This document shows, in pieces, positions 1 to 64,000 of a stretch of DNA of 64,000 nucleotides; the stretch's first letter is position 1, and each line of letters starts with the position of its first letter. The translations under genes were made by a program, and so were the position numbers. Source of the DNA: a virus. The stretch covers positions 1-64,000 of the IMG/VR virus record IMGVR_UViG_3300050821_017626. One strand, 5' to 3'. A model generated the notes under the pieces. That model was not told the origin of the DNA, made no database searches, and saw only the letters and a list, made by a program, of their open reading frames with translations.

Positions 1-816
1 AGCGGCCCTCGCTAACTTCTGCGCTACCTCTCGCGAACCTTTGACCCCGGCTTTATCAATATCATAGCAGACGTAGATGATCTTCCCTTTGAACAGCGTG
101 CCCCAGTCATCAGGAAGCGAGCCTTCCCCTCCGGTGAAAGTGAGGGCGTTCTTGATGCCGAAATCCCACATCCGCAGCAGGTCTTTTTCTCCGGCAGCCA
201 GAACGATCTCATCTATTTGCAGCGCCTCGACCGGGAAGCAGCGAACCCCGCCGTGGCCGCGCGCCCAGTGACAATACTTCGGCTTGGTGTTCGGGTTGTA
301 GCGGCGGATATCGACCCACTCCCCTGCGACATCCCGAATGGGGATGGTAATGCGCGAGGGACCGGGCTCACCTCGCATCCATCCGATCTTGAAGTGACGC
401 AGGGTGGCCGGAGATATGCCCAGGATTTTGCCGACCCGTTGCACCAACTCGGTATTGGAGAACAGGAACTGGTGGTGTTGGAGCACCACCTGATCGTCGA
501 TCTCCTTGAGGATCTCCAGTTCCCTCGCCAGTTCCCGGATGGCCTGTGCGTTGTTCTTGATGCCTTTGGCGAGGCGGTAGAGGTCAATAATATCTCCGTC
601 GGGCTTACTGCAGTTGCTGCTGAAACAATGCCAAAGTCCGGTCGTGGTGTTGAAAGAAGCCGAACGAGTGTCATGGGTATGCTCGTGCGCAAGACAGAAG
701 AACGCCGCCTCGCCCTCAGCGTTTATTCCTTCAAACTCCACGAACTTTTGTGCCCAGTCGAGGTAGCCGATCTTTTTTTCGATCTCTTTTTTTACCAACT
801 GGGCTAGTTTTGACAC
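1..816 (-). CDS. DNA primase (zinc-binding + TOPRIM), 3' end outside window
   Basis: Not in the ORF track because it runs off the edge. GTG at 816 after an AAGGGA RBS reads MSKLAQLVKKEIEKK...FFCLAHEH...LWHCFSSNC (CHC2-like Zn finger)...AGEKD...YVCYDIDKAG (TOPRIM E and DxD). Confidence 0.85.
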   Translation of the reverse strand, partial: MSKLAQLVKKEIEKKIGYLDWAQKFVEFEGINAEGEAAFFCLAHEHTHDTRSASFNTTTGLWHCFSSNCSKPDGDIIDLYRLAKGIKNNAQAIRELARELEILKEIDDQVVLQHHQFLFSNTELVQRVGKILGISPATLRHFKIGWMRGEPGPSRITIPIRDVAGEWVDIRRYNPNTKPKYCHWARGHGGVRCFPVEALQIDEIVLAAGEKDLLRMWDFGIKNALTFTGGEGSLPDDWGTLFKGKIIYVCYDIDKAGVKGSREVAQKLARAA

Positions 817-828
817 GTTCAGATCCCT

Positions 829-1320
829 TCAGCTACTCGCCGCATATTGTTCTTTGTAGAGTTCCCAAGATTTTGTAACAGCGCCCGTTCCGTAATACAG
901 ATCATCCAACTGATCCGTCGCAACCATGTTTAAGACTTCAAACAGCCAGATACAGAACGGCTCCGGTTTGGCTCCGCACAATCCCTTCTTCAAGGTGATA
1001 TTGGCAGATACCCAGTCTCGTATCGTTGGTTGTTCGCGAGTTCGCTTTCTCCCGCCCCGCACAATGACCGGTTCCCAAGCATAAGCGGGGTTCACGCCCG
1101 GTTTAAAAGAGCAGAACGGCTTCACCCAGGACATCACTCTAACGTCAGGAGGGCAAAGCGGGAGGATTTGCCTCAGTGAGGGTGAGCTGGCACATAAGGC
1201 CCATCCATCGGGATAATCATTAACCAGAAGCTCGATTAGTTCTTTGTGGTCAATTTCTTCGCACTGATAATGCTTTCGGGCTTGTCCAATGTAGGGTGGG
1301 TCAGCAATAGCGAATTTCAT
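829..1320 (-). CDS. Small orphan DNA adenine methyltransferase-like protein
   Basis: N-terminal IADPPY (motif IV) and C-terminal DLYYGTG (motif I-like). Confidence 0.7.
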   Translation of the reverse strand: MKFAIADPPYIGQARKHYQCEEIDHKELIELLVNDYPDGWALCASSPSLRQILPLCPPDVRVMSWVKPFCSFKPGVNPAYAWEPVIVRGGRKRTREQPTIRDWVSANITLKKGLCGAKPEPFCIWLFEVLNMVATDQLDDLYYGTGAVTKSWELYKEQYAASS

Positions 1321-1332
1321 TATTGGTCATAT

Positions 1333-1363
1333 AAAAAGGGAGGCTCCCGTTGAGGAGCCTCCC
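1333..1363 (-). terminator. Intrinsic terminator
   Basis: 10-bp stem GGGAGGCTCC/GGAGCCTCCC followed by a T-run on the minus strand, just downstream of the SSB-like gene. Confidence 0.8.
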
Positions 1364-1387
1364 CATCGAGCAAGTGAGAAAACTAAC

Positions 1388-2005
1388 TTACGTAGGCCAC
1401 GGCGGCGTGTTGCCGGCGTTGCTGCGCGGTCGTCCCGGCTTGGCAGTCGGCTTGACCGGTTCCATCTCGACGGGGACTGTTTCCGGCTCGTCGAACTCGT
1501 CGAAGCTCATCCCATCGCCAACGGGCAGCTCATACTTGCTGAGTGGGGCATAGCCACCGAACGGAATGACGGATTTCTCGCGGATCTGGCCCTGCCATTC
1601 GTTCTCTTCTGTTTTTACCTCGCCCCAGCAACGCTTGCCAAGGAAATCGGCGTAGCGACCAATCGGCTTCTTTTCCTGAGCGTCCCACATGCCTACCGCA
1701 GAGGCGTAGTTCGCCATCTTGCCAGCTCCCTTGCCGGAGAGCATCAGGATATCGACAATGAACTGACCCACGTTCGGGCCGGCGAAGGCGGTCTGGGTCA
1801 CCTTCAACCCCTTGTCGCCCTTCTGGCTGACGAACAGTTCGAGGTCCGTGCATTCGAAGGGGTGGGGTCCTTCTACGAAGGTAAAAGATTTGACCTGGCT
1901 GCCATCGTAATCGATGTCGCTGTACAGGTCGCCACCACTGCCCTTCTGGCTGGCAGCCGCTTCCATCCCGGCCAATGAATCCAACTCGTTTTCGGACAAA
2001 GACAT
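1388..2005 (-). CDS. Phage ssDNA-binding protein (DUF669-like)
   Basis: Beta-rich core, acidic/Pro-rich tail ending PPWPT, directly downstream of the Sak4-like ATPase. Confidence 0.6.
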   Translation of the reverse strand: MSLSENELDSLAGMEAAASQKGSGGDLYSDIDYDGSQVKSFTFVEGPHPFECTDLELFVSQKGDKGLKVTQTAFAGPNVGQFIVDILMLSGKGAGKMANYASAVGMWDAQEKKPIGRYADFLGKRCWGEVKTEENEWQGQIREKSVIPFGGYAPLSKYELPVGDGMSFDEFDEPETVPVEMEPVKPTAKPGRPRSNAGNTPPWPT

Positions 2006-2791
2006 TTAACTTACGCTCCTTGAATTCGTCGTCTTAGCGATCAGGTTTTTAATATCCGGGTCCTCCCAATCCTTGAGGGTGTGGAACCGGGACTTGCACT
2101 CTACGGGCGGCGAGAACTGCTCCCGCGTTCGCAACTTCCGTATCTCCTCAACTCCCTTCCCTTCTTCCTGCTTCTGGAACAGCGTGTAACGGCAGAGGAC
2201 ATCGACATGCCGGATCAACTGCCGAGAAATACGCCCAGAAAGCTCCGGTCGCAGTGCCCCTTTCTCATCCTGATACTCCTGGGCGAGAAAAATTGTGTTG
2301 GCATTCAGGCCCCGCAGCGTGCGCACTACTGCCTCCATTTTGAGGAGGACAACCCCCCAATCCTGTATCTCCATCAGGATCTGTTTGGTTGACTTAAGGC
2401 GCTCCATAATGCAGATGCGTTGCAACTCCGTCAGTGAATCCAGAAATATGGTGCCCCAGAATCCTGGAGAACTCGCCAACTCGCTTTCAATGCGAGCAAT
2501 CAGAGCGCTCATTTCATCCATCGTGCGCACGGTCTCGTAGTAGAGATCCTTGAAGTTACCGTTTGCGTCGAGTTCCAGGCTGTATTGCTTTACTAAGGCT
2601 GGATCGGGGTTCCGCAGGGATGCGATGCCATTCTCGCAGTCGATCACCAGAACGGGACCAGGGCAGGTCGCGGCAAGCGAAGTCTTGCCGACGCCGCTCT
2701 TCCCGTAGATCAACGCATTGAAAAAACCAGCGGAAGAGTCGGAAATATGCTTCGGACGACGCAGTTTTCCTGCGGGTGGAGCGGTTGACAT
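2006..2791 (-). CDS. Sak4/AAA_24-like recombination ATPase
   Basis: Walker A GKSGVGKT, VIDCENG, Walker B IFLDSLT, and a QDWG motif. Confidence 0.8.
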   Translation of the reverse strand: MSTAPPAGKLRRPKHISDSSAGFFNALIYGKSGVGKTSLAATCPGPVLVIDCENGIASLRNPDPALVKQYSLELDANGNFKDLYYETVRTMDEMSALIARIESELASSPGFWGTIFLDSLTELQRICIMERLKSTKQILMEIQDWGVVLLKMEAVVRTLRGLNANTIFLAQEYQDEKGALRPELSGRISRQLIRHVDVLCRYTLFQKQEEGKGVEEIRKLRTREQFSPPVECKSRFHTLKDWEDPDIKNLIAKTTNSRSVS

Positions 2792-2829
2792 GCATTCACC
2801 TCGATTAGTAAGGGGTTGGTTCTATGAGT

Positions 2830-2859
2830 AGTATACTCGGGCAAGGGGCGGTTTGTTAA
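2830..2859 (-). promoter_or_regulatory. TTAACA-N17-GTATACT promoter (copy 1 of 5)
   Basis: Same motif and spacing in five intergenic positions. Confidence 0.75.
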
Positions 2860-2884
2860 TGGAGGTATCAAGTATTGTAGCACA

Positions 2885-4594
2885 TCATGGGTGGGTTGGC
2901 AAGCCGTCCATAAGGAGCATGTCAGCCAGATTCTGTTTCCTATCAATCGCCTTTAGGATTTTTTCGTCGATGCTATCTTCGCACACCAGGTCCAGAATGC
3001 TGTATGGGCGGCTGCGGCCCAGGCGGTGGCCGCGCTCAATGCTTTGATTGCGTTCAAGCAGGCTAAAAGTTCCTGAATGGTATGCGAGGCAATCAGCGGC
3101 CGGAATATCGAGGCCGTAAGAGCACGCCTGAATCTGGCACACCAACACCCGCCTCGGGTGACTTCGATCATTGAACTCCTGGCGCAGTTGCTCCCGTGCT
3201 TCGTTCTTGACCGAGCCATCGATATAGCCCAATGCCTCGTCGGGAATACCTGCCGCGAGTAGCGCTTCGCAAACTCGTTTTCGCTCCGCCACATACCGGG
3301 TCCAGATCACCAGATGCGCGTCAGTAGTTTCCAGTTTGTCCTTCACGTAGTCCACGAGCCATTCCGTCTTGGCGCTCTTGATCGGTAGGCAATAAGGCTC
3401 TCCGTCCCCATTGACGGGAAAAAGTCCGCTAGTGACCTGCTGCAGGCGGATGGCCTGATCCAATGCGGAAGCCGCCGTCAGCACCTCTTCCTCTCCCTGC
3501 TCGTTGATCCGTTTGGCGTAGAGATCATCCGCCATCTGTCGATAGAGGGCGGATTGCTCAGGGCTCATTGGCAACCGGATCACCTCGAATTGTTTTTCGG
3601 GCATTGCCACCGCCGCCGCTTTGGTAATCCGATAGGATTGAAAATAGAGTTTATCGATGAAGCCATGCAGCGACTGTGGCTGGAAGGCGACAAACTCCCG
3701 TCCCGTGAATCCTCCCAGTCGAAAATAGGTTTCCGCAAAGCGCCAGTAGGATTTGCCAAACAATTCCGGTTCCACGAACCGGAAGATGCTCCAGATATCG
3801 GCCGGGGAATTCCCCATTGGCGTTCCCGTCATGGCCAGTCGATAGGGACAGCCATCAGCCAGGCGGTGCGCTGCCTTCGCCATCTTGGTATTCCGTTCCT
3901 TGATGCGGCTGGCCTCATCGAGCACGATCATCTCGGGGCGCCAGTTTTTGAGGAACGTCGTCATCCGGGAGAGCGATTCCCAGTTGACAACCGCAATCAA
4001 GGGCCATGCGGTCGGTGCCTTTACCAGCCGTTCCAGGCGCTTCTCCACGGGCATATCAGTCAACATCAGCGGAGTCGCCTGCGGCCAACTGCGCTCCAGG
4101 TGTTGGCGCCACTGCAGCGCCGTGCTGTTCTGCACCACGACCAACGCCTTCTGAAACACGTAGAAACGCATGAGATCGATAGCCATGCGGGTTTTGCCGA
4201 GTCCCATCTCAGCCAGATTCGCGAACCCACCTCCACCATTCTCAAAGCATTGCCGCGCCCAACAGAAAGCTTCCAATTGATGCGGGTACGGCGGGGGTTC
4301 CCCTGCAGCCGGCTCCGGGTAACTTTGAGCAAATTTACTCGGTGCCTTGAGTAATCGGCTGCGAACGGCTACATACTCGTCGAAGGCTTCCTCGAACTGG
4401 CCGATGGTCTCCAGCAGCAGAACATTGGTGCGTGTCATGGGCAGCGCCAGACAGTTCCACTCAGTCCACCACTCCACGCCGGGGGCGCTGCCCAGCAGAT
4501 CCAACTGCCTCTTGCTGCCTTGGTAGCAGAGATACGACTCTCCCGAGGCATCGGGCGCCACTCCGACGCGGTTGATCTTGGAGAGCCCTACCAC
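2885..4594 (-). CDS. SNF2-family helicase
   Basis: EMGLGKT, VLDEAS, MTGTP and ERGHRLG SF2 motifs. Confidence 0.9.
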   Translation of the reverse strand: MVGLSKINRVGVAPDASGESYLCYQGSKRQLDLLGSAPGVEWWTEWNCLALPMTRTNVLLLETIGQFEEAFDEYVAVRSRLLKAPSKFAQSYPEPAAGEPPPYPHQLEAFCWARQCFENGGGGFANLAEMGLGKTRMAIDLMRFYVFQKALVVVQNSTALQWRQHLERSWPQATPLMLTDMPVEKRLERLVKAPTAWPLIAVVNWESLSRMTTFLKNWRPEMIVLDEASRIKERNTKMAKAAHRLADGCPYRLAMTGTPMGNSPADIWSIFRFVEPELFGKSYWRFAETYFRLGGFTGREFVAFQPQSLHGFIDKLYFQSYRITKAAAVAMPEKQFEVIRLPMSPEQSALYRQMADDLYAKRINEQGEEEVLTAASALDQAIRLQQVTSGLFPVNGDGEPYCLPIKSAKTEWLVDYVKDKLETTDAHLVIWTRYVAERKRVCEALLAAGIPDEALGYIDGSVKNEAREQLRQEFNDRSHPRRVLVCQIQACSYGLDIPAADCLAYHSGTFSLLERNQSIERGHRLGRSRPYSILDLVCEDSIDEKILKAIDRKQNLADMLLMDGLPTHP

Positions 4595-5469
4595 CCGCCG
4601 ATCACCGAACTGGACATTACGAAATGCGCCTGGAACCCTGCCTTATCCTTCAACGCCTGGCGCAATTTCCACAAAGCGCGGCGCTCCACGTTGCGAACTC
4701 CCTCGCGAGAGAGGCCCACCTGCTCGGCAATCTCCCGCAGCGTATACATCCGGTGACCGTCGAATCCGTATCGCAGGGCGATCACCTCGTGCTCTCGCTC
4801 GGTGAGTTGCTCGCTCATCGTCTGCAGTAGCACCGTCCGATCATGCTGGTGGAGTGAATTCAGCGCCGGATTGACCGCTCCCTTATCCTTGAGCAGTTCC
4901 CAGAAGAAGACATCGGTGCCCTCGCCGGTATTGCCAATCGCCACGACATCGATGGAGAGGGGATCGCTCAGCAGATTGAGAAAACTCCAACAGACGTGCC
5001 GGGGCACACCGCTCGCTTCGCTCAACTCGTCGAGGGTCGGCTCGCGCTCCAACTCAACCTCTAACTCGCGGAAGGATTGGGTCATCTGCTGTTCCATCCG
5101 GCAGCCGTACGAGGGCATGCGAATAACCCGATCCGTCTTCTCAATGGAACGATTGATCGCCTGCCTGATCCAGTAGGTGGCATAGGTGCTGAACTTCAGC
5201 CCCAACTCCAGCTTGAACTTTTCGATAGCCGTGATGAGACCGAAGATCCCTTCCTGCACCCGGTCTTCGAATGACATGCTGCGACACGAGTACCGCTTCG
5301 CGATGCTGGATACCAACCTAATGTTGGCTTCGATCATCCGGTTGCGTGCTTCGATATTCCCCGCCTGCGCTGCGGCAATCAGCGCCCGCTCTTCCTTCTT
5401 GGTCAGCAAAGGGCGAGAAGAAAAGAGCGGGCCTTTGTCTAGTTCTTCCTCATTCATCGTTTTTACCAT
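4588..5469 (-). CDS. RNA polymerase sigma-70 factor (RpoD/RpoS-like)
   Basis: ANIRLVSSIAKRY, QEGIFGL, KFSTYATYWIRQAI and region 4 TLREIAEQVGLSREGVR. Confidence 0.92.
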   Translation of the reverse strand: MVKTMNEEELDKGPLFSSRPLLTKKEERALIAAAQAGNIEARNRMIEANIRLVSSIAKRYSCRSMSFEDRVQEGIFGLITAIEKFKLELGLKFSTYATYWIRQAINRSIEKTDRVIRMPSYGCRMEQQMTQSFRELEVELEREPTLDELSEASGVPRHVCWSFLNLLSDPLSIDVVAIGNTGEGTDVFFWELLKDKGAVNPALNSLHQHDRTVLLQTMSEQLTEREHEVIALRYGFDGHRMYTLREIAEQVGLSREGVRNVERRALWKLRQALKDKAGFQAHFVMSSSVIGGW

Positions 5470-6584
5470 GGCACCAGCGGTGCGAGCAGGCCATAATACC
5501 CCTCCGTTTCCGTCGGGGCAATCTCAACCGGAGAGCGATCCGGGCCAATCCAAATCGATACCTGATCGCCACCGAGGGCATTCAGCAAATTGATTAGTTG
5601 CTTCGCATTGAGAAACACTTCCAGCGTTTCGCCGCCGTCATTTTCAATACTCAAGAATTCCTCACCGTTGCCTTTATCCGTAGGAATCGAATGAAGGGCC
5701 AGTTCGCCTTTGACGGCCTTGAGGTGCAACCGGTAAGAATCGTCCTCGCAGATGGCCGCGAGGCGCTTCACTGCACCGATCAGTTCCGCTCGGTTAACGT
5801 GTAGGCAGCCACATCCGTCGCCGCCTTTGACTATCTTGTCGATCACCCGCTGCACGTTCGGATAAGGGCCGGCAATGACGCGAGATGTAAGACGGAAGCG
5901 GGGGGTCGTAATAGAGATCAGATTTTCATCGAACTGCACCCATATCTCTTTTTGTTCGTCCTGCAGATTACGAGTTAGCGCCCCCATTGTCGCCTTGGGA
6001 ATAACCGTTTCCGCCTCATCGCCGTTCCAGTCCACCGCCGCTCTATAAAATATGAATTGGTAAAGGTCTGATGAAATTAGTTTCACGAAGCGCGGGGTCA
6101 ACTGCAGGAGGGCGCCGTTGAGTGCTGGTTTGTTATCATTGCTCCCGATAGCGGGGAGCGTCTTCTCCACCATGTCTTTCAGGATATCTTCAGGAAGCGT
6201 AATTGTCCAGGGGTCCTGCAGCGCTGGCATTGAAGGGAAGGAGCCCGGTTCCAACCCATTCAGGGTGTAGCGGCTCTTTCCTGATTTTACGGTGCTGGTC
6301 GACCAATTCTTGCTCTCCACGCTCAGTTCGTCGCCCTTCATGTGGCTGACGATCTCGCAAAACTGCTTCGCCGGCAACGTTACTGCGCCGGGATGGCTTA
6401 CCGCGCCGGAAGCGATACATTCTAGTTCTACCTCGTAATCACTGGCTGATAAGATGATCTGCCCACTCTCCAACGCCTCTAGTTTGATGTGCGAGAGCAG
6501 CACAACCGGACTGTTTGGATTGACGACGTGATAAACGCGTTGCAGGGTTTCGCGGAATTCTTTGGTGTTGGCAACGATTTTCAT
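5463..6584 (-). CDS. dnaN: DNA polymerase III beta sliding clamp
   Basis: 373 aa with SASDYE, SFP, GPYPNV and a C-terminal LLAPL; three-domain clamp pattern. Confidence 0.9.
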   Translation of the reverse strand: MKIVANTKEFRETLQRVYHVVNPNSPVVLLSHIKLEALESGQIILSASDYEVELECIASGAVSHPGAVTLPAKQFCEIVSHMKGDELSVESKNWSTSTVKSGKSRYTLNGLEPGSFPSMPALQDPWTITLPEDILKDMVEKTLPAIGSNDNKPALNGALLQLTPRFVKLISSDLYQFIFYRAAVDWNGDEAETVIPKATMGALTRNLQDEQKEIWVQFDENLISITTPRFRLTSRVIAGPYPNVQRVIDKIVKGGDGCGCLHVNRAELIGAVKRLAAICEDDSYRLHLKAVKGELALHSIPTDKGNGEEFLSIENDGGETLEVFLNAKQLINLLNALGGDQVSIWIGPDRSPVEIAPTETEGYYGLLAPLVPW

Positions 6585-6853
6585 AGTTTGCTAGTTATGA
6601 TTTCGCACAGATCGAGAGCGGTTCGGAGTTTCAATCCGCATTGCGTGTAAACCCAGCGATTTTCTGGGTCGGCTTCAACCAGTCGGCCACATTCAGCCAG
6701 AATATCCGTTAACATCTTTCGGTTATCCGCAGCGGTTCCCGGAAACCAGGGACTGGATTTCAGCGCCTCGTCCCAGTTGGGCTCTTTGGATTTCTTTGCA
6801 GGGCTTGTCCATTCGATTGGCGCATCCAAACCTGCCCTGTCTTTAGCCATCAA
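6581..6853 (-). CDS. Hypothetical protein
   Basis: Start/stop overlaps with both neighbours. Confidence 0.6.
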   Translation of the reverse strand: MMAKDRAGLDAPIEWTSPAKKSKEPNWDEALKSSPWFPGTAADNRKMLTDILAECGRLVEADPENRWVYTQCGLKLRTALDLCEIITSKL

Positions 6854-7065
6854 TTAACCTTGTTCGAAAACACGTCGTCAATGACAATGATCTTGTGAAA
6901 GAACACTTCCGACCCCGGATATTCGCTGGCCCACCGCTTCGCGGCTTCTTGGCTTTCAAATACGGGCGCCAGCCAATCAGGCGCGATGTCGCCCTTTTCG
7001 AGGGCGGTGTTTTTCACAAAGTGGCTCACGAAATACAAAATCTTCTCTGATCTATGATTGGGCAT
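6850..7065 (-). CDS. Hypothetical protein (start probably 7065, not 7407)
   Basis: The upstream part of the track ORF crosses a terminator and structured RNA. Confidence 0.45.
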   Translation of the reverse strand: MPNHRSEKILYFVSHFVKNTALEKGDIAPDWLAPVFESQEAAKRWASEYPGSEVFFHKIIVIDDVFSNKVN

Positions 7066-7083
7066 GTTGAATTTTAAAAGGAT

Positions 7084-7107
7084 GGCAAGAGCCCGAAGGC
7101 TCTTGCC
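7084..7107 (-). terminator. Intrinsic terminator with UUCG tetraloop
   Basis: GGCAAGAGCC-TTCG-GGCTCTTGCC followed by ATCCTTTT. Confidence 0.75.
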
Positions 7108-7151
7108 GCAAGAAGGCATTGGTAATGTTCCACGCTCTCGGTTGCCCGAGA

Positions 7152-7210
7152 AGAGAAGCGGAGGGATCGAACCTCCCCGGCGTATCCGCCGCTGAGCCAT
7201 TAGACTTCTC
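7152..7210 (-). ncRNA. Miniature tRNA-like module (not a canonical tRNA)
   Basis: Acceptor GAGAAGT/GCTTCTC and T-arm GGAGG-TTCGATC-CCTCC. The central hairpin has only a 4-nt loop and there is no proper D-stem. Confidence 0.55.
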
Positions 7211-7291
7211 AAAAGGTGACAGGTATTTCTGGCAAAATACCTGCCAAGATGAAGTTGAGTAGATCGTTCGTCCCCCCGTCTTGGCACGGGA

Positions 7292-7426
7292 GGGGCGGCT
7301 GTTGGACTCGAACCAACTATTTTATTTCCCGGAACACCGGCTGTTGAAGCGCCCCCAGCCGGGAGGAAAGCGTTCCTTCTTTCACTGCGATCCGGTAAGC
7401 ATGTCACCCGCCACGCTGAACCGCCC
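7292..7426 (-). ncRNA. Expanded tRNA-like module (135 nt)
   Basis: 8-bp acceptor GGGCGGTT/AGCCGCCC, D-like stem GCGTG/CATGC and T-arm GTTGG-TTCGAGT-CCAAC. A branched insert closed by CCGGA/TCCGG occupies the anticodon position. Confidence 0.6.
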
Positions 7427-7590
7427 AGGGTTCCGGTTTAACGAGAACCGGCAACGAGTTTGTAAGGAGCTTTCTTCTCACAGTGTGGCATAGTTATTCG
7501 CGCCCATACTAACCCAACGGGTTATAACGCTACACGTTCTATCCCTGTTTTCCGCCAGGACGTGACCCTGGTTGCCAACTGCTGATGAGC

Positions 7591-7992
7591 CTAGAAACGA
7601 GGGCTCAAGAAATCATACCTGACACCAACAACGTATCGATCTGCGTTCAAGGAGTAGCGGCGTTCCCAATAGGTGTATGCCACCATGCCGCCGTAGATAG
7701 GGTGCTCGACCCCGAGATTGAACTTGTTCTCTTTGTCGAACGGGAACTTGTTGTCGGTCTGATACTGTCCCTTGAAGAAGATGCTGAACTTCTCCCATGC
7801 ATTGTTCAGTTTCAGGTTACCCACGACCATCGGCGAGTTATCCTGCGGCCGATCCGGGTGAACGAGGTTCGTCTCCAGGCCGAGCGAACCGCTGAACCAG
7901 CGGGTACCTTGCTGGCCTTCGGCTACTGCAGGGCGCGGTGCCTGCAAGTTGAGCGATAGAAGCACTGCGGTAATGATAAAAACGTAACGCAC
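7591..7992 (-). CDS. Secreted, outer-membrane beta-barrel-like protein
   Basis: Signal peptide, amphipathic aromatic strands (VGVRYDF) and a terminal Phe. Confidence 0.5.
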   Translation of the reverse strand: MRYVFIITAVLLSLNLQAPRPAVAEGQQGTRWFSGSLGLETNLVHPDRPQDNSPMVVGNLKLNNAWEKFSIFFKGQYQTDNKFPFDKENKFNLGVEHPIYGGMVAYTYWERRYSLNADRYVVGVRYDFLSPRF

Positions 7993-8024
7993 TTGTTTCT
8001 CCTATTTGAAGCGTGTCTATTTAT

Positions 8025-8054
8025 AGTATACTGGCCGGATGACCAGGATGTTAA
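8025..8054 (-). promoter_or_regulatory. TTAACA-N17-GTATACT promoter (copy 2)
   Basis: Exact motif upstream of 7992. Confidence 0.75.
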
Positions 8055-8488
8055 CCTATTCGAGGATATTTTCCGCTGCCTACGCCCGCTAAGTAATCCG
8101 CTCTAACGTTTTCCTTGTGCCCGGCGTGACCTTTGCACCAACGTAGGTGTATCCTACCGAACTCTTTCATCGTCGCCTTCACATCTTCTACCAACTTCCA
8201 ATTCTCCACGCTGGTTCCCTTTTTACTGAGAACCATCCGTGCATACTCAGAATCGGTGTAGATCGTGACCGTGAGATCGTGGCAGAATTCGTCGCGGGCT
8301 AGAAGCACCTTAAGTACCTCGCGTATCGCGAGAATCTCTGCCCTGTTGCAGTCGGCCTTTCCTGCCGAGCGGCCGTATTCTATGCGCTTTCCTTCGTGGA
8401 GGATCACAACGCCGATGCCAGCCTTCGCCTTCTTCGGGTTGGATGAGCCCCAGCTACTGCCGTCGCACCAAGCTTTTACATGGCGCAT
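8051..8488 (-). CDS. rnhA: Ribonuclease HI
   Basis: WCDGS, NRAEILA, YTDSEY and WCKGHAG..ENVRADYLA catalytic motifs. Confidence 0.92.
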   Translation of the reverse strand: MRHVKAWCDGSSWGSSNPKKAKAGIGVVILHEGKRIEYGRSAGKADCNRAEILAIREVLKVLLARDEFCHDLTVTIYTDSEYARMVLSKKGTSVENWKLVEDVKATMKEFGRIHLRWCKGHAGHKENVRADYLAGVGSGKYPRIG

Positions 8489-9054
8489 TGGGCTTCATCG
8501 CCCCATGTTGCCCATCCTGGCCAGGCTTCGCCTCGCCCAAATAATTCCGCGTAAGGGCCAACAACCAATCGTTCGATTCTGTTGTGAATTTCATCCGGTT
8601 TCCGACTGTGATCTCTGCGAGGACTGATGATTAAATTGGCCACGCTATTATCGACCCGTTTCGGCTTACCACGGGTTGCCAATAGACAGATTTCGGGGTT
8701 GCCACGCGTCCAATATCCCAATCCGAAGTGCCAGCCGACACCAGAGGGATTTTGTTTAACCCATGTGTGAGCCACGGTTTTGTAAGTAAACCCCCATGCC
8801 TTCACAACCTGAAGAGCATCCTGTAGCTTTGGGTACGTGGCCCAACAGAATAACACGCAATCTTTTGCAGCAATATCGGCAACGGGTAACTTACAAAGAT
8901 CATCGGTTCCTTGCACATTGTAAGGGGACCGCCCATTTCTTCGCGCCCATTTCTCGCCGCGAGTGGCGAGTTCATTCATACTCCAGTTTTGGAATCTCCA
9001 TGGTGGATCAGCTAAAATAGCTCCAAATTTTCCATCAGGCAGCGGAGCAAACAA
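8476..9054 (-). CDS. MT-A70-family adenine methyltransferase
   Basis: ILADPPW, LFCWAT, WGFTYKT, HSRKP and ELFGR motifs. Confidence 0.9.
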   Translation of the reverse strand: MFAPLPDGKFGAILADPPWRFQNWSMNELATRGEKWARRNGRSPYNVQGTDDLCKLPVADIAAKDCVLFCWATYPKLQDALQVVKAWGFTYKTVAHTWVKQNPSGVGWHFGLGYWTRGNPEICLLATRGKPKRVDNSVANLIISPRRDHSRKPDEIHNRIERLVVGPYAELFGRGEAWPGWATWGDEAQCAM

Positions 9055-9201
9055 CTCGTTCTCTATTGCTTTTCCCTCCTGTCATCTTTTTCCGAATCTC
9101 CTCCAAACATTGACTGCAGATATGCTCCCTCCCGAGGGGACGCACTAGCGCCCCCTCGTGGATCTGATCGCAGATGTTGCAGCGCTTGCTGACCGGTTGC
9201 T

Positions 9202-9561
9202 CTACCGACTGCAACTCAAACGCTCCCGCAGCAGCTCCTCCGCATAGAGGGCCTCATCCTCGCGCTGAATCTCCCGAAATGAGACCTGCAGGGCGTCCAT
9301 GTAGTTCTTCTCCGCCTTCACCTCCGCGTCCAGCGCCTGGCGGTAGGTCTGTTCAGCCATCGCGTCGCGCAAAGCGTAGGCGCCCTTGTCATAGCGACCC
9401 TGGCCGAGCAGGCGATCCCACTCGGTGGACTGGGCCTCCTGCCGCGCTTGGGTGATGTCCTTTGCCCGCCGGGCTTCCGACTTTTCCACCAGCGCATTGT
9501 AAGTATACTGCTGCGCGTCGATCAGTTGGCGCTGCAGTTCTTTGAGCAACATGAAATTCAC
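9202..9561 (-). CDS. Hypothetical coiled-coil protein
   Basis: RBS present; lies within the operon. Confidence 0.55.
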   Translation of the reverse strand: MNFMLLKELQRQLIDAQQYTYNALVEKSEARRAKDITQARQEAQSTEWDRLLGQGRYDKGAYALRDAMAEQTYRQALDAEVKAEKNYMDALQVSFREIQREDEALYAEELLRERLSCSR

Positions 9562-9731
9562 GTCAAATCCTCCCCGATGATGACAGCCACGGTCGGCAAA
9601 GTTCCTGTATCATTCTCTGATTCATCCGCTGCAGGCGCCAGCCTTCGTTCTCCTGCTGCAGTCGCATCGCAACGCGAATGAATTCGATCCCGAATTCTAA
9701 CTCCTGGTGATCCTGTTCCTTTTCCATCGGT

Positions 9732-10403
9732 CTATCTCCAACTCTCTAAAACTTGGCGCAGTTGGGGCAGGGCCTTGTCGACCCTCGCTTTGACTGCGAC
9801 CTGCGAGATGCCGAGTAGACTTCCTGTTTCTCTTAAACTCTTGTCTCTGCCGTCCCCGATTCCGTAATAGGTGACCACTGCTTGCCGCTGCGGCTGCGGC
9901 AGTCGCTCCAGTGCCTGGCGGATGGCCAACTGCAAGAGGCGCTGCTCGATCCCGTCTTCTGGATCGAACAACGAATCCTCCCAACTATCCGACAGTGATA
10001 AAAGCCCCGCTGATTGAGCCTCATTTGGACCGTTCTGGCCCGCTTCTTGCTCTACATAATCCTGAGCCTGTTCGGGCTTCGGGCCGCATCCTTCCCTGCG
10101 AAGGAAGGTTGCGATTCGTTTACGAACTGCATAGGTGAGCGGGACCACAAAGGGGCCGCGCTCCGGGTCCCAGATGGCTATGGCGTCGAGCACAGCAAGC
10201 CTTGTCTCTTGCTGCAAATCGCCCAGCCATCTTTTTTTTGCCTTCCACGCCCACGAAAGCGCTTGCTGTTCGTAGAGGTGGTACAGATCCGCTCTCGCGC
10301 TCATCCAGCCGCACTCATCCCCTTGGGAGAGGCAATACTGCATCCGCTCGTAGAGTCTGAGTGAGAGTTGGTGACGCGCTTTACCGGTGGGTAACATGCG
10401 CAA
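9732..10403 (-). CDS. Divergent sigma-70-family factor
   Basis: DLQQETRLAVLDAIAIWDPERG (region 2) and LPQPQRQAV...SLRETGSLLGIS (region 4). Confidence 0.75.
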   Translation of the reverse strand: MRMLPTGKARHQLSLRLYERMQYCLSQGDECGWMSARADLYHLYEQQALSWAWKAKKRWLGDLQQETRLAVLDAIAIWDPERGPFVVPLTYAVRKRIATFLRREGCGPKPEQAQDYVEQEAGQNGPNEAQSAGLLSLSDSWEDSLFDPEDGIEQRLLQLAIRQALERLPQPQRQAVVTYYGIGDGRDKSLRETGSLLGISQVAVKARVDKALPQLRQVLESWR

Positions 10404-10590
10404 TCACTCCTGCTGCCATGGGCAGCCCAAGTCTCTGACTCCTGAAGGAGCCAGACTCGAAGTGAACACACCTTGGGGCACTACCTTGAGGATCTGGAGG
10501 TATGTCTGGCGGCGAAACCCGCCAGGCCAACCTTCCACGAGGCTCTTGGAGGTCCTAGTTCTTGCGGCTCGTTGGCCGCACCTTCATTCT

Positions 10591-10655
10591 TGCAAAGATC
10601 GTGCCAATCTTTCTTTGGCTCGCTTGCCCTGAAGATGAAGCAAGGACCGTGCCAA
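10591..10655 (-). promoter_or_regulatory. Two tandem sigma54-type (-24/-12) motifs
   Basis: TTGGCACGGTCCTTGCT (10639-10655) and TTGGCACGATCTTTGCA (10591-10607), intergenic and upstream of the sigma-like gene. Confidence 0.7.
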
Positions 10656-10664
10656 ATAATAGGA

Positions 10665-11015
10665 TTACTTGGGTAGTTTTAGGTTGCCGTCAGGCACATC
10701 GGCGAGGTTATAGAAAACCGGCAACCCCCATGTCTTGGCCATCCCATGCTCCAGATCGGCGCCCGGCGAGCGACTGCAGAGGAACAGGGCGTCGCAGCGC
10801 TCCAGGATGGCCAGGTCCCAGGTTAGGTAATCGGCATACGTCACCTCAATCTGACGTTTTTCGGCACATGGCTCCATCAGAACGTTGAGATGCGGGATGT
10901 AAGGGATGTGACCCTTCAGGTGTAATTCTAGGCCAACATCAATGGCCGCGAGGACATTCGCCGCTTTCTCTTCTTCAGTCGGAGCACTGAGCTTTCCGCT
11001 TACATAGATAATCAA
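10665..11015 (-). CDS. Nucleoside 2-deoxyribosyltransferase-like protein (DUF4406/DUF1937 type)
   Basis: IYVSG, PYIPHL, DLAILERCDAL and SPGADLE. Confidence 0.65.
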   Translation of the reverse strand: MIIYVSGKLSAPTEEEKAANVLAAIDVGLELHLKGHIPYIPHLNVLMEPCAEKRQIEVTYADYLTWDLAILERCDALFLCSRSPGADLEHGMAKTWGLPVFYNLADVPDGNLKLPK

Positions 11016-11392
11016 CGATCTCTCCTCCCCCGCTCGTCAATGACACGCCAGCCCGCCTCGGCATAGCCTGCCACGTCGACATTCGTATCGCGTTTGGGCG
11101 CTCCCACATTTATACCGTTTGCATAGCGAGAAAGCTTGCAGAGGTTCATGATCGGGAAAACATCTTCTCCGATGATTTCTGCCCCCTCGGCCAACAGATG
11201 TCGGCTCCTAAAATAGGTTGTCAGATAGGCCGCGAAGGTATCAAAATCATCAATCGGATGCCCATAGTCTGTTTCGCGCGGCCCAAAAACCAGTTTGTGG
11301 GCTTCTAGCGTGACAGGCTGGTACTCATCCTCGTTAGTCAAGACTGTGATCCTGATATTACCGGTCGTCACGTTCGATAAATTCTCTTGCAT
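11012..11392 (-). CDS. DUF6378-like phage nucleotide-metabolism protein
   Basis: GPRETDYGHP, KLSR and DTNVDVAGYA. Confidence 0.65.
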   Translation of the reverse strand: MQENLSNVTTGNIRITVLTNEDEYQPVTLEAHKLVFGPRETDYGHPIDDFDTFAAYLTTYFRSRHLLAEGAEIIGEDVFPIMNLCKLSRYANGINVGAPKRDTNVDVAGYAEAGWRVIDERGRRDR

Positions 11393-11750
11393 TTACTTGC
11401 TTCTCCTGGCAAGAAGGACAGACATCTTTCTCTCCAAATCGGTCCCAACCTGCCTCCTGCGCCTTCTGGATCACCGACCAGGCATTTTCTGTGTCAACGG
11501 TAAATAGGCAGCCGTCGCGGCAGTGGTCGCAGCGTAGGACGTGAGCGAAGATGCGGACCACGCCTTAAATCAGTCTTCGTAGAACGAGCGAGGTTTTGAG
11601 AGCCTCGATCAAGGCGATTGTTTCCCACTCATTGAGTTGGGCGGCGTTCCCATCCAGTTGTAGGAATGCGTAGATATCACCGGGCTTTACGGTGACCCGA
11701 ACGCTTTCGTCTGTCTCGGAGACCTTCATTGTGATTTCCATGGTTCCTCC

Positions 11751-12431
11751 TTACCAACTCATGATGTCATGATTTCGATGGGCCTGACCCCAAAGCTGTT
11801 TGTCAATCCATTCTTGCTCTGTTGTGACCTTGGGCTTCGGGTTGATGTCGCGCTCGATCTCTTTGCGGGACCAAGGGACATACGAATCCTCATAGACTGA
11901 GGCTTCCAGGTCGCAGTAACAGTAGGCCATGGCGTCGGCGCAGTCGGGGCTTTTGCCCGTCCGTTTCTTGATCTCATCCTTAGCTTCCAACTGAATGAGT
12001 CCGACCCGATTGAACCAACGGGGTGTGCAGAGCTGCCCAATTAATTCATCGTCGCGAGGCAAAGTAATCTCGGTTTCATTCCTCGGGTCGAGGCAGTCCC
12101 TGAGATTCCAGTACGCGTAACTGCGCATATTGCGAAATCCAAGGAGACCAGTGGAATCTTTTCGCTCGCAACGGGCATTACCATGGAAGGGAATGACTGG
12201 AAGCCCTTTGTCTCGTAGGATATCCAGCACGCCAGCGCCATAACCACCGTCGCAATCGATGATAATGGCGTCGAAGCGGTATCGGTTGTGGTGTTGGATA
12301 ACCCTGCCAGCGGATTCGAGCGAGTCGGCCTTGCTCCACTTATCCATGACGAGGAATTTCATGTCCTCGCGACCATATAGAACGCTTTTATCCACTCCCT
12401 CTCGGGCGATGTCGACTCCCGCGACCCTCAT
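11751..12431 (-). CDS. Terminase large subunit, C-terminal nuclease domain only
   Basis: GVDIAREGVD, IIDCDGGYGAGVLD, FRNMRS and KRTGKSPDCADA (RNase H-fold TerL nuclease); no ATPase motifs. Confidence 0.85.
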   Translation of the reverse strand: MRVAGVDIAREGVDKSVLYGREDMKFLVMDKWSKADSLESAGRVIQHHNRYRFDAIIIDCDGGYGAGVLDILRDKGLPVIPFHGNARCERKDSTGLLGFRNMRSYAYWNLRDCLDPRNETEITLPRDDELIGQLCTPRWFNRVGLIQLEAKDEIKKRTGKSPDCADAMAYCYCDLEASVYEDSYVPWSRKEIERDINPKPKVTTEQEWIDKQLWGQAHRNHDIMSW

Positions 12432-13653
12432 TCCTTTTTGTTGCCTTTCAATTTTGCTTTAACCTGAATAACACAGGATACGATTGATAGAATGGTAGCC
12501 ACGGCCGCGAGGATCAAAAGCAAAGCTGGGAACAGGATAATTGGCCCCCACTCGACTAAGAATTTCATAGGGCTACTGTTTTCGGAATAGATGGTAGACA
12601 AGGGCATCCACTGCCACAGCGGCAATAAAGAATGCCGCACCACCCCAAGGGTTGTTGTAGTTAAAACAAATTGCGGATGCCCATATACATAGTAAGCCGC
12701 CCACGACGAGCATTCCTTGTGCTTCACTCATCTTGGCTCTTTGCTACTTTCTTTCTCAATTTATTATTCTCGTGTTTGACCATCGCCCACCGCCCGTGCC
12801 AAACAGACGTTAGTTCTATCTGCCGATTCAGTGCCTTCTGCAGGCGTTGCAGCCGAGCCTCGTAATTGGAGACGTATTGCAGAAAATGGGCCGCGCGCCA
12901 TTCATCGGGCGCAATCGGACAAAGGGGGTGATGACCATCGAAGGCGCCGCATTGAGGATGGGGACATTGAATCCTGTCGAGTTGCGTCAACTTAACGTCA
13001 CCAGAATGGTCGAATTCAAGTTCCCACTATACGCTGTACACTCGACCCTAAAATGGGTTAACATATTCTTCAAAAGTACTCTAATTTCAGAATCATCGCA
13101 AACTACCGTTTCAACAGGGCTCCCTAAACAAACCATAGGGCTACCGAACCAATCGACCTCCACTGGCACAGCGTCAGTCTTTACTGGAGCAGTCTCCGTC
13201 ACCTCTATTGGCCCCTTGACCACAATCGTTTCAAACCCCTCCGGCTTCTCCGCATTAGGTATCCGATTACCGTTCATGTCGTGGACGTAGATCAGAGCTT
13301 CATTGAGGCAGTCGTCACACCAGATCACATCTGTAAGCACCGATCCACGCAACTTGACGGAAAAGTTCTTGCTGTTTCTTACATGATGGAGCATCTTACC
13401 ACCTCTCGCTTCCGGGGAGGGCCAACTGCATGGACTTGCCGGTCTCGCCCAGTTCGACGCGGGATGGCCCTGCGACGAATCTTACTTGGGTAGCAATTCC
13501 GTTAGCCAGCAACCGCCTACCCCGAGCCAGGGCTTCCTCGGCACAGTCGTAAAGGATGGGCTCGGTCTCTCCAGCACTATAGCAGTGCCAGTGGCCCTTG
13601 CGCTTGCGATAGATCACCAGGTAATGACTGAGGTCAAATAGCTTTCGAGGCAT
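12428..13653 (-). CDS. Four small hypothetical genes (12428-12727 membrane protein, 12724-12990, 12987-13394, 13396-13653)
   Basis: Abutting ORFs downstream of a TTAACA-class promoter. Confidence 0.55.
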
Positions 13654-13672
13654 CGCGTTCCCTCCAATCTGT

Positions 13673-13702
13673 AGTATACGTCGCCAGGCGCCGACTTGTT
13701 AA
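13673..13702 (-). promoter_or_regulatory. TTAACA-N17-GTATACT promoter (copy 3)
   Basis: Exact motif heading the operon that contains the TerL nuclease gene. Confidence 0.75.
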
Positions 13703-13963
13703 CCGGGCAAGAAAGAAGTTTTTGACCTGCAGATGGGCGCTTGGTTGGCCATAATACGAGAGGTCGAACCCAAGAATGTAATTACGGTAATAATAGTGTG
13801 ATAGGGAGGGTTGCAATGGGTTACACACGAACTGAAAAGAAGGAAGAAGCCAAACGCACGGCAAACAAACTCCTGATCCGCTCGCGGGTGGAGTATGTCG
13901 TCGACTCGGAACGGGTCGATCAGGGATTGCGCCTGATCTTACGTCGCGTGATGGGAGAACCCG

Positions 13964-15742
13964 ATGAGCCGCAACCGCTTCCGAGACCCGGAGAAGACCC
14001 TTGCCCGGTACGACGAACAAGATAGTCAAAAACACCGACCCCTTGCTGGGCGCATTGCCGCTCTCTACGAGCGGGTCTCCGGTGATCGCCAGGCCAAAGA
14101 AGCCAGCATCGAAACTCAAGATTCCTACCTCCGGCAATACTGTCAACACCACGACATCTTCATCTATGACACCTATAAGGACGATCCCGCCAAGAGCGAG
14201 GTCCCAATGGCCGAGCGTGCTGAAGGCCACCGACTGATCGAGGATGCCAAGAGAGACTGTTTCGATCTGGTCTTGGTCCACAGTATTTGCCGCTGGAGTC
14301 GCTACCCCGATGTCTACAAACAGGCACAGGGAACGATGCACAAACTGGGCATCGATCTCGACTGCCCCTCCGAGCATCTCTCCTGGGATTCCCCCGGTGA
14401 ATCCTTCGCCTCCGATGTCCGACTGCGAAGCAGTCAGTTGGTCCGCGATATCATCGACAAGGCTACCAGCGACGGGAAGTATACTTGGGCCGCAAAGGGA
14501 GCCGCTCTCGGAGCTGCGCCCCACTATGGCTATCTTCCCATCCCTGCCCCCGAGTGGGGGAAGAATCGAAAGCGGCTCGTTATCGATGAGCAAGAAGCGG
14601 CTATCATCCGGCGGATCTTCGATCTCCTTGTTCGTCAGCGACTGAGCTGCCGGCAGATTGCGGCTCTCTTCAACCAAGAAGGCGTCCCTTTGCCCAGCGC
14701 GTCTCCGAAATGGGATGGCTTCCGCAATCATGTTTCCGCACGAAAATGCCAGGGCCGCTGGTCGGCCTCTCGCGTCAGCCAGATTGTCCGCGACCGACTG
14801 TTTCTCGGGCAGTGTCTCTACGGAGGAACAGACCAGCGCCGCCCAGTTCTCCGTTTGGTCCCGGCAATCATCGATGCCGAGACGTTCGCGCTGGCGCAAC
14901 TGCGTTTAGCGGAGAATTCAAAACGCTCCAGTCGCAACTCCAAGCGGTGCTATCTGCTTTCCGGCAAACTGCGCTGTGCCACCTGCAACGCGGCTTATAC
15001 CGGCGTCACCGAGAACAATGGGACCAAGGCCAAGGCGCGCGGATGGACGCCGCGCCCCATCTACCGTTGCCAAGGATACCAGCGTAAGTTCGATGGCCAA
15101 GACACCCAGTGTCCCTTCTATCGCTTGCCTGCAGTTGCGCTCGAAGACGATCTGTGGGAAACCCTCGTGAACTACCTCGAACATTACGAGGATCGTCTCA
15201 CCGAACTGCGCGATGAATGGCGCAACGATAGTCAGTCCAGAGGCCGCGCTGCCTGTCAGCGAGACGAACTCTTCCGGCGCCAGCGACGACTTGAAGAGGA
15301 AGAGACGGACGCTCTCCGGGGCAAGAGCCGCCTCGGCTTCGACCTGACCCGCGAGCAAGCCCGACAGATCCTGGATACGGTTCGGGAGGAGAAGAAGCAA
15401 CTAGACATTAAAATCTCTGAACTGGATGCGCTGTTGCTTCATCTCGACCAGCGGCAAGCCCATGTGGAAACTGCCGAGGAGTACATCGAACGATACCGGG
15501 CGAACATTCGCGAGGTGCTTGACCCCAAGATGCGCCAGGAGATCGTCGCGGTGTTCCTCGAATCTGCGCTTGTCAAACCGGGTCCTTCTGGCGAGTGTCT
15601 GGTTACTTACCGGTTCTACACGCACGAGGCACTCTCCGAGCACACATCAATAGCGAAAGCAGGGTCAAGACCTCGCTTTATCAATTGGTGTGTGGAAGTG
15701 GTGCGCATATTGCTCTACGGTAGACAAAGGACCAAGGGATGA
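13964..15742 (+). CDS. Large serine recombinase (integrase-type)
   Basis: YERVS catalytic serine, PHYGY, recombinase domain, YLLSGKLRCATC..YRC Zn ribbon and coiled coil. Confidence 0.9.
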   Translation: MSRNRFRDPEKTLARYDEQDSQKHRPLAGRIAALYERVSGDRQAKEASIETQDSYLRQYCQHHDIFIYDTYKDDPAKSEVPMAERAEGHRLIEDAKRDCFDLVLVHSICRWSRYPDVYKQAQGTMHKLGIDLDCPSEHLSWDSPGESFASDVRLRSSQLVRDIIDKATSDGKYTWAAKGAALGAAPHYGYLPIPAPEWGKNRKRLVIDEQEAAIIRRIFDLLVRQRLSCRQIAALFNQEGVPLPSASPKWDGFRNHVSARKCQGRWSASRVSQIVRDRLFLGQCLYGGTDQRRPVLRLVPAIIDAETFALAQLRLAENSKRSSRNSKRCYLLSGKLRCATCNAAYTGVTENNGTKAKARGWTPRPIYRCQGYQRKFDGQDTQCPFYRLPAVALEDDLWETLVNYLEHYEDRLTELRDEWRNDSQSRGRAACQRDELFRRQRRLEEEETDALRGKSRLGFDLTREQARQILDTVREEKKQLDIKISELDALLLHLDQRQAHVETAEEYIERYRANIREVLDPKMRQEIVAVFLESALVKPGPSGECLVTYRFYTHEALSEHTSIAKAGSRPRFINWCVEVVRILLYGRQRTKG

Positions 15743-16053
15743 AACCTCAAAAAGTGACGATCCTACACCCATGCGGTCATTCAGTCGAGCATCGCTCATC
15801 TTGTCCAAGTGCGTTTGCAGCAAGACAGCAGGAGCGCCCTTGCTTGGCATGTCGGCGGAAACAAGAACGAGCCCAAGGGAGGATAGCCAGGAAGCGCATG
15901 GAGCGTTCGTCTCTGTATCTATGTTTAAGGATGGTAGCTCTTTGTCACCCGGCGAAGAAGGAAGTCCAACTGGAGGAGTTGCCGCCCTCACATCAGCGTT
16001 ATGTTCGGATGTTCGAACGAAAGTACCGGGACTACTTCGGGAGGGATGCCTAG
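15739..16053 (+). CDS. Small Cys/His-rich protein coupled to the recombinase gene
   Basis: ATGA overlap; HPCGH and CLAC motifs. Confidence 0.5.
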   Translation: MKPQKVTILHPCGHSVEHRSSCPSAFAARQQERPCLACRRKQERAQGRIARKRMERSSLYLCLRMVALCHPAKKEVQLEELPPSHQRYVRMFERKYRDYFGRDA

Positions 16054-16109
16054 CGACCCCGCTCTGATTGGGTCCTTCTCAACTGTGAAGCAACATGGTA
16101 TACTACTTC

Positions 16110-16183
16110 GCGCGTATACCCTCGGCTCATTGCAGTCGTAGGGCCTCCTAGTGGCCTCCGGTCTTCACCGGGGGCCTTTTCTT
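16110..16183 (+). ncRNA. Candidate ~70-nt small RNA with its own promoter and terminator
   Basis: Promoter TTCTCA-N17-TATACT with extended TG (16076-16104), a hairpin, a CCTCCT linker and terminator GGCCTCCGGT-CTTC-ACCGGGGGCC-TTTT. Confidence 0.45.
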
Positions 16184-16305
16184 CAACTATTCGAAGCAGC
16201 CTTCTCTTTGCTTGGCATGCTCGTCTACGGTATACTAACGTCGTGCGATTGAAAAGTTGAACCTAAAAGCAACCACCGAGATAGAGGTCTGTCAGGAGGA
16301 GTGTC

Positions 16306-16503
16306 TTGCCGGCAAACTGTCCAGCTCGCCCGGAGGAGCTGATCACCGTAGCCCAAGCAGCTAGGCTTAAAGGTTGCAGCACCCGAGCGATCTACGACGC
16401 TATCCGAACCGGAAAACTCAGGCCCTGGAAAGACGAGCCCGTCCTACTGCGGAAGGTTGACGTGTTAGCTTGGACGCCGACCAAGCCGACAGGGCCTCGG
16501 TAA
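16306..16503 (+). CDS. Excisionase-like HTH protein
   Basis: LITVAQAARLKGCSTRAIYDAIRTGKL; preceded by TTGCTT-N17-TATACT. Confidence 0.7.
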   Translation: MPANCPARPEELITVAQAARLKGCSTRAIYDAIRTGKLRPWKDEPVLLRKVDVLAWTPTKPTGPR

Positions 16504-16518
16504 GGCAAGGCGCCGGAA

Positions 16519-17014
16519 CTAACTGGCGCCTTGCTCTACCAGATCGATGGTTCCTCGTTTTCCTCGCACCCACCGCTCCAACGCCGAGAGAGATTGCCCC
16601 TGCGACCAAGCAAGGATCGGCGCAGTCTTGATGATCGTTCCCTGATCTACCACAACACCCGCGCAGAGATGTGGGAGGACCACCCGATAGAGTTGCGGCT
16701 CAGACGGCAACGGCTGCCTGACGCTTCTGTTTCGATTCCCTCACCCTCTTGCCAATCTCCTGCCGGTTCTGCAACCCCTCGGGAGTATCGGGATCAAACC
16801 GCCGCTGCTGCGCCAAGCTTTTCGCCTGGCGTGTTTCCTCGCTATCGCGCGAACCGGCGGGACGACCCCGCTGTCGGGTTGGCTCGGTGACAAAACTGCT
16901 GATTCGTATCGCTACCGGAATGGAACACCCTCGCATTGACAGCATCTCCAGCGCCGGCAGCACTTCAAGCGCCTCGCTGGAGGTTAGATCGATGATCGTG
17001 TGATTGTTTTCCAT
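16519..17014 (-). CDS. Two small genes (16700-17014 with an RGRP AT-hook-like motif; 16519-16710)
   Basis: Overlapping ORFs downstream of a sigma54-type motif. Confidence 0.5.
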
Positions 17015-17065
17015 CTTCTTTCCCTTTGACCGTGGGGGGGCTTTACGCCCGCCTAACTACTCTTG

Positions 17066-17082
17066 TGCAATATGTGTGCCAA
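17066..17082 (-). promoter_or_regulatory. sigma54-type motif
   Basis: TTGGCACACATATTGCA, intergenic. Confidence 0.65.
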
Positions 17083-17593
17083 AGCGCTACGCGGAAGGCT
17101 TTGTCGTCTGCCGCAAGAGATTATGGCGAGTGAAGAGATGGACTGAAGGTTAAATTATTTGAAGCAACGAGGTGCCGAAAAGTATCGGTAAGCTATTGCT
17201 CGGTCGTCTAAAGATCGGGGCCGAACAACTGCACAGGGCCGCGTGTAGTGGTATTGAACTCCCAAGCCGCCACCGGGTTCAGCCCGTCCATCACCCTAAC
17301 CTCGACGGCGGCGCCACTCAAGATCAGGGCTCGCCCCTTGTGATTTGCCTCGTAAGAATCCAGTTCTTTCCGGCCGCTCAACAGACACCGGTACTGAATC
17401 CATTCCCCTTCTGGCTTCTCGCGGTAGTAGACCTGGGCCATCGATGCTCCTTATGGGGAGGGGTGTTCATCGGTGTTTGGCACGTTTTGTGCAATAACCC
17501 AAAAAATAGGCAAAAAAGACCTAAAGATACTTGAGTTGACGACCGATAACTTGTTGGGAAACGTGAGTAGGAGCCTCCCGCGAGGGGGGGGCA

Positions 17594-17950
17594 TTGATAG
17601 GTTCGGAGAAACAGATGGGTCTCACGGAGACGGAACGGGAAACACTGGTTGGGATCTACCGCCGCGACGTGAGCTACTGGGAGTGGCCCTACTGGGTCGG
17701 CTGCGCGGTGAAACAGGGGCGAGTGAGTATGGGCCTCGCGTATGTGCTGCTGCGCTACCGCCCGCAAGCGGGAATGCCACGACTGCGGAAAGAGATGAAC
17801 GAACTGTACTGGCAATGCCTGGTTGACCGGGCAGATGAGTACGAAATGCGGATCGAGCAGGATCAGGGAAAACTGTTCCTGGTCTCGGATCGGCCGAGCG
17901 ATGAGGTGTTGGAAGAAGAGTTGACAGAAGAACTTTGTTGCACTGAGTGA
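17594..17950 (+). CDS. Hypothetical protein
   Basis: G-rich RBS; near-consensus sigma54-type motif at 17477-17493. Confidence 0.5.
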   Translation: MIGSEKQMGLTETERETLVGIYRRDVSYWEWPYWVGCAVKQGRVSMGLAYVLLRYRPQAGMPRLRKEMNELYWQCLVDRADEYEMRIEQDQGKLFLVSDRPSDEVLEEELTEELCCTE

Positions 17951-18057
17951 CGACCAATTGGAGGGATACAATGAACTCGCAGGTCCTCTGGGGCGATTGA
18001 GGAGGAGCGAGGGCGTTGAGCAGAAAGAGGGCACCCAACGAGGTGCCCTTTTCCTTT

Positions 18058-19152
18058 TCAGGAATAGCGGGCTCGCTGATCCTGAAGAACCTGAAGGGCA
18101 ACGGAAAAGGATTTCCCGAAGAAAGGCAAGAAGTGACGTGTCTCGGGATAGAAGATGAGCATCGGAATGCCGACCGAGCCGCGATAACCGCCCAGGCCCT
18201 GCGCATAGTCATCCATCCTCAAGTATGATCCACAGCGCAAGAAAACAACGTCGCCAAGCGGTTTGCTAACCATCTGCATGTCGTTGTAGTGCTTATCCCC
18301 CATCACAATAGCGTCAGCGTCAGGCCATAACTGCTGATGGATCATGCGCTGTGCGTTGGTTGTGTTGACGGAGCTTTCGTTTTTGAACTTGTGACGGAGG
18401 CCCAGCTTGTATTTTTGATGGCCCACCAGAATATGGACGAGCGCCCCATGCCAAAAATAGGGAACGTTGAGATCAGTCGCCCAACGTTTGGTAAGAGTGA
18501 TCCCCGATGCCTGCTTGCTATTCTCCTCGTGGTTCCCGGTGACCAGGCCGAGCAGCTTAGACTGAACCTTTTTCAGCAGATAGAGAGCGCACTCTTCTTG
18601 CTCTTCGGGACTGGGGAGAACACAATCATGCAACCCTTGGGGGTGCTTTCGCTGGTTCAGATTCTGAATGAGGTCCCCCATCGCGAAGCAATAAAGCCCC
18701 TCCGTGTCCTGGATGGTCTGCGTATCCTTCAAGAGCTGCCGCATCAGGACACCTTTAGCCCCGATCTGCCAATCTCCGGTAAAACAGATCCCGATGGGCT
18801 TGCTCTCCTTGGAAAAATCGACAGTCGCCTGCGTCTGTCCGGCAAAAGCCGCCTCTGCTCTCTCCACCTGCTGCATCGCCAGATCGTAGAGTTCCAACAC
18901 ATCCTCGTCGGAGCCAATGCGCCGATCTGGGAACCGGGCGCCCTCTTCGGGCTGTTGTGGCGGCTGCAATGGGGGGGTGGCTTCTTTGGGTGAATGAAGG
19001 CAGTAATAGTTGCGGATTGCGGAGGGAGATAGGTAGACCTGGAACCGCTCGTAGATGGCCGAGGCCAGTTCTCCCGAGGTGGTGCGGGGGTAGTGCTGGA
19101 GCACGAAGGAGCCAATCTCGGGGTGTGAGGACCATTGAAACGGTTTAGACAA
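18058..19152 (-). CDS. Calcineurin-like metallophosphoesterase with N-terminal extension
   Basis: GDWQ, MGDL, GNHE, RHK and GDKH motifs; TTG start at 19152 follows GGAGGA. Confidence 0.75.
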   Translation of the reverse strand: MSKPFQWSSHPEIGSFVLQHYPRTTSGELASAIYERFQVYLSPSAIRNYYCLHSPKEATPPLQPPQQPEEGARFPDRRIGSDEDVLELYDLAMQQVERAEAAFAGQTQATVDFSKESKPIGICFTGDWQIGAKGVLMRQLLKDTQTIQDTEGLYCFAMGDLIQNLNQRKHPQGLHDCVLPSPEEQEECALYLLKKVQSKLLGLVTGNHEENSKQASGITLTKRWATDLNVPYFWHGALVHILVGHQKYKLGLRHKFKNESSVNTTNAQRMIHQQLWPDADAIVMGDKHYNDMQMVSKPLGDVVFLRCGSYLRMDDYAQGLGGYRGSVGIPMLIFYPETRHFLPFFGKSFSVALQVLQDQRARYS

Positions 19153-19658
19153 GGCTAATCCTCCGAAGCCTCTCCATCCAAAGACCCATAGACAGCGTGA
19201 GTGTAGATGGCTGGCGGTGGGCTGGTAGGTGGGGCTGCAAGGATTATACACCTCGGAAGCCAAGTTTGGCAGATTCTTTGGCCTCTTTCTTGCATTGATG
19301 CCCAAGGAGGGCTAAAATGAAGGTGAAAACGCGCCCAGTACACCTGCGCCGAGGTTTAGGGCTAACCTGGACCTATTGCGGCCGGCGGGTGCAGCGGGTT
19401 GTCTGCGCCGAGCGGCGAGAAGATGTTACCTGCCAACGATGTCTCGCAAGACTGAGGCAGATTGAGAAGGATGCAAACCGGTGAAACTTACATTGGTGGT
19501 CGGAACTGACAACGTTGGATCGGATGTCGAAGAAGTCATAGAAGTTTCAGAAGAAGAACTCGCCGGACTAGATCAGACGGCAAAGGAAAGATTGTTTCAA
19601 AAATACCTGGAAGAATGGGTATGGGAGCATATCGACGCCTGGTATGAGGTAGTGGAGG

Positions 19659-19838
19659 ATGAGTGAATTGAAACCAGGCGACCGGGTGAAAGCCCTTGGC
19701 CCCGGCCCCTATAAAGGGAAGAAGGGGACATTGCGAGAGGTGAAAATGAGCGTAGTTCAGTTCTGGGTTGAGTTGGACCTTGACTACGGGGGAATTCTTA
19801 CGGAGTTTCGAGAAGGCGATCTGGTGAAATGCTCATGA
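19659..19838 (+). CDS. Stand-alone KOW-motif protein (59 aa)
   Basis: MSELKPGDRVKALGPGPYKGKKGTL; below the ORF-track cutoff; RBS present. Confidence 0.55.
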   Translation: MSELKPGDRVKALGPGPYKGKKGTLREVKMSVVQFWVELDLDYGGILTEFREGDLVKCS

Positions 19839-20874
19839 ATGACGATCTGGGGCGCCGCGCCTCAAGCGGCCCCGGTCTTAGAAATCGATGCCTGATTACG
19901 GGGCAGCCTTTGATTTGTAGTCGCTGCGGCGGATCTTTGGCCGGAAGCGGAGAGTGTTTGCAGGACGAGTGTCCCGGTAATGCCTGGAAGCCCTTGGGTT
20001 CGCGGCATCGCTGGTGGATAGAGGAGGATTGGCGATGATTGCTTTCGAAGATGCGCCTCCAGGTTGGGACCAGGTAACATGGTCAGCAAGACCCAATCGG
20101 TGCAGTGAGTGTGGCAATTTGTTCGAGATAGGCTGGCGCCAGGCAAAGGGGAAGCGGGAATTCAAATGTGATGACTGTATTATCGGAGCTATGCCGAAGT
20201 CGCCGATGGAAGAATATAAGCAAAAAAAGGATTTGGTGCGCCAGGTGAGGCGAGAAGCGCCGGCCTCGGGATCGCGGCGAAGGAGGAAGAATGGCTGAGA
20301 ATGCATGTCATGGCGGCTGTCAGCAGGTGATCTGCATCTGTCCTGGCCTCTGCTTGGAGTGCTATCAGGTTACGAACGAGCCTCGGAAGGCGTGGAAGCC
20401 CCCGGATCGGCCGGGGCTTTTCTTTGGTCCAATTGCGATTTTCGAGGAGTGCTGGCAGAAGAAAGTAGGATCGGATGAAGAAGAGCCAAAGCCCGCTGGA
20501 TAGGACAAAATGGCTTAACCTGTAAGTTTCGACGGTCTGGTGTCACTTGGGTAAGGGGTGGGTCAAAAGGCTCGTAGAATGGCATATATAGAATTGAGGT
20601 TGGTATGAATGCTGACATAATTAGATTGGTCCTCGATGCGGTGGTCGAGCGCCATGGTAGTCTGGAAGGGGCGAAGTTCGTAGCGTTCAACACTAAGTTG
20701 GACAAGAACGACAACGCGCTGGTGTTCGTCAGTTGGAGCATGGGTTCAGAACGGCAGTGCTTGCGGTATCTGGTTCTGAAGGATCAGACAGTGATGCGAG
20801 TTCCGCCGAAGAAGGAGCTGAAGAACCCTGATTGGGTCAACGCATGGAAATCAGGCGATCAAGGCTAACCTCAT

Positions 20875-21392
20875 GCGCACATGCATGTCACCTGAAGCGG
20901 AAAAAAGACACTAATGCCGTGGGAATCGAGATGCACCTGTTTTTTGTGGTTAAACGCAATCAGAAATGAAAGGGTTAGGCACGGTCGATGGTTGCGTATG
21001 AGAACAAAAGTGCCAAAATAGCTCAAAACAGGGGACATGAGGGAAAAACGCGGTTTTGTGGTTATCTACAACTATCGATTAGTGCCTGTGATAGGCACGT
21101 CGCAATAGTTGTATGGCAGCAGTAAAACCGTGTTTTACTGAATCCCCTGTTTCTCCGTCTTTTCACCCCTATTACGTCTGTCTTTACATCTCGTAGTAAA
21201 AGTGTTATGTCATACAATATCATCACAATATCGGTTTGGCGCCTTTAATAGTTAGTTTTTTCAGGCGTGAGGAGGATTGTATACGGGTGTCACAGGAGTG
21301 GCATTGATTGCAGATAGGGACAAAAACGAGGTTCTATTTTTTATTTTGGGGATAGGTGCGTTTTCGCTATCAGGTGACATGCATGTGTGCGC
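20875..21392 (+). repeat. ~520-bp non-coding quasi-palindromic element, copy A
   Basis: Terminal inverted repeats (CACATGCATGTCACCTGA/TCAGGTGACATGCATGTG) and block identity with the reverse complement of 51261-51780. Confidence 0.85.
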
Positions 21393-21416
21393 GTAACATT
21401 ATAGCGAAAAATACGC

Positions 21417-21446
21417 CTAACAAAATGAGCCCCGGCGACGTATACT
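21417..21446 (+). promoter_or_regulatory. CTAACA-N17-GTATACT promoter (copy 4)
   Basis: Heads the rightward operon leading to TerS and the TerL ATPase. Confidence 0.7.
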
Positions 21447-21462
21447 GAGAGTAGGAGGAACT

Positions 21463-21897
21463 ATGCTGGATATACTAGAGTTGGCGGAGATCGAGGGCCG
21501 GGTGACCGCGCTTCCGGCGGGAGCATGGTTCGTGGGGCGGGACCCTGATCACACTTATTGGGTGCAGCGGGTGGTGAACTACGAACGGATTGCCAAAATC
21601 TATGCGCATGATGGTGCCGACAAAGCGGCAAGCGTTGCGGAGTTCATCGCTGCCTCGCGAACGGATGTGCCCCGGTTGGTGGAGGAGGTGTGTCGCCTCA
21701 ACCGGATTGTTGAGGAAGATGAGATTACCATTGCTGCGATCCACCAACAGAGGGATGATTGGCAAAAGTGCTGGGAGGAAGAAGCTGCAGAACGGGCGCA
21801 GTTGGCAGGAAGGGTTGAGCGGGATAACCAGCGCATCATCCAGTTGCTGGAGGAGAGCCTGGAGCTGCGCCGACAACTGATGGAGGCCAAAGCGTGA
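21463..21897 (+). CDS. Ead/Ea22-like phage protein
   Basis: AEFIAASRTDVPRLVEEV followed by a coiled coil; strong RBS. Confidence 0.55.
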   Translation: MLDILELAEIEGRVTALPAGAWFVGRDPDHTYWVQRVVNYERIAKIYAHDGADKAASVAEFIAASRTDVPRLVEEVCRLNRIVEEDEITIAAIHQQRDDWQKCWEEEAAERAQLAGRVERDNQRIIQLLEESLELRRQLMEAKA

Positions 21898-23599
21898 TTG
21901 CGGCGATCTCGATTTCCCTTGCAGTTGGCACGGCGCTGTGGGTGCTGTGGGCGGCGGCGATATTCCTGCTCTACCGGATGGGCGAGCGAGTGGCGGCGCT
22001 GCAGAAACAGGTCAACGAGGTGCAGGGGCAGGTGAATGCGGCGCTTACATCGGCGCAGGGAGGGCACCAGTTGGCTGAAAGGGCGTTGGAACTGGTGTCG
22101 AAGAGGAAGGAAGTGGACTTTGAGTGAGAGGGCGGTGTGGTGCGACGACTGTGATTGTATTCACCGATATGCGTTCTGTCATGCCTGTGGCGATTGGGTA
22201 AATATTCATCAGTGTGTGACCGTCTACAATCGATATCCTTGGTATCTGTTCTGGCGCCGCAAAACAATGACCTTGTGCGGGGAGTGCGTGGATCAGATGC
22301 GGGAGAATCTGCGGGCGCATGCGACGATGGTTTCGGAGGAATGGTGGGCGGATGAGAGTGAGTGAAGATAAGAATGGAGTTGGTTGGATGGGGTGGGATG
22401 AACCTGAGGGCCACCGAAGTTACGTGCGCTGCGGTAAATGTGGTCAAGGCGCGCGGGGATCGGCTAATTATTGTGCAAACTGCGGGGATAGATTGCGCTT
22501 TTCCTGCAGTAGCTGCGATCAGATTTTGCCCGAGAAAAGATCCTGCCGGCATTGTGGGTCCGAGATTTTTAAGACGGGCTTGATGGGGGCTAAATGTTCG
22601 ACTTGCGGGAAGGGTCAATAGTATGGTTTCCGATGGAAATGTCACGTTGGGACGATAAGAAGTGGATTGAATGGTGTTCGGATACGTACTGGCGATTGGT
22701 AGATGAGGGCACAACAATACCCAGTTTTAACTGGAAGCACCATCGGTGGTTACGGACCCAAAAGCGGCGGATGGAGTATCGGGGGAAGGTGAGGAGGAAG
22801 AAAAGGCGATGAGAGAGCGATTGCGAGAGACGTGTTGTAGTGTATGCTGGCGGTTTTTCCCTGCGCGAGAGCAGAAGACGCTGTGGAGGGAGAATTTTAT
22901 TGAATATCCGCTGACAGTGTGTCCCTCATGCTATGTTGCGAAGACACCAGGGGATCTGGAGAGGCCGATGGATAAGATAGTAGGGGGATCGTAGCGGGTT
23001 TGGAAGGTGGATGGGGCTTTGATAAGGGAGGGGGCGAATTGGGTCAGGATAAGGCGGCAGAACAATTGGATAGAAAAGTCCGGCAGCCAGATATCAATGC
23101 TCGGTACCGGGAGATCGAAAAGTCGGTAAATGTCAGTGTGCTGGATGTGGCCAAAGCGCGGTGCAGTGGGTGTCGCGGAAAGAGCGGGGGTGATGAAGGA
23201 CTAGTCTACTACGTTCACTGTTTCAGGGAAGAGAATCGGCCGATTCGGGCGTTGTGCAAGAAGTGTGTGGTGGAAATGGCTGGTGGGGTGGAAAAGGTCT
23301 ATGTCAGAGAGGCGATTGGGCCGTTCTTGCGGAAGTTTTGGGAGAAAGATCGGCGGGAGAAGAAGCGGAACGTGACTTTATCAGGGGTGCAGATTGAAGC
23401 GATGCAGAGGGGGAGAAAGAATGCAGCCCGAGAAGAGAGCGCTCTGTGAGGCCCTAAAGGAGATGGCCTGCGCCGCTACTGCGCTTGCAGCAGCCATCGC
23501 GCAGCGAGATACGAAGTGGAGCGAGCGACTGCGGGCGGAGAGTTGGCAGGCGCTGAATGAGGCGATGGATAAGGTGACTTGTTTGAGTGGAGTTCCACG

Positions 23600-24442
23600 A
23601 TGAGTGATGTAGTGTTGCATTTCAAAGATGAAACTTCGCAAGAATGTAAGAGCGTGTGCCATGCAATTGCCTTTTCAATGTTCTATGACGAGGAAAAGAT
23701 TGTCGACCGGATTGAACTGAAGGGCGAGCGGGTGTTTCCCGAGGGAGTGAAACCAGAGTACTGGCCACGTTATTGGGATCAGTGGGCAACGGCGGGGATG
23801 GGGCAGGGATTGGGTCGGAGCAAGTTTTTGCAGGAGAAGAAACGGATGATGGAACAGTATGCGCGGACGGAAGAGGAGGAATTGGCGGCGCTGGATGCCA
23901 GTATCGCGGAGCTTGAGGGACGGAAGCAGACGCCGGTCAATCGGAAAAGCTCGCTCATCATCTCGGCGCTTATGACTTCTTCCTCGATTGAGGAGGCGGC
24001 GGCGAAGGCGAAGGTGTCGGGAAAAACCGTGAGCACGCTGTTGCGGGACCCGGATTTCCAGCGGGAATATTATGCGGCACAGAAGATGACGACGGCGCAC
24101 GTCGTGATCTATCTCAAGAATATGTTTGGGGATGTGGTGCAGCGGCTTTATGAGATCCTGTGCAATGAAAGCCATGCGGTGAGTGCTCGGGTGCAGGCGG
24201 CAGGGTTGCTGATGCGGTATTCGTTTGAGATGATTCAGCGGGACGTGGACGAAAAATTCAAAGAGGAAATCCGCTACTTTATAGCTGAGATCAAGGCGCG
24301 CCAGCTAGGTCAGGGTCAGGTTCCTACAATGAAATTAATGGCGCTGGCGGAGGCGGGCGATGAAGAGGCGGAGTTCTATGGGGAAGCGATGGTAGCGGAG
24401 GTGGATAGTAGCGAAGGGATAGGTGGAGGGGTGGGCAGTTGA
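23600..24442 (+). CDS. Terminase small subunit (HTH-type)
   Basis: HTH SIEEAAAKAKVSGKTVSTLLRDPDF, ARVQAA, and overlap with the TerL start. Confidence 0.65.
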   Translation: MSDVVLHFKDETSQECKSVCHAIAFSMFYDEEKIVDRIELKGERVFPEGVKPEYWPRYWDQWATAGMGQGLGRSKFLQEKKRMMEQYARTEEEELAALDASIAELEGRKQTPVNRKSSLIISALMTSSSIEEAAAKAKVSGKTVSTLLRDPDFQREYYAAQKMTTAHVVIYLKNMFGDVVQRLYEILCNESHAVSARVQAAGLLMRYSFEMIQRDVDEKFKEEIRYFIAEIKARQLGQGQVPTMKLMALAEAGDEEAEFYGEAMVAEVDSSEGIGGGVGS

Positions 24443-25431
24443 AGCTCACGCTGAATGATCTGGATGTGAGTAAGCCGTCCGATGTTTTGGGGGTGCTGCA
24501 GGCGGAAAAGAAGCGTAAAGATTTATTGCGGGAGTTGAAGCTGGAGTTGCAGGCTGCTTCGACAACGGATTTTTCTGACTTTCAGAAGACAGGTCTCAGG
24601 ATTTTCAAGCGGCCGGATATATTTGCCAGGGAATATGTCAGGTGGCCAGAGGGAGAGAAGCTTACTGCCTATCAGGAGGAGCTTCTACTCGCTATTCCCA
24701 CCAAAGAGCGTATCGCGGTGCGGGGGCCGCGCGGGCTCGGAAAGTCCTGTCTCGCCGCCCTGGCAGTGCTCTGGTTCTGCCTGAGTCGTGAGAGTCTGGG
24801 GGTCGATTACAAGTGTATTATTACAGCCGGTTCAGCAAATCAGCTTCGTAGGTACCTTTTCCCGGAGATACGCAAGTGGGCACTTCGCCTCGATTTCGAT
24901 AAGATCGGCAGGCCAAAGTTCTGCGAACGGAGCGAGCTGCTCAAAGATGCACTACAGATGTCACACGGCGAGGCGTTTTGCGTGAGTCCCGATCAGCCGT
25001 CCTTGCTGGAAGGGCTTCATGCCTCCGAAGTGCTGGTCGTGATCGATGAGGCAAAGACGGTGTGTGACGAGATATTTCACAGCGTTGAGGGCTTCTTCTC
25101 ATCGGCGGGAAAAGACAGCGGCAAACATGCCTTCGCCATTGCGATTTCAACACCATCAATCCCAGTGGGAATGTTCTATCGGCTGCACAGGCGAGAGCCT
25201 GGATTGACCCACTGGCACGCGAGGCATGTCAAATTGGATGAGGCCCTGGCCGCAGGGACGATTACCCAGGAGTATGTTGATCGGCTGGCGGCGCAGTTTG
25301 GCAAGGATTCGTCCTTCTTCCAGCAGCAGGTGCTGGGCGAATTTGCGGCAGATGATGACAGCGGAATTATCTCCTTAGATTGGATACTAAGGGCGTGTGA
25401 TCGATACGAAGAGGAATTAGAGAATGCTTGA
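24439..25431 (+). CDS. Terminase large subunit, N-terminal ATPase domain only
   Basis: Walker A RGPRGLGKS, Walker B VVIDEA, coupling motif ISTP and VLGEF. It stops at IISLDWILRACDRYEEELENA, before the nuclease domain. Confidence 0.88.
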   Translation: MKLTLNDLDVSKPSDVLGVLQAEKKRKDLLRELKLELQAASTTDFSDFQKTGLRIFKRPDIFAREYVRWPEGEKLTAYQEELLLAIPTKERIAVRGPRGLGKSCLAALAVLWFCLSRESLGVDYKCIITAGSANQLRRYLFPEIRKWALRLDFDKIGRPKFCERSELLKDALQMSHGEAFCVSPDQPSLLEGLHASEVLVVIDEAKTVCDEIFHSVEGFFSSAGKDSGKHAFAIAISTPSIPVGMFYRLHRREPGLTHWHARHVKLDEALAAGTITQEYVDRLAAQFGKDSSFFQQQVLGEFAADDDSGIISLDWILRACDRYEEELENA

Positions 25432-25621
25432 TAACCAAAGTGGGCAGTCATCTCTTACCGTTTCCGAAGCCTCTGACCTGAAGATGATCGAGCCCTCCCT
25501 GATCCTGCGGGCCATCAAGACGGGGCGGCTTCCTGCAGTCGAGGAGGCATACGGTAAACGGAAACGCTATCGGATCGATTCGGATGACCTGGAGCGGTGG
25601 GTTGAGTGGCGGAAAGGCTGA
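25424..25621 (+). CDS. Excisionase-like HTH protein
   Basis: LTVSEAS...IKTGRLPA...YRIDSDDLERW. Confidence 0.7.
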   Translation: MLDNQSGQSSLTVSEASDLKMIEPSLILRAIKTGRLPAVEEAYGKRKRYRIDSDDLERWVEWRKG

Positions 25622-26500
25622 TGGCTTCCTGGACTGCAGTGAGCGATAAAGCTATCTGGCGCATTCATTTACACCTAGGATTTTATCGCGTGTTCGTGGG
25701 CGCAAACCTATTTGTCAGTGGGCGACAATGGACCTTCAACCTTGGCGTCCCCGGAGTTCATCTACAGTTTCTCTGGTGTAGGAAATAATGCTTGCCTTTT
25801 GGCATTGGTGGATTGGTCCTTGGGCGTATGAACCTGTGTGGTTGCATATGTTTGGTCTTTGGGGCATGTTCAAATTGGGGCAGATTACGGGTAGGTGCGG
25901 GAGGTGACGCGATGTTGGTTTACGGCATTCAAATCGAGCCCGTTAAGGGCTGGGTCGAGCAGTTCGAGCATCCCGAGGGCGGAGCGGTCGTATTCATGAG
26001 CGCTCGGGATGCTCTGATGGTGGCGCAAACGCTTTACGATCTGCTGAAGGTCCCGGTGACGGTTTACTGGGCAGAAGCGGATCGGAATGATTTCGCCTGG
26101 AAAGGGAATGTTCTGGATTTGCGTGAGTATGTGTCGCTGGAGCAGGAGAGGCCGAAGGGTTAGTCATCTCCAACCGTAGTGGGCAATATCCCAAAAACCA
26201 AGGCCAACAAGTGATAGATTGGCAAGGATCAGAGACCATACCACGATACAGAAGCAGACCCAGTGGTGGCGGGCGGCAGCGTGAATGCCGAGCTTCATGG
26301 TTTCCCATAGCCATTGGAGTGATTTCATGCCACAACCTCTTCCGTTCGGGTCACTTTCAACAGGCGATATTTGTCGTGGCCTTTTTCCGAACGCAGTTCT
26401 TCGAGTTTTGCAAGAGCCGGTTTCAAGTCGAAATATAGGAATACAGTACCATCCCAAATTTCGTGTTCCTTATCATCCCACCTCGTCTCGATGATGTATT

Positions 26501-27109
26501 TTACCATGTGATTTCCTCCAGTCGGGCGATGAGCCGATCTCCGGCCTCGCGGTCTTCCACTGTCAATGCGGCTTCTTCTTCTTCTTCGAATGTCAGACAC
26601 GCCTTCAGATAAGCGCGGATGACGCGAAGTTCCTGAGGCGTTAGGGAGAGGGTGATGCTTTGGTCTTTTTGCGCCCCCCTCGCCTCCGGTTCAAGCGGTC
26701 GATCTCTTGTTGAAATAATTGGCGATGGCAGGTCTCGCACAGCCATTGGGATGGTTTGTTCGGATGTCTGACCTGCCATGTCGCTGGTTGGCCGCACGGG
26801 CAGTCTCGTTGGTTGGACATTTTTCTCCTTGTTCTTCGATCCTTTGGGACGGCCCCGCCGTTTGGGAGTGGGCTCGGGTGTTTCTTCGACCGACGTGGGC
26901 ACTACGCTGATAGCCTGGCCGATGGCGCGCTGCGTGGCCATATCCTGCAGTTGGCGCAGCTCCTCCTCCAAGTAGGCGGGAAACCGAGCGTTCTTGCGCA
27001 GGCTGGATTTCTGCTGCAGTAAGTCGATGCGGCGGGTGTTCAGGATTTCCCAGTTCACTTGCTCTCGTTCCCGGTCGTGATTGGGATATTCCGCTGCCAC
27101 TCCTTCCAT
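26501..27109 (-). CDS. AT-hook-containing protein
   Basis: PKRRGRPKGSKNK. Confidence 0.55.
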   Translation of the reverse strand: MEGVAAEYPNHDREREQVNWEILNTRRIDLLQQKSSLRKNARFPAYLEEELRQLQDMATQRAIGQAISVVPTSVEETPEPTPKRRGRPKGSKNKEKNVQPTRLPVRPTSDMAGQTSEQTIPMAVRDLPSPIISTRDRPLEPEARGAQKDQSITLSLTPQELRVIRAYLKACLTFEEEEEAALTVEDREAGDRLIARLEEITW

Positions 27110-27859
27110 GCGCAGTGATGGAAGGGGAACGGATAGTTTGGCAATATTAGGACTTGCGTTGCTGGGCAGCCGCAGCGGCAGCGTTGCCTTTGGCTTGTTC
27201 TTGGAGCCCTTGGGGCGACCGCGCCGAGGTGATTGATGCAGCGGCGATTCCTCGGGCTCTGAAGGGATGGGGGGCCTTCGGTCGCGGGAGTGGGTTGGAG
27301 CCCCAGGTTAAGCGGCACAGTCATATCAGACGGCTCGATAGTCTGGTGGATTCGGTCGGCGAACATGGTTGTGGCATCCAGCAGCGAGTACGGGCCGCGA
27401 ACGAGGATCTCCTCGCCCCATGAGATGATGGTCTGGCCTAAATAGGGTCGGTGTAATAGGTAGGCTCGTCTGCGGTGGGCAGGGATGGCGATTTCCCACA
27501 GTTCGTATTCTTCGTTGAGGTTGAGAAGGTCCTGGATTTCCTCCAGCAATGGGTTCGCGCCCATGTCGACTGGATTGGTGGGACGCAGAGTGAGGCCGGC
27601 GACTTCCATTGGTTCACTTGGGTATTGTTCTTCCATTAGTATCACCACCTATCAGGCTTGGTCCGAAAGTATTCCGCTCGTAAATCTTCAGCGCTCTCCA
27701 GCATCGCTAGGCGCGTTTCGAGTTCGTCAAGTTTAGAACTCAAGTGGGCAATCGTTTCGTCGGCCGCTTGGGCGCGATCCTCGCTTTTCTGCAGTCGGTC
27801 GTTCAGCCGGGCGATGGCGGAGCGTGTTGCTATCGCTTCAAGAAGACGTTCGTCGGACA

Positions 27860-28063
27860 TTAGAGTTCTTCCTCCTCCTCAAACCCATCAAAGATACCCT
27901 GCTTATATTTTTCGGGATATTGCCGTATCCAGTCTGCCGTTGCGTCAAAGCCTAGTTCTCCGGCAATATCGGCGACGCGAGTTCGAACGAACATGTTGGT
28001 GAGGCCGGATTCTCGGACGGCGTTTAAACCTTCCAGGACTTCGGCTGTTACTTGGATGGGCAT
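27860..28063 (-). CDS. DUF5049-like protein
   Basis: LNAVRESGLTNMF motif. Confidence 0.6.
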   Translation of the reverse strand: MPIQVTAEVLEGLNAVRESGLTNMFVRTRVADIAGELGFDATADWIRQYPEKYKQGIFDGFEEEEEL

Positions 28064-28312
28064 TATTCTACCTCCTCAATTTGACATTCGTGGGTGTATA
28101 TTGCCATTAGTCGTTTTCTCCCGTAAACTGGCCGCAGAGTGGGCAGTGTTTTTCGCGTCGTATTAGTTCTTCGACAATGTTGCTGGCGAGATAGCAGCTT
28201 TCCTTTTGCCAAGTGTCGCCTGTTTGGGGACACCAATCACCAAGCAACGTATCAATGGCGTCAAGCAGATCGAGCTTTGATGCTTTCTCAATGTCGTGTC
28301 GACTGGTTATTT

Positions 28313-28603
28313 TCATTGTTCTTCTCCTTCTTGACTTCCTGCAATCTTCGTGCCATGCCTTTCAAACCAATCGAGCAACATGAGCCTTACCTGGCCATTG
28401 ATGCTCCGGTCACCTTTTTGGGCTTGCAGACGTATCTGATTGGCCAGCCAGCCGGGGAACTGGATGCTGATTGTCACTCTCTCGGCATCATCATAAGGCA
28501 TGGCAGGGTCGCGCGTTCTCCTGCCTCTAGGATTGATGGAAGGGCGCGGCTCCGGCGGGTCAAGAAGATTCCTAAGTTCTTTTGGAAGGGTTGGGTATTT
28601 CAT
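28313..28603 (-). CDS. Arc-like ribbon-helix-helix regulator
   Basis: ISIQFPGWLANQIRLQAQKGDRSINGQV. Confidence 0.6.
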   Translation of the reverse strand: MKYPTLPKELRNLLDPPEPRPSINPRGRRTRDPAMPYDDAERVTISIQFPGWLANQIRLQAQKGDRSINGQVRLMLLDWFERHGTKIAGSQEGEEQ

Positions 28604-28835
28604 TTGGTTGCCTCTTTGTCTGTAGTGGGCAGTTCGCTGGCGTTGTGTGGGTTGCACTGGGGACAGATCCAGCCTTTTCGAGTATGCTGCCAGCCTATCT
28701 CGCGCGCTTCCTCTGCGGCCATCTTGTCCGTAGGGGAAAGGAGTTCGTAATGTTCTAAACAATCATCACAAGAGATGCTTCTGGTAATTTGAATGTGATA
28801 GGCCATTGGGGTACCCCTTATAGAGTGGGCAGTGT

Positions 28836-29849
28836 TTAACTGCGTAGTTCCTTTTTCTGTGTAGTGGGCGGATACTTCGCCGCGTATTGCTCGGCCGTGA
28901 TGTGCTGCTCGATCTCGGCATAGGGAATGCGCGGCTTGTAGTCAGACAGGTTGGGCGTCAGACACTGGCCGGTTACGGATTGGGCGTTGACACGAAGAAC
29001 TTGGTAAAAATGACGGTCGCTCATGATGTAGTCGCCCTTCTTGATGGCGGCTTTCTTCCAGGCGTCCGCTTCCGAGATACCTTTGGTGATGGTGCCGGCA
29101 CCGGCCGCTTCGATCTGCTGGCGCCAGTAGTCGGCCTTTTCCTGGTATTCGGCGACGAGATTGGTATAACGAAGAATGGCTGCCTGGCGTTTCTCGTCGC
29201 CCCATTGAGGGTGAATGGAAGGGGCGATGGATGGATTGTATTCTGGATTGCTCACGCGGTCAAGGTGACGCTGGCAGACGCGCCGTTCCGCTTCCGCTTC
29301 CTTCAGTCGGCGGTGCATGAAGGCAACGTCTTTATCTTCAGCTTTGAAGGAGGAGGAGAGGGCTCGGCCTCGGTAATATTTTGCTTTGTCTGCTTCTTCG
29401 ACGGCTGATCGTAAGGCATTGTCCGCCTTTTCGAGCGTCCTTCTGTGCTTTCTTTCAGAATAATGTCCGACGAGAATTGGTTGACCAAATGGGATTGGGT
29501 CAAGAATGGCGCGAAATCTGTCGTGGGCAGCTTCCGAGCGGGCGCTAGCGTTCTCGGAATAGGTGCGGTATCTATCAGTCCGCTTGGCTGATCGAGCTTT
29601 CGCGCTGTCGACTCGATCTGCAAAGGTTGTCTTACCGTAGTGGGCAATGGCTTCGAGGAGTTCCTCGGTCGGGTCGTGCCAGAAGGAGAAAGCGCCGCGC
29701 CATTTCTTGGCACCGAGCGCATAGAGCGCATCTTCGTATCCTGCAGTCGTGCCGGTGACGTTCCATACGGGCCGAGCCGCCTTGCCGGGTTTGCTTGGCG
29801 TGGTCATTGCTTCGGTAACAGTAAGGCCGTAGTCGGATAGGGTAGCCAT
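28836..29849 (-). CDS. DUF3560-domain protein
   Basis: IPFGQPILVGHYSERKHRR signature; strong RBS. Confidence 0.75.
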   Translation of the reverse strand: MATLSDYGLTVTEAMTTPSKPGKAARPVWNVTGTTAGYEDALYALGAKKWRGAFSFWHDPTEELLEAIAHYGKTTFADRVDSAKARSAKRTDRYRTYSENASARSEAAHDRFRAILDPIPFGQPILVGHYSERKHRRTLEKADNALRSAVEEADKAKYYRGRALSSSFKAEDKDVAFMHRRLKEAEAERRVCQRHLDRVSNPEYNPSIAPSIHPQWGDEKRQAAILRYTNLVAEYQEKADYWRQQIEAAGAGTITKGISEADAWKKAAIKKGDYIMSDRHFYQVLRVNAQSVTGQCLTPNLSDYKPRIPYAEIEQHITAEQYAAKYPPTTQKKELRS

Positions 29850-32800
29850 TGGATTGCCTCCTAACGGTTATAGTTGTGTTTGATTGGTGTGTTTGATGGA
29901 CTTGATTTTACTTTGTTGGCTGCGGCAGGAGAATCCTCTCCGTTTCGGGATCACGTGTTTCGGCAATCATCTTCAATCCCTTTCCTTCACCTAGAGGAAG
30001 GTATTCCTGCTTCCATATTTCCCCCTCCGGTGTCACGCGCCAACAGCTTGTCGTGGGTGATTTCTCGCAGTAGGTGTGGAAGTCAGTGCCAATGGTAACG
30101 AAGCGGTCCTTGTTGTCTCGCAGAGCGTTTGCATGGGCACGCTTGATCGTTTCCTTGAAGTCTTTGATATACATCGGTCCTTTTCTCCTGTGGGCGTTGT
30201 TCTATTCGTTCCACTGGTTAATTTGATCGTAGAACAATGTCCGACTCCTAATAGAGCTTAATACTGATGGTGCAAAGGGCGAGCAGGATGATGAACATCA
30301 GGGTGTTGAGGAACATGGGTATTCTCCTGTGAGTTATTTCGATTTCGGATAGGTGCCGAAGACTAATTGAGCATCGCGCTTCTTGTAAATGCGCTTCGAT
30401 AATTCTCGTTCGGCCGTCTCTTTGGTACGAAAGGAACGGGTGACTTCTTGAGTTCCGGTCAGGTAATTCGCATACCGGATATACCAGATGCCATGGGTAT
30501 TCATCCTGTATTCCTTTCTAATCGAAGTGGGCAGTCAATCGGCGATAACTTCGGCAATGCCTTTGTCTAGTGCTTCCTGTGCAGTAAGCCCCCATACAGG
30601 TTCGAATGTGTATCCATCCTCAAGGAGAATGCTTGTTCCGAAAGGTAGGAATAGCAGTGTATCGCCATTTCTGGCTTCGGTGAGAAAGGCACCTTTTATC
30701 TTCACGCGAATGCGACAAGGGGAGGTGTAACCCTGAATGTGGCCGCGTGTGGCGTTGCTGTAGTCTCCGTGTTGATCAAGGGACCCCCAGGAGTAGCCGG
30801 TGCCTTCTTCCCCCATGTATTGGCCTTTCGTGGTTACATCTTCCTCACCGATGTATTCCCCGTCTGAATTGAAAGTGTCGCCTTCGGCATAGCTTTCTAC
30901 GAGTTCGAAGTCGCTATACTCAAATATACGAGCGATCAGTCGGCAGCCATTTCCCATGGCGAACTGGCGAGCTTCTGCTATGTCCTGGGTTGTGTAATCG
31001 GATACGGAATTGCCTTCTTTATCCTCAAAGGCGTAGACTTCGATGCTCATTCGGTTTCCTCCTCGGCATAGGTCTCATCTGTCAGGAAGGAGTCGAAACT
31101 GTCTTCTTCGACGATGGCTTTTGCGTCGCCTTCATGCACCATAGCGATGGCATCTTCTGCGAATTCTGCTTCGACGCGATACATAACCTCATGGAGTTCC
31201 TTGGCGTGGACGTAAAAGACTGGCATTGTTGTTTCCTCGTTGTATAGGGTTGTTAGGGCTTGTTAGGGGTCAGGTATACCAAGAGTGGGCAAGATTGTTA
31301 GGGGTTTGATCCCCAGTTCGGCGCGTAGTCGGTCCTTCTCCCGTGCGTAGGCATCCTCGGTGCCTGCTTGCGAGATAGAGTAGTATTCGGCGATCTTGTT
31401 CTTAAGGAAGTGATAGCCTGTTGCTGTCGGTCCTTCAAGGTAGATGTTTAGGTAAACACGCAGGTTTTCGGCCATTTCTTCGAGTTCGTTGGTTTCATCT
31501 GACGTGGGCAGCATTTATCCCTCCTTTGCAGTAGCGATCCACTCTTCAGCTATCTGCAACCAGTCTACACGCCCTAACGCGGCTGTTAGGAGTTCGTGGG
31601 CCAGGTAATCGTCGTCGGTTTTGCAGGCGGCTTCTCTGCAGTCAAGGGTAAGCCAGCGACCTTCTACGTATGCTTCCAGTTCGTCGGCAAGCTGGCGAGA
31701 GGCAGCGTCGTCTGTGGGGTTCTCCTCAAGGACTGTTAGGGCCAGGTCTCTGGCATCGTCATATTGTGGGCGATTGTTGGAGAGGAAGAGGGCACAGTGG
31801 AATGTGAAATAATTGGAATATCCTGAGACTTCGGTTTCTGGGGTCATTGGTTGGTTCTCCGCCTAGCGCTCGGCCAAACGCCCGGAGGGTGATTGGCGAG
31901 AGTGATAGGCAACAGTGGGCAGAGTTATTGTGCTGCATTCAACAGCGCGCAGAAGGAGAAGGGCGGATTAGGCAGTTCGATGGCATCGAGCGTTTGGATA
32001 TCGAAGGGTTCGCCGGCATTGCCGAGCCGGGCGATACCTTCTTCTTCGTCCCCATAGTCGGGTAGATCTTGGTCGGCAACAAGGAATTGATCTAGTTTGT
32101 CATTGTCTACGGCTTCGTCAAAGGCATCCTGGAGGCAGGAGGCGAACACAATGGCGACAGGGAATCCATGGGCGTGGATAAGGAAAGGTCGCACATTGTG
32201 CGGATTGTATTCGCCTGCAGGGATGTAATCCGAAGGGTTGGCAACGTCGGCGTCGGAGAGGGTGAAGTCGAGATTGTTAATGGTAATAGTCGTGGTCATG
32301 ATTGGCCCCCTTTGGTTGATTGGTGGCAGCAGTGGGCAGGATCTAGCGGCCATTAGCATTGAGAAGTTCGGCAATGACATGGGTTATCATGTCTGCTTCT
32401 GTGGGACTGGTTTCTCCTGCTTTTTGGATATAGATGAAGGGGATACCATTCCGGTAGATGTTCCTCCCTGGCTCGACAGTGTAGCGGAAATTTAACTTCT
32501 CGGTTGCTTCCTTGGCTGTTCGGGAGGTGAAGGGTAGAGTGACACCATTGGCAATGGAATGCCATGCCCATCGGTCGCCGAGCCAAACCTTCTTAATTTG
32601 TCCCCCTTTGACTTTTCGTGGCTCTAAGTTGTGATTGATGTTCATATTTATTCCTCGTAATTACCACAGTGGGCAGTGTTTCCCGCAGTGGGCAGTTCGC
32701 TTGTCAGTAGGTCGCGACATGCTTGGTCGGCTTCTCCGTAGTGGAGGAAGGCAGAGTCGCCTTGCATTCCACAGATGGAGGCGAGTTTGTCAACGAAGAG

Positions 32801-33696
32801 ACGGATGATGGGGTGATTGTTGCGCCATTCGGTTCCTTCATTCAGTCGGTTGGCTTCATCGTTGACAGCCTTCACCGCTTCGAGGAAGGAGCGTGCTACT
32901 CCCGATAGGTTGCAGGCGTTCTGAACTTGGAGAGCGTCGCTGGCGGCTTGCTGTAGGTTAGTCATGGTTTAGTTCCTCCCGAAGGTTGCGACATTGGATT
33001 TCAAGTCGCATGACTTGAAATAGGAGTTCAGCCGTGTTTGTGGGCTGATTGGCGCGGATGGCTGCTTCAATTGAGTCGAGTTCGTGGCGGATGGCTGCTA
33101 TATTGTCGAGTGACCATTTCTTGTAAAAGATTGCGTTAGGCATGGTTGGCTTCCTGTTGATCGGGAAGGGCGTAGAAAGATGCCCACACTGTGAGAGCAA
33201 TAGAACCAAGCGAGGAGTTCGCTATCTGTTCCCTCACGTATTCGTTCCCGTCAGACGTGAGAGGGTTCTCAAGAAAAAGGTTGCAAGAGTCGCAATGTTG
33301 GGGACAGTCCGCTTCTCCCCCGCCGTTAGAGAATGGCCCTTGAGGGAAATCTTCGCTGTCGTCCATGTTCAGTGGACGAGGGTCTGAACAACGCTCTTCG
33401 GTCGCTGCGAGTCCGCAGTCCTCACAAAGTAAGGCAGATTTGTATATGTATGCATTCATGGAATTTCCTCCAGCCATTCTTCGGAGCGGATGATACGAAC
33501 TTCACTGTAACGGTTTTCGGAGCGGTATCGTTCAGCTTGTGAGATAACGACCGAGCGGATATGGTCGGAATAGATGTTGTTTGTCCAACAGAGAGAGCCA
33601 TGCTCCCGTACGTCTATCCTCCACCATGTTTGTTTGTCTGGTTTCCAGTTTGGGTTAGGTTTGGTCATGGTTTGTTAGGTTCCTAATGAATAATGG

Positions 33697-34269
33697 CTAG
33701 AGTGGGCAGATCGCTTTTGTTTGCTCTTTGACGCAGTATTCTGCTGCTTCCCTCGCTTGCTCTTCGCAGTAGGTAAGCCCATAGAAACCCCAACAGGAGT
33801 CAAGATGGTTTCCGTTGCTGTCCTCTACGGTGTAGCCGTATACCTCTCCTTGGAGAAACTGATTGTAGGTTTCGACTTCGCAACGCAGGACACCTTCGGC
33901 GGCTTGCTCCTTCTCCTCTGGCGTCATGGCAGCGTTGACGTATTCCTGTTTGACGACATGGATGGGAGCGAAGATGAAACCTACTTGTCCACTGTCCCAT
34001 GGACAAGAGAAAGGTTTGGTGGAGATGGTCAAGCCACTATGGTCGTACAGGTAAAGGGGGAGAATGATGGTATCCTGTCCATGGTCGGAGCGAATGGATT
34101 CCTCTAGATCCTGCCACGAGGAGAAGTCTCCAGAGGAGTAGCCGTGTTTCTTGTCGCCAAGTTCGTACCGTTTGTGGAAGCATACCATGGTCCCTAGGTT
34201 GTCCCATTCACGAGGGGAGTCGGCGTCAGTGTCCTGTTCAATCTTGATGGTCAAGCCTTTGTATAGCAT
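33697..34269 (-). CDS. Conserved acidic phage early protein of unknown function
   Basis: PREWDNLG, LPLYLYDHSG, CPWDSGQVG and DSCWGFYG motifs. Confidence 0.6.
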   Translation of the reverse strand: MLYKGLTIKIEQDTDADSPREWDNLGTMVCFHKRYELGDKKHGYSSGDFSSWQDLEESIRSDHGQDTIILPLYLYDHSGLTISTKPFSCPWDSGQVGFIFAPIHVVKQEYVNAAMTPEEKEQAAEGVLRCEVETYNQFLQGEVYGYTVEDSNGNHLDSCWGFYGLTYCEEQAREAAEYCVKEQTKAICPL

Positions 34270-37043
34270 GGGTTAGTCCTCCTCGGGAGAGAGCAGCGTA
34301 TCAACAATATCACAGGCAAGGGAGAAGCCGGCATCGGCCGTTACCTCGTCAACATAGAGTCGATGAGTAGGGGGCAGATCGGTTAGAGTGGGCAGATCGT
34401 AAAGACGCCGAAGGAGAGTGGGCAGGGATTCGGGAGAGACGGAACAGCGGATGCCTGTTGCTAGGACAGCTCCTTCAGGGAATCTACTGCAAGGATCTAG
34501 ACGGCGCTCTATGGGTTCGTAGGTATCGGTTTCCTGGCGATAGCACGCCTCAAGATGGGAGTCGATGCCTTGATTGACAGCGGCAATGACGGCCGCAGCG
34601 TCGGAACTGACGAGTTCCATGCGGTAGGGCTTGCCTTGCATGGCCGATCTGATCTGTTCGTAAGTGACGGTGCCATGGTCGTCAATGTAGCCGATTATGT
34701 TGGTGTCGGTCATGGTCATGGTCGGTTCCTCTTTCTAGCCGTTGTCAGACGACCGATAGTAGTTTGGGCATGGCCACACCTCTGTGTTCTTTGGCAAGCG
34801 GGATATCCCTGCCCATTCTTTGGCGCGTTCCCTTGCTTGTGCCTCCCCTACTGGGGAAGAGAAGCGGAACGTCATGGCATTCTCTGATTCGGGGAAGCGA
34901 ACCCACCATAAGACGCAAGTGCCGAACATAGTTGTGTCCTCCTTTCCGAGTCGTGCGGTGATCAGCCGACCTTTCGCCATGTGAGTGTTGACGCGGCCCG
35001 TGCCTCCTCCACTTCTTGACAGCGTAGAAGCTCTTCCTCGGTCGCAAGGCGGGCGACATAGGCGGTGCGGGGACCATGAGCGCCCGTGAGCATGTGGGCG
35101 CGCTTCTCGGCCGTCTCTTGGTCGTACAGATCGGGTGTGGCCATTCGGCGAATGAGCTTGCCCCCGGAGTAGAACTGCGCTTCAACGACGAAGGTCGGTT
35201 TCATCGAGTCCACCCTTCCCCGGTAGGAGCCCAATCGAGTCCGCCGGTATGGCGGCTGTTGAGAAGATGGGCCGCTAGGCGAGCGAGCCACGCGAAAGGA
35301 AAGCGGTAGATGGGACGGCCGTCGGATGGGCTGAAGACTTCATAGCGCATGTCAAGATCCTCCTCTTAGGCGCGTTAAGCGAATTGTATAGGGCGGTTTG
35401 GAGTGCAAGCTGGACAGAATCCCTCGGAACTCAAGTCGCTTGTGGCAGCGTAGAAGGTGCATCCTGCAGCGTTACACTGCAGCAGCAGTTCCCCGTCAAC
35501 GGCCGCTAGTGCCTCCTCACGGGTGGAGTATACTTCGTCGGTCTCCTCTTGGTCGGAAGATTTCCAAACAATCCAACAGTCGTGGAGACCTACCGACATA
35601 TCTCCTGCTTCGAAGTAAATCTGCGGGTAGCCGTACGGGTAGCATGTGCCGAGTGGGTAGTAAACGACGTTCTTAACATGTGAAGCGCGAATGAACTTCA
35701 CCATCAGCGAATCTCCACTTGGAACTTGGTCGGGACGGCAAGGAAGCGCTTGTCCCATCGCTGCATGAAGGCGCGCATTTTGGCAGTAGGGGAGAAGGAT
35801 GGTCCGGTTCCCCAGTGATTGATTGTGACGGAGCATAGGTCCGGCATGGCGTAAACTCTGGTTGTCGAGAGGTACTCTCGGATGAGAGCGCAAGCGATGG
35901 GACAGTTTGAGGGGGATACACCTCCTTCTTGCTGACGGAGTTCAGTGGCTCGGTCGATATCCTGCTGGGTGACTGAGATGTTACGCTTCATGGTCGGTTT
36001 CTCCAGTGTGTATAAGTGTGTATAGCAGTGTGTAGGGTTACTTGCCTGTGTCGGGTGGGTTTCCTTTACATCCGCCCGCGTACCACATGGTACGGCCTTC
36101 CCAATATGAGCAACGCTCATAAGCTTTTTCTAAAGATTCTTTCAATCCTCTGTTTTCCTCCTGAAGGGCAAGTACTTGGTCAATCGCCTTGTCGGCCATG
36201 GCCTGGTAATGTCTGGCTTGATTTTTTGCATCTTGCAGTTCGAGTCGAATCGTTTCGTTGTCCTTCATGGTGTCCTCACAAAATCAACAGTATGAATGTG
36301 TAACCCGTCCTTTGAACGGATGGGAGTAACCTTCACTTGCCAACGTTGCCCACATTTACAGGTTCGCTTGACGACTAAAGTAGCTTGTGACATGAGAGGA
36401 GTTCCCGGCAGTATCCGATCACAATCGGGACACTTAAAGCATACTTTCGTAGTGGGCATCTTCAGAGTCCCCTGTATGGGTTTCGAGTGGAAACATTGAC
36501 AACCAGAGTCTCAGTCTGAGATTCAAAGGTTCTATTCGTTGTATCCTGTGTCCAATGAATTCCTACCCCCTTTCAAGCCACACAACGTGGCCCGCGAGAA
36601 GGTTCCGGCGATGGGCCATCAGCTCTTTGGGGGTGAAGAGGGAGGAAGCAGGTTCCTGGCCGACGCCAGACCAACAGAGATCCGGTTCGCAGATTTCGCA
36701 AGTGGCCTCATCCTCACAGCCGCAGCCGTAGTCACAGGAGAGGCAATGGGAGCGTTCCTCGGCCATGGCGTCAAGGATTGCGACTTCAAGCTTCGCCTTA
36801 TGGGTCCGGTTGATTAAGGTATGATCTTCCGGGTAGGCCAGGATAACAGCGACCGACGAGGGTTCGCAGTCGCGGTGCCAGTAGGAGGCACAGTAGTACG
36901 TATAGCGGCCCATGGTCAGTTACTCCAAACCGCGTTAGCGGCGAAGGTCGAAAGAAGGTAGCCGATAAGGAAGCCAGAGAGAACGACGGTGAGATAGCGG
37001 AACATGGTTGTGCCTTTCTGCAGTAGGTATCCTGCGACTCGTT

Positions 37044-37096
37044 CCCCTTTCGCCCATCGCTGGGCTCATCAGTACCCGACTAGCCGGGTAGAGGGG
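37044..37096 (-). ncRNA. Type III hammerhead ribozyme (HHR-B)
   Basis: CCCCU-C^-UACCCGG(CUAG)UCGGGUA-CUGAUGA-GCCCA(GCGA)UGGGC-GAAA-GGGG; all core nucleotides and three stems present. Confidence 0.92.
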
Positions 37097-37288
37097 TCAC
37101 CGCTCCCGTAAGAGCGGTGAGGTGATGTATACATTGACGGTGGAGCCGTATTGGTCGCGAGTGGGCTCCAATTCAACAGTGACGACTTCAACAGGGTCGA
37201 CGCGGTGAGGGAACTTGATAACTTCCGAGTCGATCATGGTCCCCAGCCGACCGTCGAAGGTGATGAGTTTCCCGAATACATACTTCAT
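37097..37288 (-). CDS. 63-aa protein enclosed by two hammerheads
   Basis: ATG at 37288, 9 nt after AAAGGGG; the stop codon abuts HHR-B. Confidence 0.65.
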   Translation of the reverse strand: MKYVFGKLITFDGRLGTMIDSEVIKFPHRVDPVEVVTVELEPTRDQYGSTVNVYITSPLLRER

Positions 37289-37297
37289 GGTGTCGTT

Positions 37298-37349
37298 CCC
37301 CTTTCGGCTGTCGCCAGCCATCATCAGCGAGCGCTATTGCTCGGAGGGG
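37298..37349 (-). ncRNA. Type III hammerhead ribozyme (HHR-A)
   Basis: CCCCU-C^-CGAGC(AAUAGC)GCUCG-CUGAUGA-U-GGCUG(GCGA)CAGCC-GAAA-GGGG; one extra U after A9. Confidence 0.88.
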
Positions 37350-38008
37350 TTCCGCTGCCTTCACCGTCTCATCCTGTCGCATTCAGGCGGGATTGTGGCA
37401 GCGGGGCCGCTTCTGGCGTGTTGACCGCGTACCACGGCAACCGCCAGGGAAAGCGCGCTATGAAGTTCCTCGCTCTGCGTTGTGCAAACTCGGCAGCGAG
37501 CGAACGTTGTCAAGGTTCCGACGGCAGGCTCTCATCCTGCGCGCTATGCGGTGCCTTCCTTATATAAGGAAGGGCCGCGTTGTTTGGGTTAGCGGCGGTT
37601 GCGCCTTCTAGGCAAGCGAACAACTATCTCGCCAGGGAATGCTTCGCCATTGGCTATACGATCAGCCAGCAGCATACGCATTCGGCCGATTTCTCCCGCT
37701 GTTCCTGATACTTGCCCAACCTTGGGCGCCCAAAGAATAGCTTTCCGCATATCATCCTCTCTAGCGGCGGCTGATTGTGTAAAACGGGCAGCCAGCGTTA
37801 ACCCAAACGATGATACCGACGATGCTGGCCAGCAGAAGGCCGGCTTTCGTGACTACTGCGAACAGCGTTGCTTCCATTCCTCGTTCCTCCTTGCGTCATA
37901 ACCGTTATGGTTATCGGTTGGTCGGTCAGGTTTCTTTAGGTCGGTTGGGTGAAGTAATCCTCTCCGATTGTCCCCGAGGGGAGGGAGAGGAGGAGGTCAC
38001 TCCATCCT

Positions 38009-38065
38009 GTGCCTTGCTCTTCGTTATACGCGGGCTTGCAACCGCCGTCGGCCGAGTTAAGGCGC
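38009..38065 (-). ncRNA. Type P1 twister ribozyme
   Basis: GCCU-U^AA-CUCG-GC-CGACG-GCGG-UUGCAAGC-CCGC-GUAUAA-CGAA-GAGCA-AGGC. P1, P2, P4 and both pseudoknots (UGC/GCA, GC/GC) can be formed. Confidence 0.82.
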
Positions 38066-38358
38066 CTTTAGGCGCTTACATCTTGCTTTCTGCTTTCCGC
38101 AGATCGTCCCCCAACGACATGAGTTCGTTGTGTAAGGCAAGATACTCTCCACTCAGGTAAGGAGTTGCTCGAAGCAACTGGTATACCCGATCAATCTCCG
38201 CACATATTCTCTTGAGATCCATCAGTTTCTCCTCGGTCGGTTGGGTGAACTCTGCTGCTCACATAGGGATTATTCCGCACATCCCGTGCCATGTGAGATA
38301 CTATTTTTTGGGTTTCTGCGACCGTGCCTGTACCGTGCCTGTGGCCCAACCCATCTAT

Positions 38359-38388
38359 AGTATAGCACAGGGTGACGCTATGGGTCAA
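38359..38388 (-). promoter_or_regulatory. sigma70-type promoter of the leftward block with a tandem operator-like repeat
   Basis: TTGACC-N18-TATACT with extended TG; GGGTGACGC repeated at 38370 and 38392. Confidence 0.65.
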
Positions 38389-38498
38389 TATGGGTGACGC
38401 GTTGGGTCAGGGTGAGGTGAGGGAGGGGGAGAGCTGGTGGGGGCCAGGATGGGGAGGAGAGGGGGAGCGGAAGGGATGGAGGCACGATACTGTTCGCA

Positions 38499-38526
38499 AC
38501 TTCCGATAATATTTATTACGTTGCGA
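38499..38526 (+). other. dif-like (XerC/D-type) 28-bp site
   Basis: ACTTCCGATAA-TATTTA-TTACGTTGCGA (11-6-11), intergenic at the strand divergence. Confidence 0.45.
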
Positions 38527-38924
38527 AGGTTTGATAGTCGCTAGGCACGGACTATCGAACTATATGGGTATGACGTCGGAGCGTGACGGTATGATGGCTG
38601 TCAAAGAGGGGGCCGATTCACTCTTTTTACGACTGTCACAGGAGGCGCGCGGGTATGTCTAAGGGGCCATGAAATTTTTTCGAAAAAAGTAAAACCTTAC
38701 TGGTGTAATTCATAGCTTCTAGGCACGACTGTTGGTATAATTGAGGTAACCCGAGATGGGAGATCCAACTAGATGCTTTCAGAAACCATTGCCCCTCGCA
38801 AGATCGTCAGCGAACGACGGAAACAGAGCAAACGTGATTGGTCAAGAGAGAACCTCCGCAGCCCGAACTGCAACCATTCTATCAAGTGTTATGGCCTTTG
38901 TCCACACACCATTACCACCAACCC

Positions 38925-38953
38925 TTGACTTTGGCACATTTCTTGCCTACAAT
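38925..38953 (+). promoter_or_regulatory. sigma70 promoter whose spacer is a sigma54-type motif
   Basis: TTGACT-[TTGGCACATTTCTTGCC]-TACAAT. Confidence 0.65.
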
Positions 38954-40424
38954 ACTTGGGAGGACATTGGCGTATGAAATGGAAAGGTGACGCCACCGAT
39001 GATGGCCGGTATGCAATCGACAGCGAACACGTTCATGGAGAACCCAAGGTCTATTACGTCATGATCAGGGCAGCTCCTGGACAAGGGCATCGCGGCTCCA
39101 GTTGGAAATACGGTCAACTGGGACCATTTTTGACCAAGCGCGAAGCGCGAGCAGCGGCGAAAGAGTATGACCATTCGATTGTCCTGGAGAAAAATAAGGA
39201 GTGACTGAATGCCACCTCATCCGCCACCTCATCCGCGATCCATTGCCTCCATTCGGCTTCGAGATGGCGAGTGGGCGAAGTGCCACAGCCCATTATGCCA
39301 TTGTGAGACGTGCAGAAAGGGAACCAGATGAAACATCCCGCCTCATCTGCCTCTGGCGCGGCTCCCACCTCTGGCACTATGGCAACCCAGAGGGGATCTG
39401 CGAGCGCTGCGGCGCCACCCTTAGCAGCAGTTTGATGGTGACATTCCGATCATCCGGTATTCAAGTTTTCATCAATGATTGGGTCATCTCTATCTGGTGG
39501 GAGTATCCAAAAGGGATAGTCATAGGGTACGGGGATGAGCGTAAGCCTCGATTTCAATTCCCGAGGAGTTAAAAACTGAACATGACGATTCATGTAGAAC
39601 GAAGCCACATAATGGGTTCCGAGCCTCGCAGCACTACCATGTGTCCCATTGCCCGCGCCCTACAAGAACAGATTCCCGGTCAAGGGACTTGGTGCGTGTG
39701 GCTGAACAAAGCGGCTCTGTGGCCCGGCAAAAGTTACGATCTGCCTACGACAGCCGTAGATTTTATCAAGGATTTACTGGATGGAAAGTCAGTGAAGCCG
39801 TTCCTGTTCACCCTGGAAGAATCCCATTATGCGTACGATCACAGATAAAGAGATAAACAGCGATACTCCTCCTCCCGACTTTGGGCCACGACGGTGTATC
39901 GTCTGTGGTTGTCGTTTCTGGTGTTGCGACGACAAACCGAACTGCCCGCTCTGTGGAGGATTCGCCCAAGACGAAGAATTTCTAGCGTGCAGGCGGCAGC
40001 AGCACAGGCTAGAGGAGCACAATTAATGGCAGGGGAAAGAACAATGGAACTAAACGAAGAGGACATTTACAGCGAGATCATCCTCGAAGAAGAGCAGCGA
40101 CACATGTATGTCACTGCCACTCGTTGGGGATTGGAGTTCTACTGCAAAGAGTTTATCGAGGATGAAGTAGCCTGGTACTCCCTCTCTTGGGCCGAGGTTC
40201 CCGCCTTTATGGCCCACCTGCAGAAGATTGTTGAAAAGTGGCAACCTAAAGAAGAAACCGGTCTCTCCAAGGCTATCCACAAAGCGCGCGGTGGGGATGC
40301 CCCCACGCCAAGGCAGGGGTTTGCGTAATGTTCGTCGGCAACAGGCAATACAAGAGTTTGTGGGCCTAGAACGGATGGGAGATGGCCCTGACGAGCGTAT
40401 TTTTAATTTGGAAGGAAAGAAGCC

Positions 40425-40676
40425 ATGAACGGTATCAGAAAAGAAGTAACTGCATTTGCCCAAATAATGGAGGAGATGCTTCAACAAAACGACTATAAAG
40501 GTGGATGGTCTAAATGTAACCCACAGTGGCTTCTGATGCGGTTGCAACAAGAAGTTGAGGAGTTAGACGCAGAACTTTCCGTTACTCCTTTTAACCAGGA
40601 AAACATTCGCAAGGAAGCGGCTGACGTTGCGAATTTTGCTATGATGGTAGTTGATGTTTGTGGAGGGCTTGAATGA
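40425..40676 (+). CDS. MazG-like all-alpha NTP pyrophosphatase
   Basis: LQQEVEEL...EAADVANFAMM (ExxE...ExxD). Confidence 0.65.
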   Translation: MNGIRKEVTAFAQIMEEMLQQNDYKGGWSKCNPQWLLMRLQQEVEELDAELSVTPFNQENIRKEAADVANFAMMVVDVCGGLE

Positions 40677-41103
40677 ACTTTCACCGCTACTACGTCATCG
40701 ACTTATGGAACGCCAGCAAACTCACTTGGGAGCGCCGAAGAGACGGCTTTGAATTCGCCTCTAAACCTGAAGCTGAAGATTACATCAAATGTTACAATCT
40801 ACAGTGTAAATGGCGCATCCTGGAGATCACCATCAAGGATCTGACAGTATGACCCACCTTCTATGGTCCCACCACAGCAACTATTCGCGCTCAAAAGCCT
40901 CTCTTATCTCCCGAACAATGCCATCTCTCACATGCAACTCCACCTCACTTTTAATATCCATCACCTCAAGGTCAGAAATTGCGAACGGCACAGTCCTATC
41001 GCCTTTCACGCACCGAAACTCATGAAAGTATCTGTCTTTGCGCCAACGATACTGGACCTCATCATACCCCTGGCAGCGCAACGTATCCAACAGACGCCCT
41101 ATG

Positions 41104-41445
41104 TCAAGCATCCTTGCCCTTCTCCAGAATCTGCCTCACTCGCTCGTGTGAGATACCCAGGCGCGCTCCGATGGCTCGCAGCGTCAGTCCCTCCTCTTTG
41201 GCGGCACGTATCTGTTCATTCCTATCCGGCCCGCGATCAAGTTTTCCGGTGAACGCCTCTTGCCAATCAGACTCTGTGCCCGTCCAGCAGCGTGTCTGGG
41301 CGGGCAGTTGCTCCAATCCAAAATGCTCCCGCATCGCCTGCTCGAATTGGCGGCGTGTCACCGGTTGATAGAACCGAAACGGCCCAGCGTTCCGCGCGGC
41401 ACCAGGAAACCGGAGAAACCAAATATTACTCATCTCATTTTTCAT
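41104..41445 (-). CDS. Protein with a sigma region-4-like HTH
   Basis: GLTLRAIGARLGISHERVRQIL. Confidence 0.65.
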   Translation of the reverse strand: MKNEMSNIWFLRFPGAARNAGPFRFYQPVTRRQFEQAMREHFGLEQLPAQTRCWTGTESDWQEAFTGKLDRGPDRNEQIRAAKEEGLTLRAIGARLGISHERVRQILEKGKDA

Positions 41446-42622
41446 TTCTGTCTCCTCTTGATCTCTTCCGCTAACCTGCCAACCAGCGACACCTGTTCTT
41501 CATAGAGCCGGTCCATCTCCTCCTCATTCTTGCCTTCGTAGTTCACCAGCTCGCTCAACAACCACACTGCTTCGTCGAACGTCTTCTTGAGGGTGGCCTC
41601 ATCGCATTTGCGTATCCAGTTGTCTTCCATCTGCGTGACCAGCCGATCAATCATGGCTCTCTCCCTCTTCTGAGTATACCGTTGGACAGCCTTCCGGTCA
41701 AGCCCTGTATCGCGACAACTATCGCGACAAACTGTCGCGATTCCCTAGCCTTTTGGCCTCGTTCTTGCTATACTGAGGGTGGAGGGACCCATGCCAAACA
41801 AAGAACCCCGCCGCGTCTTGGATCTCCCACTCTGGGATGGCCCGCCAGACACGCTGCCTTGCGGCTGCAGTTGCGAACTGACCTTGGGTGACAAGCACGG
41901 GCCTGTGTTTTGGAATCATTGGAATAAGGTTTGCCAATGCCACAAGTGTGGTCAGGTATATACTCCCTTCGCACCGCAAAAGGTCGAAGCCGATGAAGAC
42001 TAACTATCGGGGCTTCACCATAAACGTCGAGCGCGAAAAATGTCTGGCTGGGCATTCAATGCTCTATTGGACGGTCATCCGAGAGGCGGATGGGTGGTTC
42101 TTCGAAGACAACTTTGCCGACACTGAAGATACCGCCCAAACGATTACTCAAGCAATGAAGCATCGCATCGATGACTACTTCCTCCATCCAGAGGATTACG
42201 AGGACTGCCCTGTCTGCGATCAGCCGCACCCATGTGAGTGTGGTATCAACGACGAAGATGATGAGAATGAATGAAACCCGACGGCTGGAGTAAAAACAGT
42301 TGATCTACATATTCTTCGGGGGCGAATATGAGCAACGCTGGCCCGTAGCCGTGTTCGAAGCGCCGGAAGGCGTTCACGTCGACTACGCAGCCTTCCTTCA
42401 TGCACTTGGCGTTCCTCCCTTCCCCATCTGGAAGGGGGACGTGAAGCAATGGGACCTCGAACGAACACGATGGAATTTGGACCGAGATAGGGTTTTCGCT
42501 CTCAAAGGAATTACCGATGCAGAAAGCGCCCATCGCCAGTGGTTGGAGAACCACCCGCAGGTGAAGTCCCTGCCTTTTGAGTCCTGGGACTAATGTGATA
42601 GAATATATTTGGAGGAAACACA

Positions 42623-42802
42623 ATGAAATTTGCCGATGATTTTCTTACATCGAAAACAACCATTACTGCTTTCGTAACCATCATCACCTCGATCTTTGCG
42701 GCTTACCACCATCAGATAACCTGGCACGAAGCGCTGCTCACCGTTGCTGCAGCCGCCCAGACCGCCTTCCTTCGGGATGCTTTCGTAAAATCCGCGAAGT
42801 GA
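42623..42802 (+). CDS. Holin-like two-helix membrane protein (59 aa)
   Basis: MKFADDFLTSKTTITAFVTIITSIFAA...LLTVAAAAQTAFLRDAFVKSAK; GGAGG RBS; below the track cutoff. Confidence 0.45.
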   Translation: MKFADDFLTSKTTITAFVTIITSIFAAYHHQITWHEALLTVAAAAQTAFLRDAFVKSAK

Positions 42803-43617
42803 GGCGCTCGTTCCGCGCCAGGAATGACCGGCGCAAAGAACTCATCGCCCAGTTCCTTGCAGATGGCCTCACCTTGGCCGAAGAGGAAGAGTTGTTCCAA
42901 CTGCAGGAGTGGCTCTACACCTGGATCGACCCTCGGTATCCGCTCCCCAAGAAGGTTTACAACGTGATGGCGGAGCGGTATCGGGACCTTGCTCGGGGGT
43001 GAAAGGATCGCCCAGGTATCTCCCCAGGGGAGGCAAATCTTCCTGAGCTAGATACCTGGTGACCCGGCTTCGATGCCGGCACCTCCATCTCCATTCCCAA
43101 GAGAGGAAGTGATGGACAGCCAACCAATCTTCCAACGCCTCAACATCCTTCTCTCCGAAGCCTCGGATCAGATCGACGCCATCCTCGGTGGTCAGGACGA
43201 CCCGAAGCGGGCGCTGCAATTGGCCGAGGAGATTGAGGTTCAAGTGACAGTCTTTCTCGCCCTCACCCGGAGTCGGACGGCTGCACTGAGACGAGAAAGC
43301 AGCGCTGGTTCTTAGCCAGCGCTGCTTTCTCAATCTGATCGGAAGGCGTTCAAAGTCAACACTCCATCTTCCGTCAGGATCTCGCACCTCGGGATCATTT
43401 CTCCTTTCACCAGCGCCAAGACTCGTACGGGCCTCCCCGTCTCCTTGTGGATGCGCATGGCTCGCTCGATGCCGGATGCCCACCCCTCACGCGCCGTGAT
43501 CCGGTTCCAAGTAACCGAACGCTCCCCTATCAACTCGATCTGACCGATTACGTTCGTGTCATGGTCGATTCCCCCCGCTCGAAGTTGTTGACTCTTGATA
43601 GACTTGGGGTATAATAA

Positions 43618-43703
43618 GGACGCCCCCCGAGGCGACGCGCCGGGGAGAAGGCCCTTGGAAGCGGTTCTCTAAGGCGGTCGGTCTTCCTCGGGGGCGTCCC
43701 TTT
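43618..43703. ncRNA. Rod-shaped ~85-nt hairpin, possible small RNA
   Basis: GGACGCCCCCCGAGG/CCTCGGGGGCGTCC closing stem with inner helices; adjacent to TTGACT-N16-TATAAT. Confidence 0.4.
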
Positions 43704-44022
43704 GCACTCTACCGCGATGCTTCCAAAGAGTCAAGAAAGAAGCCGGCCTCCTGACGTATCGGAGGCCGGCCATACGAGCGAGCGCACAAAAAATTCTTCT
43801 TGACAACTTTGAAGCAATCGGAGTAGACTGAGCCTCAGGCCAACCCAGGCCACATTGACCTTTGAGGCTCGATGCCCTACACCATCACCGTGCGGCTTTG
43901 CACGCCGCGCCGACGGAGCATTTATATTTGGCTGCACCGGGGTCCATTGCCCGTCCCTTTACTAACGGTTTCTTCTCGCCTTGCCTATCAGCGCCGGCAA
44001 GAAGCGCTGCGCCGGATATGCC

Positions 44023-44469
44023 TCAGCGGCCGGTGCTACCAAACCCCTGGGCTCCACGCTTTGAGAATGGTAGTTCGTCTACCTCTCGAAACGAGATCGT
44101 CGGGTAGGAAAGAATGAGGAGTTGGCCGATCCGATCCCCTCTCTCTACCGAGAAAGGCTTCTCACCCCGGTTTTCCAAGAGGGCAAAACACTCCCCCCGG
44201 TAGTCCGAATCGACGAGCCCCGGAGAGTTGACAATGCTAACTTGACAACTTGCAGCAAGCCCCGAACGGGCGCAGAAAAGGCCAACGTTACCATCTGGAA
44301 CGGCAATGCAAAATCCCGTAGGAATCTTTGTCGATTCTCCAGGAGCCAACCACCAGACAGCGCTTTCAGGAATAGCTGCCCGCATATCCAGCCCCGCTGC
44401 GCCATCGGTGGCATAGGATGGAAGAGGAAGTCCAACTGCGTGCGGTAGGCGTTTGATGAGCAGTTCCAT
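44023..44469 (-). CDS. dut: Trimeric dUTPase
   Basis: AAGLD, RSGLA, GLVDSDYRGE, RIGQL and RGAQGFGSTG. Confidence 0.95.
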   Translation of the reverse strand: MELLIKRLPHAVGLPLPSYATDGAAGLDMRAAIPESAVWWLAPGESTKIPTGFCIAVPDGNVGLFCARSGLAASCQVSIVNSPGLVDSDYRGECFALLENRGEKPFSVERGDRIGQLLILSYPTISFREVDELPFSKRGAQGFGSTGR

Positions 44470-45104
44470 CAGTACCCCACAGCCGAATTGACAGAATTGA
44501 CGTACTCGGGATCGCTCGTAAGAACCACGAACGCCCCCGCCTCGTCATTATCGAGTACCACATCAGCCAGAATAGTCTCATCTTCATTGAGCAGGTCGAG
44601 ATAGACGTGAAGATCATCCTCCAGCAGTGCCAGACTGGCCTTCAAGTCACCAACAGTCAAATATTTCATCAGCCTCTGTCCCTTCGAATCAAGCAGTTGT
44701 TGCAAACAACATACAATTCCAGATCGTTCAATCGCTGCCATCCCGTAAAATATTGTTCACCACAGCGCAAACAAAGGATCAGGTTGGTTTCAGCTCTGGG
44801 GCTGGAGAACTTCTTCCAGAAGGTGCCACAGCGATCTTCCACAAGGTCCGAACAACTCATAATGTCGTCGCCAGGGGCCAAGAGCAGGTAGCCGTTCACT
44901 CCTTCACCTCAAACTCCGACACGACATTCTCGGTTCGATCATAAACCCGAGCGAATCGATACATACCTTCGCAGAGAATATTATTCGCCACACGCTCGGC
45001 GTCTTCTGCAGAGGCGAAGAGAAAAGGAGAGTGGGTAGTCTTGGTTCCGGGTGCAGGAAACGGGTTCCAGGTCTCTCCGTCCATCGAAAGCCAGATTGTG
45101 TAAT

Positions 45105-45623
45105 TCAAGGATTCACCCCCAGAGCGGCACGCAACTTCCGCGTTGCCTTGTAGACCACGTTGTAAACCCGCTTGCGCGTCACTCCTTCTGCAGTCGCCAC
45201 CTCTTCTCCCGACATTCCTTCCAGGTAGATGAGTCGCATCATTTTCTGCTCGAACGGGTTGAGGGCCGACTGCAGGACCTGGTTCCAGCCTATTCGATCA
45301 ACCAGTTCGCTGGAGAAGTCAGCCATCCGAGGCTCACCAACCTCCCCACAGAGGGATTCGATCTGAACAACCTCAGCGCTGCGCTTCTGGCGCGATTTGT
45401 GGCGCCAGAAGTTTTTGATGGATGAGCCCGCACCTACATAAGCCACCGACTTCAACTGCTTGCCGGACTGTTTCTCTTCCGCGACTGACTGGAAAGCGCC
45501 GAGCAGCGCCTCTCCGATGAGGTCGTCGTAATCCGGGTGGTCGCCCCACCCTTTCAGGTGTGAAAGGGCGAGGCGCACGTATTCTTCCTGTTCCGGGGTA
45601 AGACCTACGGCACGGTAGCCCAT
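45105..45623 (-). CDS. ECF-like sigma factor
   Basis: DDLIGEALL (region 2) and LNPFEQK..YLEGMSGEEVA...KLR (region 4). Confidence 0.6.
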   Translation of the reverse strand: MGYRAVGLTPEQEEYVRLALSHLKGWGDHPDYDDLIGEALLGAFQSVAEEKQSGKQLKSVAYVGAGSSIKNFWRHKSRQKRSAEVVQIESLCGEVGEPRMADFSSELVDRIGWNQVLQSALNPFEQKMMRLIYLEGMSGEEVATAEGVTRKRVYNVVYKATRKLRAALGVNP

Positions 45624-46174
45624 CAGGACTTAGGAACAATGGAGAGGCCACCGTTGTTCGTCCAGGCCAGGAGCAGCCCCTTCGCAGAGACCACCTGCAC
45701 GGCGGGAATGTGGGGCTGCGCCGCTACATGGGGAAGCACGATGGTTAGCCCTGTATCCGACCAGCGGGTCACGGGCACGCCAATCGTGGTGTCATCGATC
45801 ACTGACCCCATCGCGTCCCCAAAGCCAGTCCCTACCATCACGACCGTATCTCCCTCGCTGGCGCGAGTGATCCAGTTGTGATTCAGATCCTGATAGCCTT
45901 GGATGATCCCGGCGACCGGAGCAGTTCCCGTGATTACTGGGACAGAGGGAGCAGGGGGAATTCCACTCCCGGTCACGACAACAGGAGTGAATGTCAAGGT
46001 TCCGGTCACGGTGTAGGCCACGCCTCCCACAGTGACGCTCTGGCTCACCTGAACCTGAATGGGGCTCGGAGGCGGAGGAGTAACCTGAATCGTCAGGGGG
46101 ACCGGAATCGGGGCCGCAAAGACCAGGGCACAACTCACGAGAGACAGGAAAAAGCAGTTCAAAATGTGTTTCAC
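45623..46174 (-). CDS. Secreted protein with an IPT/TIG-like Ig domain
   Basis: GTG start, signal peptide, GDTVVMVGTGFG and VTRWSDTGLTIVLP. Confidence 0.55.
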   Translation of the reverse strand: MKHILNCFFLSLVSCALVFAAPIPVPLTIQVTPPPPSPIQVQVSQSVTVGGVAYTVTGTLTFTPVVVTGSGIPPAPSVPVITGTAPVAGIIQGYQDLNHNWITRASEGDTVVMVGTGFGDAMGSVIDDTTIGVPVTRWSDTGLTIVLPHVAAQPHIPAVQVVSAKGLLLAWTNNGGLSIVPKS

Positions 46175-46659
46175 GGTATCGTTCCTTTGTTGTAAACGTC
46201 TTGTGATAGTCGTTCGAAATAGAGAGGATGAGCCAGTCGTAGGTAGGTTCTCCCTACTCGATAGTGGATGGCAAACAGGAAATTGTAGACGGGAGTTGGC
46301 CAGCAATCCAGGTCGAGAATCCAGTTGATGAAACCAACTGCAGAACTGGTAAGGGTGATAGCAGCGTGTTTCATTACTCCCATTTCTGAAATACATCGCG
46401 GCCACGCACACTATTCTGCAGTTGTTCCCGCGCTGCGGCCTCGCGCTCGCGGCGGCGGTTTTCGGGCCAAGTCACAACGGCCCAGTAGACAACGAACAAA
46501 ACAAGAACTGAAATCAGAAATAGGGCGAATTCCGTAGTTTGTATCACCAGGTGGTCAAGTCGGGTCTGTGCCAGGTAAGGGGTTGAAAACGCTTGTTGGA
46601 TACGGGTCAGCATGGTTCTCCTCAAAGGAAAGAGCGCCACTCTGGCGCCCTCAGTAGTC

Positions 46660-46689
46660 AGTATACGCCCTTGTCCTGCGCTTTGTTAA
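46660..46689 (-). promoter_or_regulatory. TTAACA-N17-GTATACT promoter (copy 5)
   Basis: Exact motif, intergenic. Confidence 0.75.
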
Positions 46690-47307
46690 CCCCTTATTCA
46701 CCCTTGACATAGGTAATTGTCTTCCGGGATTGCCTCCACGTCCTGCTGCTCCATCAATCGCGTCCGCTTGCTGATCTCATAGCGATTGCCCTGCGCGGCC
46801 CACTGCGCCGTACGGGCCTGAACAAGGGAACTGTCGAGGGTTATGAAGCCTCCGACCTTCCTGTCTCCCTTGAAAAACTCCACCACATATTCTTCTTGCA
46901 TCATGCTTCCTTCTTCAAAATGATCCGTCGCTTGTTGGATTGAACAACTTCCCAACAGTCGGCTCCCAGGACGTTGAGGGCGGTACATAGGTCATCAATA
47001 CCACAGACACTCACCCCAGTCTCGTCATACCAGCCGACCTCATCCTCGCGGCAGAGGACCTTGTAGCACCAGCGCGGCATCTAGGGCCTCCCTTGCAGCC
47101 GGCGTCCTTGCCGACGAGGAACTGACGGAATCTGTCTACTGCAGGAACCGGGTGTTGCTGCACGTCGCACTAACCCAGGTTTGCTCACCAAGATAGGGGC
47201 TCGATGTTCCATTGTGTCTTCGCCCAAGGCGCGCTCGTTCCAAGCTTTGCAGATTGCCCGTGAGTAGGCTAAGAAAATCTCATTTATCTCGTGTTGTATT
47301 GGATTGA

Positions 47308-50300
47308 TCATGGCCGACCCTTCATCGCCGCGTCCCGGTAGGTATCGGCTGCCTTGCGACCTCGCTTTTTGGCCCTGATCGAGCCCGATCCAGGCGGCAT
47401 CGCGCCATCACTCCCCGGAGCTGCGCCGGTCTTTGCCGACAACTCCGTTCCTGGCTGCCAGGAGCCAGCAGGCCCATCTTGGTCCAAGACGTTAACACAT
47501 TCGGTGAGACCGGACCAGTCTACCGCGAAATCAAACTCTTCCATGTTATCCCTCCGCCGGAAGCCGCTTTTGACGGATCACCTTGAAACCGTGACCCTGT
47601 TCGCGGAACCAGAAGATATCGTTCACCGCGTTGTGTATCTCGTAGATAAGCACCCCGCGTTCTACAGGCGTGAGGGCCATGGCGCGATCACATGCCATCC
47701 AGGAATCGAGGTAGCGATTGAGCACCCCGTCCAACGCCTGGCCGCTGTCCCACAAATCCCGGAACAGGGGGTCCTCCGCCCGCATCTCCTCCAGGTGTTC
47801 TTGAAAGGTCAAGTCGCTACGCCTCCTTCAGCCGGCTAGGCTTCTTCGCATCCTTGAGGGCCAGAGCCCCTTTCTTGCGCAATTTGGTGGCCGGCGGGTT
47901 GTATTGCTCTCCGCTGGTTCGAGTTACCATGCGCCCCATCGTGGGAGAGATTGGATTTCCGCCGCCTGGGATGGAATCAGGAAAGACGTTATCCTGGTAC
48001 AGGTCTTCGAAGGAGGGCCACTCGAACATCACTCTTCCTCCTGAAAATGGGTAGCATTCGGATGATGCTCGTGCTTATGTAGAGTCGGCATCGGCGGCAT
48101 CATCTTGGCTTTACGCTCCAAATGCTTGCGCATTGCCTTTCCACCGCGAACGTGGAAGTTTCCAGGGCTGCCGTAAGGGATGCCCGTGAGGCCATCGCGA
48201 TTGAAACCCTGGTCGCCCCCAGCTTCGGTGCGCTTTTTCCCGTTGGCCTGATAAAGGTCGGCTAGGTCGTCGGTGCCAATCTCAAAATCGGTTCCAAGTT
48301 CCAATTTGGACCTTCTTTCGCGGCAGTTTGGCCGTCTTCTTCGCATCCACCCGGAGATCAACTGCAGTTGGTGACAGGCGCGGGCGTCCTTTGGCCCAGG
48401 CAGGAAAGGCGAATCCGGCATCTGAGTAGTTGCGCAGCCGGTCTAATTGGTCGGTGTCCTGCTGCAGGCAAGGCATACCAAGTTCGAACTCTTCCATTAG
48501 TCTACCCTCTCGGCCACTTCTTCGACGTGAATGATGTCGTTTATCTTCAGGATGTGATCGGTTCCCGTGCGATCTCTAATTACTAACCATTGGCCGTAGC
48601 GACCTTGGATACTTCCTTGCAGTGGCTCGGAATTGGTCAGGGAGAGCCAGACGAGGGTAGAAGGAATTAACTTCATGAGTGGTTCTTGGCATCCCAAGCA
48701 GACATCATTCCGTCACCGATCTTAGATAGATTCTCTCGAACGAACTGCCGGAACTCATCGCGGCTTCCATCTCTGCCCAATAGGCCCTGCGCCAGTGCAA
48801 GAACATGAATGGCGATAGCGTCACGATTTTTCTGGTCTGCAGATTGCCACACAGCGAGTCCGTTACCGAGTGCCTCCAGGTCCGTTTGTGCCTTACTGCC
48901 CGTTAACTTCTCCGCTACCCGATTGGCCAATTCTTCTTGTGCTTTGTCAGTGAGAACTGCATAGACAGTTGATCCTATTGATGCGTTTATTCCACCCAAT
49001 CTGGGGGCTGGGAGCGTATTAACATCCTCGAAATAAACCGAGCCACCGGAGAATTCGAAATTGTTACCTGCCACAATTTATCCTTTCGATGCAGAATTCT
49101 GCGGTACCTGTAACTTACCCTTACGCTTCTTGCGGCCGTTGTAGGAAGGGATTGAACCACCTGCACCAGGAGCAATGCCAGTGCCTGCTGCAGAGACTGA
49201 GGTTACCCCGCTTGCGCCCGTAGGCCCCGCACCTGTTCCGGCACCATCCTGGGACAGATTGGGCATCACAAGTTCGAAATCATCGAGCGGCATTTTTCTT
49301 CCTCTTTTTCTTTACTTTGGACATCTTTGCTAGATCATCAGTGCTTAAGCCGTTGCTTGGTAGTTTTCCCCCATCAGCAAAAGCTCCCGCTCCCCCCAGC
49401 GGCGGAGGAAGGTTGTTGGCGTCGCTCTGGTAGAGGTTAGTGTAGTCAGGGTACTCCATCACTTGCTGCTCCCGCCCGGTGTGCCGAAAATCTTAGTGAA
49501 AATAAATAATAAGAAATAGACGATGTAGCCGCCGATGGTCGCCAGGATACGCATATCACTTCTAACCTTTCTGACCATTATTTTCTTCGCCGCCAAAGCA
49601 TGGATCTTGGCGATGGCAAGGAACTGCTGTTTGGTCGCCGCAACGGAGACACTCTAGGTACCACTCTGCGGGGTGGTGTTCCCACCACTGGCCCCACTTG
49701 AGTTGCCAATCACAGCCGACCCACCGGCAGAGAAAACGCCACATCAGATCGCCCTCTCCAATCGGATTTTCAGATCCGGTATTTCTCCGTCGATTGCTTT
49801 CTTCAGGTTCTCAAGGTAATCCAGCCGACATTGAACCGCCTGGGCTTCGGAGTGAAACGCGTTTATGCGTATCTTAACTCCGAACGGCCCTGTGTCATCA
49901 TAGACCATGAACCAGCCATTGCGACCGGGTACTGCATCTACCTCATAGATACGTGGCCCATCGACGAGCCATAGTCGTTCCTTGCTCACTTGCGTGTATT
50001 GAGCGGGTCAGAAAGGTCGACAGCGCGCATTCCGAACTTGGTTACCGCTGGCTTTTTGTCCTTATTCTTCGTTCCCTTCGCCACTGTTTTCAGGGGCTTA
50101 TCCTCTTTCGAAGGAGGGCCATCGTTGAAATCGTCGTCCTGCGCGGCGTAAATGTCCTTGATTCCAATTTCCATATCACTTATCCTCCCTTGAAGTGTTC
50201 GGCTGACCAGTCATCAAACTGCGGAGCGGCTTGGGCTCCATCGGATCGTTCTTCTTCTTTCGAGCCTTACCCCGGCCTTTGATAAAGCCCTCTACCTGCC

Positions 50301-50505
50301 CGTCCGCATTGCCACTGGGGCCTAGCGTCCCTAAGTATGGCAGGTTCGCATCCCCTTTCGGTTCTTGCTGATCCAGCCATGGTTTGTATTCTTCCAGGTC
50401 AATCATACCCACCAAGCGCTTTCTTCGGGGTCCCACATAGGACGCCCTTTTTCGCATGGCTCGTTCCAAAAGTCCCAATGGCTTTTTAGAAATCGGAATA
50501 GCCAT
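47308..50505 (-). CDS. Cluster with about 8 small proteins sharing an acidic leader ending L-x-Q (47308-47544, 47817-48032, 48029-48304, 48282-48497, 49078-49293, 49280-49462, 49986-50174, 50176-50505)
   Basis: LDQ, LYQ, LYQ, LQQ, LSQ, LYQ, (YAAQ) and LDQ, each followed by a Gly/Pro-rich then Lys/Arg-rich tail. Confidence 0.7.
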
Positions 50506-50769
50506 CTCATAGTTTATGTCCCTCGTTATATTGTACCCTTTTTCGGCAACGAGAGCAAAGCCAAGCGCCCTTCAAATCCATTCTAAAGACCATGTGAACT
50601 TTTTTCTTGCACTGGTCGCATTTTATGTCAGGTAAAGAACTTTCGGATCTTGTGACGCCACTTCCAGCCATTGTGCTCCCACTCATCGTACAGCCACACT
50701 ACAACGAACAAAAGCCCCACCACAAAGAGTATGGAGAGGCAGAGGCCAACTGCAAGTCCGAGGACGACC

Positions 50770-51168
50770 TCAAGGGTTTTCAGGAAGAGCATCGGGTTCT
50801 TCGACTGCAATGGGATAAGACTTGTCTTCGAACCAATCCGACGGATAGCGCTGGCGGAAATCACTCGCGTGGGAAAGCAAGTGCTGGGCCACGCCCTCGG
50901 CGATGGGAACTTCCAGGAGGTATTCTGGGGAGAGGGTCTTGTCGGGGAGGATCACCTGCAGGGAGACATGGGGCGTTCCGGTCTCGGGGCAGTAGCGCTG
51001 CCGCGTCAGGTAGGTAAAGGTCGGTCCCTGGTTGGGCAACTGCGCGGCGAGCGCAGCAGCCTCGGCCTGGCGCTTGCGCATTTCTAGCAGTTGGGTCAAC
51101 GTGGTTTCCTCTTCAGGGGTGATGCTCATGAAGAGATCACGAAGGGCGGTCATGCGGTCGGCATCCAT
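50770..51168 (-). CDS. Hypothetical protein (start probably 51168)
   Basis: AAGGAG RBS before MDADR; the longer track ORF runs into element B. Confidence 0.55.
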   Translation of the reverse strand: MDADRMTALRDLFMSITPEEETTLTQLLEMRKRQAEAAALAAQLPNQGPTFTYLTRQRYCPETGTPHVSLQVILPDKTLSPEYLLEVPIAEGVAQHLLSHASDFRQRYPSDWFEDKSYPIAVEEPDALPENP

Positions 51169-51260
51169 GAAAGCTTGGGCTCCTTTCGAAACGGAAAATA
51201 TACAGGGCATTATACCGTCCAAAGGCAAGGTTTGGCAACGTGTTTTTGCATATAGAATAC

Positions 51261-51780
51261 GCGCACGCACGCATGTCAGGTGAGGGAGAAAATACACCTA
51301 CACTCTCGTTGAAAAATAGAGGACCAGTTTTGGTAGCATAAGCCATCTACGCTGATTATCTTACCAACGTATAAGGATACGCCTCACGCCTGAAAAACTC
51401 ACTTTTAAAGGCGTCATTGTCGTAGTTGTAATAATATCGTCTGACATAACACTTTTACGATATGGGGTATGTTACAGTTGTAAGAGAGTAAAAACAGGTG
51501 ATTCGGGAAAACACGGTATTACTGAGTAAATACAACTATCGTTTTAGGCACGGATTATGCCTAAAACGTTAAGAGTAAATAACCACAAAACTGACATTTT
51601 CTGATTCCGCTTTGGGAGGACCTGTTTTCACGGATTTTCTCAATTTTGTGGTTAAAGGGAACTAACGGCCGTGCCTGAAGTGGGTTGTAACGATTGGGGA
51701 TAGACACAAAATTGAGGTGCATGTTGATTCCCACAGCATAGCGGGATGTTTTCTCTTCGCCTAGCATGCGCGCATACGCG
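51261..51780 (-). repeat. ~520-bp non-coding quasi-palindromic element, copy B (inverted relative to A)
   Basis: Shares 17-bp and 16-bp identical blocks with copy A at identical spacing, plus many shorter blocks in the same order. Confidence 0.85.
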
Positions 51781-52551
51781 CGAGGGTTGCCAACCGCTCT
51801 GCAGTTGGCTACAATGCGGATATGACCCACCAAGAATTGATCGACGAACTCATGGCGCTCCCCGACCGGATCTATGTCGAGGAGCAGCGACTGATTGGAA
51901 TGCAGCACCAGCAGGAGGAGCAACGGTTCCTAATTAAGAACCGGGAGGCGGATCTGTTGGGACAGGAATACGGCCCGATCACAGGCAAGAATGAAGCCGT
52001 GCGCTCGGCGCAGCTCCACCTGCACACAGCGCCGGAGCGGGTGCAACTGCTGGAGATGGAGAGTGTCAGCCGTCGGCAGTTGGCACTGGTGGAGAAGTTG
52101 CGCAATCTTTTGGTTGCTTGTGAGGCGGCGGCGAGGTTGATGGCGGGCTAATGGCAAGGCACGAGACTGAAATCGTTCGATCAGGGAGCTTGCAAGCTTG
52201 TATCGATTTGCAATTGGCTCCAATCATTCGATGGCTGTGGGGTCGGGGTATAAAAACCCTGCAATGTTGCCAGGGAGATGTTGGAAAGTCTGCCTATATT
52301 GTCTTCAAGACTTGCCGAGACCTGGAGATGTTCCTAGAAGCACTGCTTGGGGATAAAAGTGATCGCGATTTTACAGATAGGGTTCTTCCCAATGATTGGG
52401 TTGGCAACGAGAACCTGACCTTCAAAAGCGAAACTAAGAAATGGAGATACGATATGAAATGCAACTTCGGGGCTTGTGATATTAGATTTTGCGCTGGCGT
52501 TTATTTCCCACCAGAAGATATTCCTGAGGTGATGGAAAGGTTGATGGCTTA

Positions 52552-52881
52552 ATGGGGCACATCGCAGTTGATCTTGACGGAACCCTAGCTTACTACGAGT
52601 CAGGCTACGCTACCCAGGGCACCATTGGCCGTCCGATTCCGTCCATGTTGGCACGGGTGAAGAGGTGGCTTGCCGAAGGTCGGGAGGTGAAGATATTCAC
52701 GGCCCGTGTCTCACACGGAGACGAAAGCATTCGTCAAGAGATCGAGGATTGGTGCCAGCAGCATATCGGTCGGGTGATTCCGATTACTTGCTGCAAAGAT
52801 TATCAGACCATTGAAATTTGGGATGATCGCGCGGTACAGGTCGGGATGAATACAGGTGCAAGGGTGGACGGGAAGGAATGA
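52552..52881 (+). CDS. HAD-superfamily phosphatase (PNK phosphatase-like)
   Basis: IAVDLDGTLA, IFTAR and WDDRA. Confidence 0.75.
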   Translation: MGHIAVDLDGTLAYYESGYATQGTIGRPIPSMLARVKRWLAEGREVKIFTARVSHGDESIRQEIEDWCQQHIGRVIPITCCKDYQTIEIWDDRAVQVGMNTGARVDGKE

Positions 52882-53397
52882 CCGAAGCCGAATGCCTGGA
52901 ACTGGTCTACCGACTGATTGCAGACAGCACAGATGGGATGACCGAGGAAGAAATTCAACGGATCGTTGACTGGGTGCATATTGTTCGTTCCGACAGTATG
53001 GTGTTGAAGTTGTTTTATGCGGGTAAGGTTCGATTGTATTGGCCTGATGGTGGGGAATTGATGATTGGGCTGCGGGAGAAAGCGTGATGGAATGCGCCAA
53101 CTGCGGCGGCATAATCCAGTCTGTGGATGACGTAGAGTTTCATAAAGGCCGCTGTCTTGATTATCTGTATGTGCCCGCCGAAGATTTGGCGGACGTTCTC
53201 AAAGTGATTGGGCAAGCGTTAAGCGTCACAGCGCATAGCCCGGCAAAATGTGGAAATCGAGTGTGGGAGAGGCTTAACCGGTGGTGCGCGGTGAGGAAAG
53301 CAACCCGGAAATGACGGAGTTGACAGGGCAGGTGTATAATAGTAGAGACCAATTTTGATTTTTCAGCAACTGCTATCATACAAGGGAGACCACCGCC

Positions 53398-53778
53398 ATG
53401 TTTGATTGTCCGAACATGTATTCCGGCAAGCCGATGGGCGACTACATGGATACGGCCGAGACGATTCCGGGTGTCTCGGTTCCGCCTGCGCCGATGTCGC
53501 ACCCGGAGTATGGCCATGCGCCCGGTCCCTGGCCGGAGCAGATGGGGGTAATGGGCGGCGGTGGCTGGGCGGACGAGGTGCTGCCGAAGGGACCGGAGCA
53601 CGGCAAGGGCCTCTGGATGGCCCCTATCGGTGTTGATGGAGAGCATTTTAACGAGGAGATCCCGGTCGAGAAGCCTTACTTTGGAACCGAGTACGTCGGA
53701 ACTGATGGTATTCTTAAAACGGTGATGGATTGGGATGATCGCTATCTGGAACATCGCCGGATGACGGATACTCACTAG
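53398..53778 (+). CDS. Acidic Pro/Gly-rich hypothetical protein
   Basis: AGGGAG RBS and upstream TATAAT. Confidence 0.55.
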   Translation: MFDCPNMYSGKPMGDYMDTAETIPGVSVPPAPMSHPEYGHAPGPWPEQMGVMGGGGWADEVLPKGPEHGKGLWMAPIGVDGEHFNEEIPVEKPYFGTEYVGTDGILKTVMDWDDRYLEHRRMTDTH

Positions 53779-54310
53779 CGAAGATACGGGAGGTTCACAT
53801 GAGTTGCCTATCCGTCATCGCTGTCTTCGTATTGTTCCTGTGGCTCCTCGGCTTTTCATTCCACCTGGGAAGTTTGATCCATTTGCTTCTTTTTGTGGCA
53901 TTGGTCGTTTTTGTTGCGGATATTTTGCGTAGTGGGAGCCGGTAGGAGATTTTCGCGCAGCAGGGGGTTGGAGCTTGGGCGCCTGAGGGTTCAGGCGCCC
54001 ATTTTTTCTACGAAGCCACTTCTTCAGACAGCCCCTCGTTCTCCTCTTCCTCTGTTGGACTGGGATGGAACTCAAATCGAGCTGCGACTTCGGGATCTTC
54101 GGTGATGAGCAGGGCGTAGTCGTCAGCGGTGCCGGTGCAGTCGGCTAGGTATATACCAGCCTTTTTCATCTCTTCCAGTTGGTCGGCGCCTCGGCGTAGA
54201 CCGTTGATCATGTCGTCGATGGATTCAGCATCGGACGTAATCCATTTATTCCTCCAAGTCATTTCCCACATTGGTTTCTCCTTTCGAAAGTAGATATCCA
54301 GTGTTTACGA

Positions 54311-54327
54311 TGCAAGATGTGTGCCAA
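54311..54327 (-). promoter_or_regulatory. sigma54-type motif
   Basis: TTGGCACACATCTTGCA upstream of 54008-54271. Confidence 0.65.
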
Positions 54328-54328
54328 T

Positions 54329-55231
54329 CTATAGGTCCCACACCTGCGTTACGTCTTTTAGTTTGCGGAGAGTGTCCTGAGTGTACTTCATGAATTCTTG
54401 ATCTAGGTTCAATTTGGATCGGCCAGGGTTGATTGGAAACTGAAGGCGGTATGTCAGCCAATCAAGGGCAACGTCTACTTGCTGTTGTTTTTCAATCAGG
54501 TATGGGCGCATAGCTTTTAGCATGTAGTAGCTACTTTCAATTGAAGCAATACAGGCTTGGTGCATGGGTTTGTGGTTTTCGGTCTTTGTTTTATGATTGG
54601 TGTTCCTAGTTATGCTTCCGCCAAACGCGGCAGTATAGTCTTCTAGGATTGGGAGACAAGCAGAACTTACTTGAATTAACAGTCGCAGGCTATTCTTCCC
54701 GCGCTGATAATCGGTGGTCACCGACCCCTCGCCGTCGTAATGTCCTGCGAAATACTGGTTTGTGCAAGGATTAATGGTCTTTCCTTCAAAACGGCCGCTA
54801 GTTTTGTCTCCGTTGAGTGCTATTAATGTAGAATAAGTTTTTTGCGCGACATCTGGGTTCATTGGGATGTTGTTAGCGGATACGGGCCATTGTAAGCGAT
54901 AGTATAGGTAACGGAGGGCTGTTTCAATCTGATCCAGTTTCTCAAACGCGTACGGTTTTATGGTTTCAAGAAAGCGCTTTGTTTCCAACAAACCTTGCGA
55001 TGACCACTGGTGGGCAAGTGTTCTGTTCTGTTCCTTGTCTTTTTCCGTATGGTTTACTTTCGTTATGCATCCTCCAAAAGCGTCCTTGTAGATTGAAATA
55101 TTGGGGAGACAGACGCCAGGGACAGCGCAGCAAAGAAATAATGTCTTTTTATTTGGTCTCAATCTACAGCTTATACTACCTTCCGCATCAAAATGGCCCG
55201 CAAAGTACTTGGCACTAGGAGTTTGTGACAT
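54329..55231 (-). CDS. Double-motif LAGLIDADG homing endonuclease
   Basis: YFAGHFDAEGSI and YFAGHYDGEGSV, each followed by a ..EK..Q helix; more AT-rich than its neighbours. Confidence 0.85.
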   Translation of the reverse strand: MSQTPSAKYFAGHFDAEGSISCRLRPNKKTLFLCCAVPGVCLPNISIYKDAFGGCITKVNHTEKDKEQNRTLAHQWSSQGLLETKRFLETIKPYAFEKLDQIETALRYLYYRLQWPVSANNIPMNPDVAQKTYSTLIALNGDKTSGRFEGKTINPCTNQYFAGHYDGEGSVTTDYQRGKNSLRLLIQVSSACLPILEDYTAAFGGSITRNTNHKTKTENHKPMHQACIASIESSYYMLKAMRPYLIEKQQQVDVALDWLTYRLQFPINPGRSKLNLDQEFMKYTQDTLRKLKDVTQVWDL

Positions 55232-55326
55232 CTGTTTCCCTCTCCACGATCTAACTTGTGCCGTTATTGGCTACACTCATAGTAGCATAAACCGTGCCAA
55301 ATAAAGGGTTTGGAGCTATATTACTG

Positions 55327-57102
55327 ATGGCAAAACCAAATACGAATCCGGGAACAGATATCTCCCCCATCCCTAGCCAAACTCCGTTGCCAACCATTGG
55401 TTTCATCAGGAAGCTTACGCAACGCATTACTACCATACTGCTTGGCCGGGACATAACCACGTATCCACAGGTCCTTGGGAACACATCTGAGACTGGCGCT
55501 TCCGACGCAAGCTACCAAAGCTTCACGAACCCTTTCTGGAGAATTAACTACGAAAGGCGTTCCATAGCCATGGATTTGAGGGATCAAGACATGAACGACC
55601 CTCTTATTTCCACGGCGCTAGATGTGATTGCGGACTGCGCCACAGGCATGGAAAATCCTGCAGAAGACGCCTTCATGTGGCAGTTCGATCAGAACAACCC
55701 TGCTGCCGAGAAAATTCTGCAAGAGATGAAGATACGCACGGATTTGGGGCATGAATGTTGGCGTATCGTTCGTGGGTTTGTCCGTGACGGGGAAGAGTTT
55801 CGTGAGGTCGTGGCGGATGAATCCTATACCATACGTCGCTTTAAGTTCCTCCCCAATTATCAAGTGACCCCTTCTCTTGACCCTTACGGCAATAAAAGTC
55901 CGGGGTGGGAGCAACGCTTAGACGGTGCGAATTTCGGGCGCCCTATTCTGTTTGCCGAATGGCAGATATGCCCTTTCATCTATGGAGCCCGACGAGGGTA
56001 CTACGGAACGGGCTTGATGATGCCAGCCCGAAGGACCTGGAAACGCCTTACCAAGATGGAAGACGGTATGGCGATGGCTCGTATGATACGGGCTTATGAT
56101 CGTCTTGTTCACCATATTCCTGTCAAAGAGGAGTGGGACGAGCGGCGGCAACTCGATAAGGTGCGCAATTACTATCAATCTATACTCCGTAGGCGCGGCA
56201 TTGATCAGGACAACAACCTATTCTGGCGTGAGAATCCCTATCAGGTAGAAACGGACTTCTTTCTTCCGCAGGACGGCAGCGAGAGAGCCAAGATAGAGAT
56301 TCTTGAGTCGAAGAACAATCAGTTGATGAATATCGACGACGTTCTTTATCATCAAGCGTTATTGTTGGCTAGAACAAAGGTGCCCGCAAAGTATCTCAAT
56401 TTGGTACGTAAGTCAGGCGCCCTCATCGATGCCAACCTTTCCGCTGAGGACATTCAGTTCGCTCGCACCCTTCGCCAAGTGCAGGCCGTCCTCCGCCAAG
56501 GACTTCTTCGTCTAGCCCACTACGCACTTGCGTTTCAGGGTTATGATGCTGACGCCATCGGAGTAGGGGTGATTCTTCCAAAGATTTCAACGGAAGATCA
56601 ACTCCGCGACGCTAAAATTCAGTTCACCGCCTCGCAAGCAGCTCTTACCTTTTCACAGGTACTTCCCCACGGCCTGCCACCCGACCTGATTGCTAACAAG
56701 TACATGTCGCTCGGCCCCGACGACAAAAAGATCCTCGCCGAATGGATCGCCGCCGGAGACGAGACCCATGCCGAACTCCATCGCCAGATGGGCATCATCA
56801 TCCCTGATAGCAAAATTCCAGGCGCCCCTGGAGCCCAGAACTTCAAACCCTTCGCCAAACCCGGCATGGCCGGCGATGATGGGGGCGACGACGAGGATGG
56901 AGATGGCGGAGACGATGCTACCCAGAGCCAGGTAACCCTGGATCAGGTGGCGCAATCGCTGACCAATCTGCAACTTCTGGCGCAGCAGGAGATGGAGAAG
57001 CGGGGCAGCCGGTTCAAAGTAGGTCGTGCCGAGCGTCTCGACAACACCCGGCGGATTCTCCAAGAAATCATGGATGAGGGCCATGCTGGCAGCACTCTCT
57101 AA
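55327..57102 (+). CDS. Portal protein (T4 gp20-like)
   Basis: EDGMAMARMIRAYDR, DFFLP, IDDVLY..L..KVP and EDIQFAR motifs. Confidence 0.8.
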   Translation: MAKPNTNPGTDISPIPSQTPLPTIGFIRKLTQRITTILLGRDITTYPQVLGNTSETGASDASYQSFTNPFWRINYERRSIAMDLRDQDMNDPLISTALDVIADCATGMENPAEDAFMWQFDQNNPAAEKILQEMKIRTDLGHECWRIVRGFVRDGEEFREVVADESYTIRRFKFLPNYQVTPSLDPYGNKSPGWEQRLDGANFGRPILFAEWQICPFIYGARRGYYGTGLMMPARRTWKRLTKMEDGMAMARMIRAYDRLVHHIPVKEEWDERRQLDKVRNYYQSILRRRGIDQDNNLFWRENPYQVETDFFLPQDGSERAKIEILESKNNQLMNIDDVLYHQALLLARTKVPAKYLNLVRKSGALIDANLSAEDIQFARTLRQVQAVLRQGLLRLAHYALAFQGYDADAIGVGVILPKISTEDQLRDAKIQFTASQAALTFSQVLPHGLPPDLIANKYMSLGPDDKKILAEWIAAGDETHAELHRQMGIIIPDSKIPGAPGAQNFKPFAKPGMAGDDGGDDEDGDGGDDATQSQVTLDQVAQSLTNLQLLAQQEMEKRGSRFKVGRAERLDNTRRILQEIMDEGHAGSTL

Positions 57103-58087
57103 TCGCCAACTCACTCTGCTCTATCAGCAACTCGACCTAACGCGCCGCCAATACCACCTTCTGCTGCAGTCGCGTCCACCGCGAAACAAGAGACGGGAAC
57201 GCGGAGCCTGGGTTAGGCCAGGCTTGAGTGAGAGTGCCCTGGCCCTGGAGACGCGCCTCCTGAAGAGCTACAACAATCTTGGCAGCGATCTGCTGAAGTC
57301 GCTCTCCGGTCCGATGGATGATATATCCTCGGGCCGGATGCTCCAGGCCAAGAAGATCGGCACCCATCGCCAGGAAGAGGAAGACGCCCTGAAGTTCTTC
57401 GGGGTGGATGAGGACGAGATCGACCAGCCGGTGGACAAGAACCGTCTCCCGGCTCTTCTCGCGCTCCTTGCCCTCTGGAAGACACGCCACTTGGCGATCA
57501 GTGATGCGGCCATCTCGGAGGAGTTTCAGCGAGGGCGAACTAAGGCGCTGGCCGCTGCAAAGCGGCCCAACGCTTCCTCGCAGCCGGACACGGCCGCGCT
57601 GGAACATGCGGTTCTGGCGAAGTTCGAGGGCGATATCGACCGGCTGGAGGCTGGGCTTCGAGATGGGACTGTAAGGTCGTATGGCATTCAGTGGATCTTG
57701 GAAAACAGCGCAAGTATCGGCCAGGCGGCTGCCTATACGAGGAGGCTCCTAGACGCCGAATCCTTCCGCGTTTCGATGCTGGCCGAAGCGGCTACCTGGG
57801 ATGCGTTTCGCAGTGGGGAAAGAGCTGGCGCTGTGGAGGCGTCAAGAAGCATCCTCGCTGCGCTCGGCCACCCTTTTCCGCAGTTGGCCACCGATTTGAC
57901 GGACGATGAAAAAGAAGAACTGCCGCGCTACGCATGGTCTGGGCCACAGGATTCAGTAACCTGCGGGCCTTGCAGCGGTCATGCCGGAATTGTAGTTTAC
58001 GCTCTTTCTCTCGATGCTCTTCCTGACCCAACCTCAATATGTGATTACGGTCGTAATTGTAGACATTCATGGGAGATTGTCTCCTGA
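57083..58087 (+). CDS. Head morphogenesis / minor head protein (Mu gpF, SPP1 gp7-like)
   Basis: Follows the portal; C-terminal W..D..TCGPC...NCRH. Confidence 0.6.
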   Translation: MLAALSNRQLTLLYQQLDLTRRQYHLLLQSRPPRNKRRERGAWVRPGLSESALALETRLLKSYNNLGSDLLKSLSGPMDDISSGRMLQAKKIGTHRQEEEDALKFFGVDEDEIDQPVDKNRLPALLALLALWKTRHLAISDAAISEEFQRGRTKALAAAKRPNASSQPDTAALEHAVLAKFEGDIDRLEAGLRDGTVRSYGIQWILENSASIGQAAAYTRRLLDAESFRVSMLAEAATWDAFRSGERAGAVEASRSILAALGHPFPQLATDLTDDEKEELPRYAWSGPQDSVTCGPCSGHAGIVVYALSLDALPDPTSICDYGRNCRHSWEIVS

Positions 58088-58181
58088 AATGCTCTGTTGT
58101 CACCACTCGGTATAATAAATAGGGAGCCCTGTTTCCCCTCCTTTTTCCCCGCCTCACCCTGCCGCACGAGGGCCTTTTCCG

Positions 58182-61166
58182 ATGCCTCTCCCCGAGAGAA
58201 CCGTAAAAATAGTCGATGCTAGTGGCAACGACATTAATTCACTGAATCCGCTTCCCACAACGGGCGGAGGCGGCGGTGGTGGTGGCACGTCTCAGGCGGA
58301 CAACAGCACCTTTACTGAAGGGACTACAAGCGTCACCCCGATTGCCGGTGAATACAATACCTCGGCAGGCGCGGCCACCTCGGGAAAAGCGGCAGCGGTT
58401 CAGATCACCCAGAATCGTGGCCTCCACATCAATCTCCGCAACGCGGCCGGGACGGAAATTGGCACGGTGGCCAACCCAGTGCAGGTGGCCGGAATCAGTG
58501 GCGGCGGGTCCTCTTCGGTTTTTGCCTCTCAGGTGGGAACCTGGAATGTTGGCATCACGGGCACAGCAGCCGTTACCCAGTCGGGAGGCTGGACGGTCTC
58601 CGCCAACCAGGGAACCGCAGCCGCTAAGTCTTCCGCGTGGCCGTTTATCCTTACCGACAGCGTTCAGAATCAGGCGGGTATCACTGCAGCCGGGGCGCTC
58701 AAGGTCGACGGCAGCGCTGTTACGCAGCCGGTATCAGGGACGGTGACAGCCAACGCTGGCAGCGGAACTTTCACTGTTGGTGGAACGGTGACGGCAAATG
58801 CGGGTTCAGGCACTTTCGCCATTCAGGCCACTGCTGGGGCGCCTGCCTCCGCGCAGCTTTCTGATGGTGCTGCCTTCTATGTTGCCGCAAAAACGGGACA
58901 ACTCCCGACCGCTTTGACGGGCAGCGGCAATTTGAAGGTATCGCTGGCAGAAAGCACGGCAACGCAAGCCGTTAGCGGGACCATCACGGCTAACCAGGGA
59001 ACGGCGGGTGGATCTTCCTGGCCGGTAGCCTTGCCGGGCACCGTTTCTGCGGTCAACTCCACGACCGTTACTCTCCCTAGCAGCAGCGTTTTTACCGGAA
59101 CGTCCGAAGACATTTCCGGCTTTGCCTCTGTGGCCGTTTCGGTATTTACCGACCAGAACAGTGCGGCCGGCGGTCTTTCCCCACAGTTCTCCTCAGATGG
59201 CACCCACTGGGATTTCGCTGGCTCCCACACGATCTCTTCTTCGATTGGACAGGTATTTACCTGGCCGGCACAGGCTCGTTTCTGGCGAATTGTCTACACG
59301 AATGGAGCACAAACGCAAGGAACGTTCCGCCTGCAGACGGTTTATCATCCTGTTGAGATCAGTCCGGCTACCCGCTACACTTTGCAGGATGGGGATGCTA
59401 ACGTTAGCACCATGCGGTTCGGTGCCAACCTTTGTGCCCTGAACACTTCGTCACAGTGGGATCGGATGCGGGGGTCGGTTACAGGAGGCTTGTGGGTTCA
59501 GGGTCCGGCGGTAACCGGAGCGCCGGTTGCTGGGAACCCAGTCTATGTGGGTGGTAAGGATGGGAGTGGAAACCTACAACCGTTCACCATTGCCAACAGT
59601 CGCCTCGACGTAAACGTTGGTAAAATTCCCGGCACCATTTCCGCAGTCAACTCCTCGACGGCAACCTTGACCTCCGGCTCCGCTTTTACTGGCACTTCGG
59701 AAGATGTGTCGGGATATGGGTCGATCACGATCAACGTTTTCGCGGATCAATCCTCGGCCGCAGGTGGTCTCTCTCTACAGTTTTCTTCAGACGGGACCCA
59801 TTGGGATGTCTCAATGGGCCTTACTGTAACTTTGAATGTGGGAGCGTCCTACACTGTTGCTCCCGAGGCTCAGTTCTTTAGGGTTGTATATACGAACGGC
59901 GGCACCAACCAGGGAACATTCCGGCTGCAGACGGTTTACCACCAGACAACGGCTCAGCAGTATACATTCTTCCAAGATGTAAACGCCTCCATAAACCCCA
60001 CTGCAGCGGGTCAGCGAGTGATGGCTGATCTTCTTATTCAAGATCCCGTGGGCGGGGTGACGAACCGGGCGCGAGCGGCGATTGCGTTGGTAGCGGGCGT
60101 GGGTGGTGGAGCGCACCTGGGGCAGGCAGCGGCTCTTTACGATATCAGTTCCACTAAATTTTGGCCGATGGAGAATACTCCTTCGGTGACGGCTACAACG
60201 GGGCAGAACCTGCTGGGCGTCGGGCCTTGCCTTTGGGATCTTGTGGGCACCACGAACTTCGTCAAGCAGGCCGGTGATGGTTCCGGGAGGACCATGGTGG
60301 TGGGGCCGGCGGCTATCGGCGCGGCGGCAGCAGCGAACCCGGTTCTTCCAGGCATAACTGATGCCAGCGGCAACGTGCAGTATGTCAAGCAGACTACGGC
60401 AGTTACCGGGACGACGGGTTTGGGGCTGGCGGCGGCGGGACCGTGCCTTTGGGATCTTGTGGGCACCACGAGCTTTGTGAAGCAGGCGGGAGATGGGTCG
60501 GGCCGGGCAATGGTAGTTGGTGCGGCAGCGGCGGGTTCAGCGGTGGCAGGGAACCCGGTGCTCCTGGCCGGCAGTGATAATACCAACGCTCAAACTCTGT
60601 CCACGACAACCACTTCTGGCGCAGCTATCCCCAACAACGGCAAGGGCATCTTGGCGACTGCCTTGTGCAGCTTTCATAGCTCCAGCACCTATTTCCCAGC
60701 GGGCGATTTCCAGGCAGATGGAAACAACTCACAGGGGATGATCGGGGCGCAGCCTCTCATTTATAATGGCGTCAACTGGGATCGGCCCCGGAACAACGTC
60801 GATGTTACTCTGCTGGCCTCCGCCGCGCGCACTACCACGCAGACGAGCGCGGATATCGTGGCCTATAATTGCCAGGCCATTATCTTGACTCTTGATGTCA
60901 CCGCTACGGGTGGCACGATAAGTTTGACACCGACGATCAATTATAAAGACCCCGCAAGCGGGAAGTACATTCAATTGCTGGCCGGAACCACCGTGGCGGC
61001 AACAGGAACGACAACGTATGTGATCGATCCGAGGTTGGTGAGCGGAACCCCTCCCTGGACGAAGACGGTTCCTTCGGCGTTAGGTAGGATCTTCCAGGTG
61101 GTAATTACGGTTGGAAATGCGAATTCACAGACCTACAGCGTAGGTTATACGCTGGTGCCCACATAA
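58182..61166 (+). CDS. Large virion structural protein with internal repeats
   Basis: Gly/Ala/Thr/Ser-rich; duplicated ~110-aa module (PGT.SAVNS...FRLQTVYH) and duplicated GPCLWDLVGTT.FVKQAGDGSGR. Confidence 0.65.
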   Translation: MPLPERTVKIVDASGNDINSLNPLPTTGGGGGGGGTSQADNSTFTEGTTSVTPIAGEYNTSAGAATSGKAAAVQITQNRGLHINLRNAAGTEIGTVANPVQVAGISGGGSSSVFASQVGTWNVGITGTAAVTQSGGWTVSANQGTAAAKSSAWPFILTDSVQNQAGITAAGALKVDGSAVTQPVSGTVTANAGSGTFTVGGTVTANAGSGTFAIQATAGAPASAQLSDGAAFYVAAKTGQLPTALTGSGNLKVSLAESTATQAVSGTITANQGTAGGSSWPVALPGTVSAVNSTTVTLPSSSVFTGTSEDISGFASVAVSVFTDQNSAAGGLSPQFSSDGTHWDFAGSHTISSSIGQVFTWPAQARFWRIVYTNGAQTQGTFRLQTVYHPVEISPATRYTLQDGDANVSTMRFGANLCALNTSSQWDRMRGSVTGGLWVQGPAVTGAPVAGNPVYVGGKDGSGNLQPFTIANSRLDVNVGKIPGTISAVNSSTATLTSGSAFTGTSEDVSGYGSITINVFADQSSAAGGLSLQFSSDGTHWDVSMGLTVTLNVGASYTVAPEAQFFRVVYTNGGTNQGTFRLQTVYHQTTAQQYTFFQDVNASINPTAAGQRVMADLLIQDPVGGVTNRARAAIALVAGVGGGAHLGQAAALYDISSTKFWPMENTPSVTATTGQNLLGVGPCLWDLVGTTNFVKQAGDGSGRTMVVGPAAIGAAAAANPVLPGITDASGNVQYVKQTTAVTGTTGLGLAAAGPCLWDLVGTTSFVKQAGDGSGRAMVVGAAAAGSAVAGNPVLLAGSDNTNAQTLSTTTTSGAAIPNNGKGILATALCSFHSSSTYFPAGDFQADGNNSQGMIGAQPLIYNGVNWDRPRNNVDVTLLASAARTTTQTSADIVAYNCQAIILTLDVTATGGTISLTPTINYKDPASGKYIQLLAGTTVAATGTTTYVIDPRLVSGTPPWTKTVPSALGRIFQVVITVGNANSQTYSVGYTLVPT

Positions 61167-61182
61167 GGAGCAAAGATACACA

Positions 61183-62157
61183 ATGCAAGACGCAAACACT
61201 TACATCCATCTCACGCCTGCGAGCACTACGGTTAACGCGAAGATTGGGCCAGGCGCACTGCACACGGTCTCGATTAACGAGGTCGGTACCTCTATCGTGA
61301 CGATGTACGATGGCGTAGATGGCTCGGGAACGATCATCGCTAAGCTCGATCCAGGTGAGAAGAGGACATATATTTACGACGTAGGGTTTACGGTCGGCCT
61401 CTCTGTGGTCGTGGGTGCCGGTGCTGGCACTCTGGATGCGACTGTAAGTTTTCGCTAGGAGATACTATGCCCAGCAAAATCCTCCATGCCACCAAAGACA
61501 GGTCGGGCTACCACTTCCTGGTCCACCTCGACACCGCCATGACCGTGGGCTCGCACGAGGCGCACGAGTTGTCGCTGCCCGAAGGCGCGCCGCACCCGCA
61601 TTTCGTCAGGAAGTGGGACTTCGGCAATCTGACGCCGGGCGTCCACGTGCAGTATGGCAAGGACATGACCGAGAAGGAGTACCTGGCCTCGATCAAGGAG
61701 CACCTGGCCGAGCAGGTGGCTCTGGAACTGGAGGGCATCCGCTTCTATCAGCCTGCGGCCCCGAAACATGAGAAGGTGGAAGAACTCCACGGATTGGAGA
61801 TTTAAGATGGCCTTAACAGACTACCAAGCGGAAGCGTTACTCACGTCCACTCCCTTCCTGCAGCGTGTGGCGCTCAATCTCGGCATCATCTGCCAGAACA
61901 TCGAGAGCGAATCGGCGGGAACGGCGCTCCACGCGCAGCGCGTGCGATTGGCGAACCAGATCATCACCGGAACCGGGGGCAACCCTGCGTCGGCCCCCAT
62001 CGTGGCTGAGTTCGCGGAGCAGGTTCTTACGCAGCTCAACCTCTCGACCACGAGTCTGGTCACCGTCAATGGGGTCGCCAATGCTGATGTGGACACCACC
62101 GACGCAAGTTTGCAAACTGTAATATCTAGCATTTACAACGATTTTATCTCTAGCTGA
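61183..62157 (+). CDS. Three small probable virion genes (61183-61458, 61467-61805, 61807-62157)
   Basis: Co-oriented and closely spaced with RBSs; the first is a small beta-sandwich-like protein. Confidence 0.55.
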
Positions 62158-62271
62158 GATCGATTGTCCCGACTTGAAAGCCAGCGAGACCGGCAAGGGC
62201 CTCGCTGGCGGGCACGCGCATTTCGATCCTGCGCGTGCCAATCATACCACAGTTGCTTCTAAACTTTCAAG

Positions 62272-62715
62272 ATGAATCTGCAACCTCACGACCTCCATCT
62301 CGTCTTCAATCCCAAGACGAACCATCTGGCCATCTGGGACGCCAACCACCATCAGGTGCTAGCATGCGAGGCGCACAACCGAACGGTGGCTGATGGGCAG
62401 TTGGGTCATTTTGGCAATTGTCCCGCTGGGGAGTTCTTGCTAGGAGAACCAATAGTCAAGAATACGGTTCCTTTTGGGCCTTTCTTTATTCCAGTCCTTG
62501 ACTATCTCAACCACCATACGATGCGAGACTTTCATCGGGAAGGGATTGGTATCCATGGGGGCGGAAGCGGGCTGCCCCATCCCTTCATGGGGCGACAAGG
62601 CTGGGTCGAGACCGAGGGCTGCATCCGGGTTCAAAACGTAGACTTAGGATCAATTGTAACGTTGGTCAGAATAGCGCAGAAGAAAACCGGAAAGTGTTAC
62701 TTGACGGTTATTTGA
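62272..62715 (+). CDS. L,D-transpeptidase (YkuD)-like peptidoglycan enzyme
   Basis: GIGIHGG...TEGCIRV catalytic His/Cys motif. Confidence 0.75.
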   Translation: MNLQPHDLHLVFNPKTNHLAIWDANHHQVLACEAHNRTVADGQLGHFGNCPAGEFLLGEPIVKNTVPFGPFFIPVLDYLNHHTMRDFHREGIGIHGGGSGLPHPFMGRQGWVETEGCIRVQNVDLGSIVTLVRIAQKKTGKCYLTVI

Positions 62716-62745
62716 TGGGCACTTGATTCTGGAGGCTAAACCACC

Positions 62746-63183
62746 GTGTCTTTATTTGACGGTCTGATCAAAGATGTTCTCCCTTCCCTGGAAAAGGATG
62801 CCGCCGGTTCCTTGCTGAAGAACCTGGAATCCGTTGGCGAGGGGATTGCTCTGCACCGCGTGTCCGCCGAGGTTGCTCACATCGTGTTGAAATCGATTGA
62901 CGGTGTAGTCGCGGCTGCGGTGAAAACTCTTTCTGCCGAAGAGGCAACGAAGATCGGTGATGCCTATCTGGCCGAGATCGACACGCAGGTCATCAACCTG
63001 GGTGAAGCGCTGGCGCATTACATTCCGCTCCAGGCCGAGGTGGAGTTTGCTAAGCGAATCCATGGCAACAATTCGGCCGAGGCGAATGCAGCGCGAGCGG
63101 CCCGGCAGGTGGGGATAGACCTTATTCGGAAAGACATAGATCAGGCGTTCGGAGAACTTATTGGTAAACATTCGTCCGCCTGA
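62746..63183 (+). CDS. Hypothetical helical protein
   Basis: GGAGG RBS and GTG start. Confidence 0.55.
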   Translation: MSLFDGLIKDVLPSLEKDAAGSLLKNLESVGEGIALHRVSAEVAHIVLKSIDGVVAAAVKTLSAEEATKIGDAYLAEIDTQVINLGEALAHYIPLQAEVEFAKRIHGNNSAEANAARAARQVGIDLIRKDIDQAFGELIGKHSSA

Positions 63184-63228
63184 GATGAGCCCCGTTGAGC
63201 GTTCGTTGAATGACACAGGAGATCCGCC

Positions 63229-64000
63229 GTGAACCTGCAATTGCATAAGGGAACTACTAGCAAGATCAGAAGGTTTTTTATCAAGAATAGCTCGGTCACG
63301 ACGGGAGCAGGGCTCACGGGTCTCGTTTATAACAGTTCTAACCTGATTGCGTATTACATCCGTGAAGGAGACGCCACGGCAACGGCGATCACTCTTGCAG
63401 CCGGCACGGTTGGCACCTGGAGCAGCGGCGGCTTCAAGGAGGTGGATGCAACCCATCTTCCCGGCGTTTACGAATTGGGGCTGCCGGATGCGGCGCTGCT
63501 GACCGGAGCAAATAGCGTTTTAGTGATGCTCTCGGGCGCGACGAACATGACGCCCGCATGGGAAGAGATCCAGTTGACGGATACGGACGTGAACGACGCG
63601 CAGCATTTCGGGTTAACGGGTCTGCCGAGCCTGGGCACGGACAGCCGCGTCCTCGTCTCTGGGGATGCTCATACGGCCGGGGTTTCGGTGACAGTGGGGA
63701 TCAACAACGACAAACTGAATTACGGCCTCTCGATGCTGGAAAGCCTGGTGGTGCAGAGCGGCATGGCGCAGGGCGCGACTGCCACAACGCTGACCTTGGG
63801 AGGCCATCCGAGCGCGATCAACGATGAATACAAGCGGAACGTGGTCCGCATTTATTCCGGCACCGGAGCTGGACAAGCGCGCACCTTTACGGCCTATGAT
63901 GGTTCGACCGGCACTGGCACCGTGAATAGTCCGTGGGTGACCGTTCCCGATACCACTTCGATCTACGCGGTTATGGCGTTCGATACCGGGGCGCTGGATC
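63229..64000 (+). CDS. Probable virion structural protein, 3' end outside window
   Basis: GTG after AGGAG reads MNLQLHKGTTSKIRRFFIKNSSVTTGAGLTGL...GGFKEVDATHLPGVYEL; appears open to the window end. Confidence 0.65.
   Translation, partial: MNLQLHKGTTSKIRRFFIKNSSVTTGAGLTGLVYNSSNLIAYYIREGDATATAITLAAGTVGTWSSGGFKEVDATHLPGVYELGLPDAALLTGANSVLVMLSGATNMTPAWEEIQLTDTDVNDAQHFGLTGLPSLGTDSRVLVSGDAHTAGVSVTVGINNDKLNYGLSMLESLVVQSGMAQGATATTLTLGGHPSAINDEYKRNVVRIYSGTGAGQARTFTAYDGSTGTGTVNSPWVTVPDTTSIYAVMAFDTGALD

What the first reader, a model, noticed from the sequence alone, without database searches (positions are those of the whole stretch)
37044..37349. One small gene enclosed by two co-oriented hammerhead ribozymes: a self-excising, possibly circularising mRNA unit
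Seen: two complete type III hammerheads on the minus strand bracket a 63-aa ORF. They share stem III (CCCCUC...GAAAGGGG) and the downstream AACGA but have different, fully paired stems I and II, so structure rather than sequence is conserved. Predicted cuts at 37344/37343 and 37091/37090 release a 253-nt RNA carrying the whole ORF. Known: hammerheads leave 5'-OH and 2',3'-cyclic phosphate ends, which RtcB-type ligases join, and tandem type III hammerheads are the retrozyme architecture. Inference: ligation would rebuild a complete hammerhead in a coding circle, so this could be a phage circular mRNA or an RNA-mediated gene cassette.
Basis: partly seen in the sequence, partly recalled or inferred. 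Interest (0 to 1): 0.92.

Follow-up and report, generated by a model that had tools for sequence, protein, structure and literature searches.

The report
Two hammerhead ribozymes flank phage gene
Two genuine-looking self-cutting hammerhead RNAs bracket a 63-codon orphan gene in an uncultured 96-kb phage; this layout has been known in phages since 2011 and most likely cuts a long message into single-gene pieces, while the proposed RNA circle is possible on paper but has no evidence.

Summary
Two type III hammerheads lie on the minus strand at 37349-37298 and 37096-37044. Their predicted cuts (37344/37343 and 37091/37090) bound a 253-nt RNA that carries the whole 63-aa ORF. They are the only two hits in the 96-kb genome, against about 0.007 expected by chance. 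Relatives in metagenomes show strong compensatory changes in stems I and II. Rfam's Hammerhead_3 model does not detect them.

Hammerheads flanking small, non-conserved phage genes were described in 2011, when circular and spliced products were sought and not found. This scan's notes record the same layout in at least 42 other genomes.

The shared stem III has a plainer explanation than circularisation. In 15 of 17 family members checked, a start codon lies 5-9 nt (1 nt in one case) after the stem III 3' strand, which is GGGG in 14 of them. So that strand is most likely the ribosome-binding site.

A twister ribozyme 660 nt upstream and a Planctomycete contig with four twisters and two hammerheads point to a ribozyme-punctuated operon.

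The excised RNA is predicted to re-form a nicked hybrid hammerhead, so ligation is not excluded. No ligase gene was found, and no RNA reads could be examined. It is not a retrozyme.

The parts
38359..38388 (-). Promoter-like site (TTGACC, 18 nt, TATACT with TG). Candidate start of the transcript that carries all three ribozymes.
   Evidence: Consensus scan. No terminator-like site on the minus strand between here and 36000. This is a consensus match only.
38011..38063 (-). Twister-P1-like ribozyme without P3, directly after the stop codon of a 48-aa ORF.
   Evidence: Rfam RF03160 scores 37.5 bits, below the gathering score of 67.2 (E 5.7e-6 locally, 1.5e-4 for the window, 5.2e-8 for the genome). 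The T2 pseudoknot dinucleotide covaries across five copies: UG/CA, GG/CC, CG/CG, CC/GG.
37298..37349 (-). Hammerhead HH1, type III, with one extra U between A9 and G10.1.
   Evidence: It scores 49.6 bits with my own model R1, but it was one of the 14 sequences used to build that model. An extra U at this position raised the cleavage rate in a viroid hammerhead (PMC3705267, citing De la Pena and Flores 2001).
37343..37344 (-). Predicted HH1 cleavage site, 3' of C17 at 37344.
   Evidence: Position within the motif. Inferred, not shown.
37298..37301 (-). GGGG of the stem III 3' strand of HH1. Likely Shine-Dalgarno sequence of the 63-aa ORF, 9 nt before its ATG.
   Evidence: The same spacing is seen in 15 of 17 family members checked. 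GGAACGA recurs before other start codons in this phage.
37097..37288 (-). ORF of 63 aa, an orphan with no known family.
   Evidence: One search lists this frame (37097-37324) as a 75-aa ORF from an upstream ATG inside HH1; the 63-aa reading starts at the in-frame ATG at 37288. There are no Pfam or PHROGs matches. The only hit among 5.8 billion proteins is itself. The protein atlas gives chance-level hits only.
37097..37120 (-). 10-bp hairpin with a UACG tetraloop that includes the stop codon and abuts HH2.
   Evidence: It is part of the MFE fold of the 253-nt product. GC-rich hairpins sit 0-1 nt upstream of most related hammerheads.
37044..37096 (-). Hammerhead HH2, type III, canonical core.
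   Evidence: It scores 63.6 bits with model R1, but it was also one of that model's seeds.
37090..37091 (-). Predicted HH2 cleavage site, 3' of C17 at 37091.
   Evidence: Position within the motif. Inferred, not shown.
37091..37343 (-). Predicted 253-nt excised single-gene RNA: the HH1 body, the ribosome site, the ORF, the hairpin and CCCCUC.
   Evidence: Coordinates. The fold re-forms a hybrid stem III.
36916..37005 (-). Next gene, a 29-aa hydrophobic peptide. Its ATG lies 38 nt after HH2 and it has its own AAAGG ribosome site.

Best explanation
HH1 and HH2 are active type III hammerheads of a phage and prophage subfamily. Its module is: a GC-rich hairpin, then the hammerhead, then a ribosome-binding site built into the 3' strand of stem III, then a start codon.

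Together with an upstream twister ribozyme, they punctuate an operon of small orphan genes that is probably transcribed from about 38360 on the minus strand. Co-transcriptional self-cleavage would cut the polycistronic RNA into single-gene pieces. One of these is a 253-nt mRNA for the 63-aa protein, with a 5'-OH end and a 2',3'-cyclic phosphate end.

Each upstream piece would end in a stable hairpin, which should resist 3' exonucleases. Each downstream piece would begin with the compact ribozyme body and a 5'-OH, a poor substrate for 5'-end-dependent decay. Its ribosome site would be freed once the 6-nt 5' strand of stem III leaves.

The identical stem III of the two copies follows from this ribosome-site role and from common descent, not from a need to circularise.

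Shown: the motifs, their rarity by chance, covariation in relatives, the start-codon spacing, and the recurrence of the layout. Inferred: cleavage in vivo, one shared transcript, and the effects on stability and translation.
For: - Motifs and folds.
- Chance control: 0.007 hits per simulated genome under loose criteria, 0 of 300 under strict criteria.
- Covariation in 19 family members: 96% of cells paired, 11 of 15 pairs with changes on both sides, 0 of 500 shuffles reach the observed values, and slid controls collapse.
- A start codon lies 5-9 nt after stem III (1 nt in one case) in 15 of 17 members checked. The downstream proteins are unrelated to one another.
- GC hairpins, several with UNCG tetraloops, abut the 5' side of most members.
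- GGAACGA occurs in ribosome-site contexts elsewhere in this phage.
- The twister lies on the same strand. There is a promoter-like site upstream and no terminator-like site in between.
- L072, a Planctomycetaceae MAG contig, has four twisters and two hammerheads on one strand, lying between successive genes, in a similar order to the window.
- In a sample of IMG/VR contigs not chosen by stem III, 27 of 93 locus-strands carry two or more hammerheads, often 250-700 nt apart. 111 of 136 hammerheads have a start codon within 40 nt.
- Literature: PMC3088659, PMC6155905, PMC6765202.
Against: - No RNA data exist for this phage, so cleavage, a shared transcript and the RNA ends are untested.
- Rfam's curated Hammerhead_3 model gives no match.
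- HH1 has an extra core-adjacent U. One report says this is tolerated, but it was not tested here.
- HH2 keeps GGGGAACGA although no start codon follows for 38 nt, so the ribosome-site argument does not explain HH2's own stem III.
- The excised RNA is predicted to re-pair its ribosome site with the 3' CCCCUC. That fits a ligation-ready or translationally masked state as well as simple processing.
Confidence: 0.7

Rival explanations
1. Circle and/or splice. After both cuts, the 253-nt RNA folds so that its 3' CCCCUC>p pairs with the GGGG of the HH1 body. The nick is then sealed by a host RtcB-type ligase or by the reverse hammerhead reaction, giving a circular coding RNA. By symmetry, the upstream fragment (ending in CCCCUC>p) could pair with the HH2 body and be joined to it, which would delete the cassette like an intron.
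For: - The two stem III sequences are interchangeable.
- The MFE fold of the linear product already contains the hybrid stem III, with pair probabilities 0.85-0.96.
- The same holds for the tandem pairs in L053 (0.87-0.99) and L022 (0.77-0.87).
- HH2's stem III and AACGA are conserved with no start codon behind them.
- Retrozymes and viroids show that such ends are ligated in other systems (PMC4918200 and PMC7229834, retrieved but not read; background knowledge).
Against: - Perreault et al. looked for circular and spliced products of such phage clusters and found neither (PMC3088659).
- No RtcB or RNA-ligase gene was found in the 96 kb, which is about 79% complete.
- Matching stem III is not general among tandem type III pairs: L208 b-c and L233 a-b do not match, and L009 pairs a type III with a type I.
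- The hybrid stem has only 0.03-0.10 probability in L072.
- The hybrid stem would mask the ribosome site of the only ORF.
- The ORF has a stop codon and 253 is not a multiple of 3, so there is no endless reading frame.
Confidence: 0.12
2. Decay or idle elements. One or both hammerheads cleave poorly in vivo, or merely trigger mRNA decay to lower expression. They would persist because they arrive with imported gene modules, and they would not yield a useful single-gene mRNA.
For: - HH1 carries an extra U next to the core, and stem III is only 5 bp.
- A second copy in L022 looks degenerate, with mismatches in stems II and III.
- Slow variants exist in phages (PMC3088659).
- The biological role of bacterial hammerheads is still called elusive (PMC6765202).
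Against: - Both cores are otherwise intact, and all stems are kept by compensatory change between the two copies and across relatives.
- The fixed placement (hairpin before, ribosome site and start codon after) in 15 of 17 members argues for selection on a processing role.
- An extra U at this position raised activity in one tested hammerhead.
Confidence: 0.1
3. Shuffling module. The hammerhead together with the gene that follows it is a recombination or RNA-mediated cassette. The conserved ~55-nt ribozyme would serve as the joint at which unrelated small genes are swapped between phages.
For: - Homologous hammerheads precede unrelated proteins in different contigs.
- The 63-aa ORF and its neighbours are orphans.
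- L022 shows a recent duplication of a whole hammerhead.
Against: - No reverse transcriptase or dedicated recombinase lies beside the unit. The only integrase-like gene is 22 kb away.
- Only 13-22 nt are shared between the two copies at the DNA level.
- There are no target-site duplications.
- No second phage carrying the same cassette at another place was found.
Confidence: 0.05

Closest known systems
Clustered hammerhead ribozymes flanking single genes or short gene blocks in prophages and phages (Perreault et al. 2011, PMC3088659; reviewed by De la Pena 2017, PMC6155905)
   Same: - Two or more co-oriented hammerheads a few hundred nt apart in phage DNA.
- They flank small, non-conserved ORFs of unknown function.
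- The proposed role is processing of a polycistronic RNA.
- The circle and splice idea was already raised there.
   Different: - Here both copies are type III with an interchangeable 5-bp stem III.
- The stem III 3' strand serves as the ribosome site.
- A hairpin abuts the 5' side.
- Rfam's type III model does not detect them.
Twister and hammerhead co-location in bacteria and phages (summarised in PMC6765202)
   Same: Self-cleaving ribozymes of different classes lie close together on one strand near phage genes. Here a twister lies 660 nt upstream of HH1. L072 has four twisters and two hammerheads.
   Different: The window's twister lacks P3 and scores below Rfam's threshold. It is supported by pseudoknot covariation, not by the curated score.
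Plant and animal retrozymes (PMC4918200, PMC7229834)
   Same: Two hammerheads bound a unit that can be excised with 5'-OH and cyclic-phosphate ends and re-form a hammerhead across the nick.
   Different: - Retrozymes carry their ribozymes in long direct repeats.
- They are non-coding, live in eukaryotic genomes and spread by reverse transcription.
- None of this applies here: only 13-22 nt are shared, the interior is coding, and the element is in a DNA phage.
Synthetic ribozyme insulators and ribosome-site-masking aptazymes in bacteria (RiboJ-type parts, hammerhead switches that hide the Shine-Dalgarno sequence; own knowledge, and reviews such as PMC12192606 and PMC8495972, retrieved but not read)
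   Same: A hammerhead sits just upstream of a ribosome site. Cleavage removes the upstream RNA and frees or standardises the translation start.
   Different: Those are engineered parts. Here the arrangement is natural and recurrent, and it is joined to an upstream hairpin.
Hammerheads directly upstream of ORFs in fungal and plant RNA viruses (PMC13725137)
   Same: The cleavage site lies a few nt before a start codon in an intergenic region, and a role in translation of the downstream ORF is proposed.
   Different: Those are type I motifs in eukaryotic RNA viruses. This is a type III motif in a DNA phage with bacterial ribosome sites.

Membership tests
Hammerhead ribozyme, type III | Conserved core: C3 U4 G5 A6 N7 G8 A9, G12 A13 A14, U16.1 H17 | tested here: met
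   Both copies have CUGAUGA, GAAA and UC at the required places. HH1 has one extra U between A9 and G10.1.
Hammerhead ribozyme, type III | Three helices around the core, with I and II closed by loops and III open, and standard pairs next to the core | tested here: met
   The MFE folds give exactly this junction. The pairs next to the core are 1.1-2.1 C-G (HH1) or U-A (HH2), 10.1-11.1 G-C, and 15.1-16.1 A-U.
Hammerhead ribozyme, type III | More than chance | tested here: met
   2 hits observed against 0.007 expected per genome under loose criteria, and 0 of 300 simulated genomes under strict criteria.
Hammerhead ribozyme, type III | Helices supported by covariation in relatives | tested here: met
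   In 19 members, all 7 stem I pairs and 2 of 3 stem II pairs show changes on both sides, and 0 of 500 shuffles reach the observed values. Stem III was largely fixed by the search pattern, so it is uninformative.
Hammerhead ribozyme, type III | Rfam RF00008 gathering score (48.5 bits) | tested here: not met
   No match at the gathering score or at E<=10. Only Hammerhead_II at 15 bits over HH2. Relatives reach 30-45 bits at best.
Hammerhead ribozyme, type III | Self-cleavage in Mg2+ | not testable with these tools
   This needs in vitro transcription.
Hammerhead ribozyme, type III | Loop I to loop II tertiary contact, needed for activity at low Mg2+ | not tested
   The loops are 6 nt (loop I) and GCGA (loop II). 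No structural test was run.
Clustered phage hammerheads flanking genes (Perreault 2011) | Two or more co-oriented hammerheads close together that flank a gene, in phage DNA | tested here: met
   The cut sites are 253 nt apart on the same strand. Portal, terminase, helicase, clamp and integrase genes show a phage, and the record is classed as a virus.
Clustered phage hammerheads flanking genes (Perreault 2011) | Flanked genes are small and not conserved | tested here: met
   The 63-aa ORF is an orphan. Downstream proteins of related hammerheads are unrelated to one another.
Retrozyme | Hammerheads embedded in long direct repeats (hundreds of nt) | tested here: not met
   Only 13-22 nt are shared between the two copies.
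Retrozyme | Non-coding interior with primer-binding and polypurine tracts, in a eukaryotic genome | tested here: not met
   The ORF occupies 192 of the 253 nt between the cuts, and the rest is ribozyme body, spacer and the CCCCUC tail. The host record is a DNA phage. Primer-binding and polypurine tracts themselves were not searched for.
Retrozyme | Accumulation as circular RNA | not testable with these tools
Twister ribozyme, type P1 (neighbour at 38011-38063) | Rfam RF03160 gathering score (67.2 bits) | tested here: not met
   37.5 bits. P3 is missing.
Twister ribozyme, type P1 (neighbour at 38011-38063) | Conserved loop nucleotides and the T2 pseudoknot | tested here: met
   UAA, GCC, CAAGCC and GAG are present. 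The pseudoknot dinucleotide covaries with its partner in all five aligned copies.

The most novel reading that the evidence does not exclude
The interchangeable stem III lets the excised 253-nt RNA re-form a hammerhead across its own ends. A host ligase or the ribozyme itself then seals it, giving a circular protein-coding RNA in a phage-infected bacterium. The mirror reaction would rejoin the flanks, so a pair of hammerheads would act as a ribozyme-only intron around a gene.
Probability: 0.1. Interest if true: 0.75.

Novelty: new member of a known kind. Interest (0 to 1): 0.3.

Why it matters
What hammerhead and twister clusters do in phage genomes has been an open question since 2011. This locus does not answer it, but it is a compact test case: a promoter, a twister, two hammerheads and a 63-codon gene within 1.3 kb.

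It also sharpens the question. In this subfamily the ribosome site is part of stem III and a stable hairpin abuts the 5' side. That predicts that cleavage both frees translation of the downstream gene and leaves a protected 3' end on the upstream one. These predictions can be tested with simple reporters.

Practically, Rfam's type III model misses the whole subfamily, so such ribozymes are probably under-annotated in phage genomes.

Tried and rejected
- Rfam at the gathering score and at E<=10 found no hammerhead match.
- Close relatives of the phage were not found. Megablast and blastn against 50,697 phage records gave nothing. The portal protein has only about 25% identity to Flavobacterium, Rhodothermus and Microcystis phages. 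The search for related loci with the 116-aa neighbour and with the portal gave nothing.
- Two stem-III-specific patterns in IMG/VR gave no hit and one chance hit at a stop codon plus ribosome site (L001).
- The homologue search for the 63-aa protein returned only itself. The protein atlas gave chance-level hits of 0.85.
So no RNA reads, RNA ends or junctions could be examined.
- About 100 of the 117 pattern hits in metagenomes and genomes contain the core letters only. They fail the descriptor and score about 20 bits with model R1, so they were discarded.
- RtcB (PF01139) and RNA ligase (PF09414) were absent from the phage record.
- I looked for a start codon just after HH2 that would explain its GGGGAACGA. 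There is none before the ATG 38 nt downstream.
- I considered a long-range hybrid between HH1's 5' strand and the HH2 body in the uncut RNA. I rejected it as a ribozyme, because the cleavage-site strand would not be contiguous with HH2's stem I.

Full report
**What is there.** On the minus strand, 37349-37298 (HH1) and 37096-37044 (HH2) each read as a type III hammerhead.

- Stem III is CCCC-U paired with A-GGGG.
- The cleavage dinucleotide is UC.
- Stem I is a hairpin.
- The core CUGAUGA follows.
- Stem II is a hairpin with a GCGA loop, followed by GAAA.

HH2 is canonical. HH1 has one extra U between A9 and the first pair of stem II. ViennaRNA gives exactly the hammerhead three-way junction as the minimum-energy and centroid fold of both.

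The predicted cuts, 37344/37343 and 37091/37090, bound 253 nt. This piece holds the ORF 37288-37097 (63 aa), and its stop codon UGA touches the CCCCUC of HH2.

**Is it more than chance?** A descriptor of my own required the core, UH, at least 4 bp in stem I, and at least 3 bp in each of stems II and III. It finds only these two sites in the whole 96,261-bp genome. Three hundred simulated genomes with the same dinucleotide make-up gave 0.007 hits per genome, and none at the stem lengths actually seen.

**Relatives and covariation.** A pattern search for the same stem III in metagenome and genome contigs, filtered by the descriptor, recovered related hammerheads. I built a covariance model from 14 of them (R1). 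It finds 19 distinct members, and only HH1 and HH2 in this phage.

| Measure on the 19-member alignment | Result |
|---|---|
| Pair cells that form standard pairs | 96% |
| Pairs with changes on both sides | 11 of 15 |
| Stem I pairs with changes on both sides | 7 of 7 |
| Shuffles reaching the observed values | 0 of 500 |
| Paired cells when partners are slid by 1-3 columns | 33-55% |

Stem III was largely fixed by the search pattern and carries no information.

**The curated model fails.** Rfam's Hammerhead_3 gives nothing at its gathering score or at E<=10, in the window, in a 351-nt excerpt, or in the genome. Related members reach only 30-45 bits against a threshold of 48.5. I take this as a blind spot of that model for this subfamily, because every defining sequence and structure feature is met.

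An extra nucleotide between A9 and G10.1 is known from a viroid hammerhead. A U at that place raised the trans-cleavage rate 3-4 fold (PMC3705267, citing De la Pena and Flores 2001).

**Context.** The record is an uncultured phage, about 79% complete, with portal, terminase, helicase, sliding clamp, exonuclease and integrase genes. It has no close relative in the phage collections.

The ribozymes lie in a run of small minus-strand orphan genes. The order along the minus strand is:

1. a promoter-like site at 38388-38359
2. a 48-aa ORF
3. a twister-P1-like motif at 38063-38011
4. a 38-aa hydrophobic ORF
5. a 53-aa ORF
6. a highly structured 250-nt stretch (z = -4.4)
7. HH1
8. the 63-aa ORF
9. 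HH2
10. a 29-aa hydrophobic ORF
11. a 116-aa ORF

No terminator-like site interrupts this strand.

The twister scores 37.5 bits, below Rfam's 67.2, and lacks P3. Aligned with four twisters from L072, the two pseudoknot nucleotides covary perfectly with their partners: UG/CA, GG/CC, CG/CG, CC/GG.

**What the relatives show.** Three features recur in the family members checked.

- In 15 of the 17 hammerheads examined, a start codon of an ORF lies 5-9 nt (1 nt in one case) after the 3' strand of stem III, which is GGGG in 14 of them. That strand therefore reads as the Shine-Dalgarno sequence.
- The proteins that follow are unrelated to each other, apart from one orthologous pair.
- A GC-rich hairpin, several with UNCG tetraloops, sits 0-1 nt upstream of most members. 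At HH2 it is the 10-bp UACG hairpin at 37120-37097.

In this phage GGAACGA also precedes other start codons, and the 38-aa ORF has AAGGAGGAACGAG before its ATG. So the shared GAAAGGGGAACGA is a ribosome-site context.

Tandem pairs occur in the window, L072, L053, L022 (a recent duplicate), and L009, where a type III is followed by a type I.

L072 is a 9.2-kb Planctomycetaceae MAG contig. It has four twisters and two hammerheads on one strand, lying between successive genes, in a similar order to the window: twister, small hydrophobic ORF, hammerhead, ~70-aa ORF, hammerhead, hydrophobic ORF.

**How common is the layout?** I took a sample of 120 IMG/VR contigs with a pattern that does not constrain stem III. 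It held 136 descriptor-valid hammerheads, 109 of type I and 27 of type III.

- 27 of 93 locus-strands had two or more, many 250-700 nt apart.
- 111 of 136 had a start codon within 40 nt (median 19).

The literature says the same. Perreault et al. [quoted passage not shown] They showed cleavage of three such clusters, raised spliced or circular products, and reported detecting neither (PMC3088659). De la Pena's 2017 review describes hammerheads close together flanking ORFs for small non-conserved proteins (PMC6155905). This scan's own notes list the layout in at least 42 other genomes.

**The circle hypothesis.**

For it:
- The two stem III sequences are interchangeable.
- The 253-nt product is predicted to re-form a nicked hybrid hammerhead in its minimum-energy fold (pair probabilities 0.85-0.96).
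- The same holds for L053 and L022, but not for L072.
- HH2 keeps GGGGAACGA without a start codon for 38 nt, which the ribosome-site argument does not explain.

Against it:
- The only published attempt found no circles.
- The phage record has no RtcB or RNA ligase gene.
- Matching stem III is not general among tandem type III pairs in the wider sample: L208 a-b match, while L208 b-c and L233 a-b do not.
- L009 mixes ribozyme topologies.
- The hybrid stem would hide the ribosome site of the only ORF.

The retrozyme comparison fails on its defining features: there are no long repeats, the interior is coding, and the element is in a DNA phage.

**Most likely mechanism (confidence about 0.7).** The ribozymes process a polycistronic transcript co-transcriptionally into single-gene RNAs.

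- Each upstream piece ends in a hairpin plus CCCCUC with a cyclic phosphate.
- Each downstream piece starts with a 5'-OH and the folded ribozyme body.
- Its ribosome site is released when the 6-nt strand dissociates.

This uncouples the stability and translation of neighbouring small genes. The motifs, their placement and their recurrence are shown. Cleavage in vivo, the shared transcript and the effects on expression are inferred.

**Verdict.** This is a real and clean example of a known kind, and the scan has seen it before on other DNA. Three details deserve a note: the ribosome site inside stem III, the abutting hairpin, and the failure of Rfam's model on this subfamily. The circular-mRNA reading remains possible at roughly one in ten.

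Noticed in passing
window 38011-38063 (-): A twister-P1-like ribozyme without P3 lies directly after the stop codon of a 48-aa ORF and 660 nt upstream of HH1. It scores below Rfam's threshold (37.5 of 67.2 bits), but its T2 pseudoknot covaries with four twisters of L072.
   Followed up: yes
window 37350-37600 (-): The 250-nt stretch between the 53-aa ORF and HH1 folds far better than shuffles (-108 kcal/mol, z = -4.4, 0 of 200 shuffles as good). It contains two copies of CAGGAUGAGA and overlaps a doubtful 50-aa TTG ORF. It could be a structured RNA or a further processing element. No Rfam family matches.
   Followed up: partly
L072 835-3427 (-) (Planctomycetaceae MAG PNLP01000134.1): Four twister-P1 motifs (43.6-58.5 bits, all below Rfam's threshold) and two type III hammerheads lie on one strand between six consecutive genes.
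   Followed up: partly
L009, L020, L022, L053, L066, L072 and window 37097-37120: A GC-rich hairpin, often with a UNCG tetraloop (UCCG, UUCG, UACG), sits 0-1 nt upstream of nearly every hammerhead of this subfamily. It is a likely protective 3' end for the upstream cleavage product.
   Followed up: partly
L220 (IMG/VR contig), 237-290 and 717-770 (+); 925-869 and 445-389 (-): A 480-nt repeat unit carries type III hammerheads in both polarities. This is the signature of a viroid-like circular RNA assembled as a concatemer. It is unrelated to the window.
   Followed up: no
window 24520-25407 (+) and 12323-11919 (-), compared with L048: A single 526-residue open frame (stop to stop) in the distantly related phage contig L048 matches two separate places in the window (37% and 36% identity). 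The 24439-25431 ORF hits PHROGs large terminase, so this fits a large terminase split into two genes here.
   Followed up: no
L009 438-491 and about 700-790 (+): A type III hammerhead, a 71-aa ORF and then a type I hammerhead. A gene can be flanked by ribozymes of different topology, which cannot re-form a hybrid ribozyme.
   Followed up: partly
Rfam RF00008 against the subfamily (L050, L066, L009, window): No member of this 19-sequence hammerhead subfamily reaches the Hammerhead_3 gathering score. The best is 45.3 of 48.5 bits, and the window's two copies are not reported at all. Such phage hammerheads are likely under-annotated.
   Followed up: partly

Follow-up and report, generated by a model that had tools for sequence, protein, structure and literature searches.

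The window analysed here, a stretch of 64,000 nt, covers positions 1 to 64,000 of IMG/VR record IMGVR_UViG_3300050821_017626, the sequence of an uncultured phage that is 96,261 nt (96 kb) long and about 79% complete. The phage identity of the record is given by its portal, terminase and integrase genes; the portal is of the T4 type, the integrase belongs to the serine class, and a DnaN clamp gene is also present. The locus is compact: within 1.4 kb lie five tiny genes, a promoter and three ribozymes belonging to two classes. From right to left, its features and those of the adjoining genes are the following.

38388–38359, minus strand: sigma-70-like promoter TTGACC-18-TGcTATACT with extended TG (10/12)
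38222–38076, minus strand: opening ORF of the operon (48 aa), with GAGGAG upstream; no known family
38075–38062, minus strand: hairpin GCGCC-UAAA-GGCGC, beginning directly after the stop codon (−8.8 kcal/mol)
38063–38011, minus strand: type P1 twister without P3, full-length match to Rfam RF03160
37877–37761, minus strand: 38-aa ORF for a predicted membrane peptide, with ribosome site AAGGAGG
37750–37589, minus strand: ORF of 53 aa
37588–37350, minus strand: non-coding spacer of 239 nt
37349–37298, minus strand: HH2, minimal type III hammerhead (own type III descriptor)
37288–37097, minus strand: ORF of 63 aa between the two hammerheads, an orphan
37120–37097, minus strand: hairpin CACCGCUC(UC)-UUAC-(GG)GAGCGGUG, formed by the last codons and the stop of the 63-aa ORF and abutting HH1
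37096–37044, minus strand: HH1, minimal type III hammerhead (own type III descriptor)
37005–36563, minus strand: downstream ORFs of 29 aa (membrane peptide) and 116 aa

Of two 18-nt direct repeats that resemble operators (38370–38387 and 38392–38409), one contains the −35 element of the promoter, and tightly packed small minus-strand ORFs run on to about position 26000, forming an array of roughly 12 kb. On the basis of the promoter and of this packed run, the genes are presumed to form an early operon. Codon-usage scoring does not separate the coding strand for such very short ORFs, and the strand was assigned from the promoter, the adjoining genes, the ribozyme polarity and the ribosome sites. 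A second copy of the first gene's 28-nt leader, with a mutated ribosome site, lies just 3′ of the twister (repeat D3). When homologues of the 63-aa protein were sought among 5.8 billion proteins, its sole match was itself. A second contig also carries this protein. No close relative of the phage was found among GenBank phages, where blastn gave no match, or in IMG/VR, where searches with the 116-aa ORF, the 63-aa ORF and the portal returned no relatives of the phage.

The twister scores 37.5 bits on RF03160 (E = 8e-6 for the 3.5 kb searched and 1.5e-4 for the whole 64-kb window), which is below the gathering score of 67.2 bits, and it is the sole ribozyme match at E ≤ 5 in the window. Alignments to RF03160 and to a model built from relatives of the element (R1) give the order P1-P2-P4 with a U-A cleavage dinucleotide between P1 and P2. 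P1 is formed by GCCU/AGGC (4 bp) and P4 by GCG/CGC (3 bp); P2 (CUCG/CGAA) consists of three Watson-Crick pairs and an outer C.A mismatch adjoining the active site, and a 3-nt linker replaces P3. This helix occurs in 78% of twisters, and the P3-less form is ordinary. The remaining conserved positions and both pseudoknots (T1 UGC:GCA, T2 GC:GC) are intact, T1 being, as read from the RF03160 alignment, a three-pair compensated swap for the consensus CCC:GGG. Known twisters also vary in T1, which in env22 contains U-A and A-A contacts (PMC6154101). Cleavage is predicted between U38059 and A38058, with a new 5′ end at 38058. The minimum free energy structure of the twister in context, computed without pseudoknot terms, is a competing fold.

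The same UGC:GCA T1 is present in 36 distinct relatives from IMG/VR phages, whose alignment has 98.2% of cells paired and 16 covarying pairs, values reached by none of 500 shuffles. Their outer P2 pair is U-A in 34 cases and A-U in two (36/36 paired), as opposed to C.A in the window copy. With model R1 the window copy reaches 53.4 bits and nothing else in the genome matches, although these scores are partly circular, the relatives having been picked with patterns from the window. On RF03160, the UGC:GCA subclass (at least 99 IMG/VR contigs) scores 37–51 bits, always under 67.2; four clear phage relatives lie at 46–51 bits, and the window copy, at 37.5, is the subclass minimum.

Because it has C.A where 36/36 relatives pair, the twister may be slow or dead. 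In the extreme case the ribozymes would be partly decayed relics, with active hammerheads, a twister that is a dead copy from a duplicated leader cassette, and two cuts only. The mismatch is unique, the score is the lowest of the subclass, and the next start codon lies more than 110 nt away (10–43 nt downstream in the relatives); moreover, the duplicated leader with its mutated ribosome site suggests a degenerating duplicated module. We nevertheless consider decay unlikely, given that the other conserved positions and both pseudoknots are preserved, that P2 retains its three Watson-Crick pairs and that a C.A pair can wobble.

The type III descriptor finds exactly two sites, HH1 and HH2, on searching both strands of the 96,261-nt record, against a mean of 0.03 matches in 300 dinucleotide shuffles, none of which (0/300) matches at the observed stem lengths. 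Both copies contain the core CUGAUGA and GAAA, the A15.1-U16.1 pair and U-C before the cut. Stem I has 5 bp and an AAUAGC loop in HH2 and 7 bp and a CUAG loop in HH1; stem II has 5 bp and a GCGA loop in both, and HH2 has an extra U after A9, an insertion that related phage loci also show in their type II hammerheads, including one that passes Rfam. Stem III (CCCCU/AGGGG) and the flanks ACCCCUC and CGAAAGGGGAACGA are shared, while every pair of stems I and II differs between the copies and pairing is complete in both. As judged from sequence, the two hammerheads are paralogous. Isolated or in context, their minimum free energy structure is the canonical three-way junction, open at stem III, and their stem lengths and GCGA loop are, at the level of sequence, compatible with a loop–loop tertiary contact of the kind required for activity at cellular Mg2+. 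Cuts are predicted after C37344 in HH2 (new 5′ end 37343) and after C37091 in HH1 (new 5′ end 37090). The Rfam type III model (RF00008, gathering score 48.5 bits) gives no match at E ≤ 10 in 401 nt; the sole Rfam match at the hammerheads is a misaligned type II at 15 bits, and clear metagenomic relatives reach a maximum of 30 bits on RF00008. Two further CTGATGA…GAAA sites, at 7582 (plus strand) and 49307 (minus strand), were rejected as hammerheads, having no stem II that abuts GAAA. In the remainder of the record no further ribozyme class, tRNA or known RNA was found.

An earlier note on this DNA had proposed three ribozymes of two classes on the minus strand, and this is borne out by the RF03160 match and by two descriptor sites against 0.03 per shuffle. 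The placement at gene boundaries that it described also holds, all three elements lying between minus-strand ORFs with Shine-Dalgarno sequences, as does the minus-strand promoter at 38359–38388 (TTGACC-18-TATACT with extended TG); the new ends that it expected at 38058, 37343 and 37090 follow from the alignments. It had set the twister at 38009–38065, for which the Rfam alignment gives 38011–38063 (minus strand), and of the two weak points that it named the single C.A in P2 is present, while P3, called minimal, is absent and replaced by the linker. The covariance-model search that it suggested for twisters and other small ribozymes does find the twister, but all three elements remain under the Rfam gathering thresholds.

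Each of the three ribozymes is preceded by a hairpin. The one ahead of the twister shares the first 2 nt of P1 through its 3′ arm, and the one abutting HH1 has a folding energy of −17.2 kcal/mol (z −3.9). The spacer upstream of HH2, folded as 37350–37590 (241 nt, including part of the stop codon), has a minimum free energy of −99.6 with z −3.5. A perfect hairpin (37554–37573) follows the stop codon at its start, and a compound hairpin (37352–37404) closes it 2 nt ahead of HH2. Rfam gives no match in the spacer at E ≤ 10, and a 22-nt piece of it has no match in IMG/VR. The motif CAGGAUGAGA recurs within it. An origin of the spacer from decayed hammerhead copies was rejected, as local alignment to HH1 and HH2 is no better than that of shuffles.

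The Shine-Dalgarno sequence of the 63-codon gene is included in stem III of HH2, with GGGG 9 nt before the ATG at 37288. The computed probability that this ribosome site is unpaired rises from 0.01–0.09 in the precursor to 0.3–0.85 in the 3′ product; in the 253-nt RNA obtained when both hammerheads are cut, the 3′ CCCCU is predicted to re-pair with it. Such unmasking is predicted for HH2 only, because HH1, 39 nt from the next start codon, and the twister have no close start codon.

The exact stem III pattern has no match in IMG/VR. In metagenomes it is found in 12 distinct type III hammerheads, a set whose scores, and GGGG itself, are partly circular because it was picked with a window-derived pattern. 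These hammerheads vary in their stems as HH1 and HH2 do. All 12 have a GC hairpin just upstream (−10.8 to −20.9 kcal/mol), the upstream stop codon is usually 24–33 nt away, and in 10 of them an ATG stands 3–8 nt past GGGG. Among the twister relatives, upstream hairpins average −9.1 versus −4.6 kcal/mol. One contig (L127) shows the layout seen here, hammerhead, small ORF, hammerhead, with the same stem III, and pistol, type I and type II hammerhead, RAGATH-4 and RAGATH-36 occur in related loci as well. The recurrence of this order, from stop codon through hairpin, ribozyme and ribosome site to ATG, suggests that the cut serves folded ends and unmasking, and not end chemistry.

It is on balance probable that the three ribozymes are genuine and cut the leftward phage message at gene boundaries, leaving structured ends and, at HH2, an unmasked ribosome site. 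Their most likely role is to divide a long message into pieces of one gene each, with ends that are folded. We infer that in vivo they are transcribed within the leftward polycistronic message from the promoter at 38359–38388 and cleave it co-transcriptionally at gene boundaries without a host nuclease, thereby affecting stability and translation. With a transcript start presumed about 7 nt past the −10 element, the first piece would measure about 294 nt and contain the 48-codon gene; it would be followed by pieces of 715 nt (38058–37344) and 253 nt (37343–37091, single-gene) and by the rest of the operon. Every 5′ product would end in a stable hairpin and a 2′,3′-cyclic phosphate, the hairpin 38062–38075 forming the end after twister cleavage (…GGCGCCUU>p), and every 3′ product would begin with a 5′-OH and, directly behind it, the compactly folded ribozyme. 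The sequences thus point to structural shielding, in which a hairpin closes the 5′ product and a folded ribozyme heads the 3′ product, and such ends could give each piece a stability of its own. The HH2 cut would free the AAAGGGG ribosome site from the masking CCCCU strand, and should therefore favour translation of the 63-codon gene.

Stabilisation had been ascribed in the earlier note to the 5′-OH ends themselves, as poor substrates for RNase E/J. This is not a general rule: according to PMC3328962, citing Collins 2007, RNase J1 specifically degrades the 5′-OH RNA left by the glmS ribozyme, so that the effect of a 5′-OH is host-dependent. Stabilisation by 5′-OH is accordingly unsupported, structural shielding being what the sequences display, and no support was found for the suggested evasion of RNA-directed defences. 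The same glmS precedent would suit a model in which the cuts lower expression, by glmS-like 5′-OH decay in hosts with RNase J or by separation from translated upstream RNA, and so attenuate the distal early genes; the position of the ribozymes in the first 1.3 kb of the roughly 12-kb small-gene array would agree with it. Such attenuation seems to us quite doubtful, however, as in the relatives a ribosome site and ATG lie within a few nt of the ribozyme, which points to expression of the downstream cistron after cleavage, and 5′ exonucleases should be impeded by the folded ribozyme that remains at the newly formed 5′ end.

The hammerhead pair could also act as a unit, the excised 253-nt RNA refolding as a chimeric hammerhead, in which the 3′ CCCCUC>p pairs with AGGGG of HH2, and being joined, by the hammerhead reverse reaction or by host RtcB, into an exonuclease-resistant circular mRNA for the 63-aa protein. 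Such a possibility was raised by Perreault 2011 (PMC3088659), whose search for circular or spliced RNAs from such clusters was negative. In favour of it, HH1 and HH2 have stem III and its flanks in common but not stems I and II, L127 contains such a pair with this very stem III, and the minimum free energy structure of the excised RNA, whether taken as a linear or a circular molecule, brings its ends together in a chimeric hammerhead. The identity of stem III in HH1 and HH2 is, however, explained equally well by recent duplication or by a ribosome-site constraint on GGGG, and no RtcB or RNA ligase is encoded in the record (about 79% complete). A circle that kept the hammerhead fold would re-cut itself and keep the ribosome site paired, and it would bring no translational gain, since the ORF ends in a stop codon and the length of 253 nt is not divisible by 3. 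For these reasons circularisation is regarded as very unlikely; if true, it would give DNA phages an equivalent of viroid or retrozyme circles, and bacteria a natural circular message that encodes a protein. That the three elements are chance matches without function is extremely improbable, for although none of them (0/3) reaches its Rfam gathering score, the shuffle controls, the E-values, the compensatory changes between copies and across relatives, and the location of all three on one strand, at gene boundaries and within 1 kb argue against it.

The proposed transcript processing has a protein-based parallel in T7, whose early mRNA is cut by host RNase III to give 5′-P and 3′-OH ends. Both systems would make intercistronic cuts in an early polycistronic message and leave hairpin-ended fragments, but here the agent would be RNA self-cleavage and not a protein enzyme, the ends would be 5′-OH and 2′,3′-cyclic phosphate, and the phage, with its T4-type portal, serine integrase and DnaN clamp, is not T7-like. 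RiboJ-type insulators and hammerhead translational ON-switches cut off upstream RNA, define the 5′ end and release the ribosome site; unlike these parts, the present locus is natural, the 3′ strand of stem III itself serves as its ribosome site, and the upstream hairpin caps the preceding cistron. The twister resembles the RF03160 type P1 family in its P1-P2-P4 order, U-A cleavage site, conserved GC…AAGCCCG…AA…GAG and both pseudoknots, and differs from it by a T1 of UGC:GCA and not CCC:GGG and by the absence of P3.

Closest are the clusters of Perreault 2011 (PMC3088659), in which hammerheads flank single genes or short blocks in prophages of Clostridium scindens, Azorhizobium caulinodans and Agrobacterium tumefaciens, show cleavage both in vitro and in E. 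coli, and have been proposed to act in processing. Co-oriented ribozymes between small phage genes, one gene between two hammerheads, and the same processing and circularisation hypotheses are common to both; here, a twister is added and the hammerheads are minimal type III ones missed by the Rfam type III model. PMC3088659 makes no mention of an order in which hairpin and ribozyme are followed by a ribosome site and ATG, and its text does not contain 'terminator', 'Shine-Dalgarno' or 'ribosome binding'. Twisters, hammerheads and pistols are known to cluster near phage genes (PMC6765202), and that source, reviewing Roth 2014 and Weinberg 2015, places twisters with hammerhead, pistol, hatchet, twister-sister and RAGATH in bacterial and phage neighbourhoods. 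Having two unrelated classes within 1 kb on one strand of a phage, the present locus differs from these associations in nothing of principle, and adds one more case from an otherwise unrelated 96-kb phage.

Host-independent transcript processing is the most reasonable role, and it is a hypothesis already published for such clusters (Perreault 2011; Weinberg 2019; see PMC3088659 and PMC6765202). With three co-oriented intergenic ribozymes on the minus strand, where at least two within a phage or prophage block define a ribozyme-punctuated phage operon (Perreault 2011; Weinberg 2015), the locus is a clean further example of a layout described in phages since 2011. Clustered phage ribozymes have been known for 15 years, and this compact locus is suited to tests of mRNA stability, of ribosome-site release at HH2 and of circles. 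For annotation, the Rfam gathering thresholds miss UGC:GCA twisters and minimal type III hammerheads, and the number of ribozymes in phages is therefore underestimated.

The record that carries the three ribozymes is linear, 96,261 nt long and about 79% complete, with the window as its first 64 kb. Its proteins include a T4-type portal, a terminase, a serine integrase, an SNF2 helicase and a DnaN clamp, a set that points to a tailed, probably temperate phage unlike T7. No close relative was found among GenBank phages, nor in IMG/VR when searched with three of its proteins. Elsewhere in the record, a 62-nt near-perfect long hairpin or inverted repeat of 24% GC, at about 91,883-91,944 of the whole record (L004:11983-12044), attracts spurious microRNA matches and is a possible origin, packaging site or terminator. 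Residues 732-787 of a 994-aa protein (58182-61166, plus strand) weakly match the diphtheria toxin C (ADP-ribosyltransferase) domain, with 23.7 bits for a cut-off of 25, and the protein may be a large virion or ejected protein bearing an ADP-ribosylating domain.

Small minus-strand ORFs with ribosome sites run consecutively downstream of the predicted promoter to about 26000. The −35 element sits inside one of two 18-nt direct repeats (TGACCCAnnGCGTCACCC) spaced by 22 nt (38321-38409, minus strand), as expected of an operator-controlled early promoter. Within the same interval, slightly downstream of the predicted start, lies a perfect 11-nt tandem (ACAGGCACGGT, two copies), and both kinds of repeat look like operator or regulator sites. 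Long C/T-rich tracts occur on the transcribed strand, one of about 80 nt upstream of the promoter (38400-38480, minus strand) and one of about 25 nt after the twister (37975-38000, minus strand). The 28-nt leader immediately before the first gene (TTCACCCAACCGACCGAGGAGAAACTGA, 38222-38249) recurs downstream of the twister (37926-37953) with a mutated ribosome site, which hints at a duplicated leader or gene cassette.

Features of the ribozyme region, as predicted from alignment, descriptor or folding
38388-38359, minus strand: promoter TTGACC-18-TGcTATACT, scoring 10/12
Between the stop of the 48-codon ORF and the twister: hairpin GCGCC-UAAA-GGCGC, with 2 nt of its 3′ arm also belonging to P1
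38011-38063, minus strand: type-P1 twister candidate; in the RF03160 alignment, P1 is GCCU/AGGC, P2 is CUCG/CGAA with a C.A mismatch as outer pair, a 3-nt linker takes the place of P3, P4 is GCG/CGC, and the conserved positions GC…AAGCCCG…AA…GAG are all there
38059/38058, minus strand: predicted U-A cleavage step of the twister (RF03160 alignment)
37352-37404, minus strand: compound hairpin before HH2, from folding
37298-37349, minus strand: type III hammerhead HH2
Last codons of the 63-codon ORF: hairpin before HH1, 10 bp, -17.2 kcal/mol
37044-37096, minus strand: hammerhead HH1, abutting the stop codon

At gathering thresholds, Rfam returns zero RNA matches across the window. In E-value mode, the twister-P1 model (RF03160) aligns over its full length at 38011-38063(-), reaching 37.5 bits where the gathering score is 67.2 (E 8e-6 for 3.5 kb searched, 1.5e-4 for the whole window). 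This is the sole ribozyme match of the whole-window search. The P3-less form is ordinary, because 22% of twisters are without P3 (PMC6154101). The largest departure from the consensus concerns six positions of the T1 pseudoknot, where UGC:GCA replaces CCC:GGG, a change compensated at all three pairs and marked down by a covariance model that takes no account of pseudoknots.

The loop and T1 string of the window twister (GTTGCAAGCCCG…GAGCA) is present in 99 IMG/VR contigs, among which complete P1 twisters amount to 36 distinct sequences. In their alignment, 98.2% of cells are paired and both sides have changed in 16 of 24 pairs, shuffles and slid registers all falling far below this pairing. 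A model built from these relatives, the window being left out, has a single match in the whole genome, the window candidate, at 53.4 bits, of which about 17 nt of the score are circular as the search pattern was taken from the window, while P1, P2, UAA, GC and AA are independent. Four UGC:GCA relatives score 46-51 bits with Rfam, each below the gathering score, and none of the twisters in 15 related loci is reported at the gathering threshold; standard annotation therefore misses this phage subclass as a whole. Upstream of the relatives, the 34 nt fold with a mean of -9.1 versus -4.6 kcal/mol, and the next ORF begins 10-43 nt downstream. Pistol, type I and II hammerheads, RAGATH-4 and RAGATH-36 co-occur in these loci, a neighbourhood already published for the twister and hammerhead classes. 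Another phage (L014:4259-6535, IMG/VR 3300021256_000305) carries a UGC:GCA twister followed by three pistols, one per gene junction, within 2.3 kb; a further contig (L046) carries RAGATH-4, a type I hammerhead, a twister and RAGATH-36 inside 3 kb.

HH1 and HH2 are not reported by Rfam as type III. A descriptor comprising a stem III strand, U, a non-G nucleotide, the stem I hairpin, CUGANGA, the stem II hairpin, GAAA and the second stem III strand matches exactly two sites when both strands of the whole record are searched, 37298-37349(-) and 37044-37096(-); widened to types I and II, it finds no further hammerhead. Across 300 dinucleotide-preserving genome shuffles, the mean is 0.03 matches, with zero at the observed stem lengths. 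The two hammerheads share ACCCCUC, CGAAAGGGGAACGA and part of the preceding hairpin arm, whereas every pair differs and remains paired in stem I (UACCCGG/UCGGGUA in HH1, CGAGC/GCUCG in HH2) and stem II (GCCCA/UGGGC versus GGCUG/CAGCC). Their minimum free energy fold is the three-way junction, in isolation and with flanks. In HH2 an additional U follows A9; this insertion is frequent among type II hammerheads on other phage contigs, including one that clears the Rfam threshold. The coordinates given in the earlier note hold, and so do the new ends it predicts at 38058, 37343 and 37090.

Type III hammerheads with the stem III of the window were found in 35 metagenome contigs, giving 12 distinct well-formed sequences. 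All 12 have a GC-rich hairpin in the ~32 nt just before the ribozyme (-10.8 to -20.9 kcal/mol, versus about -5.8 in control windows), ending 0-3 nt from the hammerhead in 10 of them and ~9 nt away in contigs L115 and L134. Ten relatives have an identified upstream stop codon, 24-33 nt before the hammerhead in 8 of them and 50 nt before it in L115 and L134. An ATG, not imposed by the search pattern as the GGGG was, follows that GGGG by 3-8 nt in 10/12. The closest structural twin of the window pair, although its encoded proteins are unrelated, is L127:852-1220 (metagenome contig Ga0172380_10181009), where two co-oriented type III hammerheads with CCCC/GGGG stem III surround a 75-codon ORF downstream of a divergent promoter region. 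Each has a hairpin before and AAAGGGG-N7-ATG after it, and the order is that of the window: stop codon, hairpin, hammerhead, AAAGGGG, ATG, ORF, then the same series to a second ATG.

In the window, HH2 has its stem III GGGG 9 nt ahead of the ATG at 37288, with no other ribosome-site-like sequence there. The computed probability that this GGGG is unpaired is 0.01-0.09 for the precursor and climbs to 0.3-0.85 for the 3′ product. The non-coding spacer between the 53-codon ORF and HH2 (37350-37590, minus strand; 241 nt folded) has a minimum free energy of -99.6 kcal/mol (z -3.5, equalled by 0/200 shuffles) and starts, straight after the stop codon, with a perfect 10+10 palindrome (37554-37573), at the place that a ribozyme occupies in other junctions. 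The spacer is without a match in Rfam or IMG/VR, shows no similarity to the hammerheads, and could be an RNA of an undescribed kind.

The most likely mechanism, which we favour with reasonable though incomplete confidence, is that the ribozymes, whose motifs and geometry are plain, would cut a long message, presumably transcribed from the promoter, at gene boundaries and without host enzymes. The upstream product would end in a hairpin and a cyclic phosphate, the downstream product would start with a 5′-OH immediately followed by the folded ribozyme, and the HH2 cut would in addition free the ribosome site. The likeness to T7 and RNase III is an analogy of outcome only. The protection by 5′-OH ends put forward in the earlier note is not general: RNase J1 degrades the 5′-OH product of glmS, as described within PMC3328962, so the effect depends on the host. 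Evasion of RNA-directed defences, also proposed there, is unsupported. Destabilising cuts of the glmS kind could occur where the host has RNase J, but they agree poorly with a ribosome site and ATG that come straight after the ribozyme. In favour of a dead twister, which appears improbable, are its C.A mismatch, seen in one of 37 sequences, that of the window, and the nearby second copy of a leader segment, which has lost its ribosome site (repeat D3). Less probable still is a circular mRNA made from the 253-nt RNA excised by the hammerhead pair: its 3′ CCCCU is predicted to pair with AGGGG of HH2, bringing the ends together, and both stem III sequences are identical, but duplication and the ribosome-site constraint account for this identity, Perreault et al. 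found no circles (PMC3088659), no RtcB or RNA ligase is present in the ~79% complete record, and a circle would cut itself again. Chance matches are excluded by the controls.

Neither the classes of the three RNAs nor the kind of arrangement is new. Processing at gene boundaries is already a hypothesis in the literature (PMC3088659, PMC6765202): cleavage has been demonstrated in vitro and in E. coli by Perreault et al. (PMC3088659), and its purpose was described as still undefined by Weinberg et al. in 2019 (PMC6765202). What the locus adds is evidence that a subclass of phage twisters and the minimal type III hammerheads fall below Rfam thresholds, a recurrent layout in which a hairpin, a ribozyme, a ribosome site and an ATG follow one another, and a compact construct for tests.

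Follow-up and report, generated by a model that had tools for sequence, protein, structure and literature searches.

Does a self-cleaving ribozyme that shares a strand with the Shine-Dalgarno (SD) sequence of the adjacent gene control the translation of that gene, or does it process the transcript? This question is raised by a locus on the minus strand of the viral record IMGVR_UViG_3300050821_017626, of which positions 1 to 64,000 were analysed (64,000 nt, hereafter the window, to which all coordinates refer). Two hammerhead ribozymes, HHR-A and HHR-B, flank a small open reading frame, ORF63, and the SD-like sequence of ORF63 lies within HHR-A; a preliminary description of the locus held that self-cleavage frees the ribosome-binding site (RBS) and that circularisation would hide it again. 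In the analysis described below, the balance tips, if slightly, toward both ribozymes being active and cutting an early minus-strand transcript on either side of ORF63, that is, toward processing and insulation of a single cistron, and the coupling of this processing to translation is most likely modest at most.

The window is part of a record that consists of a single contig of 96,261 bp with 54% G+C. The genome, probably that of an uncultured soil phage, codes for helicase, sliding clamp, sigma factor, portal and terminase-like proteins. The only sequencing run listed for the sequence, a DNA run from a soil metagenome, is probably its source and contains one identical contig, free of variants or joints. 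A blastn search against INPHARED returned no match and IMG/VR contains no close relative, and the portal protein has matches at only ~25% identity. The neighbors of ORF63 are singletons in protein collections, as is ORF63 itself, and a PHROG search with eight small ORFs gave no convincing match, the one weak hit (E 0.0058) being that of a 64-aa ORF. The phage uses SD sequences, with GGAG, AGGA and GAGG enriched 3-4 fold upstream of start codons.

The anatomy of HHR-A can be read from the sequence as follows:

37298..37349, minus strand: HHR-A, type III hammerhead ribozyme (core nucleotides and three helices read directly; descriptor; minimum free energy (MFE) fold)
37349-37346, minus strand: CCCC of the stem III 5' strand, followed by U16.1 (37345) and C17 (37344)
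37345..37349, minus strand: CCCCU, the stem III 5' strand, located 5' of the scissile bond and departing with the 5' cleavage product
37343-37328, minus strand: stem I, CGAGC/GCUCG, with the loop AAUAGC
37327-37321, minus strand: core CUGAUGA, with one extra U next to it, at 37320, between A9 and G10.1
37319-37306, minus strand: stem II, GGCUG-GCGA-CAGCC
37305-37302, minus strand: GAAA, followed by the stem III 3' strand GGGG (37301-37298)

The predicted cut falls between 37344 and 37343, after C 37344 in the minus-strand reading. Folding of a 67-nt segment gives the hammerhead three-way junction as the MFE structure (-23.1 kcal/mol, z -2.95). The second copy lies downstream of ORF63:

37044..37096, minus strand: HHR-B, canonical type III hammerhead (sequence; MFE fold with the hammerhead junction; descriptor)

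Its cut is predicted between 37091 and 37090 on the minus strand. Direct reading and the descriptor show in both copies the complete type III core, namely C3 U4 G5 A6 N7 G8 A9 and G12 A13 A14, together with A15.1-U16.1 and a position H17 that is not G; in the MFE folds, the three helices are present with loops capping stems I and II and stem III open, the stem lengths in the two copies being 5/5/4 bp and 6-7/5/4 bp. The type III descriptor finds exactly two matches in the 96-kb genome, HHR-A and HHR-B, against a chance expectation, from 100 dinucleotide shuffles, of 0.11 per genome under loose limits and 0.00 under strict limits. Nearly every position of stem I and three of the five pairs of stem II differ between HHR-A and HHR-B with all pairs retained, a pattern of compensatory change in the helices that has two sequences as its basis.

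A hammerhead with an extra U at this core position, as in HHR-A, is reported to be active (De la Pena & Flores 2001, as summarised in PMC3705267), and in CChMVd, replacement of the extra A by U raises the rate 3-4 fold (PMC3705267). The variant is also common among phage hammerheads. In HHR-A, the U makes the core CUGAUGAUGG (37319-37324, minus strand) and thereby creates two AUGs in frame with ORF63. The same module as in HHR-A, CUGAUGA-U-GGCUG...CAGCC-GAAA, is present in 93 IMG/VR stretches. Searches with the exact stem III pattern returned chance matches lacking stem II in IMG/VR and the JGI metagenomes; in genome contigs, the first such pattern had no match and the second had 21 matching stretches, one of them a type III hammerhead.

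Neither copy was scored by the Rfam model RF00008 (gathering threshold 48.5 bits), even at E <= 10, and Rfam searches at the gathering threshold and at E <= 10 produced only a misaligned Hammerhead_II at 15 bits and no true hammerhead match. We read this as a limit of the models, because the hammerhead models of Rfam release 15 also detected, at E <= 0.01, none of six other loci (L019, L023, L118, L149, L158 and L202) that carry phage type III hammerheads passing the strict descriptor. Such ribozymes of phages are probably under-annotated.

The gene between the two ribozymes and its SD are the following:

37298..37303, minus strand: AAGGGG, SD-like sequence of ORF63, of which GGGG (37301-37298) is the stem III 3' strand of HHR-A
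37097..37288, minus strand: ORF63, 63 codons followed by the stop codon UGA (37099-37097), with coding-like codon usage and no known family

The GGGG is separated from the ATG at 37288-37286 by a spacer of 9 nt (AACGACACC), in which there is no other purine run. The pairing of AAGGGG with the 16S anti-SD tail (-7.8 kcal/mol) ranks in the top 5-9% when compared with random 22-nt windows from the phage genome and is stronger than that of several neighboring genes. The proposal that this is the sole SD-like sequence before ATG 37288 thus holds, with sequence and anti-SD energies in agreement, and so does the proposal that it pairs with a CCCCU strand carried by the 5' product, since CCCCU is read 5' of the scissile bond. 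The codon log-likelihood of ORF63 is 0.182 per codon in frame, compared with a phage gene average of 0.158 +/- 0.121, and -0.35 and -0.47 in the two other frames. Homologs of ORF63 were found neither in IMG/VR nor among 5.8 billion protein clusters, where it matches only itself, and a PHROG search gave no match; the AlphaFold model (pLDDT 55) is unusable, and the protein atlas score of 0.85 is under the lead threshold. A 75-codon version, which was the choice of one gene caller, is open in frame from the ATG at 37324, inside the ribozyme core, and the sequence contains no SD before either of the in-frame AUGs at 37324 and 37321. ORF63 is presumably translated from ATG 37288.

The two predicted cuts delimit a unit that contains ORF63, and stable hairpins of the MFE structures end just 5' of each ribozyme:

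37091..37343, minus strand: predicted 253-nt excised unit, bounded by the two cut sites
37097..37120, minus strand: 3'-terminal hairpin of ORF63 (9 bp), with the stop codon as its end, directly preceding HHR-B (MFE structures)
37352..37404, minus strand: structured element with the outer helix CCGCUGCC/GGCAGCGG, ending 2 nt before HHR-A (MFE structures)

The unit consists, in this order, of the HHR-A body as the 5' untranslated region (UTR), ORF63, the terminal hairpin and a CCCCUC tail. On cleavage, the HHR-A body, with its two hairpins and a 5'-OH end, would serve as the 5' UTR, the product would terminate in a hairpin followed by CCCCUC with a cyclic phosphate, and the element at 37352..37404 would become the 3' end of the upstream product. 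The packing of the locus is tight, so that the only SD of ORF63 is the stem III 3' strand of HHR-A and its stop codon touches HHR-B, which begins at the base directly after the stop, with a 0-nt gap to its CCCC. The equivalent GGGG of HHR-B (37047-37044) is not an SD because the next ATG (37005) is 38 nt away. CCCCUC and GAAAGGGG are identical in HHR-A and HHR-B, and so is the whole 14-nt stretch of stem III plus tail, CGAAAGGGGAACGA, whereas stems I and II have diverged.

Several further elements occur upstream of this unit on the minus strand. The apparently non-coding leader of ~240 nt before HHR-A contains CAUAGCGCGC twice (37548-37539 and 37462-37453) and CAGGAUGAGA twice (37539-37530 and 37376-37367), the first copies of the two motifs adjoin each other, and the second copies are separated by 76 nt; AUAGCGC also forms loop 1 of HHR-A. 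Between this leader and a 53-codon ORF there is a perfect 20-bp palindrome, CCTTCCTTATATAAGGAAGG (37554-37573), which is unique in the genome and could act as an operator or form an RNA hairpin. Farther upstream, a sub-threshold match to twister-P1 (38011-38063; 37.5 bits, the gathering threshold being 67.2; E 1e-5 for 5 kb searched) overlaps a GCGCC-UAAA-GGCGC hairpin and closely follows the stop of a 48-codon ORF. It has GAGCA in place of the consensus GAGGG, which may disrupt one pseudoknot. This candidate is immediately followed by a 21-nt, CU-only, anti-SD-like tract, CCUCCUCCUCUCCCUCCCCUC (37976-37996), followed by the GA-rich GGGGACAAUCGGAGAGGA, and a tandem ACAGGCACGGU repeat (38321-38342) is found just downstream of a promoter-like site at 38388..38359.

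The pairing of the SD was followed through the RNA forms that the two cuts would yield. In the precursor, the SD is predicted to pair either with CCCC 37349-37346 of HHR-A (P 0.44-0.66) or with CCCC 37096-37093 of HHR-B, the MFE structure showing the latter, domain-swapped arrangement. Binding of the 30S subunit and folding of the ribozyme would be mutually exclusive at the SD, and the HHR-A cut would remove the competing CCCCU strand; the SD is thus part of a ribozyme helix, and its partner is predicted to depart on cleavage. The predicted binding of the two HHR-A cleavage products, about -4 kcal/mol, converts to a millimolar Kd, so the 5' product should dissociate. The ensemble costs of opening the 6-nt SD, calculated from nearest-neighbor secondary structure in which kinetics, hammerhead tertiary contacts and coaxial stacking are ignored, are the following:

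uncleaved RNA: 3.0-3.7 kcal/mol
after the HHR-A cut: 2.2-3.6 kcal/mol
253-nt product of both cuts, linear: 4.5 kcal/mol
253-nt product, circular: 4.0 kcal/mol

At the level of secondary structure, then, the opening cost of the RBS does not drop markedly on cleavage. Opening of the 30-nt ribosome docking site takes 6.6-8.6 kcal/mol in all RNA forms, no more than the 7.2-13 kcal/mol of seven neighboring genes. Only in the intermediate cut at HHR-A, where HHR-B keeps its own strand, does the SD reach its greatest accessibility, with a mean unpaired probability of 0.57. After the second cut, the SD is masked again because HHR-B bears the same CCCCUC as HHR-A: CCCC 37096-93 pairs with GGGG 37301-298 in both the MFE structure and the partition function, with P 0.96 in the linear and P 0.93 in the circular form, closing the ends of the unit. 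The re-hiding of the SD in a circle, as originally envisaged, is accordingly borne out by these models, which also predict it for the doubly cut linear RNA, something that had not been foreseen. The predicted gain in SD accessibility from the HHR-A cut is small (~1-1.5 kcal/mol), amounting by our estimate to roughly two-fold, and short-lived, as the second cut would let the HHR-B tail re-pair the SD and thus end the gain. Tertiary contacts and coaxial stacking could give stronger masking than predicted; as they stand, the modeled energies argue for, although they fall short of proving, a modest effect on translation.

Because the locus itself has no relatives, it was compared with other phage hammerheads through the core and stem II. 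Three IMG/VR scans filtered for type III topology yielded 54 distinct ribozymes, HHR-A and HHR-B included; since two stem II sequences served to draw the sample and some of its phages are related, the percentages that follow are rough. The SD of the next gene overlaps the stem III 3' strand in 8/54 (15%) and begins within 12 nt after stem III in 26/54 (48%); it is further away in 8/54, weak in 6/54, and in the remaining 6/54 no start codon was found after the ribozyme. An SD overlapping stem III or beginning at most 12 nt after it is thus seen in 34/54 (63%), compared with 9.4% of random same-strand positions (2.7% overlapping, 6.7% near). The start codon follows stem III at a median of 19.5 nt in the sample and at 9 nt in HHR-A. 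Overlap is clear in L023/L202, L118, L149 (which also has a GGG stem) and L332:6649-6708, where the 8-bp stem III contains six bases of UAAGGAG; two sister ribozymes on the L332 contig have the same SD outside stem III. The one type III hammerhead from the scan of bacterial genome contigs, which belongs to a deltaproteobacterial metagenome-assembled genome, also has its SD 4 nt after stem III. The general layout is a type III hammerhead placed directly before the SD and start codon, with the SD within stem III being the compact tail of the distribution; since the SD mostly lies outside stem III (26 near against 8 overlapping), masking is not what is generally selected.

The sample also contains arrangements that resemble the pair described here. 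At L280:687-2043, L332:6649-8062 and L281:6348-6400, two or three type III hammerheads follow one another in tandem, and each precedes a gene that has the same SD. Among adjacent type III pairs, stem III is cross-compatible over at least 3 bp in 8/11, a count that is inflated by shared GUC triplets; stem III is identical in four units, namely in L239 (both strands), L281 and this window, and nearly identical in one L280 pair. L239 (IMGVR_UViG_3300003576_000155, 1122 nt) carries type III hammerheads on each strand, recurring every 480 nt with an identical stem III; catalogued as a viral contig, it has the look of a concatemer, viroid-like or satellite. A conserved 'ACGAC' tail, a candidate motif, is shared with L193. 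A stop codon is located 13-40 nt upstream of the ribozyme in 33/55 cases, the 0 nt of HHR-B being an extreme.

Processing and insulation of a single cistron, the reading given a slight preference above, fit the position of HHR-A directly 5' of the SD and start codon, with a body that, by type III topology, is retained on the downstream product; we infer cleavage in vivo and any effect that it has on translation. Processing alone is no explanation for the identity of stem III and its 14-nt surroundings in the two copies, for which a closed or circular RNA is the only one of the readings considered to account.

Under a stronger version of the original proposal, the uncleaved RNA would be silent, with the SD hidden by a stem III that the folded ribozyme stabilizes, and cleavage would be needed for substantial expression. 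The SD is indeed entirely within stem III, the masking strand departs with the 5' product, no second SD is present, and the same overlap is seen in at least seven other distinct phage hammerheads, L332:6649-6708 among them, and recurs in independent phage contigs; moreover, devices engineered to release a masked SD by means of a hammerhead are functional in Escherichia coli (PMC12192606, PMC10381313). To this extent the idea that cleavage frees the RBS stands. As a strong switch, however, it is unlikely: the predicted change in opening cost is at most 1.5 kcal/mol, the SD is masked again by the HHR-B tail in the doubly cut product, and most phage type III hammerheads have the SD outside stem III. 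Furthermore, cleavage by natural hammerheads takes seconds to a minute (PMC6155905), which means that a masked precursor would not persist for long unless cleavage itself is regulated. The switch would require either masking much stronger than predicted or regulated cleavage.

A third reading, which we hold to be quite unlikely, takes the product as a closed-loop or circular single-gene RNA: the ends of the 253-nt unit would fold into a nicked HHR-A, and ligation could follow, by the reverse reaction of the ribozyme or by RtcB. The SD would be masked in this form, and ribosomes ending translation at the UGA beside the CCCC would unmask it. The excised ends rebuild a complete hammerhead with the high predicted closing probability given above, a pairing already adopted in the domain-swapped precursor MFE, stem III and its tail are identical in copies whose stems I and II differ, most adjacent pairs of the sample are likewise cross-compatible, and the stop codon of ORF63 abuts the CCCC. 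Against this, circular or spliced products of prophage hammerhead arrays were sought by Perreault et al. and none were found (PMC3088659), the abutment of the stop codon is unusual given the typical gap of 13-40 nt, and the cross-compatibility is inflated by the GUC triplets. The more specific form of this reading, in which the 253-nt ORF63 RNA is a self-closing, possibly circular messenger whose SD is locked by the rebuilt stem III and re-opened at each termination at UGA, is very improbable; if true, it would be a self-coupled loop of termination and re-initiation made of two ribozymes. Finally, there is hardly any likelihood that the premise itself fails, the motifs being inactive relics, or ORF63 starting elsewhere (AUG 37324/37321) or not being a gene, as might be suggested by the lack of Rfam matches, the 75-codon form picked by one gene caller and the lack of ORF63 homologs in IMG/VR and the protein clusters searched, but is contradicted by the perfect cores, the compensatory stem changes, the near-zero chance expectation, the gene-like codon usage of ORF63, the lack of an SD before either alternative AUG and the six other type III loci that Rfam missed.

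Processing and insulation of a single cistron also accord with what is known of phage hammerheads. Perreault et al. (2011; PMC3088659) demonstrated cleavage by gene-flanking prophage hammerheads, both in vitro and within E. coli, and the role proposed for the prophage arrays is transcript processing (PMC3088659, PMC6765202). What the many hammerheads of phage genomes do is not yet settled (PMC6765202). As in the locus described here, several same-strand hammerheads in those arrays flank single small phage genes, with single-gene mRNAs as the proposed outcome (PMC3088659); the tested examples are not described as carrying the SD of the next gene, whereas here both copies are of type III and have one common stem III, and SD and stop codon touch the ribozymes. 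HHphage of the haloviruses HF1/HF2 similarly is a viral hammerhead located only 13 nt upstream of the start codon of the earliest-placed early gene, and the mapped 5' end is close to its cut site (PMC3088659), but it belongs to an archaeal virus and has a variant core, and no SD overlap is described. Retrozymes and viroid-like RNAs (PMC4918200, PMC7761336) share with this locus two type III hammerheads of the same polarity and with the same stem III that delimit a self-rebuilding unit; here, in contrast, the unit is part of an operon of a double-stranded DNA phage, contains an SD-led ORF and is known from DNA only.

Among engineered systems, the masked-SD ON-switches (PMC12192606; for an example, see PMC10381313) also place the SD in a ribozyme helix from which cleavage releases the mask. 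The ribozyme of these designs is of type I with an extended stem I, the mask is long and stable, and an aptamer confers ligand control, whereas the mask here is a 5-bp stem III, with no evident sensor and with a second copy of the mask downstream. RiboJ, which combines the type III hammerhead of sTRSV with a hairpin (PMC6206723), is likewise a type III ribozyme immediately upstream of an RBS; its body stays as the structured 5' end of the RNA, and expression of the insulated genes rises (PMC6206723). The added hairpin of RiboJ keeps the RBS exposed, whereas here the RBS is within stem III; with this difference, the locus may be regarded as the counterpart of RiboJ in nature. Hammerheads flanking phage genes are already known, whereas the literature searched contains no description of a natural SD-masking hammerhead, that is, of a natural SD serving as a ribozyme strand. 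The predicted effect being small, the locus serves well as a test case and does not in itself demonstrate a new mechanism. Together with the sample, it indicates that type III hammerheads of phages are regularly placed directly before the RBS and sometimes use the RBS itself as a strand of the ribozyme.
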